Counted from the first letter of the stretch, positions 1-64,000 are shown. The stretch is 64,000 nt of DNA from Planctomycetota bacterium (GCA_031409275.1 JANNXA010000030.1:1-64000), one strand, 5' to 3'. Numbers and translations are program-made. The notes: generated by a model from the sequence alone, not told the origin.

Positions 1-217
1 GGCTCGGTCTGCCGACTCCGTACTTCGTCGAGAAAGCGCGCTTCTTCCTCAGCGGGTCAGCAAACCCGCATCGTCGAAGTCGCACTTCCCCTCCTCGTCC
101 AGAGCCGACATCCCGTCGCCTCGCAACGGGGATCATGAATATGACGGGCTAGCTTCCATCAAACGGATCCTCCGATTGTGGTGTCGAGCTCGCCAAGCCA
201 CCACAGGTCGGCGTGGT

Positions 218-252
218 GGTGCGGAAATGGTGGTGGAAAGATCCCCGCCACC
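218..252. repeat. REP-like repeat, single copy related to the pair at 28371-28523
   Basis: GGAAAGATCCCCGCCACC (235-252) is identical to the core of the 28498-28523 arm. The upstream flank GTGCGGAAATGGTGGT resembles GTGCGAAATCGGCGGA. Confidence 0.7.
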
Positions 253-261
253 AAGAGCGCG

Positions 262-702
262 ATGTCAGCGTGGTTGCGATCGGGGGCGGCGGCGGGGCTC
301 GTCTTCGTGGCGGGCTCGCCGGTGGAACGCTCGCTGCTCTTCGAGCCGTTCGTCGCCGCCGCGCAGCGGGCCGGACACGATCTCGCGAGCGCTGGCGGCG
401 GACCGTTGTCGCACGACGCCCTTCACTTCGTGCTCGGCTTCGTGATCGGGACGTTGGTCTGGCTCGCACGGCCGCGACTGGGACGGCGGCTTTCGGGCGC
501 ACTCCTCATGGGCGCCCTGCTCTGGCTGCTGGCCTACCCCGCCCTCGTGCTCCAACACGAGCTCTTCGGGGTGCTCTCGACCGACACCGCCCGACGCGTG
601 CTCGGCTTCGGGATGCTGCAGATGGGGTTCGCCGCGATGGCCGCCACCTTCGCTTCGCGAGACGCGAACGCACCCGTCGCACCCGGGGAAAACTCCCAAT
701 AA
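262..702 (+). CDS. Small integral membrane protein (about 4 TM, 146 aa), function unknown
   Basis: Hydrophobic segments such as ALHFVLGFVIGTLVWLA and GALLMGALLWLLAYPALVL; strong GC3 codon bias; ATG at 262 lies just after the repeat. Confidence 0.7.
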   Translation: MSAWLRSGAAAGLVFVAGSPVERSLLFEPFVAAAQRAGHDLASAGGGPLSHDALHFVLGFVIGTLVWLARPRLGRRLSGALLMGALLWLLAYPALVLQHELFGVLSTDTARRVLGFGMLQMGFAAMAATFASRDANAPVAPGENSQ

Positions 703-871
703 CCCAGCCCAAGTCCACCATCGCCTCCAATTCCGTACTGAAACCACGACGCGCCAGTTGTCATTGTGGCGACGTCTCCCGTGACACCGCGATCGAGTGG
801 TCGCAGCGTGCCCACACGGGTCCATCGTTGCCCGGCAGCCGCCGCGGCCACTTGTTGCGAGAGGGAATCTG

Positions 872-1228
872 ATGAAGCTCACTTCGTGCGATCTGGGTCT
901 GGTGTTGGCGTTGGCGGCGGGCGGCGTGCTCGCGGGCGCATCGACGGGCTGCTCGATGAGCAAGTCGCAGCCGGCTTCCGACAAGCACGCCTGCAAGGGC
1001 CTGAACGCCTGCGCCGGCAAGGGTGCCTGCCACACGGCAGAGAACGCCTGCGCTGGCAAGAACAGCTGCAAGGGCAAGGGCGGCTGCGCGTCAGCCGAAG
1101 CCAAGCATGAGTGCGCGGGCAAGAACGCCTGCAAGGCCATGGGTGGCTGCAAGACCGACAAGAACGCCTGCAAGGGCATGAACGAGTGCGCCGGCAAGGG
1201 CGGTTGCGCGGTCCCCTCCAAGCACTGA
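872..1228 (+). CDS. Bufferin (BufA2)-like Cys-rich RiPP precursor / metal-binding peptide, 118 aa
   Basis: RBS GAGGGA before ATG 872; signal peptide ending ASTGC; four C-x-G-x-N-x-C-x-[GA]-x-G-x-C repeats; directly upstream of the DUF692 gene. Confidence 0.85.
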   Translation: MKLTSCDLGLVLALAAGGVLAGASTGCSMSKSQPASDKHACKGLNACAGKGACHTAENACAGKNSCKGKGGCASAEAKHECAGKNACKAMGGCKTDKNACKGMNECAGKGGCAVPSKH

Positions 1229-1310
1229 GCCCTCGCGAGCGTCGGCGACGCGGCTCGGCTCCGATGCCAGCAGCCGCGGCGCCGGCGCGCTGCGCCAAGG
1301 ATTCCAACAC

Positions 1311-2189
1311 GTGCCCGCAGTCCCCGCCAACACCGCCCCGAACCGCTTCGGCCTGCCCCACCTCGGACTCGGTCTGGGCCTGCGCACGGTCCACTACGAG
1401 GCGATCCTCGCGACTCGCCCCGCCGTCGGTTTCTTCGAGCTGCTGACCGAGAACTACCTCGGCACCGAAGGTCGGCCGCTGCGCATCGTCGAGCAGATCG
1501 CCGAGCTCTACCCGCTGGTGCTGCATGGCGTCTCGATGTCGCTTGGCAGCGCCGATCGCCTCGACTTCGCCTACCTGCGCCAGGTGAAGGCGCTTGCGCA
1601 GCGCGTGAACGCGGCCTGGCTTGGCGATCACGTCTGCTTCACCGGCGTCGCGGGCAAGAACAGCCACGACCTGCTCCCGCTGCCCTACGACGAGGCGAAT
1701 CTCCGCCATCTGGTGCGCAAGGTCAAAGCGGCGCAGGAGTTCCTGGAACGTCCGCTCGTCCTCGAGAACCCCTCGACCTACGTGACCTTCGGCTGCTCGA
1801 CCATGGGCGAAGCGGAGTTCCTCGCGCGGCTCGCGCAGGAAGCGGACTGCGGGCTGCTGTTGGACGTGAACAACATCTACGTTTCCTGCCGCAACCATGG
1901 CTGGGATGCACAGGCCTACCTTGACGCGATCCCTTACGACCGCGTCGTGCAGGTGCATCTGGCGGGTCACACCGACCACGGCACCCACTGCATCGACACC
2001 CACAGCGCGCCGGTGTGCGATCCGGTGTGGCAGCTCTACGCGCAGGCCGAGCGCAAGAGCGGCGGCCGCTCGACGCTGCTCGAGTGGGACGAGGAGATCC
2101 CGTCACTCGACGTGACGCTCGCCGAGCTGAAGAAGGCGCAACGCTTTCAGAAACGCGCGCCGCGTCGCGCCGCCGCGAGCCACGCGTGA
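1311..2189 (+). CDS. Multinuclear non-heme iron-dependent oxidase (MNIO, DUF692/BufB family)
   Basis: Motifs GLGLR, LHGVSMSLG, DHVCF, LENPS, LLDVNNIY, HLAGH, IDTH, LLEWD. Confidence 0.95.
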   Translation: MPAVPANTAPNRFGLPHLGLGLGLRTVHYEAILATRPAVGFFELLTENYLGTEGRPLRIVEQIAELYPLVLHGVSMSLGSADRLDFAYLRQVKALAQRVNAAWLGDHVCFTGVAGKNSHDLLPLPYDEANLRHLVRKVKAAQEFLERPLVLENPSTYVTFGCSTMGEAEFLARLAQEADCGLLLDVNNIYVSCRNHGWDAQAYLDAIPYDRVVQVHLAGHTDHGTHCIDTHSAPVCDPVWQLYAQAERKSGGRSTLLEWDEEIPSLDVTLAELKKAQRFQKRAPRRAAASHA

Positions 2190-3073
2190 GCCCGCGCCGC
2201 GCCGCTGCCGCGACAGGAGCCGCGACCGCGACGGCCACCACGGTCGGTCCGCTGCAGTCGTGGTTCCAGGCTGCGGTCGTCCACGCGAAGGGTGCCTCTG
2301 CCCCGATCGCGCGCCGCCGCCTCGCACGCGAGCTGCTCCCATCGGCGACGCTCACCGCCGCGCAGCGGCTGAACATCTACGCGCACTCTTACTTCCTGCG
2401 CTTGCGCGACGTGCTGCGTCACGACTTCAGCGGCCTGTTGCACGCGCTCGGCGAAGCGGAGTTCGATCGCCTCGCGCGCCGCTACGTCGATGCCCACCCA
2501 TCGAGCAGCTTCACCCTGAACGACTTCGCCGCACGCTTGCCGCGGTTCCTCGAGCACGCACCGCTCCCACCCCGGCTGCGCGCGCGACGCCGCTTCCTGG
2601 TCGAGCTCGCGACGCTCGAACGCGTCCTCGACGAACTCTTCCATGCGCCCCACGCGGAGCCGGCGGCGGTCGAGCAGCTGCGCGCGCTGCCACCGCAAAG
2701 CTGGGCGAAGGCGCGCTTCACGGCGATTCCCGCCGCGCGCCTCTTCGCCTTCCGCTTCCCAGTGAACCGCTACCTGCAAGCGGTCTACGACGGTGGCGGA
2801 CCGCCGCTGCCCATCGCCGTACCCAATTGGCTCTTGGTCCATCGCCACAACTGGAAGGTGTGGCGTTCGCCGCTGAGCGAAACGCAGCATGCGCTGCTCG
2901 CACCGCTCCTGCGTGGCACGACCCTGGGCCACGCGCTGCAACAGGCGGCCCGTTTCGGCGGCGCGAGCGTGTTGCAGGAGGTCGGCGCCTGGTTCACCGA
3001 ATGGACCGGCGACGGCCTCTTCGCCGCCATCGGCGTCAAACCGGCAGCGGCTGCCCGCAAGCGATCGCGCTGA
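2186..3073 (+). CDS. MNIO partner protein (DUF2063/BufC-HvfC family)
   Basis: GTG start overlaps the MNIO stop (GTGA); QRLNIYAHSYFLRL...DF...LG...F..LARRYV..HPS and ELATLE match the DUF2063 pattern. Confidence 0.9.
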   Translation: MSPRRAAAATGAATATATTVGPLQSWFQAAVVHAKGASAPIARRRLARELLPSATLTAAQRLNIYAHSYFLRLRDVLRHDFSGLLHALGEAEFDRLARRYVDAHPSSSFTLNDFAARLPRFLEHAPLPPRLRARRRFLVELATLERVLDELFHAPHAEPAAVEQLRALPPQSWAKARFTAIPAARLFAFRFPVNRYLQAVYDGGGPPLPIAVPNWLLVHRHNWKVWRSPLSETQHALLAPLLRGTTLGHALQQAARFGGASVLQEVGAWFTEWTGDGLFAAIGVKPAAAARKRSR

Positions 3074-4307
3074 CGCGCTGCGCGGCGCACCGAGCGCCAT
3101 CTTCGCCACGCAACGCCGCCGCCATCGCCTGCGCGCCCGGCTTCAGTGACGCGTCGTCGAGCAGCGCCCGCAGCTCGCGCACGAGTCGCGCGCGCGTGAG
3201 CTGGCCGCGGCGCACCATGCGTCCCGCGTGCAGCGCGGCGAGACGCAGGCCGTTGTGGAACTGATCGTGGGCGTGAGCGACCACCAGCGCCGGCACTCCG
3301 GCGCGCAGCCCCTGCGCCGTCGAGCCGATCCCGCCGTGGTGAACGAACGCGAGCGCGCCGGGCAGCACGCGCGAGAAGGGGACGTAGCTGGCTACGAAGA
3401 CTTCAGCCGGCACCCGCGCCGGCACACCGCGACGATCACGCGTCAGCAGCAGCGCCCGCACGCCGAGCTCGGCGCTCGCTTCGATCGCCAGCGCGTAGAA
3501 ATCGCCCGGCTGCCACGCTGCCGCCGAGCCGAGCGAGAAGCAGATCGGCGGCGGGCCGCTGGCGAGGAAGTGGTCGAGCCCGTCGGGCGGCGTTTCGCTT
3601 TCGCTGCGATCCCACCACGGAAAACCGCAAAGGCGCGCGTTGGGCGGATCGTCCGGCTGCGGAGCGCGAAACGCGGGCGACCACAGCCCGAGCGTCTCGA
3701 CGCCGCCGAAGGACTCGCGCCGGAGCAGATTCGACTCCGGCAAGAACCCCATCACCGCGCGCACCGGCGCGAGCCCGCGCTGCACGAAGCCGCCGATCAC
3801 CCGCAACGCCAACGGCTGCAGCAGCCGCGCCAGCGCGCGCGCCACTTTGCCGCTCGTCTGCTGCATCGCCGGCACCGGGTCGGCGCTCGAGAAGAACGTC
3901 ATCGGCGCGAGGTGGGCGATGACCAACGGAACACCCTGCGCCTCGCACGCCCAACGCAGTCCCATGCAGATCGGATGGCCCACCACCGCCGCCGGCTTGC
4001 GCTCGCTCCAGGCGGACCGCCGAACGACGTCGGCGACCGGAATCCCCGCCAGCACCTTGCGGAAGATGAAGCCGCCGCCGCGCAGCGGATGGAAGAGTCG
4101 CCGATCGGTGACGACCTCCTCGTAGTCGTCGACGCCGACTGGAACGAACGGGACGGCGGCGGCGGCCGCGGCCGGTGCGAAGTGAGGATGCGTGAAGAGG
4201 CGCACCGGATGGCCGAGCTGCTGCAGTCGCGCCGCGATGGCGATGAACGGGTGGACGTCGCCATGCGAGCCGCCCGTGATGAGATCGATCAGCGGGAGCT
4301 CGCTCAT
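3036..4307 (-). CDS. GT1-family glycosyltransferase (RhlB/sterol glucosyltransferase-like)
   Basis: GSHGDVHP at the N-terminus; FVHHGGIGSTAQGLRAGVP and HDQFHN UDP-sugar signature. Confidence 0.9.
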   Translation of the reverse strand: MSELPLIDLITGGSHGDVHPFIAIAARLQQLGHPVRLFTHPHFAPAAAAAAVPFVPVGVDDYEEVVTDRRLFHPLRGGGFIFRKVLAGIPVADVVRRSAWSERKPAAVVGHPICMGLRWACEAQGVPLVIAHLAPMTFFSSADPVPAMQQTSGKVARALARLLQPLALRVIGGFVQRGLAPVRAVMGFLPESNLLRRESFGGVETLGLWSPAFRAPQPDDPPNARLCGFPWWDRSESETPPDGLDHFLASGPPPICFSLGSAAAWQPGDFYALAIEASAELGVRALLLTRDRRGVPARVPAEVFVASYVPFSRVLPGALAFVHHGGIGSTAQGLRAGVPALVVAHAHDQFHNGLRLAALHAGRMVRRGQLTRARLVRELRALLDDASLKPGAQAMAAALRGEDGARCAAQRVSAIACGQPLPV

Positions 4308-4314
4308 CGCTGCG

Positions 4315-5400
4315 TCATGCGGGCGCGCTGCTACCCGCTCCGTGGCCGTGACCGAGCCCCGCTTCGCTGGCGACGACGAACGGGCAGTAGCGGAAGGTGT
4401 CGCAATCGACTCGCCGCGCGCGCGCCACCGCTTCGGCAAGGAGACGCACCGGCATCAGCTCGACCAGGAACGGCCAGCCCGCCGGCAGTGACGGCACCTC
4501 GAGCGCGAGGTCGGCCACGCCGGATGGCAGGTCAGGCCCGACCAGCGCGACCTTCGCGCCCGCGCTGCGCAGGTCGGCCGCCAACGCGAGATCGAACTCG
4601 CGCAGCCGCTCGCCGGCCGCCAGCCAGAGCACGACCCGCGTGCCGGGCGCCACCACTTCGTTCGGGCCATGGCGAAACGCACCGGTCGACATCGCAGTGG
4701 CCGGGTGCTTGGCGGCCTCTTCCCACAGCTGACGTGCCTCGAAGGCGGCCGCAAGCCCGGCGCCACGCGCCAGCAGCAACGTGGTCGCTTCGGCGGTCAC
4801 GAAGCTCGAAGCCGCGATCGCCGACTGCCACGCCGGAAGTCGCCGCTCGGCGTCTTGCAGCGCGCGCATCAGCTCGGCCTGCCATTCCAGGCGCCAGCGG
4901 CCAAGCGAATGCGCCACCATGAGCGCGCCCGCCAGCGCAATGCCGCTGTACATGAGCACCGACACGTTGAAGTCGAACGGCGCGCCGATCGTCAACGTCG
5001 TGCCGCAGTGGCGCGCGACCGGCGACTCCGCATCGTTCGTGATGGCGATCGTCACGCACTGGGCCGCGCGCGCCTTCTGCACCAGCTCGACCACCTCGAC
5101 GCTACGACCGCTGCGCGAAAGGAAGAGCAGCGTGCCGCGTGGCGGAAGCGGCGCGAAGTGGAGCAGTTCGCCGGCGTCGGCGTTGCGCGCCGGGCGTCCC
5201 GCCGCATCGCACAGCGCCTGCAAGGCATGCCCGCCGTGGTAGCTCGAACCCATCCCCGCGAACCACGGGCAGGCGGCGGCGCGCAGGAGCTCGGCGCCGC
5301 TCGCGATCGCGTCGGCCTGGGGCGGCCGCATCAGGTTCGCGAGGAGTTCCTGAAGGCGGCGCGGCTCGGCGAGGACGTCCTGCAGGTAGCGCGAACTCAT
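4315..5400 (-). CDS. SIS-domain sugar-phosphate isomerase/deaminase (GlmS/AgaS-like)
   Basis: GMGSSYH, LSRSGRSVE, ITNDAES, FRHGPNE; two SIS domains. Confidence 0.88.
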   Translation of the reverse strand: MSSRYLQDVLAEPRRLQELLANLMRPPQADAIASGAELLRAAACPWFAGMGSSYHGGHALQALCDAAGRPARNADAGELLHFAPLPPRGTLLFLSRSGRSVEVVELVQKARAAQCVTIAITNDAESPVARHCGTTLTIGAPFDFNVSVLMYSGIALAGALMVAHSLGRWRLEWQAELMRALQDAERRLPAWQSAIAASSFVTAEATTLLLARGAGLAAAFEARQLWEEAAKHPATAMSTGAFRHGPNEVVAPGTRVVLWLAAGERLREFDLALAADLRSAGAKVALVGPDLPSGVADLALEVPSLPAGWPFLVELMPVRLLAEAVARARRVDCDTFRYCPFVVASEAGLGHGHGAGSSAPA

Positions 5401-6602
5401 CACGTCCCTTCGTCGGCGAGTGCTTCGCCGCGCACCCGCGTCACCTCGCGCGCGAGCGCCGCGCGAAACTCGCCGAGATCGAAGCCGAATGGCCCGGGCT
5501 CCGAACGGTAGGCGACGTTGCCGTCGGCGTCGATCAGCACCAGACGATCGGGCCACGCCTCGTAGGCACGATCGGCATCGTCCTCGAGCGTGTCGATGAC
5601 CGCCGGGATCGCATCGAGCCCGAGCGCCTGCTTGCAGTGGCGAGCGTTGGCGCACCGCTCATCGAGGGTTTGCGGCTCTTCCATGATCGTTCCGTCCGGA
5701 GTCGCCATCGGCCAGCTCGAGTCGACCGCATGCGCCTCGCGCAGATAGACCAGCCAGAAATCGACCGCTCGACTCGCGACCCGTTCAAGGTCACTCAGCC
5801 GACCGGCTGAGCGGCTGAACGGGCCTCAGGTGAAGCTGCCGAAGATCAGCGCCATCGGTTTGCCGCGGCGCAGCTCGCTCAACCGCACCGGCGCGAGATC
5901 CTCGAGGCGCAACGCGGGGAAGTCGGGCGCCGGCTCGCGCTGGCCGTGCTCGATCCAGCCGACCTGCAACGGCGCGAGGCCCGGCATCCGCTCGCGCAGT
6001 TCGAGCATGCCGTCGCCCTGCGCATCGCGGCGCTCGAGCCACTGCGCGATCTCGGTTCGCGAGAGCAGTCGATCGCGGTCGGCGTCCATGCCGGCCAGCA
6101 GCGTGCCGAACCCGTCGACTCCGGGCGGCGCACCGCGTGCCAGCACCTCGTTGAACTCGGCGACGTCGACGCGACCGTCGCCATCACGATCGAGGCCGGC
6201 GAGCGCGGCGATCAGCGGTTCGATCGGCACGGAGGCCGCCTTCGCCCCACCCGCGAATCGAACCAGCAGGAGCGGAATGCCGAAGTCGGGCGGCAGCGCG
6301 CCATCGAGCGCGAAGTCTGCTTCGGATACGGCGCCGTCGCGATCGCGGTCGAGCTGCCCGAAGGGAGCGTCGCCGCGCGGATACTCGCCGCGCTCGATGC
6401 GGCCATCCTGGTCGGCGTCGTAGCGCTTCGCGAGTTCCTGCCACGCCTCGTGTCGATGAAGTCGATGCTCGGCAAGCGGGTCGCGCGTCGGCTCGGTCGG
6501 CGCGGGCGCGGAAGGCGTGCTGCAACCCCATAGAGCGACGGTCACGAGCGCCATCCACGAGATCCTCGTGCGAGGCGCGATCGAGCGTCGTTCACCATCC
6601 AT
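5400..6602 (-). CDS. EF-hand + iodothyronine deiodinase-like lipoprotein, probable selenoprotein (Sec = TGA 5826-5828, residue 259 of 400)
   Basis: ORFs 5826-6644 and 5400-5708 share one frame joined by a single TGA: IFGSFT-U-GPF...VYLREAH...AYEAWPDRL. Five DxDxDG-like loops; lipobox-like LWGC; SECIS-like hairpin follows. Confidence 0.9.
5778..5825 (-). promoter_or_regulatory. Bacterial SECIS-like hairpin
   Basis: RNA immediately 3' of UGA: GGCCCGUUCA-GCCG-CUCAGCC-[GGUC]-GGCUGAG-UGACCU-UGAACGGGUC. Lower 10-bp stem, upper 7-9-bp stem, GGUC loop starting at +22. Confidence 0.85.
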
Positions 6603-6677
6603 CGCCAGCTCTCCAGCGCGCGCCGGCGAAGCAAGGTGCGGCACGCGAGGAGGAATCGTAGCCCGGCCGCCGCGGCG

Positions 6678-8975
6678 TCAGTTCCGCGGCCGGAGGCGCA
6701 GCAATTCGCCTCCGACGACGGTCGGCGCTTCCACGAGCGGCGGGACCGGCCCGATGTCGGGCGTGCGATAGAAGGAGCCGTCGGGCAGCGTCAACGCGTC
6801 GGCTTGCGCCGGATCGAGACCGGGTGGAATCGACCCCGCCGGCAGCAGGAGCAGTTCGCGCTCGATCGTCTTCACCACGTAGCCGCTTCCGAGCGGCCCG
6901 AGAGCGACGCCGTCCGCGAGGCTGAAGATCGGCGCGTCGTGGTCGGGCTGGCCGTCGATGTCGGTGTCGACCGGCTGGTACGGGATGCCGAAGAGCTGGC
7001 CATCGCCGCGGTACTCGAGCAGGAACTGGACGCCGTCGTAGGTGCTGTCGCCGTTGGCGTCATTCGCCGTCGAGTGCGTGTAGGGAAACTGCAACGGCGC
7101 ATCGAGGACGAGGGTGGCACCCGTCGAGTCGGTGAGGCCGAACCACCAGTTCCATTCGTTGGCGCCGGTCTCCCACACGTAGTAGGTGGCTGCGTCGAAG
7201 ATCTCCTCGTTGGTCTGCAACGAGGTGGTGTCGACCACCAGAGGTCCGCTGCGCATGCCTTTGACGAACGGGCCGCTGGCGGGAATTTCGCCATTGGCGA
7301 GGCCGACCGGCGAGAGCTGCTGGAAGGTGTCGAGCGTGCGCAGCGTCCGATCGGCGCGATCGAAGACGTAGGTGTACGGTGACCCCGGATTGTTCGCCGG
7401 CGGAAAGAAGACGTCGCCCGCTTCCGCTTCGAGCGCCGTGATCCCGGGCCGGAGCGCGTCGAGCAGCGCATAGAGGTTCAGCGTGCTCTGCGCTTTGAAC
7501 AGCGAGTCGTCACCGCTCACGACTCGTTCGGTGTACCACGACAGGTCGGGCGAGCCGAGTCGCACCGCGCAGTTGCCGCCGAAGCGCTTCGAGCGCAGCC
7601 GCAGCACGAACCAGGCGTCGAGCGGCACCGCAAACGGCGAGATCGGCGTGAAGGCGCCGGCGACCGGATCGAAGATCTCGACGGCGATGAAGTCGACACC
7701 GTCGCAGACCAGGCGATACGTGACGGGCCCATTGCTCTGCGGGGTCCACGGTTCGTCCCATTCGAAGATCGTGCCGGCGAGCGTCGAGATCGGCGTCGTG
7801 TTGCGAGTCAGCTCGATCAGCCGGCCGGGCGCGACGCGCAGTTCGAGCGGCTTGGGGTCGAGCCCGCCGCCCGGCAGCTCTTCCTGCGCGAACTCGCCGT
7901 CCACGACGATCTCACCGTTCGGGCGGTGCAGTCCGTAGTAGTCGAGGAATGCCTGCGAGCCGCTTTCGAGGCGGATCGGCACGCCGGTCCGCAGTCGAAC
8001 GCGCTCGCCGAGGGTCCCGAGACGCGCGTCATCGACGTAGAGGTTGTAGCGCAGGCTGCAACTGCCGAAGGCGTCGCGCTGCAGCGCAACGACGGGTCCC
8101 TGGTCCTCCTGCCGCACCAGCGTCGTCGCATCGAACGCCAGCCGGACCAGCTTGGGGACGACGCCGCTGTCGCCGTTGAAAGGGTCGTTGCGGCGTTCGA
8201 GACGCGAGATGGCCGCGAAGCCGCTCGACTGGTCGACGGCAAGGTCGACGCGCACCTGCGTCAGCTCGTGGTGGTCGCCCACCAACGGCAGCTGGCCGAG
8301 ATCCCCGCGCAGGAAGAAGAGGTCGTAGCCGAATCGTCCAACGACCGGCGGCCGCGTCGCGATGAGCCCGCAGTACTGCGCGTCCTTCGGGTTGCCGTTC
8401 TGCGCCGTGCCGGCGAAGTTCATGTGGAAGGCGCCGAACGGATTCGAGGCCGTCGGAGCCGCGAAGACGTCGAGGCGCGAGAAGAGCGTCGTGGGCGGCA
8501 GCAGACCGCCGCCTTCTTCCTGCGTCGGAACCCAGAACTCGACGCGTTGCGGATCCTGGATCGTCGGACGCAAGCTCCGCACGATCCACTCTTCGAGCTG
8601 GCGCCCGCCGCCCGCCTGGTTCAACGGACCACCGCCGGTCGCGCACAAGCCCGGGTCGATCTGCGCGAGGTAGAGGCCGTCGTTGGTGAGCGCCTCGTAG
8701 CGCGACTGCGCCAGCAGGCAGAGGACCTCGTTCACTTTCTCGATCTGCTTCAGCGCCCCGTCGTAGACGAACTGGTGGACGCCGTCGGTGAAGTACTCGG
8801 CATCCGCCGGGAACTGCGACACGCCAAGCGTATGGAGCGACGCCGCCACGAGGTCGGGATCGGCGGTCACGACCGAGACACTCGGTGGAGCGATGAGACC
8901 TTCGATGCTCCCGTTCGGATCGGTCGGTGCGCAGCCTGCCAGCGCGAGCAGCAGCCCGAGCACGAACGGGGTCAT
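6678..8975 (-). CDS. Large uncharacterised lipoprotein (765 aa)
   Basis: MTPFVLGLLLALAGC lipobox; beta-rich acidic sequence. The ORF-track extension to 10079 is the antisense shadow of the porin gene. Confidence 0.8.
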   Translation of the reverse strand: MTPFVLGLLLALAGCAPTDPNGSIEGLIAPPSVSVVTADPDLVAASLHTLGVSQFPADAEYFTDGVHQFVYDGALKQIEKVNEVLCLLAQSRYEALTNDGLYLAQIDPGLCATGGGPLNQAGGGRQLEEWIVRSLRPTIQDPQRVEFWVPTQEEGGGLLPPTTLFSRLDVFAAPTASNPFGAFHMNFAGTAQNGNPKDAQYCGLIATRPPVVGRFGYDLFFLRGDLGQLPLVGDHHELTQVRVDLAVDQSSGFAAISRLERRNDPFNGDSGVVPKLVRLAFDATTLVRQEDQGPVVALQRDAFGSCSLRYNLYVDDARLGTLGERVRLRTGVPIRLESGSQAFLDYYGLHRPNGEIVVDGEFAQEELPGGGLDPKPLELRVAPGRLIELTRNTTPISTLAGTIFEWDEPWTPQSNGPVTYRLVCDGVDFIAVEIFDPVAGAFTPISPFAVPLDAWFVLRLRSKRFGGNCAVRLGSPDLSWYTERVVSGDDSLFKAQSTLNLYALLDALRPGITALEAEAGDVFFPPANNPGSPYTYVFDRADRTLRTLDTFQQLSPVGLANGEIPASGPFVKGMRSGPLVVDTTSLQTNEEIFDAATYYVWETGANEWNWWFGLTDSTGATLVLDAPLQFPYTHSTANDANGDSTYDGVQFLLEYRGDGQLFGIPYQPVDTDIDGQPDHDAPIFSLADGVALGPLGSGYVVKTIERELLLLPAGSIPPGLDPAQADALTLPDGSFYRTPDIGPVPPLVEAPTVVGGELLRLRPRN

Positions 8976-9158
8976 TAGACGAACGGCGAATCGCGCCCAC
9001 GCGGCGACGGCGGCGCTGGCCTGCGGAGCTTCGGTCACGGCGTCTCTCCTCGGGCTTCCTGAAGCCCCGATCGACACCTGAAGCGCTCCTGGTTGAGTCT
9101 GAAGCGCAAGTTCTTCGCGATCCGCGTCGATATCGCGGAGGAGACCCAGGAGATGTGC

Positions 9159-10604
9159 ATGAGGATCGGATCGATCGCGCTCGCAGGAGCGTTGGTGGCG
9201 ACATCGGCTCGCGGGCAGTCCGCCGGCGATGCCGACGCCGTTCAACGCATCGAGCGGCGCATGCGCGAGCTCGAGCGCGCCTGGCGCCTCGAACCGGCGG
9301 CAGGTGCCACCATCGCGGAGCGTGCGCTCTTCGACTGGGGCGGGTCGATCGGCTTCTCGCTGTACGGCATCGACGACGCCGAGAGCAAATCGCACACGTT
9401 GCGTCAGACCGACGCGCGCGCCTGGACGAAGGTGGAACTCGACGGTCGCCATCGCTTCTTCGCTCGGCTCAAGCTGCGTTACGACGACTGGAACGCGGGC
9501 GACGACTTCGACGGGCAGGGAGACGACCTGCGCGAGCCGATCGGTGAACGCTGGTGGTACGAGTTCGATGCTGCCGGCAGCGCCGCGGCGGCCGACGGGT
9601 GGAACCTGAACGCCCGCGTCGGCAAGCAGCACCTCGAGATCGGCAACGGCGTGGCGCTGTCGGCGACGCTCATCGGCGCGCGGGTCGAGCTGTCGCTCGG
9701 GAGCTTCGTGCTCGGCGTGCTGGCGGCGGACACCCCGGCCAACGACTTCGTCGACTTCGACGCCTCGCGCCCGAGCTTCGACACCAACACCAAGCGCCGC
9801 TTCCTCGCCGCGACGCTCGAACGGCGCGGTGGCGCGGTGACGCCATTCGCCCACGTGGTGCGTCAGATCGATCGCAACGATCGCGACTTCGCCACGTTCC
9901 AGGACGGGCTCGGTCAGCTCTACGACACTTCGTTCGACTACGACTCGACCTACTTCGGCGCCGGCGCGCGCGGGCCGCTCGGGGAGCAATCGACGTGGCG
10001 CGTCGAGCTCGACCTCGAGTCGGGCCGCGCGCTGTCGAGCCCGATCAGCGCCGCGGGCGCGCCGACCACGCAATCGCACGAGTCGATCGATGCGTTCGCG
10101 CTGGCCGGCGGTGCCTCGTGGATGTTCGGCGACGCGCGAGCGAGCCGCGTCGACCTCGACTTCGTCGTGGCTTCAGGCGACTCCGATCGACTCGACTCCG
10201 CCGACACCTTCGCCGGCAACGTCACCGGCAGCGTCGATCGCGCGTGGAACGGGTTCGGATTCCTGGACACCGGCATCGCGCTGGCGCCCGACCCGAGCAA
10301 CCTCGCGACGCTCGAACTCGCGCTCGAGACCTCGCCCTTCTCGGGCGACGAGAGCTGGCGGCGACTGCGTGCGCTGGCGAGCCTCTACCTCTTCGGGAAG
10401 CTCGATCCCGACGCGCCGATCAACCTGCCGACCGTAGACAAGCGCTTCGTCGGCGCCGAACTCGACATCGGCTGCGAATGGAACATCCGCTCCGACCTGA
10501 CCTTCTCGATGCGTTACGGCCTCTTCATGCCGGGCAGCGCGATGCCGCCGGGCGAGGACGGCTCGCGCCAGATCCTCTACGGAGGGGTGACCTATGCGTT
10601 TTGA
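9159..10604 (+). CDS. Outer-membrane beta-barrel (alginate-export-like porin)
   Basis: RBS CAGGAG; signal peptide; amphipathic strands (RVGKQ, GAELDI); C-terminal VTYAF. Confidence 0.8.
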   Translation: MRIGSIALAGALVATSARGQSAGDADAVQRIERRMRELERAWRLEPAAGATIAERALFDWGGSIGFSLYGIDDAESKSHTLRQTDARAWTKVELDGRHRFFARLKLRYDDWNAGDDFDGQGDDLREPIGERWWYEFDAAGSAAAADGWNLNARVGKQHLEIGNGVALSATLIGARVELSLGSFVLGVLAADTPANDFVDFDASRPSFDTNTKRRFLAATLERRGGAVTPFAHVVRQIDRNDRDFATFQDGLGQLYDTSFDYDSTYFGAGARGPLGEQSTWRVELDLESGRALSSPISAAGAPTTQSHESIDAFALAGGASWMFGDARASRVDLDFVVASGDSDRLDSADTFAGNVTGSVDRAWNGFGFLDTGIALAPDPSNLATLELALETSPFSGDESWRRLRALASLYLFGKLDPDAPINLPTVDKRFVGAELDIGCEWNIRSDLTFSMRYGLFMPGSAMPPGEDGSRQILYGGVTYAF

Positions 10605-11115
10605 AGTCGTGGCCGCCACGCTGCTGTTGACGTGGTGCGGCGCGGGCTGCGGCTCGCCGCCTCGTCTCGGTCGGACGCTGCTCGCGCAACCATCGATGGT
10701 CGCCGACGAGCTCGCGTTCTGGCAGGCGCTCGAGGGCGAAGCGCGCGTCACGAACGACGACGCGTTGCACGGGCTGCTGTTGCTGGCCGATGGCAGCGAT
10801 GCGCATGCGAGCTTCGCGGCGCGCGTAGTCACCGCGCAGGCACGCGGGTGGATCGCGCCCGACGCGGCGCTCGATGCCGATGGCGTGGCGAGTGTCGGCA
10901 TGGTCAGCGTTGCCGTCTGTGATCTGCTGGCGCTGGAGGGCGGGGTGACGCGCCGATTCGCCCCGAAGTCGCCGCGCTACTGCACCCGCGAGCTCGTCTT
11001 TCGCGGGCTGCTGCCGGAGCGCACTGCGCAGCAGGGAATGCGTGGACTCGAACTCATCGACCTGGCCGGCCGCGTCGAGGACGCGCGCCTGGCGATGGCG
11101 GGAGAAAAGTCGTGA
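10594..11115 (+). CDS. Hypothetical lipoprotein
   Basis: Overlaps the porin stop; hydrophobic leader ending GAGC; RBS GGAGG. Confidence 0.75.
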   Translation: MRFEVVAATLLLTWCGAGCGSPPRLGRTLLAQPSMVADELAFWQALEGEARVTNDDALHGLLLLADGSDAHASFAARVVTAQARGWIAPDAALDADGVASVGMVSVAVCDLLALEGGVTRRFAPKSPRYCTRELVFRGLLPERTAQQGMRGLELIDLAGRVEDARLAMAGEKS

Positions 11116-11966
11116 TGGCCCTCCTCGCCACGCTCCTGACCGTGCTCGCGTCGCACAGCGCACAGGGCGCTCCGCCGACACCAGCACCAACGCCCACCAC
11201 ACCGACCACGCCGGTCGTTGCACCGGTCGTTGCACCGCTTCCGCAAGGACCACCGCAGAAGCTGCAGGCTCTGGTGATCGACGTCGATGGCCGATCGGAG
11301 TGGCGCGCCGCCGGGGCTGAGAAGTGGAACGTCGCGGCGGTGAACGACCTCCTCGATGCCGGGTGCGAGATCCGGACCGGGCTGCGGTCGACGCTGGCCT
11401 TGCGCGTCGGCAAGAACGCGACGCTGCTGGTCGCGCGATCGAGCCGCATCGAGCTGCCGGTGATCGTGCAGGACGGCGAGGTGCTGCGCACGCGGGCCGC
11501 CGTCTATCGCGGCAAATGCGACTTCAAGGTCGAGGCGGTCGGCGTCACCAGCGACTTCCAGGTGTTGACGCCTTCCGCGACGCTGGCCGTACGCGGTACG
11601 GGCTTCTGCGTGGAATGGGGCGCGCTCGCCGGACTCGAAGTGACCGGCGTCGACACCAATCGCATTCGCGCGATCGAGGTGAGCTACGCCGAATCGCAGC
11701 ACGCCGTCTTCGTCTCCGGCGGCGGCAGCACCACGTCTCAGCTACCCGAACCGGTGCAGGTCGCGCTCTTCCACACCGTCTTCCCGCCGCCGAGCCCCGA
11801 TCGTCAAGTGCGGGACGATCGCCGCGACCCGAACGGTCGTCCGCCGCTGCCGCCGTTCCATCAGGACTTCCGACGCCAGCAACAGACTCACCATGGCGGC
11901 AGCGACATCGGGAAGGACGTCAACAGCGGCCAAGGCTCGCCCGGGATTCCACCCGTGCACGGGTAG
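11115..11966 (+). CDS. FecR-domain secreted protein with Pro/Thr linker
   Basis: EIRTGLRSTLAL and FQVLTPSATLAVRGTGF are FecR motifs; signal peptide; 12-bp tandem CCGGTCGTTGCA x2 at 11211-11234. Confidence 0.82.
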   Translation: MALLATLLTVLASHSAQGAPPTPAPTPTTPTTPVVAPVVAPLPQGPPQKLQALVIDVDGRSEWRAAGAEKWNVAAVNDLLDAGCEIRTGLRSTLALRVGKNATLLVARSSRIELPVIVQDGEVLRTRAAVYRGKCDFKVEAVGVTSDFQVLTPSATLAVRGTGFCVEWGALAGLEVTGVDTNRIRAIEVSYAESQHAVFVSGGGSTTSQLPEPVQVALFHTVFPPPSPDRQVRDDRRDPNGRPPLPPFHQDFRRQQQTHHGGSDIGKDVNSGQGSPGIPPVHG

Positions 11967-12020
11967 TCGCCGGGGCGAGCGTCGCACGCTTGCCAGATGC
12001 TCCGCCGGCGTCGAACGCGT

Positions 12021-12488
12021 TCAGCGGAGGCACGACGAGCAGGCGACGTCGACCTGCGCGAGACGGATGTACTCGAGCGTCTCGATGAAGACCGAATACG
12101 AAGTGCCGCACGTCGGCTTGACGAACTCGTAGAGAACCGAGCCGGTGGTGGCGAAGCCAGCCGTCTGGGTCCAGGTGTTCTCGTGGTAGTAGGACAAGCA
12201 AGTACCGCCGAAGCCCAGCCGAACGGTGAACTTGCAAGCAGTGGCCGGGAGGCACGACATCAGGTCGCAAGTGCCGCTCTGCACCTGGGACAGTGTGATC
12301 GAAACGTCCGAGCTGCAGTTGGGCGCGCCACCGAACGAGTAAGGCGTCGACGACGCCGTGCAGCCGGTGCAATCGGCCGGCGCGATGGGCGCCACCGGCG
12401 CGAGCGGTGCCATCGGCGTCCTAGCCGGCAGTGCGAACGCGAACGCACTGGCCGCCAGCATCGAAGCGACGAAAACGGGGAGCTTCAT
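12021..12488 (-). CDS. Secreted Cys-rich protein (10 Cys, CxxC at both ends)
   Basis: RBS GAGGAG; signal peptide MKLPVFVASMLAASAFAFA; CTGC...CSSC. Confidence 0.75.
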   Translation of the reverse strand: MKLPVFVASMLAASAFAFALPARTPMAPLAPVAPIAPADCTGCTASSTPYSFGGAPNCSSDVSITLSQVQSGTCDLMSCLPATACKFTVRLGFGGTCLSYYHENTWTQTAGFATTGSVLYEFVKPTCGTSYSVFIETLEYIRLAQVDVACSSCLR

Positions 12489-12529
12489 CTCGATCTCCTC
12501 AACTTGGTCACGGGTCGAGGCCGGGGGGA

Positions 12530-13234
12530 TCAACGAGCACGGAGAGTGCTGAAGAAGTCCTTCACTTCGCCATCGAGTTCTTCCTCGATGGCGCGCTGGA
12601 TCTCGTAAGTGGCGTCGAGCTCGGGGTACTCGTCACGTTTGATCGTGTAGACGAGCGACTTGCCGTCGCGGCAGACGAGCCCGCTGACCAGCGTGTCGCC
12701 GAACGGACGAGCCGTTGCGACGGTTCCTTGCGGCAGCTCTTCGACATCGTTTCGCTCGAGCTTCGCGGCGCAGATGTCCTCTTGCAGGATCTCGCGAACG
12801 ACGAGCGCTTCGAGCAGGTCGTCGCGATGATCCTCGATCATCTCCGCCAATCGAGTCATCTGCTCCGGCGACAGGACGAGGCCATCGGGATTCATCCGCG
12901 GACTGGCCACGATCGCGTCGGCGCCCGGAAGCGCTTCGCTCGGCCTCGATTGGAGCAGGACGCGCATCGTCCTCTCGCGTTGCGCGGGGTCGAACCGATC
13001 GGCGGCTGACGCCACCACGACGGCTCCCTGATCGGCTTTCTGCTGGGTCGACCCGGTTGCCGCCGCGTCGGCGTTCAAGACTGCGTCCACGGGCAGGGGC
13101 ATCGTGTTCGGCTCGACCACGGCTTCGGTCGAGGCCGCCGGCGGGGCCATCACGACGTTGCGCGAACCGCTGCCGACGAGGTAGCCGACCAAGAGCCCTG
13201 CGATCATCGAAAGGACGATGCCGAAGTTCTTCAT
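12530..13234 (-). CDS. Hypothetical protein with N-terminal membrane anchor
   Basis: MKNFGIVLSMIAGLLVGYLVG followed by an acidic helical region. Confidence 0.75.
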   Translation of the reverse strand: MKNFGIVLSMIAGLLVGYLVGSGSRNVVMAPPAASTEAVVEPNTMPLPVDAVLNADAAATGSTQQKADQGAVVVASAADRFDPAQRERTMRVLLQSRPSEALPGADAIVASPRMNPDGLVLSPEQMTRLAEMIEDHRDDLLEALVVREILQEDICAAKLERNDVEELPQGTVATARPFGDTLVSGLVCRDGKSLVYTIKRDEYPELDATYEIQRAIEEELDGEVKDFFSTLRAR

Positions 13235-13381
13235 GAGATCCGCCCGGCGAGTGTGAGGCCAACGGCCTTCCGCAACTGTCGCCAGTAACTAGCACGCGCC
13301 CGAACGACGCGATACCGCGACTTGTCGCACGCGTTAGCGGGATTCACCGACCTTCAACAGGGTTTTCACCGTTTGCGACGT

Positions 13382-14314
13382 TCATCGATCAGGCTTTTCC
13401 AGCGCAACGACGATCGCCGCACGGCGCGCTCCCGTCCGCAACGCGAGTTGCAGCGACTTGCGCGGCTCGAACACGATCGTCTCGACGAACACGTGCGTCG
13501 TCGCTTCGGCGACGTCGCTCCACGCGACGGTGCCCGCGCGATCGAAGGCGATGTCATGCACGATCAGTTCGCCGAAGCCGTTGTCGTCCGTCGGCGGCGT
13601 CTCCTGACCGACCAGCAACGCTTCGTGTTCCGCCAGCAGCACGTTGAAGCACTTCGGGCCTGCCTTCGGCGTCGCCGCGTACACCAACGTCGCCACCGGC
13701 GTGTGTTTGGCCAGCTCGAGTCGCTGCGCGAGCCACACCGACGGCAGCTTGAACCAGTCGACGGTCGCACCACTGACCTTCTTGCTGGCGCCCCCCACGA
13801 TCGTCAGCGGCACCGTCAAGCGGTCCGCGCCGAAGGTGACGGTGATGGCCAGCGCGCGCAGCTCCGGGTCGACCTGCTCGGTGGCCGGCCTGGCCGTGAT
13901 CTCGAGCGCGCGGCTTGGCGGCTCGGCGCGAGTCAACGTCCCGAGCACCGCGAGGTGATCACCCCCCGCGGCGGCCCACCGGCCAGCGCCATCGAGCTGC
14001 AGCTGCAGTCGCTGCGCGTCGGGTCGCGCGATCCAGGCCCGGTAGTGGCCCGGCGCGATGACGCTCTCCTCGGTGATCAGCGGTGCCGACGTCTGCAGCG
14101 TCGTGATCGCCCCGCCCCCGAGTCGCCACGTCTCGCCGACGCGCAGCTCTTCGAGCGTGTGCTTGCCGGCGCTGACGACTCCGTAGTCGAGGAGCGCTGC
14201 GTGCCCCTGCCAGTCGACCTTCGCCTGCGCGCGCGACTCCATGCGCGCGGGCACGATCGCGAGCAGCGCCGCAAGCACGGCGACGGCCGCGCCCGTCGCG
14301 GCGTCGAGCCTCAC
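13382..14314 (-). CDS. Secreted DUF2911-like protein
   Basis: GTG start overlaps the S10 stop; LDYG...GETWRLGG..ITTL...IAPGHY resembles DUF2911. Confidence 0.6.
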   Translation of the reverse strand: MRLDAATGAAVAVLAALLAIVPARMESRAQAKVDWQGHAALLDYGVVSAGKHTLEELRVGETWRLGGGAITTLQTSAPLITEESVIAPGHYRAWIARPDAQRLQLQLDGAGRWAAAGGDHLAVLGTLTRAEPPSRALEITARPATEQVDPELRALAITVTFGADRLTVPLTIVGGASKKVSGATVDWFKLPSVWLAQRLELAKHTPVATLVYAATPKAGPKCFNVLLAEHEALLVGQETPPTDDNGFGELIVHDIAFDRAGTVAWSDVAEATTHVFVETIVFEPRKSLQLALRTGARRAAIVVALEKPDR

Positions 14315-15813
14315 GAGCCCGCCTTGTCGGCAGCCAGGAACTCGCGCAGCTCGCGCGCGAGCGTCCGGCGGCTCGGCTCGTTCACGTACATCATGTGGCC
14401 AGCCGGATAGGTGCGCAGCGTCACGCGAGCGCGGTCCATCGTGCTGCATTCGACATTGCGTTCCGCGGCGAAGAAGGTCGTCGCGACGTCATAGAGCCCG
14501 CTGCCGATGAAGACGCGCAGGTCTGGATTCTCGGCCATCGCGCGCGCGAGCGTGCCCGAAACGTCGACGTAGCCGCTGAAGGCGCTCGACGCGACGGCCG
14601 GGCGCTTCCACCGGTCGCCCGCATCCGCGCTCATCACGGCGTAGTCGCGATCGACTTCGACCCCGAGCTCCTTGCGCAGGTAGTCCATGAAGGTCGCCAC
14701 GTACGCGCCGCTGATGCCGGCGCTCATCGGATCCCCGCTCGGAACCTCGCCGACGGCGTCCTCTTCGGCCCCGGTGTAGCGGGTATCGAGGCGCCCCACC
14801 ACGAGGCCGCGCTCGCGCAGCAGCTCGCGGCGGAAGCGGTCGGTCGACACCTTCAGGTTCGCGCGACGGATGAAGTCAGGCGACAGCCCCGTGTAGCGAT
14901 GGAGCTTCCCGACCAGCGCCTCGCGACGCGCGTCGCTGATGGCACGGCCGGCGAACAGAGCTGGCACGTACTCGTCGCTGACGAAAGCGCGCACCTCCGC
15001 CAGGAACGGCTCGAGCTCCGCGGGCTTGGGTTTCAGCGCGTCGTGGTACCACGCCGTCGCCGCGAACGTCGGCAGGACGGTCGCATACGCCGCGTCGTTC
15101 TCCTGGCCGTCGACGACTTCCATGTCGAGTGCCGGCGAGATCAGCATCACGCCGTTGAACGCGACCGAGTTCATCCCGTTCTGCAGCGCGTGCACCACCA
15201 GCGGCGCACGGATGCCGCCGTAGCTTTCGCCGAGCAGGTACTTCGGCGAGGCCCAGCGCTCGTGGTCCGTGATCCAGCGCCGGATGAAGCGGGCGACGGA
15301 AACCGCGTCCTCGTCGACCCCCCAGTGATCGGCGACATCGCCTTTGCCCACCACGCGGCTCAGTCCGGTGCCGATCGGATCGACCATCACCAGATCGCTG
15401 CTCGCCAGCAACGAGTCCGGGTTGTCCTTCAGCACATAGGGCGGCGCCCCCGCCGACTGCGCGTCGCTTGGCACTTGCACGACCTTCGGACCGAGCAGGC
15501 CAAGGTGGAGCCAGACGGACGACGAGCCGGGACCGCCGTTGAACGCGAACGTCACCGGGCGAGTCGCGGCTGGCTCGTCGAGCGCGAGGTAGGCCACCGC
15601 GAAGAACTCGGCGACCGGCTCGCCCTTGTCGTCACGCAACAGCGTCGTTTCGGCCAGCGCGTTGTAGTCGAGCGACTTCGTCGCGAGTGCGAGCGTGTGG
15701 CGGCTCTCGAAACGAAGCGCCACGGGCTCGGCGCCGACCGGCTTCGCTTCCTGCGCCGGCAACGACGCCACGAGCGGGAACGATGGGGCCAGGAGGAGCA
15801 GCGCAACGCGCAT
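14311..15813 (-). CDS. Serine carboxypeptidase, family S10
   Basis: FNGGPGSSS, DPIGTG, GESYGG, YD..T, AGHMMY; signal peptide. Confidence 0.93.
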   Translation of the reverse strand: MRVALLLLAPSFPLVASLPAQEAKPVGAEPVALRFESRHTLALATKSLDYNALAETTLLRDDKGEPVAEFFAVAYLALDEPAATRPVTFAFNGGPGSSSVWLHLGLLGPKVVQVPSDAQSAGAPPYVLKDNPDSLLASSDLVMVDPIGTGLSRVVGKGDVADHWGVDEDAVSVARFIRRWITDHERWASPKYLLGESYGGIRAPLVVHALQNGMNSVAFNGVMLISPALDMEVVDGQENDAAYATVLPTFAATAWYHDALKPKPAELEPFLAEVRAFVSDEYVPALFAGRAISDARREALVGKLHRYTGLSPDFIRRANLKVSTDRFRRELLRERGLVVGRLDTRYTGAEEDAVGEVPSGDPMSAGISGAYVATFMDYLRKELGVEVDRDYAVMSADAGDRWKRPAVASSAFSGYVDVSGTLARAMAENPDLRVFIGSGLYDVATTFFAAERNVECSTMDRARVTLRTYPAGHMMYVNEPSRRTLARELREFLAADKAGS

Positions 15814-15906
15814 GGAAGGACCTCGCAAAAGGACAAGGGGTGGGCCCCGGATCGAATCGCGTCGCCGTCATACGACCTCGGCGCGCGAGCGGTGCCCGCC
15901 GATCCC

Positions 15907-16527
15907 TCACCACTCCACCACGACGGGGGCGTGGCTCGGCCGATCGCGGGCATCGCAAGTCGAGGCGTTCACGAAGGTGGTGCCGTCGCGATCGATGCGC
16001 CCATGGCTCTCGTGGATGTGGCCGAACACATGGAGGCGCGGACGCACGCGCGCCACCGCCAGCGCGAGTTCCTCGCAACCCACCGGCTCGCCACGCCAGG
16101 TCGCGTCGAGCGTCCCTTTCGGCGGGCCATGGGTGACCAGGACGTCGATGCCGGCCGGGATCAGCTCCCACTTCGCGCGCAGCGGCGCACCGCGATCGAG
16201 GTTGAACGCCCAACGGAAGAAGCGCGGCTGCCAGGGGCTGCCCCAGACGCGCACTCCCTCGATCGTCGCCTCGCCATCCTCGAGGTAGGTCGCGTTCGTG
16301 AGCAACTCGCGCGCGAGCGCGGGCTCGCGCTCGAAGAGCCAGTCGTGGTTTCCGGCGATCACCACTTTGTGGCGATGAGGTTGGCGCCCGAGCCACGCGT
16401 TGAACTCGGTGATCTCTGACACCGTCCCCATGCTGGTCGAATCGCCCGCGTGGACGAGGAGGTCGCCATCGGGAAGCGTCAGGCGCCCGTGCCGGCAGTG
16501 CGTATCGCTGATCAGCACCAATCGCAC
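15907..16527 (-). CDS. Calcineurin-like metallophosphoesterase (MPPED/239FB-like)
   Basis: SDTH, HAGD, AGNHD, THGPP, FGHIHE. Confidence 0.92.
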   Translation of the reverse strand: MRLVLISDTHCRHGRLTLPDGDLLVHAGDSTSMGTVSEITEFNAWLGRQPHRHKVVIAGNHDWLFEREPALARELLTNATYLEDGEATIEGVRVWGSPWQPRFFRWAFNLDRGAPLRAKWELIPAGIDVLVTHGPPKGTLDATWRGEPVGCEELALAVARVRPRLHVFGHIHESHGRIDRDGTTFVNASTCDARDRPSHAPVVVEW

Positions 16528-16597
16528 GGGCGCCCGCCTCCTCTCAGAGCACGCGCAACGACGAACGCGTCGCGCAGAGACCGACCGAGAGAGGCTC

Positions 16598-17101
16598 TCA
16601 GGCGTTGCGGAACTGCGCGATGTCGCCCGGGCGGCGCAGCATCTTGTCGACCTCGCCTTGGTGCATCTCCTCGGTCATCAACATCTGCCGGCAATACTCC
16701 TCCAGCATCACCGACTTGCCCTCGACCAACGCCAGCAGCTTCTCATAGAGGACGAACGTCGCGCGCTCGTGGTCGAGCGACTCGCGCAGGATGTCGCTGA
16801 TCTCGTGCTGCTCCGTCTCGAGCAGGGGACCGATGCCGAGCGACGGGTGCGCGCCCAGATGGGTCACGTACTCGCCTGCCTGCTGCGCGTGAGTCATCGA
16901 TTCCTGCGCCTGCGCGCGCAGCCAACTGACGATCGGGATGCGGTGGAAGCCGTAGACCATCAGCGAGTAGTGCGTGTAACGAACAGCTCCGGCGAGCTCC
17001 ATCTCGAGGATGTGGTTCAACACCTCGACGACGGCCTTCACATCAAACGAGCTCTTCGTCGGTGCGCGGCTCGGGGCGCTGGCGGTACGGGGCTTGGCCA
17101 T
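16598..17101 (-). CDS. Ferritin-like / bacterioferritin-family protein
   Basis: LNHILEMELAGAVRY, ESMTHA, EEMH carboxylate/His pattern of a four-helix bundle. Confidence 0.88.
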   Translation of the reverse strand: MAKPRTASAPSRAPTKSSFDVKAVVEVLNHILEMELAGAVRYTHYSLMVYGFHRIPIVSWLRAQAQESMTHAQQAGEYVTHLGAHPSLGIGPLLETEQHEISDILRESLDHERATFVLYEKLLALVEGKSVMLEEYCRQMLMTEEMHQGEVDKMLRRPGDIAQFRNA

Positions 17102-17406
17102 GGCGATCGCTGATCTCCTGGGGGGCGGGAATGATCGGCGCAGGATAAGAGCGCCGAACAGAATCGACGCGTCGCGCCGAGACCGAGCGAGGCCGCCCAG
17201 GACGAGGAGGCCGAAGCAGGCGACTCTGAAGATTCGCCGATGGAGGTCGACGAAGTCCTGGGGGGCCGCAGCCGGTCGAACGCAGCGGGCATTCTGTCAG
17301 GCGCTCGATGCAGTCGAACCATCGCAAACGCCAGCCGCGTGGCAGCGTACGCTGCTGCGCATCGATCGGCCGGGCTTCGAACGCCCAGGACAACGGAGGA
17401 TGCACG

Positions 17407-18717
17407 ATGCTCGCCTGGACCACGCTCTTGCTGCTCGGCAACGGCTCCGACCTGTTGCCACCCGTCCTACTTGAAGCGGACGGGAAGCCGATCGACGCCG
17501 AGCAGATCGGCCATGCCGCGCCGTTCTTCGGCGACTTCGACGACGACGGCATCAACGACCTGCTGGTCGGCCAGTTCGCCGGTGGCATCGTCCGCATCTA
17601 CAAGAACCTCGGCACCAACCAGGCGCCGAAGCTCGCAGCCGGCGTGACGTTCCAAGATGGCCGCCCTGAAGGCGTCGTCCCAACGGGCTGATGCGTCGGC
17701 TTTGGTCCCCAGTTGGTGGACCTCGATCACGACGGCAACCTCGATCTCCTCTCCGGCTCCTGGCCGGGCGAGCTCTTCTTCTTCGCGCGCCAGCCCGACC
17801 TCAGCTTTGCGCCGCCGGAGATGCTGAAGCACCACGACGGCGAGTTCATCTGCATCGGCGGCGGCGTCAGCGACAAGCCCGATCAGCTGTTGGTCACCGG
17901 CAACGCGGAGTTCGTCACCGAAGGGACCGGCATGGTCCTCAAGTACCACGGCAAGACGCTGCACCCGAAACCAGGGCAGTCGCTGGCCACCACCGGCACT
18001 GCGGCGTCGGTCTTCGCCGTCGACTGGGACGCGGATGGTGATCACGACCTGCTGGTCGGCGACATCGGCGGCAGCGTCTGGCTCGTGCGCAACAACGGAA
18101 CTCCGACGGCATGGAAGTTCTCCGAAGCGATCGCCGTGCACGCAGGCGGCGAGGCGCTCCGCGTGGAAGGCGATGCGGGGCCCCACTGCGCCGACTGGGA
18201 TGGCGACGGCGACTTCGACCTGCTCGTCGGCGATGGCTCCGGCAAGGTCTCGTGGTTCCGCAACGACGGCACCGCCAGCGAGCCGAAGCTGGCCGCGGCG
18301 CAGGAGCTGGTCGGCGAAGGCAACCCGGGCTACGGCGACGACGCGCCGACGACTCCCACCCGCGGCGGACGCGCCAAGGTCTGCACCGCCGACTGGAACG
18401 GCGACGGTCAGCTCGACCTGCTGCTCGGCGACTACGGCAACCTGAAACCGCCACCGCAACCCGTCACGCCGGAACAGGCGAAGCGCCACGCGGCGTTGCG
18501 CGAAGAACTCGCGACGCTCGAAACGGAGTTCAACCCGTTGGCCTACTCCCCGCCGCCCGCCAACGAGAGTGACGCCGCGAAGCAGCAGCGCGTGGCACGC
18601 ATCAGCGAGCTGCAGATTCGCGTCCTCGCCATCCGCAACCAGCTCCCTCGCGAAACCGAGTCGCACGGCTGGGTCTGGCTCTTCCTGCGCGCACCAAAGG
18701 CCGCCCGCGGCGAATGA
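17407..18717 (+). CDS. FG-GAP/VCBS-repeat protein, probable selenoprotein with adjacent Sec95-Cys96 (TGA 17689-17691), 436 aa
   Basis: RBS GGAGGA before ATG 17407. ORFs ending 17691 and starting 17713 are in frame and joined by TGA TGC GTC GGC TTT GGT CCC CAG. Five DxDxDG..DLL repeats lie on both sides of the TGA; a hairpin follows. Confidence 0.82.
17692..17737 (+). promoter_or_regulatory. Bacterial SECIS-like hairpin
   Basis: Lower stem UGCGUCG/CGACGGCA (one bulge); upper stem GGUCC-CC-[AGUU]-GG-U-GGACC; loop GU at +21/+22 from UGA. Confidence 0.7.
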
Positions 18718-18721
18718 GCGG

Positions 18722-19696
18722 GTGATCCGCAGCCTCGGCCACCTCCTCGAAATCGGCGCGGCGGTCGCGGTGCTTTGCACTGCCGCCTGTCGTACCGAGC
18801 CGTCGCCGTCGCCGGCCCGGACGCCGGCCCCGCGCGCCCCGAGCGAATGGCTGCAGCGCGCGATCGAGCAACGAGTCGACTCGCTCGACGGGGTGGCGGG
18901 CTGCTTCGTGGCGCGCCTCGGTGACGGTGGCGTCATCGAGCCGATCGTCGCGCTTCGAGCCGACGAGCTCTTCCCGGCAGCGAGCCTGATCAAGGTCCCG
19001 ATCCTGATCGCGCTCTTCGAGCGGATCGAGCGCGGCGAGCTCGCCTTTCGCCAGCAACTGCGCTTCGACGCCACGCGCGCGACCGACGACGGCGACGATC
19101 TGCTCGCCCGCTTCGCGGACGGCGAGACGATCGACGTCGCGCACCTCGTCGCGCTGATGTGCACCTTCAGCGACAACTCGGCGAGCCTCTGGCTGCAGGA
19201 GCTGGCCGGCGGCGGAATGGCCATCAACGGCTGGCTGGCGACGCACGGCTTCGAGCAGACCCGAGTCAACTCGCGCACCGCGGGCCGCGAAGCGGAACAG
19301 CAGGAGTGGGGCTGGGGACAGACGACCCCGCGCGAGGTGGCGCGACTCCTCGCCTGCATCCGCGCGCGCCGCGCCGTTTCCATGGCGGCGGACCTCGAGA
19401 TGGAGCGCGCCTTGTCGCGCAGCTTCTGGACGGGCGAGGCGCTCTCCGTATTGCCGCCGCAGGTGCACGCACTATCGAAGCAGGGCGCCGTGAACCGCTC
19501 GCGCTCCGAGGTGCTCCTCGTCGACGCGCGAAGCGGCCCCTACCTCTTCTGCGCGATCACCAAGGCGCAGGCCGACACGAGCTGGACGCACGAGAACGCC
19601 GGTTTCGAGCTGTTGCGCGACCTTTCAGCGCTGACGTGGCGCTGGTTCGAACCCGACACGCCGCAAGTCCCGGTCGGCGATCGACGATTCGAGTAG
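18722..19696 (+). CDS. Class A beta-lactamase-like serine hydrolase, lipoprotein
   Basis: AASLIK (SxxK), SDN, SKQG (KTG-like); lipobox-like TAAC. Confidence 0.85.
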   Translation: MIRSLGHLLEIGAAVAVLCTAACRTEPSPSPARTPAPRAPSEWLQRAIEQRVDSLDGVAGCFVARLGDGGVIEPIVALRADELFPAASLIKVPILIALFERIERGELAFRQQLRFDATRATDDGDDLLARFADGETIDVAHLVALMCTFSDNSASLWLQELAGGGMAINGWLATHGFEQTRVNSRTAGREAEQQEWGWGQTTPREVARLLACIRARRAVSMAADLEMERALSRSFWTGEALSVLPPQVHALSKQGAVNRSRSEVLLVDARSGPYLFCAITKAQADTSWTHENAGFELLRDLSALTWRWFEPDTPQVPVGDRRFE

Positions 19697-19729
19697 GCCG
19701 AGCCGCCGCGGCGCGCGTGGCGGCGCCGC

Positions 19730-20650
19730 CTACTCGTCGTCTTCGTCTTCGCTGTCGGCGAACAGCGGCCCGAGCGCGATGGCCGCGGCGACGATGGCGG
19801 CGGAGCGGTAGACCGGCTCGAGCGCGGCGGTCAACGAATCGCTGCCGCGCCAGAACGGGAACGGACCGAGGCGACGCAGCAGCGCGCCCGGCTGCGACGG
19901 GATCGCGTTGGCGCCGCCGGGAAGCGGCGGCAGCTCGGCGCCCAGCCAATAGGCGGCGGGATCACTCGCCGGGACGGGATGGTTCTCCGGCGGTGGTGGC
20001 GGCGGCAATGGCGCGGGGGCCTCGCCGCGCGCCGCTTCACCCGCTGCACCCAGCCGCGTGATCAGCTCCTTGCGCGCCATTCCGCGCAACGCCAGCAGCA
20101 GCAGCGGATCGCGCTCGAGCTCGGCGGCGAAGACGCAGCAGGTGGCCGCGGCGTGACGGCACGGCTGCTCCGGCTCGTCGCAATCGCACTGCACCGTCCA
20201 CTCGCTGCGCTCTTCCGGCAGCAGCACGGCACCGACGGCAGCGAAGGCGTTCTCGAACTCGCCCGGCAGCTCGCCCGCCAGCAGCTTCGCGGCGACGAAC
20301 GTCGGTTGCACCAGGCTCGCCAGCGCGGCGTCGATCTTCGCCGGCGCGATCGGCTCGACCGTGATCACGACATCGTGCGTCGCCTTCACGATTCCCTGGA
20401 CCGACGCGATCAGCTTGCCGGTCTCGACATCGAGCGTGCGCACGAGGCCGTGGCGCGCATCGCCGCGGCCGCGCGCCAGGCGCAGCCCGAAGCCGAAATG
20501 CTCCACCACTTCGAGGAAGCGGCGCGCCCACTCGCTGCGCGCCGAACGGGCGGTGCGAACTTCGGACTTGAGCCCGCCGGCGGCCGCGCGCGGTCGCGCG
20601 CCGCGGAAGCCGCTTGGGTCGGGGTCGCGATACCAGCGTCCGCGCTTCAT
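19730..20650 (-). CDS. SWIM zinc-finger protein (SNF2-associated)
   Basis: CDC...PCRH motif; DPLLLLALRG; start overlaps the helicase stop (ATGA). Confidence 0.88.
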   Translation of the reverse strand: MKRGRWYRDPDPSGFRGARPRAAAGGLKSEVRTARSARSEWARRFLEVVEHFGFGLRLARGRGDARHGLVRTLDVETGKLIASVQGIVKATHDVVITVEPIAPAKIDAALASLVQPTFVAAKLLAGELPGEFENAFAAVGAVLLPEERSEWTVQCDCDEPEQPCRHAAATCCVFAAELERDPLLLLALRGMARKELITRLGAAGEAARGEAPAPLPPPPPPENHPVPASDPAAYWLGAELPPLPGGANAIPSQPGALLRRLGPFPFWRGSDSLTAALEPVYRSAAIVAAAIALGPLFADSEDEDDE

Positions 20651-23600
20651 TCGGCCACCGCCTCTTCGTCGAGCATGACCAGCTCGCGCAGCTGCTCGGT
20701 CGACAGCTCGGTGAGCCACTGCTCGCCGCTGCCGACCACGCGCTCCGCGACCTCTTTCTTGCGCGCCAGCAGCGTGTCGATGCGCTCCTCGAGCGTGCCG
20801 GCGCAAACCAGCAAGTGGACCTGCAGCTGGCGGGTCTGGCCGATGCGATGGGCGCGGTCGGTCGCCTGCGCCTCGACCGCCGGGTTCCACCAGCGATCGA
20901 AGTGGAAGACGTGCGAAGCGCGCGTCAGGTTCAACCCGGTGCCGCCCGCCTTCAGCGACAGGACGAAGATCGGCGGACCGTCGGGCGCTTCCTGGAAACG
21001 GTCGACCAGCTCCTGACGTTGGGCGCGCGGCGTGCCGCCATGGAGGAAGGCGACTTCGCGACCGAGCTCGTAGGCGAAGTGGCGCTGCAGCAGATCGCCC
21101 ATCTCGCGGTACTGCGTGAAGACGAGCGCGCGGTCGCCGACTTCGACGATCTCGGCCAGCATCTCGGTGGCGCGGTCGAGCTTGCCGCTGCGGCCCGGAA
21201 GCGGCGTTCCGTCGCCGAGCAGATGGGCCGGATGGTTGCACACCTGCTTCAGCTTGGTGAGGCCGGCCAGGATGAAGCCGCGCCGCTCGATGCCGACGGC
21301 TCCGCGCAGCCGTTCGGTCATCTCGTTGACGACCGCGGCGTAGAGCGTCGCCTGCTCGCGCGTGAGGTTGCAGATGACCTTGTGCTCGAGCTTGCTCGGC
21401 AGGTCGGGCAGGATCGCCGGATCGCTCTTCAGGCGGCGCAGGATGAACGGTCCGGTGCGTCGCTTGAGCCGCGCCAGCGCCGATTCGTCGCGACCGACGC
21501 GGATCGGCATCAGGAACTCGCGATGGAACTGCTCGCGCGCCGGCAGCAGCTCCGGGCTCAGGAACTGGAAGAGCGACCAGAGGTCGCCGACGTGGTTCTC
21601 GACCGGCGTGCCGGTCATCACGATGCGCCAATCGGACGGCAGCCGGCGTGCGGCGCGCGCCTGCTTGGTGTCGGGGTTCTTGATGTTCTGCGCTTCGTCG
21701 AGGATCACGCCGGCCCAGGGCACCGCGGCCAGCGCCTCGCCGTCGCGCGACAGCAGCGAATACGTGGTGACCACCAGCGCGTGCTGCTGCGCCGAACGGG
21801 TGAACTCGGCGTCACGCTGGCGCTCGAGACCGTGGTGCACCATCACGGTGAGGCCCGGCGTGAAGCGCGACGCCTCGCGCTGCCAGTTGCCGACCAGCGA
21901 GGTCGGGCAGACCAGCAGCACCGGCCGCTTCTCGCCCGAGTTGCGCTCGTCCGCCAGCAGCGCCAGCGCCTGGATCGTCTTGCCCAAGCCCATGTCGTCG
22001 GCGAGGCAGGCCGGCAGCCCGAAGCGCCGCAGGAACTTGAGCCACGACCAGCCGCGGCGCTGATAGGGACGCAACTCGCCGACGAAGCCGACCGGCTCCG
22101 GCAGCTCGGCGAAGCTCTCCTTGCCGCGCAGCCCATCGAACAGCTCGCCGAACAGGCCGCCGCCTTCGATGGCCGCCACGGGCAGCGGCGCGTTCTCGCC
22201 GCTGTCGATGCCGAGCGAAAGATGGATCAGGTCCTTCACCTTCGCCGTGGTCGAACTCTGCTTCTTCCAGCGATCGAGCGCGTTCTGCAGCTGCGTCGGG
22301 TCGAGCTCGACCCACTGCCCGCGCAACTTCACCAGGGGCTGCTTCAACTTCGCGAGCGCCTGCAGTTCGGCCGGCGAGAAGGCCTGGTCGCCCAGCGCGA
22401 TCTCCCAGTCGACGGTCACCACGTCGTTGAGCGTCAACGCGCCGCTGCTGGCGCCGAACCCCGCGCGCAACTTGCCGCGCGCCACGAGCGGCTGCTTGCC
22501 GACGCGGCGCAACCACCACGCGGGGAGCAGTACCGCGAAGCCCGCCTGCTCCAGTGCGAGCGCGTCGCGCGTCAGGAACAGGTGCGCCTGATCGAGGGTC
22601 AGCGGCAGCTCGCCGCGCGGATCGGCGCCCACGGCTGACGAGAGGATCGGGGAGACGCTCGCCGCCTGGCCGAGCCCGACCAGCGCCAGCTCGCGCAAGG
22701 CGACGCCGCCGCGCCGCAGCGCCGCGCCACCGCGCCCGGCCAGCGCTTCGCCGAGCGGCACCAACAAGCTCGGATCCTCGGTCGCGCGCAACAGGCAGCA
22801 GAGCTTCCAGGTCGGGCCGTCGCCCTCCGGCTCCTCGAGTCGGAAGACCACCCGCACCGGCGCGTCACTCGACAATTGCAGCGGCCGCTGCCAGCCAGCG
22901 ACTTCCTGCACGAGCGGATCGCCGTCGTCGCGCAGGACCTTCACCAGCGGCTCGAATCCCAGCAACGCGCGAATCCAGGCGTCGTGCTGCGAGCGGACCG
23001 CGCGAGTGGGGCCGAAGCCTAGCTGGCGCGCCTCGTTGGCGCCCATCCGGACCAGCGTGTCGAGCGCCTCGGCGACGAAACGCTTGGTCAGCGCGCGCGT
23101 GTCGCCGCGCGGCGCTTCCTTTTCGTCGGAGGGCGCCAGTGCGCGCGCAACGGAGGGCATCGCCGCGGCCAGCGCGGCGACCAGCGCGTGCTCTTCATCG
23201 CGCAGCACGGGCTGCCAGCGCGATTTCACGGTCGCCTCATCGCCTTCGGCGCCGGGCACGAAGCGTCCATCGAGCACCAATCGCGCGACGAAGCGCAGGG
23301 CGTGCGCGAAGAAGCGGACGTCGGCCGACATGCCGCTCGCTGCCGGATCCTCGTCTTCGCTGCGATCGAGTTCGGCGGCGATCTTCGCCAGCAATTCGAC
23401 GGCAGCCCGCCATCCCAGCGCCAGTACCGGAACCGTGTGGGGTTGGAGCGTGAGTTCGTGGTGCTCGCCCGAAAGGCGAAGCCGGGCACGTTCGGCGAGC
23501 AGCGGCCCATCGGGCCCGGTCGGCAACCAGAGCGTCGCCTCAGCGGCAGTGGCTCGTTCGGCCGCTTTTCCTGGGAGCAACGCCGTCAGCCCTGCACGCA

Positions 23601-23727
23601 GCGCATCGTGGTCCACGGGAGCGAACTGCGCCGTCGATTTGCCACCCTGTGCGGTCGTAGTGCCGGGAGTGGAAGCCTCGCCCCACCAAGCGAGTCCGTC
23701 GTTCAAGAAGGCGATATGGTGCGGCAT
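20647..23727 (-). CDS. SNF2-family ATP-dependent helicase (DUF3670 + SNF2_N + helicase C)
   Basis: LADDMGLGKT, DEAQ, TGTPVEN, QATDRAHRIGQ. Start uncertain (23727 or 23808). Confidence 0.95.
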   Translation of the reverse strand: MPHHIAFLNDGLAWWGEASTPGTTTAQGGKSTAQFAPVDHDALRAGLTALLPGKAAERATAAEATLWLPTGPDGPLLAERARLRLSGEHHELTLQPHTVPVLALGWRAAVELLAKIAAELDRSEDEDPAASGMSADVRFFAHALRFVARLVLDGRFVPGAEGDEATVKSRWQPVLRDEEHALVAALAAAMPSVARALAPSDEKEAPRGDTRALTKRFVAEALDTLVRMGANEARQLGFGPTRAVRSQHDAWIRALLGFEPLVKVLRDDGDPLVQEVAGWQRPLQLSSDAPVRVVFRLEEPEGDGPTWKLCCLLRATEDPSLLVPLGEALAGRGGAALRRGGVALRELALVGLGQAASVSPILSSAVGADPRGELPLTLDQAHLFLTRDALALEQAGFAVLLPAWWLRRVGKQPLVARGKLRAGFGASSGALTLNDVVTVDWEIALGDQAFSPAELQALAKLKQPLVKLRGQWVELDPTQLQNALDRWKKQSSTTAKVKDLIHLSLGIDSGENAPLPVAAIEGGGLFGELFDGLRGKESFAELPEPVGFVGELRPYQRRGWSWLKFLRRFGLPACLADDMGLGKTIQALALLADERNSGEKRPVLLVCPTSLVGNWQREASRFTPGLTVMVHHGLERQRDAEFTRSAQQHALVVTTYSLLSRDGEALAAVPWAGVILDEAQNIKNPDTKQARAARRLPSDWRIVMTGTPVENHVGDLWSLFQFLSPELLPAREQFHREFLMPIRVGRDESALARLKRRTGPFILRRLKSDPAILPDLPSKLEHKVICNLTREQATLYAAVVNEMTERLRGAVGIERRGFILAGLTKLKQVCNHPAHLLGDGTPLPGRSGKLDRATEMLAEIVEVGDRALVFTQYREMGDLLQRHFAYELGREVAFLHGGTPRAQRQELVDRFQEAPDGPPIFVLSLKAGGTGLNLTRASHVFHFDRWWNPAVEAQATDRAHRIGQTRQLQVHLLVCAGTLEERIDTLLARKKEVAERVVGSGEQWLTELSTEQLRELVMLDEEAVAE

Positions 23728-23932
23728 CCGTACCCGATATGTTCGGAAAAGGCTCTCAACACCCCCGGGGGAACGGCGCATTGTCGTCGCTTGTTGCTTG
23801 CGGCTCAAGCAGCGAGTCGAGTTCCCGGGGAGAAGCGCCTCAAATCGGGGTCGCCAGAGGCGAGGTGCAACGGCTAAAGCGGCGGCGAGCTTCGAACTTC
23901 AGTGCCGTTCTCCGATGGGAGCCCTCCTCGTG

Positions 23933-24400
23933 ATGCCGAGCCGATTCACTCCGATGGTGTGCGCCACCCTTTTTGCGGCCGGCGGTTGTCACGCTCCCGA
24001 CCGCGCGCCGGCGACCGCGGTCGCAGCCGCCCCGACCGTCGCTTCGCAGCTGTTCCGGATGGCCGACACGAAGACCACGACGCTGCCCGTCGCGACGCTG
24101 CACTTCGCTCTGGAGAACGCGGCGACCCGCAGCCTGCGCGACCTGCTCGTTGGCTCCGTCGTGCTGCAGCCTGGCCAGCAACTGCACCCGCCGCATCAGC
24201 ATGCGGAGGAGGAGTTCCTCTACCTTGTTTCGGGCAGCGGTCGCTGGAGCCTCGAAGGGCGCGAGTTCCCAGCTCAGACCGGAGACCTGCTCTATCTCGA
24301 GCCATGGGCCATGCACGGCATCACCAACACGGGCAGCGAGCCGCTCACCTTCTTCGTCCTCAAGTGGAACGGCAACGGGCAGGAGGTGCCGACCCATTGA
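23933..24400 (+). CDS. Cupin-domain lipoprotein
   Basis: HPPHQHAEEEFLYLVSGSG and GDLLY...HGITNTG; leader ending AAGGC. Confidence 0.88.
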   Translation: MPSRFTPMVCATLFAAGGCHAPDRAPATAVAAAPTVASQLFRMADTKTTTLPVATLHFALENAATRSLRDLLVGSVVLQPGQQLHPPHQHAEEEFLYLVSGSGRWSLEGREFPAQTGDLLYLEPWAMHGITNTGSEPLTFFVLKWNGNGQEVPTH

Positions 24401-25119
24401 TCGAAGGCGGCTCCCGCTCCCGCTTCCCCTCCACCTGCTGGACGGTGATTCGCGACGCTCAGGCAGGCGCCGCCGCGGAACGAGCCGCGGCCCTCGAGCG
24501 CCTGCTGTCGGTCTATTGGCGTCCGATCTACTGGACGCTGCGGCTCGACTGGAACGAAGCGCCCGACGAAGCGCGCGACCTGACGCAGAGCTACTGCGCC
24601 TCGTTCCTCGAACGCGACCTGCTGCACGACGTCGCCGCCGAGCGCGGCCGCTTCCGCAGCTTCGTCAAGGCGACCCTCAAGCACTGGATGCTCGCCCATC
24701 GACGCGACGCCGCGGCGCGCAAGCGCGGAGGCGGAGTGCGCATCGTGGCGTTGGCCGACCTCGACCCGATTGAAGCCGACCCGCCCGACTCCGACCAGTC
24801 GCCCGAGCAGCGCTTCGAGCGCCAGCTGATGCGGGCGATCCTCGAGCAAGCGCTCGCCGAACTGCGCACCGCCTGCGATCGCGACGGCAAGCTCGACCAC
24901 TTCGAGCTCTTCCACCGCTTCTACGTGCTCGAAGCCAGCGGTCATGCGCCGAGCTACGCCGACCTCGCGTTGCACTTCGCCCTGTCCACCCACGACGTGA
25001 AGAACCGGCTCTCCGCGTTGCGCAGCCGCTTTCGAAATCTCGTGCTCACCTACCTGCGCGACGGGTTGAGCAGCGACGACGACTTGATGAGCGAAGTGCG
25101 GGCGGTCTTCTCGACATGA
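24397..25119 (+). CDS. ECF sigma factor (kinase-associated type)
   Basis: TTG start after AGGAGG, overlapping the cupin stop; FPSTCWTVI, YWRPIY, ARDLTQ, GRFRSF, KRGGG and a C-terminal HTH. Confidence 0.88.
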   Translation: MIEGGSRSRFPSTCWTVIRDAQAGAAAERAAALERLLSVYWRPIYWTLRLDWNEAPDEARDLTQSYCASFLERDLLHDVAAERGRFRSFVKATLKHWMLAHRRDAAARKRGGGVRIVALADLDPIEADPPDSDQSPEQRFERQLMRAILEQALAELRTACDRDGKLDHFELFHRFYVLEASGHAPSYADLALHFALSTHDVKNRLSALRSRFRNLVLTYLRDGLSSDDDLMSEVRAVFST

Positions 25120-25129
25120 GCCGACCACG

Positions 25130-28100
25130 ATGAAGCGCCCCGACGAACGCGATCGCCCCGCTTCGGACGATCGGCCGCGCGAGCCGTCGCCGGCGCGGCT
25201 GGCCGACGCGCTGCGCGGTGCCTTCCTCGACGAGGTCGGTCTGCGCGACGCGGCGGCGGGCGGGCGGACGATCGGCCCCTACCTGCTGCTTTCCCCGCTC
25301 GGCCGCGGCGCGAGCGGCACCGTCTGGCGCGCGCTGCATCGCGAGCTGCTGCACGAAGTGGCGATCAAGCTGCTCGACATGCGCGGCGATGAGGCGGGTG
25401 CAGGCGAGCGGCTCGAACGGTTCCGACGCGAGGCGGCCACCGCCGCGAGGCTGCGCCATCCCGGCATCGTCACCGTCCACGACTTCGGTCACGACGAGTC
25501 GAGCTGGTACCTCGTGATGGACCTCGTCGAGGGGCTGCCGCTCGATCGCTGGTTCGAACAGGAGCGCCCGACCGTCGCCCGCCGACTCGCCGTCGTCGAG
25601 CAGGTGGCGCGCGCCGCCGACCACGCGCACCGCCACGGCGTCGTCCACCGCGACCTCAAGCCAAGCAACATCATGGTGCGCCACGGCGACGAAGCGGTGC
25701 TGGTCGACTTCGGCGTCGCACGCGACCGCTCCGATCGCTCGCTCACCAAGGTGGGCGGCGTGGTCGGCACCTTCGCCTTCATGGCGCCGGAGCAGCTCGA
25801 CGGCGCGCGCGAGCCCGACGCGCGTTCGGACCTCTTCTCGCTCGGCGTGCTGCTGCAGTTCGTCGTGACGGGCCGTCCCGTCTTCGTCCACGCCGCGTCT
25901 CCCGCCGATGCGCTGGCCGCGCGCAAGACACCGCGTCTGCTGCCGTCGCAATTTGCCCCTTCACTGACGCCGGAGTTCGACTCGCTGGTCGCGCGCTGCC
26001 TCGAACCCGACCCGGCGCGCCGACTCGGCGATGCGGGCGTGCTGGCCGACGAGCTGGCGCGGCTGCGTCGCGAGGCCGTGCCGGCGGCGAAGTCGACCCG
26101 GCTGCAGCGATGGCGAAGCGTGGTTACGAGCTTCGCCGTGCTCGCGGTTCTGGTCGCGGGCGTTCTTGCCGCAGAGCACCTCCTCGAGCAACGCCGCTCG
26201 CTCACGTCGCACGCGCGGGCGCTCGCCATCGAGTCGGCCTTGCTCGAGCTGTCACCGCAGTTGCGCCGGCCGCTCGCCCGCGCTGAAGCGGCCCGCTACA
26301 CGCCGCTCCCGGAATCGGAGAACCTGCGACTCAGCGCCGAGATCGAAGCGATCCTCGCGGCCAGCGGCGACACGACCGGCGTCGCGGCGGCCTACCACGC
26401 ATGGAGCGAGTTCCTGCTGGCGCCCGACCAGGCGGCGGACGCCTTCGCTCGCGCCAAGCGCCGCCATCCCGACAATCCGTTCGTCTGGCTCCTCTCCGCG
26501 CGCCGCCAGCTGCGCCGCGCCGCCGACTCGCCGGCCTGGTCCACGGCGCTTCCGATTTCGTACGAGCTGCTGATCGAGCCGCTCGCCGCACCGGGCACGT
26601 TGCATCAGCAGCCGGCGATGCGCACGATCCTCGCAGACGCACGCGACGATCTCGAACAGGCGCGCCGCACCGCCGTGGTCGAAGCGCTGCCGGGGCTCGA
26701 GTGGATCGTGCGCCTGTGCGAGGGGCTCGAACGCTTCTCCGCCGGCGATCCGGAAGGCGTGGTCGAACGGCTCGATCCGCTCTGTGCCCATGGCGACATC
26801 GACTTCGAGGCGACGCTCTTCCTCTGCCTCGCCCGCTTCGACCAGCGCCGCGTCTCCGAAGCGCTCGACCGGGCGCGCGCGCTGCACCAGCAGCATCCGG
26901 GTGTCAAACCGGCCACCAAGCTCCTCGCGCTCTGCCTGCAAGTCGAAGCGCGCGACCAGCTCGACGTCGGCAAGAGCCCGCTGCAGCTCCTCGAGGAAGC
27001 GAAGGTGCTGCTGGCGCAGGCCGGCTCCGAGTCGCTCGTCGACGCGATCCTCGTGGCGCAGCTCGACTTCGATCTCGAATGTGCGCGCCTCTACGCCGGC
27101 ATCACCAGCGAGACTGCGTGGCGAGCGATCGTCGCGCAGTGGATCGCGCTGCGAGCGCGAATCCTCGCGCAGGAATCGGTCGAGGAGAGCGCGCGCGGCG
27201 CCGCGCATGCGCGCGTCGGCTGGGCGCGCAACAACCTCGCGTTGGCGACGCTGCATGGGCAGGCTGCGATCGATGAGCAGCAGCGCGCTGCGGACGACTA
27301 TCGCGAAGCAGCGCGGCTCGCTCGCAAGCAGGCGTTGGTGCGCGTGCAGGAGGTGCAGGCGCGACTGATGGTCGCGGAGCTGCGCGCCCGCTGGGGAGCG
27401 CCGATCGACCCCACCGAGGTCGACTCGTTGAAAGTCTCGATCGCCGAGCTGCGGCAGCTCGCTGCACCCGACGAATCGCATCCGAAGGGCAATCCGTGGG
27501 CGCTCGCGCAGGCGGAGATCGCGGAGGCCCAGCTGACGCTCTGCGAGGTCGCGACGACGCCGCAGGTCGACGCCGCATTCGGTTCGCGCTGTCGCGAGGC
27601 CGCCGCGCAGGCCCGGCACGCGCGCGCGTTGGCTCCGCAGATCGGCACCACGACCTTCTACGAGTTCGACGCCGAGCTGTGGGCGCGCGTCGCCGAAGCG
27701 CAGCCAGCGGCCGCCATCGCCGCCTTCACGCGCCAGTTGCCCTTCGAGAGCCTCGGTGACGGCCCGCAGTGGTCGCGCTGGATCGAGCCGCTCTTCGTTC
27801 TGGCCAACGATGTCCGCTGCGACAACCGTCTCGCGCTGCTCGATGCGGCGGACGCGGCGATCGCGCGCATGCAGCGAGCCGTCCCCGATTCGTCGGTGTT
27901 CCCAGTCGCGGCGGTCGAGGCGCTGCTGCGCCGTCGATGGCTCGATCCGACGAACGCGATCGCCCCCATCGAGGCCGCGCTCGCCCATGCATCGGCGGCG
28001 CTCGACCGCGATCCGACTGCTCGCACCTTCGCCGAGGCGAAGGCGTTCGCGCTGCTGATGCTCGCCGAGCTCGGCGGCAGCGTGGCACGCGACTACGACG

Positions 28101-28366
28101 AGTGCTTGGCGCAGGCGGAGCAGGCGCTCGCCGTCGCGTGCCGCGAGCAGGTCTCCGTGCGCGCGCAGCTGCTGCGCGCGCGACTCGCGGTCGAGCGCGG
28201 CGATGCGGCGGCGGCCGCCGAGGCGAAGGCGCAGCTCGATGTCGCAATCGCGCGCGACCTCGAATCGGCCTACGCCGCGCGCTCGTGGGTCGACGTGATC
28301 CAGCCGCGCCTCGACCACGCCGACGATCAAGCGCTCGCCGCCGTCTGGCGCTCGCTCCTCCCGTAA
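25130..28366 (+). CDS. Hanks-type Ser/Thr protein kinase with TM helix and long helical (TPR-like) C-terminus
   Basis: GRGASG, VAIK, HRDLKPSN, DFG, MAPE, SDLFSLG; TM segment FAVLAVLVAGVLA. Confidence 0.93.
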   Translation: MKRPDERDRPASDDRPREPSPARLADALRGAFLDEVGLRDAAAGGRTIGPYLLLSPLGRGASGTVWRALHRELLHEVAIKLLDMRGDEAGAGERLERFRREAATAARLRHPGIVTVHDFGHDESSWYLVMDLVEGLPLDRWFEQERPTVARRLAVVEQVARAADHAHRHGVVHRDLKPSNIMVRHGDEAVLVDFGVARDRSDRSLTKVGGVVGTFAFMAPEQLDGAREPDARSDLFSLGVLLQFVVTGRPVFVHAASPADALAARKTPRLLPSQFAPSLTPEFDSLVARCLEPDPARRLGDAGVLADELARLRREAVPAAKSTRLQRWRSVVTSFAVLAVLVAGVLAAEHLLEQRRSLTSHARALAIESALLELSPQLRRPLARAEAARYTPLPESENLRLSAEIEAILAASGDTTGVAAAYHAWSEFLLAPDQAADAFARAKRRHPDNPFVWLLSARRQLRRAADSPAWSTALPISYELLIEPLAAPGTLHQQPAMRTILADARDDLEQARRTAVVEALPGLEWIVRLCEGLERFSAGDPEGVVERLDPLCAHGDIDFEATLFLCLARFDQRRVSEALDRARALHQQHPGVKPATKLLALCLQVEARDQLDVGKSPLQLLEEAKVLLAQAGSESLVDAILVAQLDFDLECARLYAGITSETAWRAIVAQWIALRARILAQESVEESARGAAHARVGWARNNLALATLHGQAAIDEQQRAADDYREAARLARKQALVRVQEVQARLMVAELRARWGAPIDPTEVDSLKVSIAELRQLAAPDESHPKGNPWALAQAEIAEAQLTLCEVATTPQVDAAFGSRCREAAAQARHARALAPQIGTTTFYEFDAELWARVAEAQPAAAIAAFTRQLPFESLGDGPQWSRWIEPLFVLANDVRCDNRLALLDAADAAIARMQRAVPDSSVFPVAAVEALLRRRWLDPTNAIAPIEAALAHASAALDRDPTARTFAEAKAFALLMLAELGGSVARDYDECLAQAEQALAVACREQVSVRAQLLRARLAVERGDAAAAAEAKAQLDVAIARDLESAYAARSWVDVIQPRLDHADDQALAAVWRSLLP

Positions 28367-28370
28367 CCAC

Positions 28371-28523
28371 CGGTGGCGGGGATCTTTCCTCCGCCGCATC
28401 CGCACCATCGCGCCCGGGGGAGCCGCCCGATCACCCCGTTTGCGCGGGCGGAGTTCCTCGCGGTCCCGGGGACGGACGCAACGAAGGAGTGCGAAATCGG
28501 CGGAGGAAAGATCCCCGCCACCG
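28371..28523. repeat. REPIN-like element: perfect 26-bp inverted repeats around a 101-bp spacer
   Basis: CGGTGGCGGGGATCTTTCCTCCGCCG (28371-28396) and its exact reverse complement (28498-28523); intergenic. Confidence 0.85.
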
Positions 28524-28606
28524 ATGCTGCCACCGATGCGGTTTCTAGAAGCGGCGACGCGAAGCGCTCTCCAGGGAGGGGGTCCCTCTCTGCTGGAGCT
28601 TTCGCC

Positions 28607-31600
28607 ATGAATCGTCGTTTGGTCGCCGCGGGGGTCGCACTCGCCACCGTCGCACGGATCGCCAGCGCGCAGACCGCCGGCACGCAGAATCGCGACGGTA
28701 CCTACGTCAACTTCGAAGAGGCGCCGATCCACCCGGTCGAGCTGGTGGAGAAGCACGCCGAACTCTGGGTGGCCAACGTCGCCGCCGGCACGGTCAGCAT
28801 CTTCCAAGTCCCGGGTCTCGTGCTGCAGGACGAGCTGCCCGTCGGCCTCGGCCCGGTCACGATCCGCCAGCGTCCCGGCACCGACGAGATGTGGGTCGCC
28901 TGCGCCTCCTCGGGCGCGCTCTTCATCGTCGATCGCGCCACGCGGCAAGTGATCGACAGCTTCATGCCGGGCGCGCCCGTGCAAGGCCTCGAGATCCCGG
29001 CGGAACCGGCCGACCTCGTCTTCAGCAGCGACGGCAACCACGCCTACTGCTCGCTGTCGATGGTCAATCAGCTCGTCGAGATCGACACGGCGTCGCGCAA
29101 GGTGGCACGTCGCTTCGAGTTCGGCACCCCTTTTCCGCAACCGACGGCGCCGCTCGTCCACGCCGAGGAGCCGCGCGCGCTGCTGCTCGACGGCCAGACG
29201 CTCTACGCGCTCGCCTTCGAAAGCGGCAACGGCACGACCGCGCAGGCCAACCTGCTCGGCTCGACGATGGTCGACATGTGGGATCTGCACCTGAACCAGG
29301 GCCTGCCGCCGCCGCCCGATCGCGACCTCCTTCAGTTCGACCTGAGCAGCGGCGCACCCGTCGGTGCCACCACGCTGTGGCGCATGGGCACGCTCGACTT
29401 CGATGTCGTGCGGCTCGCCGACGGCGACTTCGTGGTGTCGAACCTCGACGCCAACAACCTGCTGCACGGCGAGTTCAACTTCCCGATCAGCGGCATCGCA
29501 CGCCATCGCGTGAGCCGCGCCGCTCCCGCAGTCCTCGGCGCCCCCCTGCCGCAGCCCACCGTCCACATCGATCTGAACGACCCGGCGATGCGCGATCCGC
29601 TGTTGCCGACCGCCGTGCGCTTCGCGATCCCCAACGAACTCGAATCCCTCGGTCGCTCCGGGCTGCTGCTGGTCTGCTGCTACGACACCGCCAACAGCGC
29701 CGTGATCGACCTCGCCACCAACACGGTCATCGCCGCGCTCGACGCCAGCGGCTTCGGGCCGCGCGGGCTCGCCGTCGACGCCAATGGCGAGCACGCATGG
29801 GTCTTCAATCGCGCCGACGCCACGCTCGACGAGTTCGATCTGACGGCGCTCGTGAATGGCGCCGTGCTGGCGCCCACGGCCAGCGCTCCGGTCGGCTTCG
29901 ACCCGACGCCCGCCGCCGTGCGCAACGGTCGCCTCGTCCACATCGACGCCACGAACTCGAGCAACGGCGTGCAGAGCTGCAACACCTGCCACGTCGACGG
30001 CCACACCGATCGCATCGCGTGGCTGCTCGGTGACTTCACCGGATCGCTGCCGGACAACCCGGTTGCGCGCGACGACAAGCAGGTGAAGACGACGCAGTCG
30101 CTGCGCGGCATCGAGGAGATCGCGCCCTACCACTGGCGCGGCGATCGGGCCGACCTCGACGCCTTCCAGCCCGCTTTCGAGGGGTTGCTCGGCGGCGCGA
30201 AGCCCTCGGGCACGGCCTTCCGCAACTTCCAGTCGTACGTCTTCTCGCTGACGATGCCGGCCAACCCGCGCCAACTGCCAACGCGGTCGCTGTCGAACAG
30301 CGTCACCGGGCTCGGCGCCCAGCGCGGCAAGCAGGCGTTCGAGCAGCTGCCGATCCTGCGCGTGGCGCATGACACGATCGCGCCCCACTCGGACCGCCGG
30401 CTCACCTGCAGCGAGTGCCATTCGCTGGAGGGCTTCGCCGGAACGCTGAACCAGATCGTGAACGACGTCACCTTCCCGATCTTCGCGGACCATCCGGCCC
30501 ACCTGACCGGCCTGTTCGACAAGACCAGCGACAACGTCGACTACGGCGCGGCCTTCCCGGTCAACCTGAATCAACTGAACCGGCTGCCCGCCACCGGCTT
30601 CGGCCTGGCCAACAACGGCTTCGCCGACGCGCTCGAGAACTTCGTCCCCGAACTCTTCAACGGCCCGCCCACTGCCGAGGCGGGGATCACGCAGTTCCTG
30701 ATCGAGTTCGACTCGGGCACCGCCATCGCCGCGATGTGGAGCTTCACGCTGACGACCGCGAAAGCGGGCGCGCCGGCGACTTCGCCGATCGCGCAGTACC
30801 TGATGCCACAGGCGACCACGGGCAACTGCGACCTCGCCGTCAAGGCGACGGTCCCAGGCGGCGGCGCGAACCGCGTCGGCTTCCTGTTCGACCCGGCCTC
30901 GCAGCGCTTCCTGGCCGATCGCATCGGCGTCGCGCCGCAGACGCTCGCGCAGCTCGATCAGCTGGCGCAGGCCGGTGGTGTGCTCACGTTCCTCGGTGTT
31001 CCGGTCGGCAGCGGCCGGCGGATCGGCATCGACCGCGACAGCGATGACCTTCCCGATGGCGACGAGCTCACCACCTCAACCGTCGATGCGGACAGCGACG
31101 ACGACAGCTTCCGCGACGGCTACGAAGTGCTGCACGGCTCGAATCCCGCCGATCCGCTCAGCCTGCCATCGAACCCCGTCGCTCCGGTCATCACGCAGGC
31201 GACGTTGGCGTTCGAGAGTTCGGTGGTCGTGAAGTTCCGTTGGGAGACGAGCGGCGAAGCCAGCAGCCGCATCACGCTGCGCGATCCGACGACCAACGTC
31301 GCGATCGCGACCTTCATCGACCGCCGTCCTGATCGACGCCACGTGATGGTGGTGCGCGCGCTCGAGCCGGGCAGGAGCTACCTCGCCGAGATCGACGGCG
31401 CCGACGCCAACGGCAACTTCTCCGCGATCACGACCATCGCGTTCACGGCCACCGGCCACTTCTTCGAGTCGGTGCACAATGACGACGTCGTCCTGGCCTC
31501 GACCGGCACCACCGGCGGCAACCAGGAGCTGCTGCAGGCGACGTTCACCGTGAAGGGCGAGAACGGCGTCGCCACCGACGGAGCCACCGTCAGCGGTCGC

Positions 31601-31816
31601 TTCATCGAGTGGGTGGCGGGCCAACCCGCCGTGAGCACGCTGTTCACCACGGCAGCGCCGACGATCGCCGGCGTCACGACGGCGAGCTACACCTCGCTGA
31701 ACCTGCACGGCTCCGGCGCCTTCGTCGAGGTGGTGGTCGACGCCATCACGACCGCAGCCGGCGAGATGCACTTCCACCCGCATGAAGTGACCTTCGCCGA
31801 TCGCGTGCAGTTGTGA
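28607..31816 (+). CDS. Secreted YVTN/YncE beta-propeller fused to a di-heme cytochrome c (peroxidase-like) domain, Ca-binding repeats and Fn3-like tail
   Basis: Signal peptide; VGLGPV and GFGPRGLA blades; CNTCH and CSECH; TQSLRG..PYHWRGDR; DRDSDDLPDGDE and DADSDDDSFRDG. Confidence 0.85.
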   Translation: MNRRLVAAGVALATVARIASAQTAGTQNRDGTYVNFEEAPIHPVELVEKHAELWVANVAAGTVSIFQVPGLVLQDELPVGLGPVTIRQRPGTDEMWVACASSGALFIVDRATRQVIDSFMPGAPVQGLEIPAEPADLVFSSDGNHAYCSLSMVNQLVEIDTASRKVARRFEFGTPFPQPTAPLVHAEEPRALLLDGQTLYALAFESGNGTTAQANLLGSTMVDMWDLHLNQGLPPPPDRDLLQFDLSSGAPVGATTLWRMGTLDFDVVRLADGDFVVSNLDANNLLHGEFNFPISGIARHRVSRAAPAVLGAPLPQPTVHIDLNDPAMRDPLLPTAVRFAIPNELESLGRSGLLLVCCYDTANSAVIDLATNTVIAALDASGFGPRGLAVDANGEHAWVFNRADATLDEFDLTALVNGAVLAPTASAPVGFDPTPAAVRNGRLVHIDATNSSNGVQSCNTCHVDGHTDRIAWLLGDFTGSLPDNPVARDDKQVKTTQSLRGIEEIAPYHWRGDRADLDAFQPAFEGLLGGAKPSGTAFRNFQSYVFSLTMPANPRQLPTRSLSNSVTGLGAQRGKQAFEQLPILRVAHDTIAPHSDRRLTCSECHSLEGFAGTLNQIVNDVTFPIFADHPAHLTGLFDKTSDNVDYGAAFPVNLNQLNRLPATGFGLANNGFADALENFVPELFNGPPTAEAGITQFLIEFDSGTAIAAMWSFTLTTAKAGAPATSPIAQYLMPQATTGNCDLAVKATVPGGGANRVGFLFDPASQRFLADRIGVAPQTLAQLDQLAQAGGVLTFLGVPVGSGRRIGIDRDSDDLPDGDELTTSTVDADSDDDSFRDGYEVLHGSNPADPLSLPSNPVAPVITQATLAFESSVVVKFRWETSGEASSRITLRDPTTNVAIATFIDRRPDRRHVMVVRALEPGRSYLAEIDGADANGNFSAITTIAFTATGHFFESVHNDDVVLASTGTTGGNQELLQATFTVKGENGVATDGATVSGRFIEWVAGQPAVSTLFTTAAPTIAGVTTASYTSLNLHGSGAFVEVVVDAITTAAGEMHFHPHEVTFADRVQL

Positions 31817-31834
31817 CCGTCGCCTGAGCGTCTG

Positions 31835-31874
31835 GCCGCCGCGAAGCGCCACCCCCCGGGCGCTTCGCGGCGGC
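31835..31874 (+). terminator. 16-bp GC-rich hairpin (terminator or mRNA stabiliser)
   Basis: GCCGCCGCGAAGCGCC-N8-GGCGCTTCGCGGCGGC, 18 bp after the stop; no U tract. Confidence 0.55.
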
Positions 31875-31929
31875 GGCGCCGTTCACGGGCGGGCTAAGCT
31901 CGCGCGCCTCATTCGAAGAGGCGACCACG

Positions 31930-33135
31930 ATGATCCGCGAGACCCTGACGATCGAAGGCGCGCTGCTGAACGGCGAGCGCCTCGCGCAACTGCTCGGCAC
32001 GGTGGCCAACGCCGGCGCGCAGGGCACCGTCGAGGAGCTGCGCGGCGACGCGACGACCGCGCGCGCGCGTCTGGCCATCGAAGCCAGCGAACCGACGCTG
32101 GTTGATGCGGCGATGCTCGCGTTGCAGCGACTCGGCGTGGCGCTCCCACGCAGCGCGCTCACCGATGCACGCACCGCCCCCGCGGAGCGCGACGGCATCC
32201 TGCCCGATGAGTTCTACGCCACGTCGAACTTCGACACCTTCGTGCGGCTGGCCGGCCGCTGGCACGCCGCGCGCGCCCAGAAGATGGACTGCGCGCTGGT
32301 GGTGCGCGATGGCGTCCCGACCTGCGTCAAGCAGCGGCTGGTGAAACGGGGCGAAGCCGTGGTGCTGCTCGGCGCCGGCATCCGCGTCAGCGCTCCTGAC
32401 TTGAAGGCGGCCGCGACGGCGTTCGGCTTCATGAGCAACGACGTCTCCTCCGAGGTGAACAAGGCGGCGATCGTGGCGCGGGTCGCCGCGCAGATGCGCG
32501 AGGCGCGGTCCGCCGGCGAGAAGATCGTCGTCGTCGCCGGACCGGCGATCGTCCACTCGGGCGGCGATCTCGCATTCGCGCGCCTGGTTCGCGCGGGCTG
32601 GATCGACGTGCTGCTGGCCGGCAACGCCTTCGCTGCCCACGATCTCGAAAAGGCGCTGTTGGGCACGAGCCTCGGCATCTGCGCGATGAGCGGCAAGGCG
32701 CGCGACGGCGGCAGCCGCCACCACCTGTGGGCGATCAACGCGGTGAACCGCGCCGGCGGCATCACGCCGGCCGTCACGTCAGGACTCGTGAAGTCTGGCG
32801 TGATGGCGGAGTGCGTGAAGAAGGGGACGCGCTTCGTGCTGGCCGGCTCGATCCGCGATGACGGGCCGTTGCAGGACGTGATCCCCGACATCCGCGACGC
32901 GCAGGTCGCCTACCTCGATGCGCTGCAGGGCTGCGGCATGTGCCTCATGCTGGCCACCGGGCTCCACTCGATCGCGGTTGGCAACCTGCTTCCCGCGCGG
33001 GTTCGCACCGTCTGCGTCGACATGACCGAAGCGCTGCCCACCAAGCTCAGCAACCGCGGCACGCTGCAGGCGATCGGCGTCGTCACCGACGTCGGCTACT
33101 TCCTCGAGCGGCTCGCGAGCGAACTCGGCGCCTGA
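31930..33135 (+). CDS. TIGR00300-family (LOR/SDH-domain) ornithine cyclodeaminase-like protein
   Basis: FYATSN, FGFMSNDVSSE, GPAIVHSG, GNAFAAHDLE, AGSIRDDGPL, HSIAVGN, KLSNRG. Confidence 0.9.
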   Translation: MIRETLTIEGALLNGERLAQLLGTVANAGAQGTVEELRGDATTARARLAIEASEPTLVDAAMLALQRLGVALPRSALTDARTAPAERDGILPDEFYATSNFDTFVRLAGRWHAARAQKMDCALVVRDGVPTCVKQRLVKRGEAVVLLGAGIRVSAPDLKAAATAFGFMSNDVSSEVNKAAIVARVAAQMREARSAGEKIVVVAGPAIVHSGGDLAFARLVRAGWIDVLLAGNAFAAHDLEKALLGTSLGICAMSGKARDGGSRHHLWAINAVNRAGGITPAVTSGLVKSGVMAECVKKGTRFVLAGSIRDDGPLQDVIPDIRDAQVAYLDALQGCGMCLMLATGLHSIAVGNLLPARVRTVCVDMTEALPTKLSNRGTLQAIGVVTDVGYFLERLASELGA

Positions 33136-33145
33136 TCGCCGCCGC

Positions 33146-36100
33146 CTATTGCCCGTCGTCGACTTCCGGCGCGCCGCCGTCGCTCTTGGGTCGCTCGACC
33201 GGCGGCAGTTCGCGCGGCGGGCGGCCATGGTCGCGAAACACCGTGACCCAGCGCTTGAAGTTCTCGTCGCCGAGGACGAAGAGGCCGCTCGGCATCTCCG
33301 ACTGCGCGCGCACGATGCCCGCGGAATCGATGAAGAAGAGCCAGCGCCGGCTGTTGGGAGCCTCGTCGCGACCGGGCTGGAACGGCTGCTCATGGAAGCG
33401 CAGTTCGACGCGATCGCCGAGGAGGCGCGTGATGAACTCGGCCAGGAACTTGCGCCCGCCGGCGTCGACCGCCGACGGCAATGCCACCACCAGATGCTGC
33501 GTCGGCTCGAGCCGTTCGACCAACGTGGCGAGTTCACGCAGATCCCACTGCAGCATCTGCGTGAAACCGGCGCGCGCCGCATCGTCGGCCAGCGGTTCGG
33601 CGGGCGGCGCCAACCACATCAACAGCGTCCCTTGGCTGCGCTTCTCGAGGCCGGCGCAGGTGCGGTTCAGCGTGCCCCACGGCGGCAGCGAGCGCGCGGT
33701 CGCCAGGTCGAACAGCATCGGCTCGAAGCTCGCGGCAGGCGCCAGTCGGCTGCGTTCGAGCCGCGTCACGCGCGCGTCTTCGACCTCGACCGCCCCCATG
33801 CTGGTCGCGAATCCGATCTGCCCTTCGATCGCGGCGCCGTCGACGGCGTGGTAGCGGCCGACGCGACGACCGTTGATCGAGACCTCGACCAGCGCGCCGT
33901 CGACCAGCAGCGTCAGCAGGAAACTCGACTGGCGCGATTCGAAGCCGAAGCCCCCTCCCGTCGTCGATCCCGGCAACCCGCCGTCGCGATCGCGCAACCC
34001 GGTGATCGACCAGCCCATGTCGTTGAACTCGGGCTCCTTCTGGCTCCTGCCGATGGCGTACATGAAGTCGCCGGCGCTGAACGAGAAGCGCAGGTTCTCC
34101 TCGCGATCGGCGTAGCCGAAGATGACCGCGCCATTCACGAACGAGGTGGTGAAGCGGATGCGCGCGTCGAGGCGCCACGTTCCCGGCAGCACCCATTCGG
34201 GCGCGAGCGCGAAGCAATGGAGCTGCGCGGCGCCGCGATCGACGGTGCCGGTGGCGTCGCGCGGCTTGTCGCGGCCGACGTGCAGGTCGCCATCTTCGTC
34301 GACGTACCAGCGTCCCTTCGCGCGGCGCTCCTCGTAGTCGGTGAGGCCGAGTTCGATGAAACCGGCTGCGCCGAGCGGCCGCGCCGGCGGATCGAAGCCG
34401 GCGAGCGCCTTGCTGGTGTCGACCGGCGCGATCGTCTCCGCCGCCGCGAGGCCGAACCAGCTGCCGACGCGATCACGATCGGCCCGAAACGCCGCCGACG
34501 TGAGCGGTCGGCTGGCGGCCAGCGCGGTGATCGCGGCGGACTGCAGCGCGTCGGCGAGGGCGCGCACTTTGCCGAGCGAGCTCGCGAATGGCGGTGCGCC
34601 GACGCGCGCACCGGCCGGGAACTCGAGCGTCTGCTTCAGCACCCACGCGGCGTCGCGGCGCGACTCGCTCTCCAGCGCGCCGGCCAGCAGCGCCTCGTCA
34701 GTCGGCCGTCGTCCATCGACCGCCAGCGCGAAGAGGAACGCGGCGATCGCATCCTGCTTCTTGCCTGCGGCTAGCAACAGCCGACCCGCCAGCGCCGCCT
34801 GCTCCTGCCCGAAACGCGGCTCGGCGCGGTGGCGCGACCAGACCCACGTCGGCTCGTCCATGATCGGCAACGAGGCGATGCCGCCGACCTCCTCGGTGTA
34901 CTCACCGACCCATGGCTTGCGATCCTGCCAGTAGAAACCGGCGAGCCACGGCGCCCACGCCGCCACGAACTCGGCGAAATCCTTGGGCCGCCCTTCGCGA
35001 CCATCGCAGAAGCACTGGGCGAAGTGCTCCTTCCACTTCTTCACGGTGCGCGCTTCCTTCATGAACTTCTCGAGGCGCGCCTTGAAGAGCGGTTGGCCGT
35101 CGGCGCCCTTGCGCGTGTTCAGGTAGACGTAGAGCGCGAAGCCGGCGACGTAGTTGTCGCGATAGTCGTCGATCGTCCCTTCGATCAGCTTGGTCAGGCT
35201 GTTGCCATCGCCGTAGCCCTTGATGAAGGCGGCTTCGATGGTGCCGATCGACGCGTAGTTGGCGACGAAGCGCTCCGACGCCGAGCTGCCGAATGCACCT
35301 CCCGTCCACACCGCGCGCCCTTCCAGCAGCCAGGCCGGCATGCCGGGGTAGATCGCGCCATCGAAGCGATGGGTGAGTTCGTGCGTGAGGCCGTGGCCGA
35401 ACGACTCGATGTCGCTGCAGCTGAAGCGCAGCGTCGTGACGTCCCCGCTCTGGAAACCGCCGGCCCACCAGAACGGCGCGTTCTCCGACTCGAGCCCCGC
35501 CGCTTCCGGCACGACGCGACACAGGCCGGGCCGACCGATGAACGGGTCCTGTCCGTACCACCCGACCAATCGCTGATGGTGCAGCTCGATCGTCTCCGCG
35601 ACGCCGAGCAGCGTGTTGAAGCCGCAGTCCGTCTCGATGCGGTACCACCCTTGCGGACTGACCGCGACGCCGGGATTGGCGAAGCTGTCGTGCGCGCGCG
35701 TGAACGCCTCGGCCTGATCACCATCGAGCTGCAGCAGCTCGTCGATCGTCCACGGCTTGTCGCTCTTGCCGGTGAGTTGCGTGCGCGCCTTGGCGAGGAT
35801 CGCGTTCGCGCGTTCGCGCAGGTCGCCGATGCCGGACGGCCGCTCGCCCTGCAGGTCCTTGCCGAACGCGAGCTGCGTCCCGAGCCCGGCCAGGATGCGT
35901 CCCGCCTTGATCGCGTCGGCCGTGCGGCCGTTGCCGAGCGCGCTGGCCGCGAAGGCGTCGAGCGACTTCACGACCTTCGCCGGAAGCGCTCCTGGCAGCG
36001 GCAGCCGCGCGCTGAACTCGCCGGCGCGGCCCGCTCGCAGCTCTGGCGACTCGCGCACGAGGTCGAGCGCGAAGCGGCGCGCCCACCACGCCACCAGCAG

Positions 36101-36598
36101 CGAGTCGACCTTGCTCGCCGCCTCACGCTCCTTCGCGCTGGCGAGCTTGAGCAGCTCGTCGACTGCTGCCGCGCGCGCCGTCGCCAGCGCCAACGGCCGC
36201 GCCTCGTCCGCCGGCACCCGCTTGCGCGCGTCGCCATCGAGCGCGAGACGGCCATCGGGCGCCACCGCGGCGGTGGCGAGTCCATGCAGCGCGAGCTCGC
36301 GCGCATCGAGATCCTCCGCGCACGCCTCGACCAACAGCGACCAGAGCTCCGGCGAATCGGGCGCGAAATCGAGCGCCCGATGGAAGTGGCCGGCCGCTTC
36401 GACGCGCTGCCCCGCCGCCAACGCCTTCTTGCCTGCCGCGAGGGGCGCGGCGACGTCGTCATGGCGAGTCGGAGCGGGTGGCGCCGGCGGCGGCGGCAGC
36501 TGCCGCGCGAAACCGGTCGCGGCCGCAAGGAACAAGAGTGCTGCGATCACCGATCCAACCTCGCTGATGGAGAAGTGGCGGGCGGGCGGCACGATCAT
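33146..36598 (-). CDS. Large secreted multidomain protein with gluzincin HExxH motif
   Basis: HELTH...WLLEG; N-terminal TPR-like helices; beta-sandwich and thioredoxin-like C-terminal parts. Start uncertain (36598 or 36550). Confidence 0.75.
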   Translation of the reverse strand: MIVPPARHFSISEVGSVIAALLFLAAATGFARQLPPPPAPPAPTRHDDVAAPLAAGKKALAAGQRVEAAGHFHRALDFAPDSPELWSLLVEACAEDLDARELALHGLATAAVAPDGRLALDGDARKRVPADEARPLALATARAAAVDELLKLASAKEREAASKVDSLLVAWWARRFALDLVRESPELRAGRAGEFSARLPLPGALPAKVVKSLDAFAASALGNGRTADAIKAGRILAGLGTQLAFGKDLQGERPSGIGDLRERANAILAKARTQLTGKSDKPWTIDELLQLDGDQAEAFTRAHDSFANPGVAVSPQGWYRIETDCGFNTLLGVAETIELHHQRLVGWYGQDPFIGRPGLCRVVPEAAGLESENAPFWWAGGFQSGDVTTLRFSCSDIESFGHGLTHELTHRFDGAIYPGMPAWLLEGRAVWTGGAFGSSASERFVANYASIGTIEAAFIKGYGDGNSLTKLIEGTIDDYRDNYVAGFALYVYLNTRKGADGQPLFKARLEKFMKEARTVKKWKEHFAQCFCDGREGRPKDFAEFVAAWAPWLAGFYWQDRKPWVGEYTEEVGGIASLPIMDEPTWVWSRHRAEPRFGQEQAALAGRLLLAAGKKQDAIAAFLFALAVDGRRPTDEALLAGALESESRRDAAWVLKQTLEFPAGARVGAPPFASSLGKVRALADALQSAAITALAASRPLTSAAFRADRDRVGSWFGLAAAETIAPVDTSKALAGFDPPARPLGAAGFIELGLTDYEERRAKGRWYVDEDGDLHVGRDKPRDATGTVDRGAAQLHCFALAPEWVLPGTWRLDARIRFTTSFVNGAVIFGYADREENLRFSFSAGDFMYAIGRSQKEPEFNDMGWSITGLRDRDGGLPGSTTGGGFGFESRQSSFLLTLLVDGALVEVSINGRRVGRYHAVDGAAIEGQIGFATSMGAVEVEDARVTRLERSRLAPAASFEPMLFDLATARSLPPWGTLNRTCAGLEKRSQGTLLMWLAPPAEPLADDAARAGFTQMLQWDLRELATLVERLEPTQHLVVALPSAVDAGGRKFLAEFITRLLGDRVELRFHEQPFQPGRDEAPNSRRWLFFIDSAGIVRAQSEMPSGLFVLGDENFKRWVTVFRDHGRPPRELPPVERPKSDGGAPEVDDGQ

Positions 36599-36650
36599 GC
36601 CGAGCGCGCCCCATCCCGGGGTCGCGGGAGTCGCGCGTCGAGGAGTGAGG

Positions 36651-39600
36651 ATGGTCGTGCAAGGCGGACGCGACGTCGTGGCGAGGTTGCTGCTGACACT
36701 CCTCGCGACGGCATCGATCAGGTTTCCCGAAGAGAGCGACCAAGCGGGCGCGCTCCGGCTCGCGCCACCCCTGCGCCGCGTCCTCTTCCTCGCCGGCGCC
36801 GACGACTCCCATCCGCCTGGCACGCACGAGTACGCGGCGGCGGCGATCGTCCTGGCCGACGCGCTCGCGCGCAGCGACGTCGGATCGCAGGTCGAGTGCG
36901 AGGTGCACCACGGTGGTTGGCCGGCCGACGAGGCGGCGATCGCGCGCGCCGACGCGATCGTGCTGATTGCGGCGGGCGCCGACCAGCGGCGCGAAGACCA
37001 CCCGTTCCTGCTGGGCGAGCGGATGGCGGTGGTCGAGCGCGCGATGGCGCGCGGCTGCGGCCTCGTCGTGATCCACTGGGGGCTCTTCGTGCCGGGCGAC
37101 GACCCGACGCTCGAGCCGGAGATTCTCGACGCCTCGCCGGCCGGGCGCTTCCTCTCGTGGATCGGCGGCTTCTTCGATTACGAGCGCGGTCCTCCGCCCA
37201 ACGGCTGGAAGTCGCGGATCGTCAACCGCAGCCATGCCGTCGTCGCGGTCGACGTCGACTTCCCCGAACCACGCCATCCAGTGCTGAACGGCTTCGACTA
37301 CACCCTGCTGATCGACGACGAGTTCTACGACCACCTCTCGTTCCCGCTCCCCGAGCGGCGCAAGGCGCTGCACTTCACTCCGCTACTGGCGCGGCGCGAT
37401 TCGACAGGTGGCAACGGCAGCGCCTACGATCCCAATCCTTCGACGCTCGGCGACTTGATCGCCTTCGCCGTCGAGCGCCCCGACGGCGGTCGCGGCGTCG
37501 GCTTCAGCGGCGGCCACTCGCTGGAGAACTACCAGCCCGGCCGCTTTCAGCCCTTCCTGCTCAACGCGATCGCGTGGACGGCGCGGCTCGTGATTCCACC
37601 GAAGGGGATCGCGCCGCCGCGCGACGTCCCGATCCGTGTGAAGATCCTCACCGGCCACGACCATCCCGCGCACGACTGGCGCGGCGTCGCCGCGACGATG
37701 CACGAGCTGCTGGAACGCGACCCGCGTTTCGAAGTGACCCTCGCGACGTCGATCGCCTCCTCGCAGATCCAGATTCGCAACGCGGACGACTCGCCCTACG
37801 TCGACGCCGTCGTGCTGGCCTGCAACCACTGGGATCAGCCGGCCGAGTCGATGGGCTTCACCCCGTTCTGGCAGCGGGCGCTGCTCGACTACGTGAGCGA
37901 TGGCGGCGGCCTGGTGCTGCCGCACTTCGCCGGCAGCGCGTTCCAAGCGGCGCTGCCCGCCGGCCCCGCCTCCGATTGGCCCGCGTTCCGCGAACTCCTC
38001 TCCGCCCGCTGGTGGCGCTACGACGCGCCGGCGAGCGGCCATCCTGCAAGCGGCCACGACGACTTCGGACCGTTCCGCGTTGAGCTCACCGCCGAACGCC
38101 ATCCGATCACCGCCGGCGCGACCGCGTGGCTCGCGCAGGACGAGCTCTACCACTCGCAGGCGGGCACGCTGTCGATCGCTCCGCTGATCACCGCGAAGTC
38201 GAAGCAGAGCGGTCGCTACGAACCGCTCGCATGGGCGCGCGAAGTCGGGCGCGGCCGCGTCTTCCAATCACTGCTCGGCCACGCGCCCGAGTCGTACCGC
38301 TCGACCGGCTCGGCGCGCCTCTTCGTGCGCGGCGTCACGTGGGCGGCCGGCGTGCCGCTGCTCGAGCTACCGGGGCTCGAGATGCGCCGCGAAGCGGACG
38401 CGGGAGAGTCGAAGGTGCGCAGCGGCGCGGGGCGCGACGGCGCGGCGCTCGACGCCCGGCTCGGCCACGTCGAGACGTTGGGCTCCGACGAGTTCGCCGC
38501 GCGACCGGGCCGCTCATTCACGGTCGAGTGTGCCGCGCGCCTCTTCTCCACGACGAACTACAACGTGCTGGTGACCCATCAGCCGCACGCTTCGGCGGGC
38601 CACTTCGACCTCGACTCGCGCATCGGCGACGGCGTGTTCAAGGCCTACCTCCCCGGCTGGGAACCGAGCGAGCTCCCGTCGCCGCGCGCGATCGTCGACG
38701 GCGAGTGGCATCGCATCGCCATGCAGTTCGACGCGACGGCGAGCGGCCGCTTCGACTCGCCGCCGATCGCGACGGTCGTCCTCTTCGTCGACGGTGCCGA
38801 GGTGCTGCGCGCGACCACGCGCTGGCGCGGGCGGAGCGACTTCGTTGCCGGTCCGCTGGTGGTGGGCGCCTCGTACGAGGGAACGACGCCGCGCTGCGGC
38901 AGCGATGCGCTGCTGGACGAGATCGCGGTGCGCCGCGGGCTCGTGGCGCCAACGCCACGTGAACAGGTGCCGACGCGCGACGCGGCCACGCTCCTCCTCG
39001 AGACGTTCGACGAGCCGGTGCCGGTCGCCAGCGCGTCCCCCGCCGTGAAGGCGGCCGACCTCCCTTGGACGCCGCCGCCGGCGAGCGGGCCCGACGCGCC
39101 ACCGTGGGAGAAGGAGAGCGACGCCGATTGGCGCGACGACCGCTTCGCCGCAATGGAGTACGGCCGCTTCCTGGCATCGACCGTCCGCACGCCGCCGAGC
39201 ACCGGGCGCGAGCGCGTGGCGAAGGGGCTCACCGTGAAGCTCGGCTCCGCCAACGAGGTGTCGTGGCTGTTCGACACGGAGCGTTGCGAGTTCGTCGCTG
39301 CGTGGGACGGCGCACTCCAGTTCGAGCCCGCGCGCTTCGGCTTGCTGTCGGCGCCGACGATTCCGGTGGCGCCGCTGCTCTTCGCTGCTGCGGGCTACGA
39401 CACGGCGCGCGCCGCGGCCGACCGTCCCGTCGCCGCGCCGCGCTACCGCGGCCGCCATCGCCACGGCGAGCGAGTCGTCTTGGAGTACGAGCTCGCCGGC
39501 GCGCAGCTCCTCGAATCACCAAGCGTCGTGCTGCCGAGCGAGAGCGGCCTTGCGCGTCCGTTGCTGGTGCGCGAGCTCGAAGTGGGGCCGAACGCCGAGC

Positions 39601-41492
39601 CGGTGGAACTCCTGCTCCATTCGTTCGCGTCGATCGAGCGACGCGGTGAGCGGGAGTGGCAGGAGGAGATTCGCGGCAAGCCAGGCTCTTTCCTGCGAGT
39701 TCACGAGACCATCGGGCACGGCGCGTTATCCGGCGACAAGCTCGAGGGCGGCGAGGTGATCGTCGCCAGTCGATCGGTGCGCTGGATCGAGGACGCTGGC
39801 GCTGCAGCCGACGCCGCCGCGGCCCCCGCGACCGGCGCCGTCGCTGACAGCGACACGGCGCTCGCAACGACGCAGTTGCGACCAAGAGGCGGACCGTCAT
39901 CGGATGTCGCGCTGCTCGAATCGATGGCGCTCCACCTCGCGCCGTCCCCCCGCCCGCGCACCCTCCGGCTCTTCCAGTACCGAGGCCCCGAAAGCGACCT
40001 CGCGAAGCTCGAGGCGTACGTCGCGGCCCGCTCGCTCGACGCGGAGCCGCTCGATCTCGCGGCGCTGTCGAAGCCGGGTCCGGCGCGCTGGGGCGAGCCG
40101 CTCGTCACGCGCGGCACCGTCGCGCCCGATGACGCGGCCTACGTGGTCGACTCGCTCGAGCCGCCGTTCGAAAACCCGTGGCACGCGCTGCTCTACTTCA
40201 GCGGCATCGACTTCCTGCCCGACGGACGGGCGGCGGTCTGCAGCGCGCACGGTGACGTCTGGCTGGTCGGCGGGATCGACGCGAGCCTGCAGCGCGTGAC
40301 GTGGCAGCGCTTCGCGACCGGGCTTCACCAGCCGCTCGGATTGAAGGTGGTGGACGGGCGCGTGCTGATCGTCGGTCGCGACGGCCTCACGCGCCTGCAC
40401 GACCTGAACGGCGATGGCGAAGCCGACTGGTACGAAGCGTTCCAGCGCGACGTGGTCGAGACCGGTGGCGATCACCTCTTCGCGATGAACCTGGAGCAAC
40501 TGCCGGATGGCAGCCTCCTCTTCGTGAAGAGCGGCGATCGCGGCACGGAGCACGGCGGTGCGCTGCTGCGGGCGAGCGCCGATGGTGCGACTCTCTCGCG
40601 CTTCGCCACCGGCTGGCGCCACGGCAACGGGCTCGCGATCAGCTCCACCGGCGAGATCGTCACGAGCGACAACCAGGGCAACTGGGTGCCGAGCACGCGG
40701 CTCGACGTCGTGCGCGAAGGAGGCTTCCACGGCTACGTGCCGGCGTGGCGCGGCCGCGTCGAGATCGCGACGCACGCGGATGGAACGCCCGACGCCACGC
40801 CGACGACGTTCGATCCGCCGCTCTGCTGGATCCCCCACGAGGTCGACAACTCGGCTGGTTCGCCGATCCATTGCGAACGGCGCGACTTCGGGCCGCTTTC
40901 CCATCAATTGCTGCACCTGTCGTTTGGCAAGGCGCGTCTCTACGCGGTGCTGCGCGATGAACACGCCGCCGGCGTCGTCCCGCTGCCAGTCGACTTCCTC
41001 TCGGGGGCGATGCGCGGCGAGTTCAGCGCGAGTGACGGCGCGCTCTACGTGGTCGGCTGCGACGGCTGGCAGACAGCGGCGGTGCGCGACGGCTGCCTGC
41101 AGCGCGTCCGCTACACCGGCCTCCCCTTCCATCTGCCGAGCGAGCTGCACGTGCGGCGCGGCTGGATCTCGCTCGACTTCCCCGAACCGCTCGAGCGCGA
41201 GTCCGCCACGCGCCTCGATCGCTTCACGCTGACGCGCTGGAACTACCGCTGGAGCGGCGAGTACGGCAGCGCGAAGTACCGGCCGAGCATCGGCGACGGC
41301 CGCAGCGAGGTGGGCGAGGAAGCACTGCCGATCACGCGCGTCGAGCTCGCCCCGGACGCTCGCCGCCTCTTCCTCTTCGTCGACGACCTGCAACCGGTCG
41401 ACCAGATGCGCCTCACCTTCGACCTGCAAGCCGACGACGGCGCCATCGTGCGGGGCGCGGTCTACCCGACGGTGCATTCGATCGGGGAGTGA
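36651..41492 (+). CDS. ThuA-ThuA-LamG-DUF6797-like-beta-propeller multidomain protein (1613 aa)
   Basis: Two ThuA domains (DEFY..GGH; GHDHPAHDW..DELY..LLGH); LamG (DGEWHRI..LFVDG..DEI); propeller (FATGLHQPLGL, DNQGNWVP). No CxxCH seen. Confidence 0.85.
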   Translation: MVVQGGRDVVARLLLTLLATASIRFPEESDQAGALRLAPPLRRVLFLAGADDSHPPGTHEYAAAAIVLADALARSDVGSQVECEVHHGGWPADEAAIARADAIVLIAAGADQRREDHPFLLGERMAVVERAMARGCGLVVIHWGLFVPGDDPTLEPEILDASPAGRFLSWIGGFFDYERGPPPNGWKSRIVNRSHAVVAVDVDFPEPRHPVLNGFDYTLLIDDEFYDHLSFPLPERRKALHFTPLLARRDSTGGNGSAYDPNPSTLGDLIAFAVERPDGGRGVGFSGGHSLENYQPGRFQPFLLNAIAWTARLVIPPKGIAPPRDVPIRVKILTGHDHPAHDWRGVAATMHELLERDPRFEVTLATSIASSQIQIRNADDSPYVDAVVLACNHWDQPAESMGFTPFWQRALLDYVSDGGGLVLPHFAGSAFQAALPAGPASDWPAFRELLSARWWRYDAPASGHPASGHDDFGPFRVELTAERHPITAGATAWLAQDELYHSQAGTLSIAPLITAKSKQSGRYEPLAWAREVGRGRVFQSLLGHAPESYRSTGSARLFVRGVTWAAGVPLLELPGLEMRREADAGESKVRSGAGRDGAALDARLGHVETLGSDEFAARPGRSFTVECAARLFSTTNYNVLVTHQPHASAGHFDLDSRIGDGVFKAYLPGWEPSELPSPRAIVDGEWHRIAMQFDATASGRFDSPPIATVVLFVDGAEVLRATTRWRGRSDFVAGPLVVGASYEGTTPRCGSDALLDEIAVRRGLVAPTPREQVPTRDAATLLLETFDEPVPVASASPAVKAADLPWTPPPASGPDAPPWEKESDADWRDDRFAAMEYGRFLASTVRTPPSTGRERVAKGLTVKLGSANEVSWLFDTERCEFVAAWDGALQFEPARFGLLSAPTIPVAPLLFAAAGYDTARAAADRPVAAPRYRGRHRHGERVVLEYELAGAQLLESPSVVLPSESGLARPLLVRELEVGPNAEPVELLLHSFASIERRGEREWQEEIRGKPGSFLRVHETIGHGALSGDKLEGGEVIVASRSVRWIEDAGAAADAAAAPATGAVADSDTALATTQLRPRGGPSSDVALLESMALHLAPSPRPRTLRLFQYRGPESDLAKLEAYVAARSLDAEPLDLAALSKPGPARWGEPLVTRGTVAPDDAAYVVDSLEPPFENPWHALLYFSGIDFLPDGRAAVCSAHGDVWLVGGIDASLQRVTWQRFATGLHQPLGLKVVDGRVLIVGRDGLTRLHDLNGDGEADWYEAFQRDVVETGGDHLFAMNLEQLPDGSLLFVKSGDRGTEHGGALLRASADGATLSRFATGWRHGNGLAISSTGEIVTSDNQGNWVPSTRLDVVREGGFHGYVPAWRGRVEIATHADGTPDATPTTFDPPLCWIPHEVDNSAGSPIHCERRDFGPLSHQLLHLSFGKARLYAVLRDEHAAGVVPLPVDFLSGAMRGEFSASDGALYVVGCDGWQTAAVRDGCLQRVRYTGLPFHLPSELHVRRGWISLDFPEPLERESATRLDRFTLTRWNYRWSGEYGSAKYRPSIGDGRSEVGEEALPITRVELAPDARRLFLFVDDLQPVDQMRLTFDLQADDGAIVRGAVYPTVHSIGE

Positions 41493-41519
41493 GGGGCGCG
41501 CTGATCGGGGCATTCGGCC

Positions 41520-42196
41520 GCACGCATCCCCCTGCGGTTCCTGCCTCGGCCGCTCCGGTCCCCGACGTCGAGCTGCACGGGACCAGCAAGTTCTCGCGGC
41601 TCGAAGGTCGACGTTGGCCGCATCGACGGCAGCTCCGACCACGTAGTGAGCGGCGTCGGACACACGGTCGGTTCGCCCGCGTTCGAAGGCGCGATCGACG
41701 ACACCGTGCGTGCCCTGGAGGCGTGATCGACGCCACCCAGTTCGAGAATCCGTTCGGCTTCGTCACCGCGAGTTGCGATTGGAACCGCGACGGCGTCGAC
41801 GACCTCGCCGTCACGATCCTCTCCTGGTGGAACTACGCGCCGTCGCCGATCAACCCGGGCGCTGTCCGCATCTACCTCGGCTGCCCGGCCACGGCCGCGA
41901 GCTACGGCACAGGCTGGTTCGGCACGCAGCGCACGCCGACGCTCGGCCTGCTGCTGGTCGGCGTGGCCGACGCGAGCGTGCCGCTGAAGAGCGGCGCGAC
42001 GCTGCTGGTCGCCGCCCCGTCCACGATCCCGATCACGATTCCCGCGACCGGGTGGAGCGACACCGACACCGTCCCGAACGACCCCGTGCTCTGCTTCCTC
42101 GACCTCTACTTGCAGGTCGTCGAGCTCGACGCCGGAGCGGTCGGCCGCCTCTCGTTCACCAACGGCCTGCAGCTGCGGATCGGCTTCGACCTCTGA
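41520..42196 (+). pseudogene. Probable decayed FG-GAP protein gene (last repeat plus C-terminal domain)
   Basis: DWNRDGVDDLAV...GAVRIY, then a C-terminal domain ending SFTNGLQLRIG. No signal peptide; upstream coding-like text switches frame. Confidence 0.5.
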
Positions 42197-42222
42197 GCGC
42201 GGCGCGAGCCTATCGTCGCGGG

Positions 42223-43635
42223 ATGGACACCCTCCTCGCATCGATCGTGCTCGCGTTCCAGGCGGCCGCGGATGGCCCCGCGCACCCCACGCGCCCCGGC
42301 TTCGCGATCGTCGCGCCTGCGGCATGGCGAGACGCGCTCGCGCCGTTCGCGCAAGCGCGCGCGGAGCAGTGGCGTGTCGAGCTGCTTTCGATCGAGGAGG
42401 TGCTGGCGGCCGGAGCCGCGGCAAACGACGCAGCGGTCGGAGCCGATGCTCCCGAGCGGCTCAAGCGCTGGCTCTACGACGGTTGGCGCGAACGCGGGCT
42501 CACTCACGTGCTGCTGGTCGGCGACTGCGACGTGCTGCCGGTGCGTTTCATGGTGCTCGATCGCGGCACGCCGGCGGCGGCGGATCGCGCCTTCTACGCG
42601 TGCGACCTCTATTACGCCGACGTCGCGCGCGACGACGGCAGCTTCGATGACTGGAATGGCGCCGATCTGGCCGCCGGCGGCGATCCGCGCTACTTCGGCG
42701 AAGTGCGGGGCGAGACGGAGAAGAGCTCGCCGATCAACTTCGACCGCATCTCCTACATCCCCGAACTCGCCGTCGGACGGTGGCCGGTCAGCGAGCTCGC
42801 CGCGCTGAACGCGGTGGTCGCGAAGACGCTCGCGTGGCGACCGAGCGAGCCGGCGCCGCGTGCGCTGGCGGTGCACGCCGGCGGCTGGATCGACGCGCGC
42901 GGCCCCGTGCAGGCAATGCTCGAAACGCTCGCCAGCAGCGGCTTCGCGACGTCGCATCAGCTCTTCGGCGATGAGGGTGGCGTGCCGACTCCGGCCAGCG
43001 TGAGCAGCGCGGTCGGCGGCGGCCTCGATCTCCTCTTCCACCTCGGGCACGGTTTCCCCGAAGGGTTCGATCGCTGCTTCGGCCCCGCCGAAGTCGATGC
43101 CTCGCGCAGCGCCCATCCCGCCGTCTGGTTCTCGGTGGGCTGCAACACCGCGTCGTTCTGCACCGAGCCGCCCTACCAGCCCTACGTCGACAGCGACGGG
43201 GTCGCGCATCGCGGCACGAACGCCGGCGAGCAGTTCACCGCGCCGCCCCCGCCACCCGCCTGCCTGTAACCCGGCTCGCTGAACTCGACCGGCGTCGGCG
43301 AAAGGCTGCTGCGCCTGCCCACCGGCGGCGCCATCGCCTACCTTGGCTGCAACACCGGCGCGCAACCGTGCGCCGTGACGCTGATGGAGGGGTTCGTGCA
43401 AGCGCTCGCGGCGCCGCCAGATGCGCCGGCGGGCGGCGTTGCCGCGGCCGCGGCCGGCGCCGCTCGCGCTGTCGGGCCCACCATCGGCGCGGCGTGGCGC
43501 GCCGCGCTCCACCACTACTTCGAGGCGCAGCAGCTCGCGACGCTGCAGCCGAACGCCGACTGGTATCCGCCGAGCATCTTCTTCCAGGGCATGAAGTTCA
43601 TGCTGTTCGGCGATCCGACGCTGCGGCTGCGTTGA
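42223..43635 (+). pseudogene. Peptidase C25 (gingipain-like) gene interrupted by in-frame TAA at 43267-43269
   Basis: VLLVGD..VLP, DLYY, PELAVGRWP, GHG and GCNT lie before the stop. GERLL...GGAIAYLG and LFGDP continue in the same frame after it. Confidence 0.85.
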
Positions 43636-43644
43636 GCGTTTCGT

Positions 43645-46368
43645 TCAGCCTCGCGCCTCGCATGCGCGACGCGCTTCGTCGATCGAGATGCGAACGGTGT
43701 CGGCAGGGAGGCCGAACCACGCGTCGGGATCGCAGGTGAAGACGATCAGCTGCAGCGACTCGGCGGCGCGCGCGAGGATCGGCAGCAGCTTGCCGCGGCG
43801 GCCGGGATCGCAGTTCACCAGCGGATCGTCGAGCAGCAGCGCGTGGCGGCCATGCTGCGCCGCCCACAGCTCGCCGAGCGCGATGCGCGTCAGCAACGCC
43901 ACCTGATCCTGCGTGCCGGCGGAGAGGCGCTCGGTCTCGATCGGCGCGCGTTCGCCGCGGGCAAGCTGTTCTGGCAAGAGCCGCTCGCCGAAGAGCACCT
44001 CGCTCTTCGCGCCCAGCAGCGGTGTCAACATGCGCGACACCTTGTTCGCCAACGGCCGCACCAGCAGCTCGAGCTGGCCTTGCTGCGCGGCGTCGAGGCG
44101 AGTGCGCAGCAGGTCGGTCGCGGCGGCGTCGAGCTCGGCACGCGCGAGCGCCTCGGCGTTGGCCGCTCGACGCGCTTCGAGCTCGCCCTGCTGCTGCCAC
44201 AGCGCGTCGCGCTGCAGCTGCTCGAGACGGCCGCGCAGCCGCGCCTGCTCGTCGCGCTCGGTCGCTCGTTGAGTGTCGAGGTCGGTCAGCGCCTGCTCCG
44301 CGGCGTTCGCTTCCGCATCGGCATCGCCGAGCCGTTCGCGCTCATCGGTGAGCGCCTTCGTCGCGGCGCGACGGTCGAGGAGCCGTCGCTGCGCCTGCTC
44401 CGCGGCGGTGGCGCGCGCGCCGTCGTCGAGGCCATCCGCCAGCAGCCGCTCGAGTTCACGCTCGATCGAAGCGAGCGTCGCCTGCGCCACTGCCTGCGCC
44501 TGGGCCGATTTCGCCTCGCGCTCGCGCTCGCTCTCCCGTTGCGCGATGGCGCGCTGGTGAGCCGTACGCGCGGCCAGCAGCGTCAGGTCGAGCTGACGAC
44601 GCCGATCGGCCAGCGCATCGCGTTGCGCCGCCAGCGTGGCTTCGCTCGGCGGCGCGCTGCTCCATTGCGGATGGAGTTCGATCAGCCGCTGGGCGATGGC
44701 CTGCTCGCGCACGCGCTGCTCGCTCGCGGCGCGGCGAGCGGTGTCGTCGACGAAGCGCTCGGCGCGCGCCTTCGCCAACTGCGCCAGCTCCGCTTCGATC
44801 GCCTGCCGTTCCTGCGCCAGCTCTTCGAGCGCCTCGGGATCGCTGGTCGCGAAGGGGCGCGCCGCGGCGTCGAGCTCGATCGTCAACGCGCGTTGCCGCT
44901 GCTCGAGCAGCGCGCGCTCCGCGACCTCGGGCCCGCGCACCACCATGCGACCGATGCCGGCGAGCTCGAACGCGAGCGGATCTCCGCCGCGCAGTTCGAA
45001 CGTCGCGCCGGTCGCGACCGCGGTCGGCCCCTCCGGCGCACGCAGTTCGAGATCGCGCTCGGCGGTCAGCGTCACGCGCAGCTCGAACGCCGCGAGACGG
45101 CGCGCAAGATCGGCGCGCTCGTCGACCAGCTTGCGCACGCGCTTCACGTCGTCGCGACGCGGACGCGCACGCTCGGCGAGGCGACCCTCCTGCGCCACCT
45201 GCTGCACCGCGAGTTCGCGATCCTGGGTCAGCCGCGAGTCGAGCTGGGCGATGGCCACTCGCGCGCGTTGCAGCTCGATCCCGTCGCGTTGCTGCGCCTC
45301 GTCGACCTCGAGTGATTGGCGCTGGCGCTCGACTTCGGATTCGGCCGCTCGCGCCTGTTCGATCTCCTTCACCGACCAGGCGAGCGCATCGCGATGTCGC
45401 TTGAGCTCCACCTCCGCTTCCGCCTTGGCGTTGGCGGCCTGCGTTCGCGCGAGGCGATTCGTCGCGACCGCGCCGAGGGAGCGCGCGGCCTGCTCCGCCG
45501 ACTGGATGGCCGCCTGCTCGAGTTCACCGGCCGCGGCCAGCTGCTGGTCGAGCGTGCGGGCACGATCGCGAGCGTGGCGCGCCGCCGCACGCCGTCGCTC
45601 GAACTCGATGCGTCGTTGCGCGAGCTGCGCCGCGCGCACCGGATCGGGCGTGAGGCCTTGCTCGATGCGGTGCACCTCGGCGAGGCGTTGATCGAGGAGG
45701 AGCGCCGATTCGCTCAGCGCCGCGGCTTCGCGCCTCGCGACGTCGAGCGGCGAACCCTTCTTCTCGCCGCGTCCCTTGTCGGTGAAGAGCTCCGACCAGC
45801 GCTTGCGCACGCGCGCGAGCAGTTCGTGCGTGCCGCTGGTCGTGAGGACGCCGCCCATCAGCGGGAGCAGCTGCTCGCGCGTGCGCTCTCCCAACGCGGC
45901 GCCGAAGCGCAGCCGCCCTTGCGGCACCAGCAGGATCTCCGCGATGCCGCGCAGTTCGGGGCCGCCGAGCCCGCGTCCGGCGTACGCGAAGTCGAGTCGC
46001 TGGCGCAGCGCGTCGTCGGCCGCTTCGCCGTCCGCGATCGGCTCGAACCGCTCGCCGCGCCATTCCGCGAGCTCCGCGCTCGGCTTGCTGACGAACTGCT
46101 TGCGCAGCCGAAGTCGCCGTCCGCCCGTTTCGAGCTCGATCTCGACGCGCGGCGCGACGGCGGCGCCACGCGGGACGATCGCCGCCTCGACTTCCGCGCC
46201 TCCGGTGCGATGGCGCTGGAAGAGGGCGTGCTCGATCGCGGCCAGCAGTGTCGACTTGCCCGCTTCGTTGGGACCGTGGATCAGCGTGATGCGCGCGCCG
46301 AACGTGGAGATCAGCGCGCCAGGGTTGAGTCCGGCGAAACGCTCGACGAGGAGGCGATGCAGGATCAT
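43645..46368 (-). CDS. SbcC/YhaN-like SMC-family ATPase
   Basis: GPNEAGKS, long coiled coil, LSAGT signature, LLLDD Walker B; no CxxC hook seen. Confidence 0.9.
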   Translation of the reverse strand: MILHRLLVERFAGLNPGALISTFGARITLIHGPNEAGKSTLLAAIEHALFQRHRTGGAEVEAAIVPRGAAVAPRVEIELETGGRRLRLRKQFVSKPSAELAEWRGERFEPIADGEAADDALRQRLDFAYAGRGLGGPELRGIAEILLVPQGRLRFGAALGERTREQLLPLMGGVLTTSGTHELLARVRKRWSELFTDKGRGEKKGSPLDVARREAAALSESALLLDQRLAEVHRIEQGLTPDPVRAAQLAQRRIEFERRRAAARHARDRARTLDQQLAAAGELEQAAIQSAEQAARSLGAVATNRLARTQAANAKAEAEVELKRHRDALAWSVKEIEQARAAESEVERQRQSLEVDEAQQRDGIELQRARVAIAQLDSRLTQDRELAVQQVAQEGRLAERARPRRDDVKRVRKLVDERADLARRLAAFELRVTLTAERDLELRAPEGPTAVATGATFELRGGDPLAFELAGIGRMVVRGPEVAERALLEQRQRALTIELDAAARPFATSDPEALEELAQERQAIEAELAQLAKARAERFVDDTARRAASEQRVREQAIAQRLIELHPQWSSAPPSEATLAAQRDALADRRRQLDLTLLAARTAHQRAIAQRESEREREAKSAQAQAVAQATLASIERELERLLADGLDDGARATAAEQAQRRLLDRRAATKALTDERERLGDADAEANAAEQALTDLDTQRATERDEQARLRGRLEQLQRDALWQQQGELEARRAANAEALARAELDAAATDLLRTRLDAAQQGQLELLVRPLANKVSRMLTPLLGAKSEVLFGERLLPEQLARGERAPIETERLSAGTQDQVALLTRIALGELWAAQHGRHALLLDDPLVNCDPGRRGKLLPILARAAESLQLIVFTCDPDAWFGLPADTVRISIDEARRACEARG

Positions 46369-47546
46369 CGGGGCGCCTCGCCGCGCGCTTGCGCGTGAAG
46401 CTCGAACAGGAGATCGAGCGCGCGCTGCGCCACGGCAGCGGCGTGCGCGTCGGCGCCGAGCGACGTCGCCTCGATTAGCAACGTGCGCGCGGCGGTCTGC
46501 GGCGCACCGGCCGGAAGCTGCTCGATCCAGTCCGCGCCATCGGGCCTCGTGACGAGGCCCTCGGTCCGCAAGCGCGCGTGGAGGAAGCGACCGCTCGCCA
46601 GGACGCGCAGTGCCTCGACCGCGGCGCGCTCCGCGGTGGTGAGCGCACCTTCGAGCCGCAGATCGAGCAGCACGCTGTCGCGCGAAGCGGCCGGCTCCGC
46701 GTCGAGCTCGCGGCGCAAGGCCTCGATCGCGGCAGCGTCCGCCAGTCGGCGCGCGGCGGGCTGGCGCCACTCGAGCTTCGCGGTCCGCAGCGCCTCGATC
46801 TGCGGTGGAGCACCGGGTGTCGTCAACGTCACCAGCAGGCACTCGCCGCTCTCGCCTTGCTCGTTGCGCTCGCCAAACGCCGTCGGCTCATGCGCGCTGC
46901 AATAGGCCGCGCGCACGACCCCGTCGACCGCGTAACGCGACGGACGATGCCAGTGGCCGAGCGCCAGCCAATCGAGGCCAGCGCGTGTGACGTGGCGCAG
47001 GTCGAGCGGGAAGTCGCCGGCGATCTCGTCATCGGGTGCCGCCGCGCCGCGCACGGAACCATGGGCGACGCCGATGCGAAAGCGCTCGCGAGGCGAACCG
47101 GACGGCGGTGCATCGGGGAGCGTGGCGAGCGGATCGTCGGTCGATTTGCGCGTGCGCAGCGGGCAGGCGAAGAGATCGGCGTGCCCGACCGCGTAGGGAC
47201 CCGGCTCGCGCAACACGGTGACCTTCGCCCCGGCGTCGCGCCACGCCGGGTGGTCGAACAGCCCGCCCGGCACGAGGGGATCGTGGTTGGCGGGCAGGAC
47301 GAAGACGGGCGCCGCGCTGACGCGCAGGAGGTCGACGACCTCCTGCACCAGCGCTGGGGCAACCGTGGTGTGCTCGAAGGTGTCGCCGGCGAGGATCAGC
47401 GCGTCGACGCCGCGCTCGTTCGCCAACGCGACGACGCGGCGTGCCGATTCGAGCCGCGCTGCCTGGATCCGCGCCGCCACGGGGCCGGCGTGGGCCGCCT
47501 TCATCCCCATCTGCCAGTCGGCCGTGTGCAGGAGCCGGAAGGTCAT
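46365..47546 (-). CDS. SbcD/Mre11/YhaO-like DNA repair nuclease
   Basis: HTADWQ, AGDTF, ANHD, AHG, LGHWH; stop overlaps the ATPase start. Confidence 0.92.
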   Translation of the reverse strand: MTFRLLHTADWQMGMKAAHAGPVAARIQAARLESARRVVALANERGVDALILAGDTFEHTTVAPALVQEVVDLLRVSAAPVFVLPANHDPLVPGGLFDHPAWRDAGAKVTVLREPGPYAVGHADLFACPLRTRKSTDDPLATLPDAPPSGSPRERFRIGVAHGSVRGAAAPDDEIAGDFPLDLRHVTRAGLDWLALGHWHRPSRYAVDGVVRAAYCSAHEPTAFGERNEQGESGECLLVTLTTPGAPPQIEALRTAKLEWRQPAARRLADAAAIEALRRELDAEPAASRDSVLLDLRLEGALTTAERAAVEALRVLASGRFLHARLRTEGLVTRPDGADWIEQLPAGAPQTAARTLLIEATSLGADAHAAAVAQRALDLLFELHAQARGEAPR

Positions 47547-47589
47547 GGCGACAGAGGTTATAGAAGCGCGCCACCTGCGGAGCTGCGCC

Positions 47590-49215
47590 GTGAACCCATC
47601 GATCGTCTGCGCACGTTTCGTCGCCGCCTGGCTGATGGTCGGCGCCCTCGCGCACGCGCAACTCGGCCCGCCGCCGGCACCGCCCGAGAACCCGATCACG
47701 GCGGAGAAGGCGCTCCTCGGCAAGATCCTCTTCTGGGACGAGCAGCTGTCGAGCGACCGAACGATGGCGTGCGGCAGCTGTCACCAGCCACGAGTCGGCG
47801 GCTCCGATCCGGCCACCTTTCGCAGCGCCGGGTACGACGGACAGCTCTTCACGCGTGACGATCGATTCGGCTCGCCGGGCGTTCGTCTCGCGGACGCAAG
47901 CGGTGCCTACCTTCGCTCTGGCGTGGGCTTCGAGCGGCAGGTGACCGACCGGCTCGCGCCCGAGTTCATGACGGCCGCCTTCTTCGACGAGCTCTTCTGG
48001 GATGGCCGCGCAAAGGGCCGCTTCGTCGATCCGGCCACCGGCAAGCAGGCGATCGCCAGCGGCGGCGCACTCGAGAGCCAGCTGGTCGGACCGCCGGTCT
48101 CCGCCGTCGAAATGGGCCACGCCGGCCGCGCCTGGAGCGACATCGAACTCCTCCTCGCCGACGTCTCGCCGCTGGCTCTCGCGAGCGATTGGCCGAGCGA
48201 CGTCGCCGCCGCGCTCGCCCGTGATCCCACCTATCCCGACCTCTTTCGCAGCGCCTTCGGCGACCCCGCGATCAGCACCACGCGGATCGCCTTCGCCATC
48301 GCCACCTACGAGCGCACCTTGGCGCCGCGCAAGACGCCGTGGGATCTATGGACCGCCGGCAGTCCGCTCGCGTTGAGCGCGGCGCAGCAGCGCGGCCTGA
48401 CCGTGTTCCAGGGCAAGGGGCGCTGCGCCATGTGCCACACGCCGCCGCTCTTCTCCGACGACAACTTCCATCAGATCGGCAGCTCGCCGTGGCAGGACGA
48501 TGCCGGCCGCGCGAAGGTCACCGGCCGCTTCGCCGATCGCGGCCGCTTCAAGACGCCGACGCTGCGCAACGCGGGCCTGCGGCCGCGCTTCCTGCACGAC
48601 GGCCGCTTCCAGACGCTGCAGCAGGTGATCGACTTCTACGTGCGCGGCGGCGACTTCCGCGACAACCTCGACGTGCTGATGCTGCCGGTCGCACTGACCG
48701 TCGACGAGCAGCTCGACCTGCTCGATTTCCTGGCGAACGGCCTCACCGATCCCGACGTCGCCAGCGAGAGCGGCCTCTACTCACGGCCAGCGCTGCATGC
48801 CGAGCGAGCGCCCAATCCGTCGCTCTACGGCGAAGGCAGCGCGGGCAGCGGCGGGATCGAGCCACGCCTGATCGCGCAGACGCCGCCACAGCTCGGCCAT
48901 GAGACGTTTCGGCTGGCGATCGTCGACGGGCTCGGCGGGGCGGCGGCGCTGCTGGCGCTGGCGAGCGAGGAGGCGCCGGCCGGCAGCGACTGGAACGGCA
49001 TCCCGCTCCACGTCGCCTGCGATCCGCTGCCCTATCTCGTCCCGCTGGTGCTGTCGGGAAACGGGGCGGGCACCGGCGATGCCACCTTCGTGCTGCCGCT
49101 CGCGGATGACCCCGCGCTCCTGGGCGCGGAGTGGTATGCGCAGGCGTTCGTCGAGGATTCGAATGCGATCGGCGGCTGGTCGGCGACGTCGGGAGCGAAG
49201 TGCGTCTTCGAGTAG
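47590..49215 (+). CDS. Di-heme cytochrome c peroxidase/MauG-superfamily protein with extra C-terminal domain
   Basis: LGKILFWD..LS, CGSCH, FWDGRA, CAMCH, FKTPTLRN..HDG; signal peptide. Confidence 0.92.
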   Translation: MNPSIVCARFVAAWLMVGALAHAQLGPPPAPPENPITAEKALLGKILFWDEQLSSDRTMACGSCHQPRVGGSDPATFRSAGYDGQLFTRDDRFGSPGVRLADASGAYLRSGVGFERQVTDRLAPEFMTAAFFDELFWDGRAKGRFVDPATGKQAIASGGALESQLVGPPVSAVEMGHAGRAWSDIELLLADVSPLALASDWPSDVAAALARDPTYPDLFRSAFGDPAISTTRIAFAIATYERTLAPRKTPWDLWTAGSPLALSAAQQRGLTVFQGKGRCAMCHTPPLFSDDNFHQIGSSPWQDDAGRAKVTGRFADRGRFKTPTLRNAGLRPRFLHDGRFQTLQQVIDFYVRGGDFRDNLDVLMLPVALTVDEQLDLLDFLANGLTDPDVASESGLYSRPALHAERAPNPSLYGEGSAGSGGIEPRLIAQTPPQLGHETFRLAIVDGLGGAAALLALASEEAPAGSDWNGIPLHVACDPLPYLVPLVLSGNGAGTGDATFVLPLADDPALLGAEWYAQAFVEDSNAIGGWSATSGAKCVFE

Positions 49216-49239
49216 GCGACGCTCACGAAGGCGACAAGC

Positions 49240-52200
49240 TCACGGCTGCAGCAGGCCGTAGTGGACGAGGTATCGCCACACGAAGTCGTTCAGGATCGGA
49301 TCGCTCGCCATGCTTTGGTAGGTCGGCTCCGCCATGCTGCGGTTCATCTCGACACCGTAGCTGTAGGCGGTCTCGCTCGCCTTCCACTCGAGCAGCAGGT
49401 TGATGATGCTCTGGTTGGCGTAAGCGCTCGTGCTGGGCTCATCGATGTAGTAACCGGGCGGTGCGCAAGAAGGCGGGTTGGGGTTGCCCCCGTCGCCTGC
49501 GAAGACATCGGTGATGTAGTAATCGCCGGTGTCGCGGTTGTGGTCATCGAGGATGCCGCGCCGCGCATAGTGATAGAGGTCGGGAGCGCGCTGGAGCAGG
49601 TTCGTCACGAGCGGGTCGCCGGGCGCGTGGTGATCGCGGTAGTGGATGAAGCGATGGAATGCCTGCGCATTGCCGCGCAGGTCGGTCCACTGCTGTGACA
49701 TGTACCCGTACAGCGCCTTGTCGGACGACTTGCCGGCAGCCCAGGTGATCATGTAGCCGTCGAGATTGGTCGCGCTGCCGACGGGGGTGCCGACCGGCGC
49801 CTGCCAACCGAGCATGCCGGTGTCGACCCCGAAGCCGTTCGGCTGCTTGAACACCACATTCGCCCATTGGTACATGATCGTGCGCAACCACGCCTCGAGC
49901 TCCGCGTTCGGAGCGAGGTCGAGCGCAGCCATCGCGGCGGTGGTGACAGCGCTGTAGGTGCCGAGCACGAAGTTGCCGTACGGCTGCACGTTGGGCGAGA
50001 TGGCGGGCGAGAGGATCGTCTCCGAGAGCGCCTTCGCCGAATCGAGGAGAGGAGTCTCTCCACGGGTGAACGCCCAGTCGGGCACGGCCTGGAAGAAGGT
50101 GTGCTTGCTGCCGTCGTACATGTCGGACTTGCGCGTGACCTGAGCATTCGCGTTGCGGACCTTCTGGCGATCCTCGAGCGCGCCGTCGTCGATGTTCCAA
50201 GCCATCTTGTCGGCTTTGTATTGCGCCTCGAAGAACGAGTGGAGGTAGGAGCCGCCGTGGCCCGTCCGTAGCCAGTGGTAGAAGCGGCGCGTCTCCTCCC
50301 AGTTGTTGTTGGCGCCGCCCGTCTCGCCGGCGAACCGAAAGACGGTTCGAATCGGGTCGGAAGCGTCGGGTTGGGTGGCGCGGATGCCAGCGAGGTTCTG
50401 GTAGGTCTTGAATTGCGCCTCGTCGACCAGCTTCCACGGCCAGACTTGGGACTGGTTGTAGGCGAACAGCGCGGCGCGCGCCGCGAGCGGGTAGTCGAAC
50501 GTCGTCGCGACGGCGATCGGGTCGCTCGCCGGCGCCGACTCGAACGAGAGATAGAAGACCCGTGTCTCGGCGCTGGCGTAGGGCAGTGGATAGGAGTGCG
50601 GGTCAGAGGGGACCTTGCGAGGCAGGAGGCCCACCTCGATCGCGCCATCGCCGACGGCGGCGAGCCCGACCGGCCACGTGCGGCACGCATGCTCGATGCC
50701 GAAGAGGACTCCGCGACCGGACGCGGAAGAGGTGACCTCGAGGAACGACGGATCGGTCAGCTCGTTCTCCGCGGAGAACCAGCCGCTCGCGGCATCGCCG
50801 CAGTATTCGGTGCTGCCGATCCGTTCACGAACGCCCTCGATCGCGAAGAGGTCGACACCGTTGCGCTGGATGAAGCCGAAGTACGCGGTCGAGTTGGAAT
50901 CGGTCTGGAGCCGGTAGTCGCTGCGCGAGACGTAGCCGAGCCGGAACTCGGCGTCCTGACCGCTGCCGATCGCGCCGCCGTTCAGCGTCGTCGAGTCCCC
51001 ACGCAGCGCGGGAGCGGGCATGCGGACGTCGAAGGGCCCCAGTTCGTTGAGCGTCGCCTGGTAGGTGAAACCGCGGAAGAGCAGGTGTTCGGGGAACTGC
51101 AGGCTCGTATCGCGCAACGACGCCGTGACTCGCAGCTCCGATTCGCCCTGGTTGGCCTCGACGTAGAAGCGCACGTAGATGCGGTCGGCGTCGGTCGGCG
51201 ATGCGGTGCGCGTGAAGGAACCGTCGATCTCGACCTCGGCGCGGACCGGCCCGTTGCGGCGCGTGGTCACTTTGCTCTTGTGCCACGTCCACTCGGCATC
51301 GGCCGCGTCCCAGAAGTGCGGGCGATTGCCTGCGGCGGTCGAGAGGAGGTCGAGGCCGCCTGCGCGGATCGACTGGAAGAGATCATCGACGGTGGAGTCG
51401 ATCGTGACCGTCATCGCGCCGGTGTCGATCGTGGTGAGCGTGCCGTCGGTGGACGCGATCCACGCACCGCCAAAACTCCCGGAGCCCTTGTCGACCTGGA
51501 CGGTGTTGTCCGTGGCGCCCGCCGCAAGGCTGGCGAGGTACTCGCACAAGACCCACTTGCAGCTGCCGTCGTCCCACCTGGCGAGCGTCGAGAACTGACC
51601 CGCGGTCGCGCCTCCCGTGAGCGTCAGGTTCGGCACGCCGAAGCCGTTCTCGAACACCTGGCCTGGAGGCAACGGAACGCCGACGCGAACCGGTTGCGCA
51701 ACCACGTCGATCCCGGCGCGGCCCGGCCGCAGCACCTCCTGCGTGGTCAGCGGAATCGGAAAGACGATCGAACTGGATGGCGGAGTGGTCAACGCCTCGT
51801 CGGGATGGCACTCGACCAGGGACGTGAGTCGACCACCGCGCGGCGTCGACAGGTAGCCCTGGATGTAGGTGATTCCGTTCCAGCGGCTGCCGTCGACGAT
51901 GCCTTGGTACGTCGTGCCGCTGACGCTGATGATCTCGCACGAGTTGAGGTCGATGCCGAAGTAGCCCGGCGTCGTGGGATCGGGATGCGTCGCGACGACG
52001 ATTCGGTCGGAGAGGTAGAGCGTGACCTCGGTCGCGTCCGACGGAGCGTTCATGAACTCGACGGTGAACGACTGATCGTCGGCGAACTGATCGATCTCGA
52101 GGTACATCGGCCGCTCGCCATTGACGAACGAGCCCATTGAAACGGTCGACGGCGTGGTGCCGCCGCTGCCGCCCCCTCCCGAACCGCCACCCCCACCGCC

Positions 52201-52311
52201 GCCATCGCCGCAGTCGATGGGCGGCAGGACCCCGGTGGCGAGATCGCCCGCGGAACCACCGCCACCGCACGCGGGGACAAGCAAGGCAAGGAGGAAGAGG
52301 GGCGTCCGCAT
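49240..52311 (-). CDS. Large lipoprotein with poly-Gly linker and PcRGLX/YetA-like (polysaccharide lyase-like) domains
   Basis: LLVPAC lipobox; PVRVGVPLPPG...LARWDDGSCKWVL barrel motif; GPVRA; aromatic-rich helical C-terminus. Confidence 0.65.
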   Translation of the reverse strand: MRTPLFLLALLVPACGGGGSAGDLATGVLPPIDCGDGGGGGGGSGGGGSGGTTPSTVSMGSFVNGERPMYLEIDQFADDQSFTVEFMNAPSDATEVTLYLSDRIVVATHPDPTTPGYFGIDLNSCEIISVSGTTYQGIVDGSRWNGITYIQGYLSTPRGGRLTSLVECHPDEALTTPPSSSIVFPIPLTTQEVLRPGRAGIDVVAQPVRVGVPLPPGQVFENGFGVPNLTLTGGATAGQFSTLARWDDGSCKWVLCEYLASLAAGATDNTVQVDKGSGSFGGAWIASTDGTLTTIDTGAMTVTIDSTVDDLFQSIRAGGLDLLSTAAGNRPHFWDAADAEWTWHKSKVTTRRNGPVRAEVEIDGSFTRTASPTDADRIYVRFYVEANQGESELRVTASLRDTSLQFPEHLLFRGFTYQATLNELGPFDVRMPAPALRGDSTTLNGGAIGSGQDAEFRLGYVSRSDYRLQTDSNSTAYFGFIQRNGVDLFAIEGVRERIGSTEYCGDAASGWFSAENELTDPSFLEVTSSASGRGVLFGIEHACRTWPVGLAAVGDGAIEVGLLPRKVPSDPHSYPLPYASAETRVFYLSFESAPASDPIAVATTFDYPLAARAALFAYNQSQVWPWKLVDEAQFKTYQNLAGIRATQPDASDPIRTVFRFAGETGGANNNWEETRRFYHWLRTGHGGSYLHSFFEAQYKADKMAWNIDDGALEDRQKVRNANAQVTRKSDMYDGSKHTFFQAVPDWAFTRGETPLLDSAKALSETILSPAISPNVQPYGNFVLGTYSAVTTAAMAALDLAPNAELEAWLRTIMYQWANVVFKQPNGFGVDTGMLGWQAPVGTPVGSATNLDGYMITWAAGKSSDKALYGYMSQQWTDLRGNAQAFHRFIHYRDHHAPGDPLVTNLLQRAPDLYHYARRGILDDHNRDTGDYYITDVFAGDGGNPNPPSCAPPGYYIDEPSTSAYANQSIINLLLEWKASETAYSYGVEMNRSMAEPTYQSMASDPILNDFVWRYLVHYGLLQP

Positions 52312-52435
52312 CAGCTCGAATCTAGCTCAAGTCCGCGCGTGGCGCCTGTCGCTCGACGTCGTTCCACGCGGCCAGGCCGCCTTTTTCGTGTGGAAACGAT
52401 TGCGCTCGTCGCCGCCGCGGAGTCGGCGGCACGAG

Positions 52436-52545
52436 TCACTGCGGCCGTTTGGGGATCCGCAGCGCCTTCAAGCGCGAGGCGAGTGTGGTGGGCGGCATGC
52501 CGAGCAGCACCGCGGCGCCGCGCGGACCGAAGACGCCCCCGGTAC
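52436..52545 (-). pseudogene. Remnant: C-terminal Fis-type HTH of a sigma-54 activator (FhlA/HyfR-like)
   Basis: GVFGPRGAAVLLGMPPTTLASRLKALRI followed by a stop; no AAA+ domain upstream. Confidence 0.7.
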
Positions 52546-52847
52546 CGGCAAGTCGGGCGATCTGCCGCCGCGACCCGAACGCGCTCCGGCGTGGCGAAGC
52601 GCGCCGATCGATCGCTTGAAGGGGCTGAAGCTCACGCTCGCGATCGAGCAGTACGCGCAGGCGTACGCCGACGTCCTCGAGAAGGGAGTCGCCTCTCGCA
52701 CCCCTGGTGCTGGCCATCAGCTGCGAGCGCTGCGCGTCCTCGCGCAGCGCTCGCCAGCTGCATGGCCCGGGAGGACCGCCGCGCGCCGCGCGGTCGGTCC
52801 GGCACGCGCGTTCAGCTGCGGGCCTTGCGCCCGTCAGCTGCAACGCG

Positions 52848-54407
52848 TCAATCGACCGTTCGCCAACTGCGGCCATCGCGAGTCAACAACTCGTCCGCCT
52901 CCTTCGGCCCGGCGCTGCCCGCGGCGTAGTTCGGGAAGCTGCGCGGCGGCAGCGATTGCCAGACGTCGAGCATCGGCGCGACCACCTTCCACGCCGCCTC
53001 GACCATGTCGGCACGCTGGAAGAGCGTCGCATCGCCAGCCATCGCGTCGTACAGCAGGCGCTCGTAGCCCGTCGACGGCGTCGAGCCGAAATGGTCGGCG
53101 TACTTGAAGTCCATCTGCACGCTGCCGAGGCGCACGGTCGCGCCCGGCATCTTGGCGCCGAACACCAGCGAGATGCCCTCGTTGGGTTGCACCGTGATGA
53201 TCAGCTGGTTGGGCGTCAGCTTCTCGACCGGCGTATCGCGGAACAGCGTGAATGGCGGCCGCTTGAAGGTGATCGCGATCTCGGTGTAGCGCTTCGCCAT
53301 CGCCTTGCCGACGCGCAAGTAGAACGGCACGTTGGTCCAGCGCCAGTTGTCGATGTTGAGCTTCATCGCCACGTAGGTCTCGGTGCGCGAATCGGGGCGC
53401 ACCTTGGGCGTCGAGCGGTAGGCGGGGATCTTCTTGCTGCCGCTCTGCCCTTCGCCGTATTGGCCGCGCACCGTGCGCGCCAGCACCTCTTCGGGCGACA
53501 TCGGCTGCATCGCGCGCAGCACCTTGGTCTGCTCGTCGCGAACCGCGTCCGCCTCGAAGCTGATCGGCGGCTCCATCGCCACCAGCGAGATCAGCTGGAA
53601 GATGTGGTTCGGGACCATGTCGCGCAGCGCGCCGCTCTTGTCGTAGTAGTCGCCGCGCGTCTCGACGCCGACCGTCTCCGCCACCGTGATCTGGACGTGG
53701 TCGACGTAGCGACGATTCCAGATCGGCTCGAAGATCCCGTTCGCGAAGCGGAACATCATCAGGTTCTGGACCGTCTCTTTCCCGAGGTAGTGATCGATGC
53801 GGTAGATCTGCCGCTCGTCGAGCAGCCGACGCAGCTCCGCGTTCAGCGCGCGCGCCGATTCGTAGTCGCGGCCGAACGGCTTCTCCACGATCACGCGCCG
53901 CCAGCGGCCTTCGGTCTCCTGCGTCAGGCCGGCCGCGGAGAGCTTGGCGACCACCTCGCCGAAGAACTCCGGCGCGGTCGCCATGTAGAAGAGCGCGTTG
54001 CCGCGCGTGTTGCGTTCCTTCTCGACGCGCGCCAGCACCGCCGCCAGCTTCTGGAAGGCGTCGCCCTCGTTGAAGTCGGCCTGGCAGTAGTAGACGCGTT
54101 CCTTGAGCCAGCCCCACTGCTCGGGCGTGAGCTCGCTGGTCGCGAACTCGCGCATGTCCGCTTCGAGCTTGGTGCGGTAGCCCTCGTCGCCGATCGCCTG
54201 GCGGGCGAAGCCGATGACCGCGAAGTCATCGGACAGCAGCCGTTCGCGCACGAGGTTGTAGAGCGCCGGGATGAGCTTGCGCTTGGTGAGGTCGCCGCCG
54301 GCACCGAAGATCACCAGCGCGCATGGCCCGACCGGCTTGCCCGATGCGATCGGTTCCACGGCGTTCGTCCTCGCAGCAGTGCCCAAGGTCCCGATGGGAT
54401 CCGTCAC
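52848..54407 (-). CDS. zwf: Glucose-6-phosphate 1-dehydrogenase
   Basis: [36 protein letters not shown]. Confidence 0.97.
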
Positions 54408-57292
54408 GAGAGCGCCTCCGTCACCGCGTCGGCCAGCTTCTTCAATCCGCTGGCCACATCGCTGCCGAGATGGACGCGCAACGCGCGTCGTCCTCGCTCG
54501 GCCAGCACTTCGAAGTCACCGCGCGCCTGCGCCGCCTTGACGATCCCGAAGCTGTACTTCGCCCCGGGCACCGCCGCGTCGCGCGCATCGTCGCAGGTGA
54601 TCTGCACGAAGACTCCCGAGTTCGGCCCGCCCTTGTAGGCCTGTCCAGTCGAGTGCAGGAAGCGCGGGCCGAAACCCATCACGGTGGCGACGCGCTTCGC
54701 GTTCCTCACCTCGTGGCGCATCCGCTGGATCAGCGACTCGTGGGTCGCGGTCATGTCGACGTAGGCGAGGAAGCCGGCGTAGTCGCCCGGCTGCAGGCGC
54801 GCAACGTGCGCGCGCAGGAGCTTGGCGAGCGTCGCGCCGCCGCCCGCGGCCTGCTGCAGCGCGGCCGCGTTCTTCGCGTCGGCGAAGAGCTTGATGCCAT
54901 CGCCGTTCCAGAAAGGCGTCTCCGCGGGCAGCGCGCCGCTCTGCTCGAACGCCGAGGTGATCTTCTTGGTCGCGATCTTGCTCGCTTCGACGTCCGGCTG
55001 ATCGAACGGATGGATGCCGAGCACCGATCCCGCCACCGCCGTCGCGACTTCGAGCACGAACATCTCGCCGGCGAGGTCGTAGCGGTCCGCGAGCGGGATG
55101 CGGATCACCGGATGGCCCGCCGCCGCCAGCGCGGTCAGCGCTTCGCTCGTGCGTGGGTCGACCTGACCTGGCAGTTCGAAGCTGAGGAAGACCCGGTCGC
55201 TGCCGTACTTCTCGGGACCGCCGAGGCACTCGCGATCGACCGGGATCAGCCCCTTGCCGACCTTGCCGGTCGACTCGGCGACGAGCTGCTCGATCCAGGC
55301 GCCGAAGTCGGCGATGCCCTGCGAAGTGACGACCGTCAGCTTGTCGCGTCCGAACTTCGCCGCGGCGCCGAGGACGAGTCCGAGGTGGACGCCGGGGTTG
55401 TCGCGGATGGACGAAGCCATGCACGCCTGCTTCATCGCCGCGGCGCGCTCGAGCAGCTTGGCGACATCGAGGCCCATCGCCGCCGCCGGAACGAGGCCGA
55501 AGTCGGAGAGCGCCGAGTAGCGGCCGCCCACGCTCTTCACGCCGTGGAAGATGCGGCGGAAGCCGTCGGCCTGCGCGACCTTCTCCATGTTGGAACCGGG
55601 ATCGGTCACCGTGATGAAGCGGCGACCTGCTTCCTTCGCGCCGACGACCTGCTTCACGCGCTCGAAGAACCACGCCTTGAAGATGTTGGGCTCGAGCGTG
55701 CTGCCCGACTTGCTGGAGACGCAGAAGAGCGTGCGCGTCAGGTTGATGCGCCGTTCGGTCGCGTGGAGCTGCGCGGGGTCGGTGGAATCGAGCACGACCA
55801 TCTGCGGCATGCCCGGCTGCGGCCCGAACGTCTCGGCCCACACTTCCGGGCAAAGGCTCGAGCCGCCCATGCCGAGCAGGCAGACGTGGGTGAAGCCCGC
55901 TTCCTTCACGTCCTTCGCGAGGTCGGTGAACTTCGCGAGCTGCTTCCGCTGCTCGTCGACGATCGTCAGCCAGCCGGTCCAGCTCGCCTCGTCGCCGCCG
56001 CTCCAGAGCTTCGCATCGGAAGCCCACAGTCGCGCGACCTTGCCACCCGCGGTCCAGTCGGCCAGCAGCTTGGCGAACTCGCCCTCGATCGCGGCCGGCA
56101 GGCGCACCGAGACCAGCGCGCTGCTGCCGTTGCTCGGCTCGACCGGCGTGCCGCCGTGCTTCGCCACGGCAGCGAGCAGCTTGTCGAACGCGTCCTTGAA
56201 GATCTTCACGCCATCGGCCAGCAGCGCGTCGGTCGCGCTCTTCAACGAGACGCCGCACTTGGCGAGTTCGGCAAGCGTGCGCGTGGCACCCTCGAGATCG
56301 GCGGTGAGCGTCGGCTGCACGACGCCGTGATCCTTGAACGCCTCGTAGGTCGCCGGCGGAATCGTCTCCACCGTCTCGACGCCGATCAGCCCCTCGACGT
56401 AGACGACGTCGCGGTACTTCGGGTTCTTGGTGCTCGTCGAGGCCCACAGCAGGCGCTGCGGCTGCGCGCCCTTCGCCGCCAAGGCAGCCCAGCGCGGCCC
56501 GCTCTTCAATGCGCGGTAGTGCTGATAGGCGAGCTTCGCGTTCGCGATCGCCACCTTGCCCAGCAGCGCTTCGATGCGCGCCTTCTCGGCGGGGGTCGCC
56601 GCCTTCTTCGCCAGCTCTTCGAGCTTGCCGTCGATCAGCGAATCGATGCGGCTGATGAAGAAGCTGGCCACCGACGCGACGCGGCCTGGATCGCCGCCCT
56701 TGGCGACGAACTGCTCGATCCCGGCGAGCCACGCGTCCGCGACCGCTTCGTAGGCGTCGACGCTGAACAGCAGCGTGATGTTGACGTTGATGCCTTCGGC
56801 CAGCAGCTCACGCACGGCCGGAATGCACGGCGGTGTCGCCGGCACCTTGATCATCAGGTTCGCGCGATCGACCGACCTCCACAGGCGACGCGCCTCGGCC
56901 AGCGTGCCGACGCGATCGAATGCGAGTTCGGGTGAGACCTCGAGGCTGACGTAGCCGTCGAGGCGCTTGGTGGCTTCGTACACCGGCTTCAGCAGGTCGC
57001 ATGCGGCCTGGATGTCGGCGATGGCGAGGCGCTCGAAGACCGCTTTCGGATCGCGCGCGCACTCGGCGCCCGCCGCCGCGAGGTCCTTGCTGTAGTCCTT
57101 CGAGCCCGCGATCGCCTTCTCGAAGATCGCCGGGTTGCTGGTCATCCCGCGCAGACCGTCGCTGGCGATCATTCGCGCGAGCGAGCCGTCCTCGAGCATG
57201 CTGCGCTGGATGAAGTCGAGCCACACCGACTGACCGGCCGCGTTCAACTGGGCGAGACGCGCGGACGTCGACGAAGAGGTGGTGGAGTTCAT
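54404..57292 (-). CDS. tal-pgi: Bifunctional transaldolase/phosphoglucose isomerase
   Basis: Transaldolase: [63 protein letters not shown]. Confidence 0.95.
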
Positions 57293-57678
57293 CAAGCGGC
57301 TTCCTTGCTCGGGGCACGGCACGGCGCGCCGGACCGGACGACCCGGCGGCAACCGTTGCGGCAGTATCGGCGGCGATCGGAAAGAACTTCAGGTTCGCCG
57401 CCTCGGCGAGATGTGGCCGGGTCGGATGCCGGCGTCGCGATCGGCGTGTCAGAGGCCACCGATTCCCCCGTAGGTGCCCTGACGAGCCGGGGTGGAAAGC
57501 CCGAAGTGGGCTGGGCGTGGTTCCCGGCAAGTGCAGTCGGCGATGGATCGGAAAACGACCCCATGCTGGGGAACGAGCGAACGAAAACCGCACGGGCCCC
57601 TGCTTTGCCTTCCGCCCTCTGCCGCCGGCCTCGGACAGCGATCGAGCTGCCCGCCGCTGGATCTCGGAGGGAATCACG

Positions 57679-60600
57679 ATGACCGCTGTTCTTTCGCCCC
57701 TGCGGCCGGTTCTTCCCGGACGCCGCTCGCTGCTGCTGCTCTGCCTGATCGCGGCCGCCTGCGCCGGCGATGACGGCAAGGACGGAGTCGACGGCTCCAC
57801 TCCAACGACGCCGCTCAGTCGCGTTCTGACCAAGTGGGAAGACGGGCCGGGCGTGAACCTCGAGATCACCGGGGTCTCCGGCGCGACAGGGCCCTCGAAC
57901 AGCTTCGTTCCGGGCGACCGCATCGCGGTCACCTTCACCGCGAAGCGCAACGACGGCAGCAACTGGGGGCTCGACGAGCTCGACCACGGGCACATCCTCG
58001 TTTCGGGCCCGACCTTCAACTACCAGCCGGTGATCGCCGAGCAGACGGACCTCTTCACGGCATCGATCGACAACGGCGACGGCACCTACACCTACAAGTT
58101 CGCGACAGCGATCCCGTCGACCTATCTCGAGCCGGCCAACGACTCCTCCGCGTTCGGTCCCCTCGACGGCGAGCTGCAGGGCGATCCGCTGCTGGCCGGC
58201 ACCTACACGATCGGCATGTTCGGCCGCTGGGAGTACACGGTCGACGGCGCGACATTCAAGGAGGTCGGGCAGGCGACGCGCGACGTCTTGTTTGGCGGCG
58301 AGACGACCACCACCGCCCGCGAAGTGGTGAAGACCGACAACTGCAACCAGTGCCATGTCGCGCTGCAGGCCCACGACGGCGAGATCCGCAGCGCGCAGCT
58401 CTGCGTGCTTTGCCACACCTCGGGAGCCGAGGACACCAGCGGCAACGGTGTCTCGATCGATTTCCGCGTGATGATCCACAAGCTGCATGACGGCGCCCAC
58501 CTGCCTTCGGTACTCGGTGTGGCAACCAACAGCGACGGCTCGCGCAACTACGCCGCGACCAAGGTCCCCTACGAGATCACCGACGACGAGGGCGAGGTTA
58601 CGGACTTCTCCGACGTCGCCTTCCCGGTCTGGCCGAACCTCAACACGCCGATGCCGCGCGACTTCGGCTATTCGGCCCGGTCGTCGACGGAGAAGACGCT
58701 CGAAGCGACGATGCTCCAGGGCGCGACGCAGTGCTCGAAGTGCCACGGCGATCCCGACGACTCGGGCCTGCTGACCGGTCCGCTGACGGCGCCGGCGCAG
58801 GGCGGCCTCGCCTTCTCGCAGCCCTCTCGACGTGCGTGCGGCAGCTGCCATGACGACATCGACTGGACGCTGCCCTACGTCGCGAACCAGTTGCAGATGG
58901 ATCCGCAAAGCGACGACTCGTCGTGCCTGCCGTGCCACGCGCCGAGCGGCGTTGCGGGCGTCGGCCTGCCTCTCTCGACCGCGGCCGCGCACCTCCATCC
59001 GCTGAACGACGCCACCATCAACCCGGGCGTGAACTTCACCATCACCAGCGTCAGCGGAGCGAGCGGACCGGGCGGGAACTTCGCCAACGGCGACAAGCCG
59101 CGCATCGAGTTCACCGTCACCGACGACGACGACAACGACGTGCCGCTGCAGACGCTCGATGGCACCAGCACGCTGCTGGTCGGCCCAACCGCCAACTACC
59201 AGCACGTCTTCCCGTTTGCGAGCCCCAACGGCGCTTCGAGCGCGCTGCCGGTCGACTTCGCCGGTCGCTTGCAATCGTCGAGCACCACGAACAAGGGGAC
59301 GATGAGCAAGCTCGTCGGCGCCACCGATTCCGAGACGCTCATCGTCCAGTTCACCCCGTCGTCGACGGCGTTCACCGTCACCGGCACCAACAGCGGCTTG
59401 CTCGGCAGCGGAACGCTCGCGGCCGCGACCAGCACCAACTCCGACAGGTCCTCGATCAGCAGCGTGGAGCTCGCGCCCGGCGCCGTGGCTGAGACGATCA
59501 CGGTGCTCTTCACCAACCCGACCGCCAGCAGCACGACGTTCGCGGTCACGGGCTCGGTCAGCGGCGCGATGGGCAGCGGGACGATGCCCGCGTTCATCAA
59601 CGCGTCGACCCTCTTCACCTCGAATGACGGCAAGGTGTCGTTCATCGTCTCGAGCGGCGCGAACGCGTTCGCGTCCAATCAGACGATCCACCTCACGATC
59701 TTCCGCGGTGGCGGCGCCAACCCGGTGCTCTTCGCCATCGTGGTCGGCCGCACTTCGTTCGCGATCAACGACCGCATTTACTACGACACGGTCGCGGATG
59801 ACTCGTCGTACGAGTTCGCGCTGCCGATGGATCTGCCCAACGAATTCCTCGGCGACGGCAACGGCAGCATCGGGCAGGTCCTGACCGCGGCCAACGTGCC
59901 GGTCTACTACGGACGCCAGGTGCTCTCGGAACGCATCGCGCTCGATGCTTCCGGGCCGACGACCCTGATCGCCGCTTCGACCGAGCGCGCCCGCTACGTC
60001 GACGTCGCAGCAATCGACAGCGACCTTGCGAACGGCGACAACGTGGTGATCGACGACGGGATCGCCAGCTTCGAGGAGTACGCGCAGGTCGGCTACATCG
60101 ACAGCGCGAAGAAGCGCCTCTGGTTCCGCACTCCGCTGCGCTTCAGCCATGCCGCGACGACCGGCACCGTGCAGGAGGTGACGCTCAGCTTCCGGCAGGA
60201 GGGCGTGAACTACACGCTCGATCCGGCCACCGGCACCATCACGTCGCTCGCCGCCTTCACCACCGGCAACGCCATCGTGATGAACTACCGCACGGACGGA
60301 GCCTTCGGTTGGTATCGCCGCGCCGGCGACGCGCTGCAGGCGGTCTACGTCCCGCCCATCAACGACTCGCCCGACCTCGACTCGAGCTGGGGCGAATGGT
60401 CGGGGCTGACCTACCTGAGCGGCACCTACAGCGCCTCGATCTGGGGCCGCAAGAACAAGATCCTCGGCCTGCAGAACGAGGTGCAGACCTACAACGGCAT
60501 CGGCGAAGCATCGGTCGCCTCGCTCCTCTACGGCAGCGCGGCCGCTGAAGAGCCGCACGCGCTGGTCTCGAGCGGCGCGAACTGCGAGAGCTGCCACACG

Positions 60601-61107
60601 ATGGTCGGGCCGTTCCACGGCGGCAACCGTCGCGATTTCAACACCTGTGTGCTCTGCCACGGCGTCGCGGGCAACGAGGACTGGCCGATCTACGGCACCA
60701 CCGTCGCGACCGCCGCCACCACCGGCACGACGATCGACTTCCGCGGAATGCTCCACAAGATCCACATGGGCGAGGAGCTGACGAACGCCGCGACCTACGA
60801 GGTCCTCGGCTTCAGCTCGAGCTCGAACAAGTACGGCGAGGTGGTCTTCCCCGCGCAAGCCGGCCACACCATGAACTGCACCAAGTGCCATGGAAGCTCC
60901 AGCAACTGGTACGCGCCGAGCGCCCGCCAACACCCCGCTCAGGCACTGCCGACGCGGGCGTGGCGATCGGCGTGCGGCGCCTGCCATGACTCCGACGCCG
61001 CCGGTGCGCACTTCGACGTCATGACCGCCGGCGGACTGGAATCGTGCGAGGTCTGCCACGGCCAGGGCACTGAGTTCTCGGTCGAAGTCGTGCACAAGGT
61101 TCGGTGA
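57679..61107 (+). CDS. Decaheme c-type cytochrome lipoprotein, MtrC/OmcA-like, with large insertions (1142 aa)
   Basis: RBS GGAGG; lipobox-like LIAAAC; 10 CxxCH in two groups of 5; IDFR..[IL]HK[LI]H in both halves; duplicated beta domain. Confidence 0.92.
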   Translation: MTAVLSPLRPVLPGRRSLLLLCLIAAACAGDDGKDGVDGSTPTTPLSRVLTKWEDGPGVNLEITGVSGATGPSNSFVPGDRIAVTFTAKRNDGSNWGLDELDHGHILVSGPTFNYQPVIAEQTDLFTASIDNGDGTYTYKFATAIPSTYLEPANDSSAFGPLDGELQGDPLLAGTYTIGMFGRWEYTVDGATFKEVGQATRDVLFGGETTTTAREVVKTDNCNQCHVALQAHDGEIRSAQLCVLCHTSGAEDTSGNGVSIDFRVMIHKLHDGAHLPSVLGVATNSDGSRNYAATKVPYEITDDEGEVTDFSDVAFPVWPNLNTPMPRDFGYSARSSTEKTLEATMLQGATQCSKCHGDPDDSGLLTGPLTAPAQGGLAFSQPSRRACGSCHDDIDWTLPYVANQLQMDPQSDDSSCLPCHAPSGVAGVGLPLSTAAAHLHPLNDATINPGVNFTITSVSGASGPGGNFANGDKPRIEFTVTDDDDNDVPLQTLDGTSTLLVGPTANYQHVFPFASPNGASSALPVDFAGRLQSSSTTNKGTMSKLVGATDSETLIVQFTPSSTAFTVTGTNSGLLGSGTLAAATSTNSDRSSISSVELAPGAVAETITVLFTNPTASSTTFAVTGSVSGAMGSGTMPAFINASTLFTSNDGKVSFIVSSGANAFASNQTIHLTIFRGGGANPVLFAIVVGRTSFAINDRIYYDTVADDSSYEFALPMDLPNEFLGDGNGSIGQVLTAANVPVYYGRQVLSERIALDASGPTTLIAASTERARYVDVAAIDSDLANGDNVVIDDGIASFEEYAQVGYIDSAKKRLWFRTPLRFSHAATTGTVQEVTLSFRQEGVNYTLDPATGTITSLAAFTTGNAIVMNYRTDGAFGWYRRAGDALQAVYVPPINDSPDLDSSWGEWSGLTYLSGTYSASIWGRKNKILGLQNEVQTYNGIGEASVASLLYGSAAAEEPHALVSSGANCESCHTMVGPFHGGNRRDFNTCVLCHGVAGNEDWPIYGTTVATAATTGTTIDFRGMLHKIHMGEELTNAATYEVLGFSSSSNKYGEVVFPAQAGHTMNCTKCHGSSSNWYAPSARQHPAQALPTRAWRSACGACHDSDAAGAHFDVMTAGGLESCEVCHGQGTEFSVEVVHKVR

Positions 61108-61169
61108 TGCGCACGCTCGCTTCGAGAGCACCGAGGCCACGGGAGATCGCTGCGATGGAGGCAACCGCG

Positions 61170-62579
61170 ATGACACTTCAGCGGTCCGCCCGCTCGATGC
61201 TGCTGCTGGCAACTGCCGCTCTGCCCGGTCGTGCCGTCGCGCAGGACGTCGGCACGACGCCCGCCGAGACACCCGCGGCGCCCGAAACCGCGGCCGCGCA
61301 AGAGACCGCGGTCGCGCTCCCTTCGCTCGCGCAGGGAGACGACGCACTCGACCTTTCGGGCTGGTTCTCGCTGCAGTACCGCTTGCGACGGACCAGCAGC
61401 ACCACCGACCAGGACCTCTTCGGACTGCTCGGTGCCGACTGGCGTGACGCCGAGCGCGATCCCCTCTCGCTCCACCTCGTGACGCGCAGCTCGTGGGACG
61501 TCGACGGTCGCCAGGACCGCAATGGCGGCTACGCCTTCGACAGCCTCGCCGACAGCTACGACCACGCCTTCGTCGCCCACCTCCTCGAAGGCTGGGCGGG
61601 CGGCCGCGTCGGCTCGATCGGCGATTGGCGCGCGGGCCGCTTCTATCTCGAGGACACGCCGGTCACGACCTACATGGACGGCGCTCGCCTGGCGACAGCG
61701 GCCGCGGGCCCGCTCAAGGCGCGCATCGGCGGCTACGGCGGCCTGCCGACGCATCTCTACGAATCGTCGGCGCGCGACGACCGCATCTACGGCGCCTTCG
61801 CCGAAGCGCGCGGATGGACCAAAGGACGCACGCGCTTCGACTGGATGCACGTCGACGACGAGCTGCGCGCGAGCGACCGCGAGGATGACCTGCTCGCGCT
61901 GTCGCAATGGCAGCAGCTCGGAGAACAGGTCGACCTGTTCGGGCGCTTCACCTGGATCGCCTCCGAAAGTCGCGACCTCACTCTGCGCGCCGGCTACCGC
62001 GACGTCCCCACGGCGCTGCGCGTGCAGCTCGCCTGGTACGAGCTCTTCCATGAGCAGACCGACCTCTCCTACGAGTTCGACCCCTTCTCGGTCGTCGCGT
62101 TCGACTATCTGCCGTACCGACAGGCGTCGCTGGTGATCGGCAAGGGGCTCGGTGACCACTTCGACCTCGCTGCCGGCGTCGACGTGCGACGGCTCAACGA
62201 CGGCGACCTCGAGCGCGCGTTCAACCACGAGTTCGAGCGCTACTACGTCGTCCCCTCGGTCACCGGCTGGCCCAGCGAAGGCACTTCCGCCTCGGCCACC
62301 TTCGAGCTGTGGGACGCCGACACGGAGCGCTACCGGACCATCGGAGCCGACCTCGACCAGGAGATCGCGAAAGGGCTCTCCGTCGGCGCGTTCACCTCGT
62401 TCTCGCTCTACCGCTACGACCTCTACCAGGCGCGGGAGCTCGACCGCGTGCGGAGCTGGGGCACCCGCCTCGATTGGCACGCGACCAGCCGCCTGCGACT
62501 GCGTCTCGACTGGACGTTCGAGGACGATCGCTTCGACCGCTACCAGACTGCGAGGGTGCGAGCCACATGGAACTTCTGA
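61170..62579 (+). CDS. Outer-membrane beta-barrel porin of a porin-cytochrome complex (469 aa)
   Basis: RBS GGAGG; signal peptide; amphipathic strands (AGRF, DGAR); C-terminal ATWNF; lies between two multiheme genes. Confidence 0.85.
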   Translation: MTLQRSARSMLLLATAALPGRAVAQDVGTTPAETPAAPETAAAQETAVALPSLAQGDDALDLSGWFSLQYRLRRTSSTTDQDLFGLLGADWRDAERDPLSLHLVTRSSWDVDGRQDRNGGYAFDSLADSYDHAFVAHLLEGWAGGRVGSIGDWRAGRFYLEDTPVTTYMDGARLATAAAGPLKARIGGYGGLPTHLYESSARDDRIYGAFAEARGWTKGRTRFDWMHVDDELRASDREDDLLALSQWQQLGEQVDLFGRFTWIASESRDLTLRAGYRDVPTALRVQLAWYELFHEQTDLSYEFDPFSVVAFDYLPYRQASLVIGKGLGDHFDLAAGVDVRRLNDGDLERAFNHEFERYYVVPSVTGWPSEGTSASATFELWDADTERYRTIGADLDQEIAKGLSVGAFTSFSLYRYDLYQARELDRVRSWGTRLDWHATSRLRLRLDWTFEDDRFDRYQTARVRATWNF

Positions 62580-63595
62580 AACCGATCACGCGCGGCGCGC
62601 TGCTGCTGGTCCCGATCGGGATCGTCGGCTGCCTGATGTTCAACGGATTCGGCGGCCCCTCCGGCCCCGCGTTCCCCCATTCCAAGCACGGCGAGGAAGC
62701 GGGGCTCGAGTGCGCCTCGTGCCACCGCACCGCCGCCACCGGCGAAGCGGCGGGCATGCCGACCGAGAAGCAGTGCATGCTCTGCCACGAGGAGCTCGAC
62801 CGGGACAAGCCGCTGGAGAAGCGGGCGAGCGCCTTCTTCGTCGACCATGTGCTGCAGGCGCGGCGCGGAAGCGAACTCGGCGACGAGGTGATCTTCTCGC
62901 ACGCTGCGCACGTGACCGGCAAGTCGATGGCGTGCGCCCAATGCCACTCCGGCGTCGAAGGGTCGGACGAACTGCCCGCCGATCTGCATCTCGCGATGAT
63001 CGACTGCATGGGTTGCCACTCGCAGGCAAGCCTCAGCAACGATTGCGCGGTCTGCCACAAGACGATCCGCGCCGAAGTGCCCCCGCCCACCCACATCGGA
63101 GCGTGGAAGCGCGAGCACGGCCCGACCTGCCGCGCCGGCGGTGTCGGCGTCGGCAGCGACGGCGATGCAGAGGCCACCTGCATGTACTGCCACGGTCGCA
63201 ACGAATGCGAGTCGTGCCACCGCACCGAAGCGCCCGCCGACCACAACAACTGGTGGCGTCGCCGCGGCCACGGCCTCGCGATGGCGATCGACCGCGACCG
63301 CTGCAGCACCTGCCACCAGGCTGACTCGTGCGACCGCTGCCACCAGGAGAGCGCGCCCGTCAGCCACACCGCCGGTTTCGGTTCGCCGCGCGACCGCCAC
63401 TGCGTCGGCTGCCACTTCCCGCTCGGCAACGACGAAGGGTGCGCGACCTGCCACCGCGGCACGCCGAGCCACCAGCTCGCTGCTCCGCTGCCGCCTGGCC
63501 ACACTCCCGGCATGAACTGCCGCCAGTGCCACGGGCTCACCGCGCCGCTCCCGCATCCCGACAAGGGCGACAACTGCAGCACCTGCCACCGTTGA
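62567..63595 (+). CDS. 13-heme c-type cytochrome (342 aa)
   Basis: 13 CxxCH counted; N-terminal hydrophobic leader ending IVGC; start overlaps the porin end. Confidence 0.92.
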   Translation: MELLKPITRGALLLVPIGIVGCLMFNGFGGPSGPAFPHSKHGEEAGLECASCHRTAATGEAAGMPTEKQCMLCHEELDRDKPLEKRASAFFVDHVLQARRGSELGDEVIFSHAAHVTGKSMACAQCHSGVEGSDELPADLHLAMIDCMGCHSQASLSNDCAVCHKTIRAEVPPPTHIGAWKREHGPTCRAGGVGVGSDGDAEATCMYCHGRNECESCHRTEAPADHNNWWRRRGHGLAMAIDRDRCSTCHQADSCDRCHQESAPVSHTAGFGSPRDRHCVGCHFPLGNDEGCATCHRGTPSHQLAAPLPPGHTPGMNCRQCHGLTAPLPHPDKGDNCSTCHR

Positions 63596-63606
63596 GGAGT
63601 CGACCG

Positions 63607-64000
63607 TTGAAGTGGTGCGGGCCGCCGGTGTTGCCGTTGCTGCTGGGCGTCGTCGCCGTCGGCGGCGCGTTCGGGGTGACGACGGCACTGCGGAGCGGCG
63701 ACCGTGCACAGCTCGATCGTTCCGCGCGCGATCCCGCCACGAACGTCGCGATCGCCGACGATGCGCAATGGGAGGCGGCGCGGCGTGAGCTGCTCGCGCC
63801 ACCGGCTCATGCGGGAGCGGCGGCCCCCGCCCGCGAACCGTCGCCCGAGACGCTCGAATCGTTCGCGGACGTGGCGCGCGCGCGACTGGTCGCGAAGGCG
63901 CCACTGGCCGAGAAGGCGGCATGGCTGCTCAAGGCGCGCGCGGTCTCACCGACGCTCTACGACGAGCTCTGCGCGATGGTCCTGGCGGGCGGCGAGCAGG
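63607..64000 (+). CDS. Partial hypothetical membrane-anchored protein (runs off the window)
   Basis: RBS GAGGAG, TTG start, MKWCGPPVLPLLLGVVAVGGAFGV; frame open to the end of the window. Confidence 0.65.
   Translation, partial: MKWCGPPVLPLLLGVVAVGGAFGVTTALRSGDRAQLDRSARDPATNVAIADDAQWEAARRELLAPPAHAGAAAPAREPSPETLESFADVARARLVAKAPLAEKAAWLLKARAVSPTLYDELCAMVLAGGEQ

Follow-up and report, generated by a model that had tools for sequence, protein, structure and literature searches.

The window analysed here is a stretch of 64,000 nucleotides from a Planctomycetota bacterium. Towards its end, on the + strand from position 57679 to 63595 and beyond, lie four compact co-oriented genes, which encode an OmcA/MtrC-family decaheme lipoprotein, a predicted outer-membrane beta-barrel, a 13-heme lipoprotein cytochrome and a protein of no known family (gene 4). 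The neighbour upstream of gene 1 is divergent and gene 4 is followed by a gene on the opposite strand; thus, the co-oriented run is compact and comprises just these four genes. Adjacent genes overlap or lie close together, the reading frames are unbroken, and third-position GC bias is strong. A sequence-only reading of this DNA had seen in the region an operon for a porin-cytochrome conduit, with three parts (a decaheme lipoprotein on the outside, a barrel and a cytochrome dense in hemes) and 23 hemes in total. The compact operon and all of its features were confirmed at their coordinates, the CxxCH motifs of the cluster come to the same sum of 23 (5+5 in gene 1 and 13 in gene 3), and the three-part layout is supported. 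The heme motifs are not chance occurrences, since an alignment of 69 gene 3 homologues keeps all 13 motifs without exception and each of the 14 complete gene 1 homologues examined has exactly ten.

Gene 1 (57679–61107, + strand) encodes 1142 amino acids. The first five CxxCH motifs are at residues 222, 242, 352, 387 and 416, and the second five at 969, 990, 1067, 1099 and 1123. An N-terminal hydrophobic stretch ends in IAAAC, and the lipobox cysteine, Cys28, read from the sequence, marks the product as a predicted lipoprotein; the decaheme lipoprotein described earlier is thus found as described. At 247.9 bits (248.1 bits in the genome search), the protein lies above the cut-off of 209.3 of TIGR03507, the curated OmcA/MtrC model, and PF22113 matches it in two stretches (E 8.6e-44) that represent two pentaheme domains. 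Judged by these profiles and the lipobox, which it has in common with MtrC and OmcA, the gene 1 product is a genuine member of the OmcA/MtrC family. Among solved chains, its sequence matches only MtrF (3pmq, E 5.5e-9).

Domain III of gene 1 is where the protein departs from MtrC. Positions 388–457 of the TIGR03507 model span gene 1 residues 520–933, and the domain is enlarged by ∼340 residues relative to the family model, which bears out the earlier remark that the outer cytochrome is longer than MtrC. Within it is a tandem repeat of ∼50 amino acids (533–580 and 584–636), with a score of 81 compared with a shuffle mean of 38 (sd 6.2). A Cys pair that forms a disulfide in domain III is conserved in Shewanella-clade OmcA/MtrC proteins. 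When all cysteines of the gene 1 protein were checked, however, no such pair was found: Cys22 and Cys28 are the only ones outside CxxCH motifs, and, since no Cys exists beyond these motifs and the signal peptide, a domain III disulfide is impossible. The absence of the pair is counted against a conduit.

Gene 2 (61170–62579, + strand) encodes a 469 amino acid protein; an alternative GTG start at 61104 would give 491 amino acids. The product has a cleavable signal peptide, a disordered N-terminal stretch rich in Pro, Ala and Thr, zero Cys residues and the terminus ATWNF. AlphaFold2 gives a closed beta-barrel (mean pLDDT 78, pTM 0.71) without a plug domain. It shows 24 DSSP strand segments in residues 62–468, two of them only 5 residues long, and gene 2 is modelled as a predicted 22–24-strand barrel. 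The terminal Phe is kept in at least 90% of 87 homologues. A barrel ending in Phe had been proposed, and both the closed model and the conserved residue agree with this. The family is large, with 902 representatives at 50% identity, but is unnamed: neither Pfam nor NCBIfam has a model that matches gene 2 at E ≤ 1.

The MtrB barrel has 26 strands. Gene 2 differs from it in its predicted strand number and in having no match to PF11854 (MtrB_PioB) at E ≤ 1, and its assignment as an MtrB/PioB porin was rejected; across the whole genome, which is 92.9% complete, no PF11854 match was found at E ≤ 0.001. The HMM comparison with MtrB proposed in the sequence-only reading is thereby answered in the negative for the gene and for the genome. 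Fold matches of the gene 2 model are to large outer-membrane barrels generally, such as TonB-dependent receptors and ushers (Z about 17). MtrB (6r2q_B) comes at rank 26; its Z of 13.9 is no higher than those of other large barrels, and this generic pattern is also counted against a conduit.

Gene 3 (62567–63595, + strand), which shares its first 13 nt with the end of gene 2, encodes 342 amino acids with 13 CxxCH motifs, the number claimed earlier. All 69 aligned sequences have the lipobox Cys22; that this cytochrome is also a lipoprotein had not been remarked before. A further 12 His residues are invariant and two more occur in 90% or more of these sequences, a conserved set that, at the level of sequence, fits bis-His electron-transfer hemes. 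Heme density is 24.6 amino acids per heme overall, and the C-terminal part packs eight hemes into 142 residues, or 17.8 amino acids per heme. Residues from about 32 to 210, with five hemes, resemble ActA, the pentaheme subunit of Alternative Complex III, both by profile and by fold: a profile search gave the ActA chains 8k9e (E 1.6e-26), 6f0k, 6lod and 6btm (E to 3.3e-22), and Foldseek found the same four chains at E 1.4e-6 to 1.4e-4. There is also a weak match of this head to QrcA of the Qrc menaquinone reductase (NF041781, 61.9 bits, below cut-off). Model confidence is low in the C-terminal half (pLDDT about 45–65), which is likewise counted against a conduit.

Gene 3 is about the length of MtrA, but differs from it in its 13 hemes, lipid anchor and ActA-like N-terminus. 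It was rejected as an MtrA/DmsE protein: it has 13 hemes rather than ten, TIGR03508 gave no match at E ≤ 1, and a PDB profile search returned no MtrA chain at E ≤ 1. TIGR03508 does match another protein of the host genome. The earlier view that the inner cytochrome is not MtrA/DmsE-like therefore holds. A role as an Alternative Complex III subunit was also rejected; despite the ActA-like domain, no other gene of that complex is in the cluster. Unlike ActA and QrcA, gene 3 has no ActB–F or QrcB–D genes beside it, carries eight more hemes and is always paired with an outer-membrane barrel.

Gene 4 (63607–64000 in the window, continuing to contig position 64338; + strand) encodes 243 amino acids with one N-terminal hydrophobic helix. 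Pfam gave only matches below cut-off, DUF7262 (E 0.12) with one form of the protein and Vitellogenin_N (E 0.0075) with the other, and NCBIfam gave no match to the part in the window. Among 25 related loci, gene 4 is found in one, that of the nearest relative (L006), at 49% identity by tblastn. Thus, the fourth, membrane-anchored gene of the sequence-only reading is present and has its hydrophobic helix, but it is not in the conserved module and is probably incidental rather than a core part. There is no quinol dehydrogenase in the cluster, and PF03264 (NapC/NirT) was not found in the 92.9% complete genome; both absences are counted against a conduit.

By title, 22 of the 25 related loci belong to Planctomycetota or to a class within it, which supports the earlier description of the source as a probable planctomycete. 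The closest locus, from a Planctomycetota bacterium MAG, has 81–84% amino acid identity over the barrel, the 13-heme cytochrome and the retained part of gene 1. The distribution across the phylum, a check that had been called for, was surveyed in 401 Planctomycetota genomes from 288 genera: the barrel is present in 84 genomes and the 13-heme cytochrome in 81. In 80 of these 81, the cytochrome is directly downstream of the barrel on the same strand, at a distance of -9 to 857 nt. No genome has the cytochrome without the barrel, and the three with the barrel but no cytochrome all show weak or truncated matches. Synteny is kept in 65 of the 288 genera sampled, and barrel and cytochrome adjoin each other in all 25 related loci.

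The outer cytochrome is more variable. An MtrC/OmcA-family gene is found in 36 of the 84 genomes with the barrel, and in 28 of these 36 the match lies no more than 5 kb from the barrel. A gene 1 homologue is present in 16 of the 25 related loci, with the order barrel-cytochrome-MtrC in 14 of the 16. The order in the window, MtrC-like gene, porin, cytochrome, does differ from that of MtrCAB, as had been pointed out, but is in the minority among those related loci that carry such a gene. Further electron-transfer genes accompany the related loci and are counted in favour of a conduit: an outer cytochrome of an alternative, 8-heme type in six, a tetraheme c554-like cytochrome in nine, and a family of 9–14-heme proteins in ten; two members of this last family were scanned and have a NapC/NirT-like N-terminus. 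The barrel-cytochrome pair is the conserved core, and the outer cytochrome is an exchangeable add-on.

A pair of this type has been described. The Pcc cluster that Shi, Fredrickson and Zachara (2014, PMC4245776) described in Ca. Kuenenia stuttgartiensis and in Anaeromyxobacter consists of two genes, a small porin-like one and, beside it, one for a periplasmic cytochrome of 338–344 amino acids and 12–14 hemes. The 469 amino acid barrel adjoining a 342 amino acid, 13-heme cytochrome corresponds to this description, and the term 'distinct EET system' used in the sequence-only reading was in this respect overstated. Differences from the published clusters are the added OmcA/MtrC-family outer cytochrome and the lipoprotein nature of the 13-heme cytochrome. 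In one family (f34), 15 genomes match both profiles, the barrel with E 1e-80 to 1e-89 in 14 of them and a partial match of 3.6e-28 in the other, and the cytochrome with E 1e-62 to 1e-72 in all 15. The HZS_alpha domain was found in five of five f34 genomes tested, with the control also positive in one unrelated genome. At three f34 loci the barrel adjoins a lipoprotein cytochrome of 338–343 amino acids with 13–14 CxxCH motifs. Genomes that bear hydrazine synthase thus have the same barrel-cytochrome pair, without the outer cytochrome. The anammox pair fits the Kuenenia Pcc cluster of 2014 (kuste4024/4025) by its published description. Expression of the Brocadia orthologue during electrode-dependent oxidation of ammonium has been reported (bioRxiv 10.1101/855817).

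Other known systems are less close. The three-part logic is common to the window and to Shewanella MtrCAB (6R2Q). MtoAB, PioAB, PCC3 and PCC4 are likewise clusters of a porin and multiheme cytochromes, for which transfer across the outer membrane has been proposed or shown; unlike the genes of the window, MtoAB and PioAB are members of the MtrAB family. As outlined by He et al. (2017, PMC5566968), PCC3 has cytochromes with a median of 21 and 34 hemes and a five-helix inner-membrane protein, and PCC4 has three periplasmic cytochromes and, in that outline, no outer one. The composition of the window's cluster fits none of these four. A more distant likeness is to OmbB-OmaB-OmcB of Geobacter sulfurreducens, by way of the BLAST-based grouping reported by Shi et al. 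(2014, PMC4245776).

The system is probably an outer-membrane electron conduit in which a Pcc-type pair is combined with an MtrC-type cytochrome of enlarged size. It is put at an even chance that the lipoprotein, the barrel and the 13-heme cytochrome assemble to carry electrons from the periplasm through the outer membrane to extracellular acceptors. The 13-heme protein is lipid-anchored, going by its invariant lipobox Cys, and its ActA-like five-heme head would stand in the periplasm and accept electrons from periplasmic or inner-membrane cytochromes. The eight-heme C-terminal part would run through the barrel, as MtrA does through MtrB, and would pass electrons to the MtrC-type lipoprotein at the surface. 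There, the two pentaheme domains would reduce insoluble or colloidal acceptors, for example humic matter or the oxides of Fe(III) and Mn(IV); the extra length of domain III may widen what the protein can reach or bind. Such a conduit may serve electron exchange with metal oxides, with humics or between species, as proposed in the sequence-only reading.

Flow through the same conduit might instead be inward or two-way, as in MtoAB and PioAB: the donor would be Fe(II) or Mn(II), reduced humics, a partner cell or a mineral that behaves like a cathode, and periplasmic carriers would receive the electrons. All evidence for a conduit across the outer membrane applies equally to this direction, and multiheme chains with bis-His ligation can in principle conduct either way. 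The host genome is rich in further multiheme cytochromes of unassigned role, one of them a large protein with class-I c-type domains and FixO/CcoO-like (cbb3-oxidase) matches below cut-offs, which would also suit inward flow. However, known oxidising conduits usually do not have an MtrC-type outer cytochrome (bioRxiv 10.1101/2022.03.26.485925; PMC4245776), and here one is present. Inward or two-way flow is considered unlikely.

Perhaps no wire exists, and the barrel is a solute channel by which a soluble substrate (for instance a metal chelate, an organic compound resembling a quinone, or a species of sulfur or selenium) enters to undergo redox reactions with two periplasm-facing lipoprotein cytochromes. 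Because its N-terminal domain resembles ActA, a subunit of an inner-membrane complex, the gene 3 protein could be anchored in the inner membrane and face the periplasm only; ActA and QrcA, to which the head is homologous, act at the periplasmic face of that membrane. The best fold matches of the barrel include substrate channels and TonB-dependent receptors, but its model has no plug domain. OmcA/MtrC-family proteins of known localisation are surface proteins, and the strict pairing of barrel and cytochrome in 80 of 81 genomes, the latter dense in hemes and about as long as MtrA, is a porin-cytochrome signature. An arrangement without a wire is accordingly rated as rather improbable. That the genes are mere neighbours without shared function, or a decaying remnant, is disfavoured and scarcely credible in view of the intact frames, the strong third-position GC bias, the overlapping or tight junctions, the invariant heme motifs and the synteny conserved in 65 of 288 genera; the stretch was found in no RNA run, which is not evidence either way.

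With outward conduction retained as the preferred reading, a broader proposal can be made tentatively, with a chance somewhat short of even: about one-fifth of Planctomycetota species would have a conduit with a wire that is not descended from MtrA. This wire would derive from ActA, with a lipid anchor and eight closely packed hemes added, and would thread a barrel of an unnamed family; in about 4 in 10 of the barrel-bearing genomes (36 of 84), an MtrC/OmcA-family outer cytochrome would have been recruited as well. The barrel-cytochrome pair of the anammox type is already known; what is added here is the enlarged MtrC-type outer cytochrome. If the proposal is correct, modules would pass between the Mtr and Pcc systems, which are regarded as independent in origin, and respiration with extracellular acceptors would be widespread but so far overlooked among non-anammox Planctomycetota of sediments. 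DNA of the stretch is present in freshwater-sediment metagenome runs of one study.

The four genes of the cluster lie head to tail on the plus strand, with a divergent neighbour upstream and a convergent one downstream, and the co-oriented layout described in the sequence-only reading is confirmed in every particular. Gene 1 (57679–61107, 1142 amino acids) is followed by gene 2 (61170–62579, 469 amino acids, with an alternative GTG start at 61104) and by gene 3 (62567–63595, 342 amino acids, 13 CxxCH motifs), which shares 13 nt with the end of gene 2. Gene 4 starts 11 nt past gene 3 and ends at contig position 64338, beyond the window; it encodes a protein of 243 amino acids with a single N-terminal hydrophobic helix, in keeping with the membrane anchor first proposed for it. 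The 64,000-base window opens a contig of 75,506 bases, in a genome of 5.59 Mb that is 92.9% complete. The cluster has a GC content of 0.67–0.70, the same as the remainder of the window, and recent horizontal transfer was rejected on the basis of this unremarkable composition. A promoter and terminator scan, a method uninformative for this phylum, gave no promoter-like sites and no more terminator-like sites than expected by chance. The stretch is contained in freshwater-sediment metagenome runs of one study, two of them possibly the source of the sequence, and the sequencing-run search listed no RNA runs that contain it; runs sharing only a small part of it (drinking water, sediment) were left out. 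As judged by eye from the translation, the divergent upstream neighbour is a 982-amino-acid frame resembling a transaldolase fused to glucose-6-phosphate isomerase, followed by a 519-amino-acid frame resembling glucose-6-phosphate dehydrogenase (both in 52848–57352, minus strand). A further minus-strand frame of 1023 amino acids (49240–52311) begins like a lipoprotein and contains a long run of glycines.

At the amino acid level, gene 1 belongs to the OmcA/MtrC family. It scores 247.9 bits against the NCBIfam model for OmcA/MtrC family decaheme cytochromes (TIGR03507, cut-off 209.3), is matched twice by the Pfam MtrC/MtrF pentaheme domain PF22113, and finds a single solved chain by sequence, MtrF (3pmq, E 5.5e-9). 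The signal peptide, as read from the sequence, ends at the lipobox cysteine Cys28, and the ten CxxCH motifs fall into two groups of five (residues 222–416 and 969–1123), as had been proposed. Exactly ten motifs are also present in all 14 complete homologues from related loci. The protein had been noted as unusually long, and the alignment locates the excess. TIGR03507 positions 75–388 align with residues 121–520 and positions 457–672 with residues of about 933–1139; thus, some 70 model positions between the aligned parts correspond to some 413 gene-1 residues of domain III. A stretch of about 50 residues, duplicated in tandem (533–580 and 584–636; alignment score 81 versus 38 ± 6.2 in 200 shuffles), accounts for some of this excess. 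Heme motifs 5 and 6 are 355–376 residues apart in 12 of the 14 complete homologues, and distances of 544–553 are found only in the window and in one related locus, L011. An atlas look-up with residues 505–950 gave no usable match. Proteins of the Shewanella clade carry a cysteine pair in domain III. Gene 1 differs from the MtrC/OmcA proteins of that clade in having no such pair, and its mature protein has no cysteine outside the CxxCH motifs. By these family matches, gene 1 is a true, enlarged relative of MtrC and OmcA.

The gene-2 protein is free of cysteine, starts with a cleavable signal peptide and ends in ...ATWNF; the terminal Phe is kept in at least 90% of 87 aligned family members. An AlphaFold2 model built from 15 sequences (mean pLDDT 78, pTM 0.71) agrees with the barrel ending in Phe of the sequence-only reading. 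In this model, residues 1–58 are disordered and DSSP assigns 24 strand segments within residues 62–468, two of them just five residues long, and the predicted fold is a large barrel of about 22–24 strands. Foldseek and a Foldseek-independent aligner both return outer-membrane barrels of diverse kinds, including 18-strand Occ/AlgE channels, and TonB-dependent receptors and usher pores with Z about 17. MtrB (6r2q_B) comes at rank 26 with Z 13.9; fold searches therefore do not set MtrB apart from other large barrels, and the matches are generic. The departure from MtrB stands at the sequence level: the MtrB_PioB model has no match anywhere in the genome. No Pfam or NCBIfam model matches gene 2 at E ≤ 1, and a profile of the 87 members has no sequence match among solved chains. 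A word-indexed search gave just 15 relatives of gene 2; when 1.84 billion cluster representatives were searched in full with a profile, 902 matched at E ≤ 0.001, of which 483 at E ≤ 1e-30. The nearest atlas clusters, which are leads only, are unnamed proteins of about 470 amino acids from Nitrospirota, Planctomycetota and Acidobacteriota. The gene-2 family is thus unnamed and large, and is without a curated model.

Gene 3 extends the earlier picture in that it, too, is a lipoprotein. Its lipobox Cys22, all 13 CxxCH motifs and twelve further histidines are invariant in 69 aligned members, and another two histidines are shared by at least 90% of them. This pattern bears out the count of 13 hemes and fits thirteen bis-His hemes. 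Relatives number at least 680 at 90% clustering, and many are Planctomycetota-MAG proteins named 'cytochrome c3 family protein'. The protein had been described as unlike MtrA and DmsE, and indeed the DmsE/MtrA model, which was in the searched library and matched another protein of the same genome, does not match it at E ≤ 1. The family profile instead matches chains of ActA, the pentaheme subunit of Alternative Complex III, over residues 32–210 (8k9e, E 1.6e-26; also 6f0k, 6lod and 6btm), and a fold search with the predicted structure returns the same four chains and nothing else. There is also a sub-threshold match to NCBIfam QrcA. From profile and model together, gene 3 is judged to have an ActA-like rather than an MtrA-like head. 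Residues 23–200 carry five hemes (35.6 amino acids per heme) and residues 201–342 carry eight (17.8 per heme). Model confidence is high in the head (pLDDT about 90) and low in the rest (about 45–65), as is expected of a chain that folds round hemes which the predictor omits; the C-terminal half is too low in confidence for comparison with MtrA. Elsewhere in the genome, a 177-amino-acid five-heme protein (contig C16, 120512–121042) matches gene-3 profile positions 10–172 (E 6.2e-33) and scores 107.5 bits against QrcA (cut-off 180). It may be a free-standing ActA/QrcA-type relative of the gene-3 head.

The pairing of barrel and cytochrome is near-obligate. Twenty-five loci with a barrel relative were found by a scan of one genome per species with a single peptide pattern derived from Planctomycetota sequences, and their taxonomic spread is biased accordingly: 22 have titles naming Planctomycetota or one of its classes, two read simply 'bacterium' and one names Coatesbacteria. 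All 25 carry a gene-3 homologue after the barrel, in the same orientation. A gene-1 homologue is present in 16 and gene 4 in one. The order of outer cytochrome, porin and inner cytochrome given in the sequence-only reading holds for the window and for the locus of its nearest relative, L006, but not elsewhere: the gene-1 homologue lies past the cytochrome in 14 of the 16 loci, and upstream on the opposite strand in L021. Loci without an MtrC-like gene often have an 8-heme cytochrome of about 700 amino acids after the pair (six loci). Genes that recur nearby also encode a tetraheme c554-like cytochrome (nine loci), sigma-54 two-component regulators (5–7 loci) and a 9–14-heme protein family (ten loci), of which the two scanned members have a NapC/NirT-like N-terminus.

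To survey the distribution in the phylum, both profiles were run against 401 evenly sampled Planctomycetota genomes. The barrel is found in 84 genomes, which include 57 of the 244 high-quality ones and represent 65 of the 288 genera, and the cytochrome in 81. In 80 of these 81 both genes are on one strand, with the cytochrome −9 to 857 nt downstream; in the single exception the two are on different contigs. No genome of the 401 has the cytochrome without the barrel, and the three with the barrel only have weak or truncated matches. The OmcA/MtrC model matches 44 genomes, 40 over cut-off, and 36 have it together with the barrel, frequently in close proximity (at most 5 kb apart in 28, at most 10 kb in 31). 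Among individual genomes, G320 has four separate barrel–cytochrome pairs on four contigs, and G256 has one 2047-amino-acid frame with two OmcA/MtrC-type units beside the pair (contig C2, 576178–581640). In a locus of GC 0.41 labelled Brocadiia (L029, 2757–7788), the barrel and a 13-heme lipoprotein are followed by an 805-amino-acid lipoprotein with many CxxCH motifs, which is not homologous to gene 1 and seems to be an alternative outer cytochrome. Searching with the cytochrome from this low-GC locus returned 25 proteins, none named as anammox.

Two-gene 'Pcc' clusters have been described in Ca. Kuenenia stuttgartiensis and Anaeromyxobacter. In the account of Shi, Fredrickson and Zachara (2014; PMC4245776), they were identified by BLAST from Geobacter OmbB/OmaB, pair a porin-like protein with a periplasmic cytochrome (338–344 amino acids, 12–14 hemes), and are proposed to bridge the outer membrane with no outer cytochrome. 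Fifteen genomes of one family in the 401-genome sample match both the barrel and cytochrome profiles; the hydrazine synthase alpha domain was found in all five of these tested, the domain control also being positive in one unrelated genome. Three loci of this family have a 468–559-amino-acid barrel ending in Phe, then a 338–343-amino-acid lipoprotein with 13–14 CxxCH motifs, and no further multiheme gene within 12 kb. These matches and loci, in a family that bears hydrazine synthase, place genes 2 and 3 in the family reported from anammox bacteria. The named Kuenenia proteins kuste4024/4025 fit by gene layout, cytochrome length and heme count. Shaw et al. (bioRxiv 10.1101/855817, PMC7188810) report that the Brocadia orthologue of the pair is expressed when ammonium oxidation is electrode-dependent. 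Unlike the two-gene Pcc of Kuenenia and Anaeromyxobacter, the pair in the window comes with an OmcA/MtrC-family cytochrome of unusual length. PCC3, PCC4 and the ptd operon were rejected as identities for the cluster, their composition being different.

In the proposed arrangement, the heme-dense C-terminal part of gene 3 would thread the barrel as MtrA does in MtrB, the ActA-like head would remain periplasmic as the point of electron entry, and the MtrC-type lipoprotein would sit at the cell surface and pass electrons to insoluble or colloidal acceptors. An outer-membrane conduit is a reasonable reading and, with both directions of flow taken together, a probable one. For outward flow specifically the chances are about even; inward or reversible flow through the same conduit is rather unlikely. 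ActA works at the inner membrane, and a purely periplasmic role of gene 3, with no outer-membrane wire, is therefore kept as a rival, somewhat less likely still. Several features speak against a conduit. The fold matches of the barrel are of the generic kind, the window's cluster has no quinol dehydrogenase gene, with NapC/NirT (PF03264) not found in the 92.9%-complete genome, and gene 1 is without the Shewanella-type cysteine pair. Set beside these are the barrel that accompanies gene 3 so constantly and the frequent adjacency of an MtrC-type gene.

The conduit part of the original proposal thus stands as reasonable, but its claim of a distinct kind of system does not: this is a Pcc-type barrel–cytochrome pair, of a kind reported before from anammox bacteria and widely distributed in Planctomycetota. 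What appears to be new is how large the family is, with roughly one in five of the species sampled carrying it, and a barrel without any curated model, for which the present alignment could seed one. An inner cytochrome with an ActA-like head and a predicted lipid anchor also seems to be new, as does the mixing of Mtr-type with Pcc-type parts. The ActA-like origin of that cytochrome and this mixing bear on the evolution of conduits by module exchange. Full-text literature searches turned up no account of the three-gene module or of an ActA-like origin of the inner cytochrome, although subscription journals or supplements may hold one.

Planctomycetota are abundant in sediments, soils and waters and are seldom counted as metal- or humic-respiring. 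The cluster offers a concrete candidate for extracellular electron transfer in the phylum: a conserved pair present in 84 of 401 species genomes, often beside an MtrC-type cytochrome, which ties the anammox 'Pcc' to a far larger family. Surveys that require mtrA and mtrB beside mtrC would overlook this pair. Baker et al. (2022; PMC8805035) required mtrC, mtrA and mtrB together and found three phyla; the stem 'Planctomycet' is absent from the main text of that paper. An mtrC gene has been reported in a single Planctomycetota MAG (PMC10367259), and a preprint makes note of unnamed multiheme clusters in the phylum (bioRxiv 10.1101/2022.03.26.485925). Among the rows listed in the supplement of PMC10732223, OFTM281 does not occur and the OFTM77 entries are for nitrate reductase only.

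The window's own genome is rich in multiheme proteins, with 20 GC3-biased open frames that have at least three CxxCH motifs. Among them are frames with 23 motifs (contig C28, 26864–29176), 16 (contig C33, 136206–137528) and 11; several with 8–10 motifs have sub-threshold family matches only, e.g. ExtM-like. A second, distant porin–cytochrome-like pair lies outside the window, on contig C20 (32181–34929). Neither of its frames matches a curated family. The first, of 528 amino acids, ends in ...RLRF and has a weak barrel-profile match (E 7.2e-6); the second, directly after it, has 440 amino acids and 13 CxxCH motifs.
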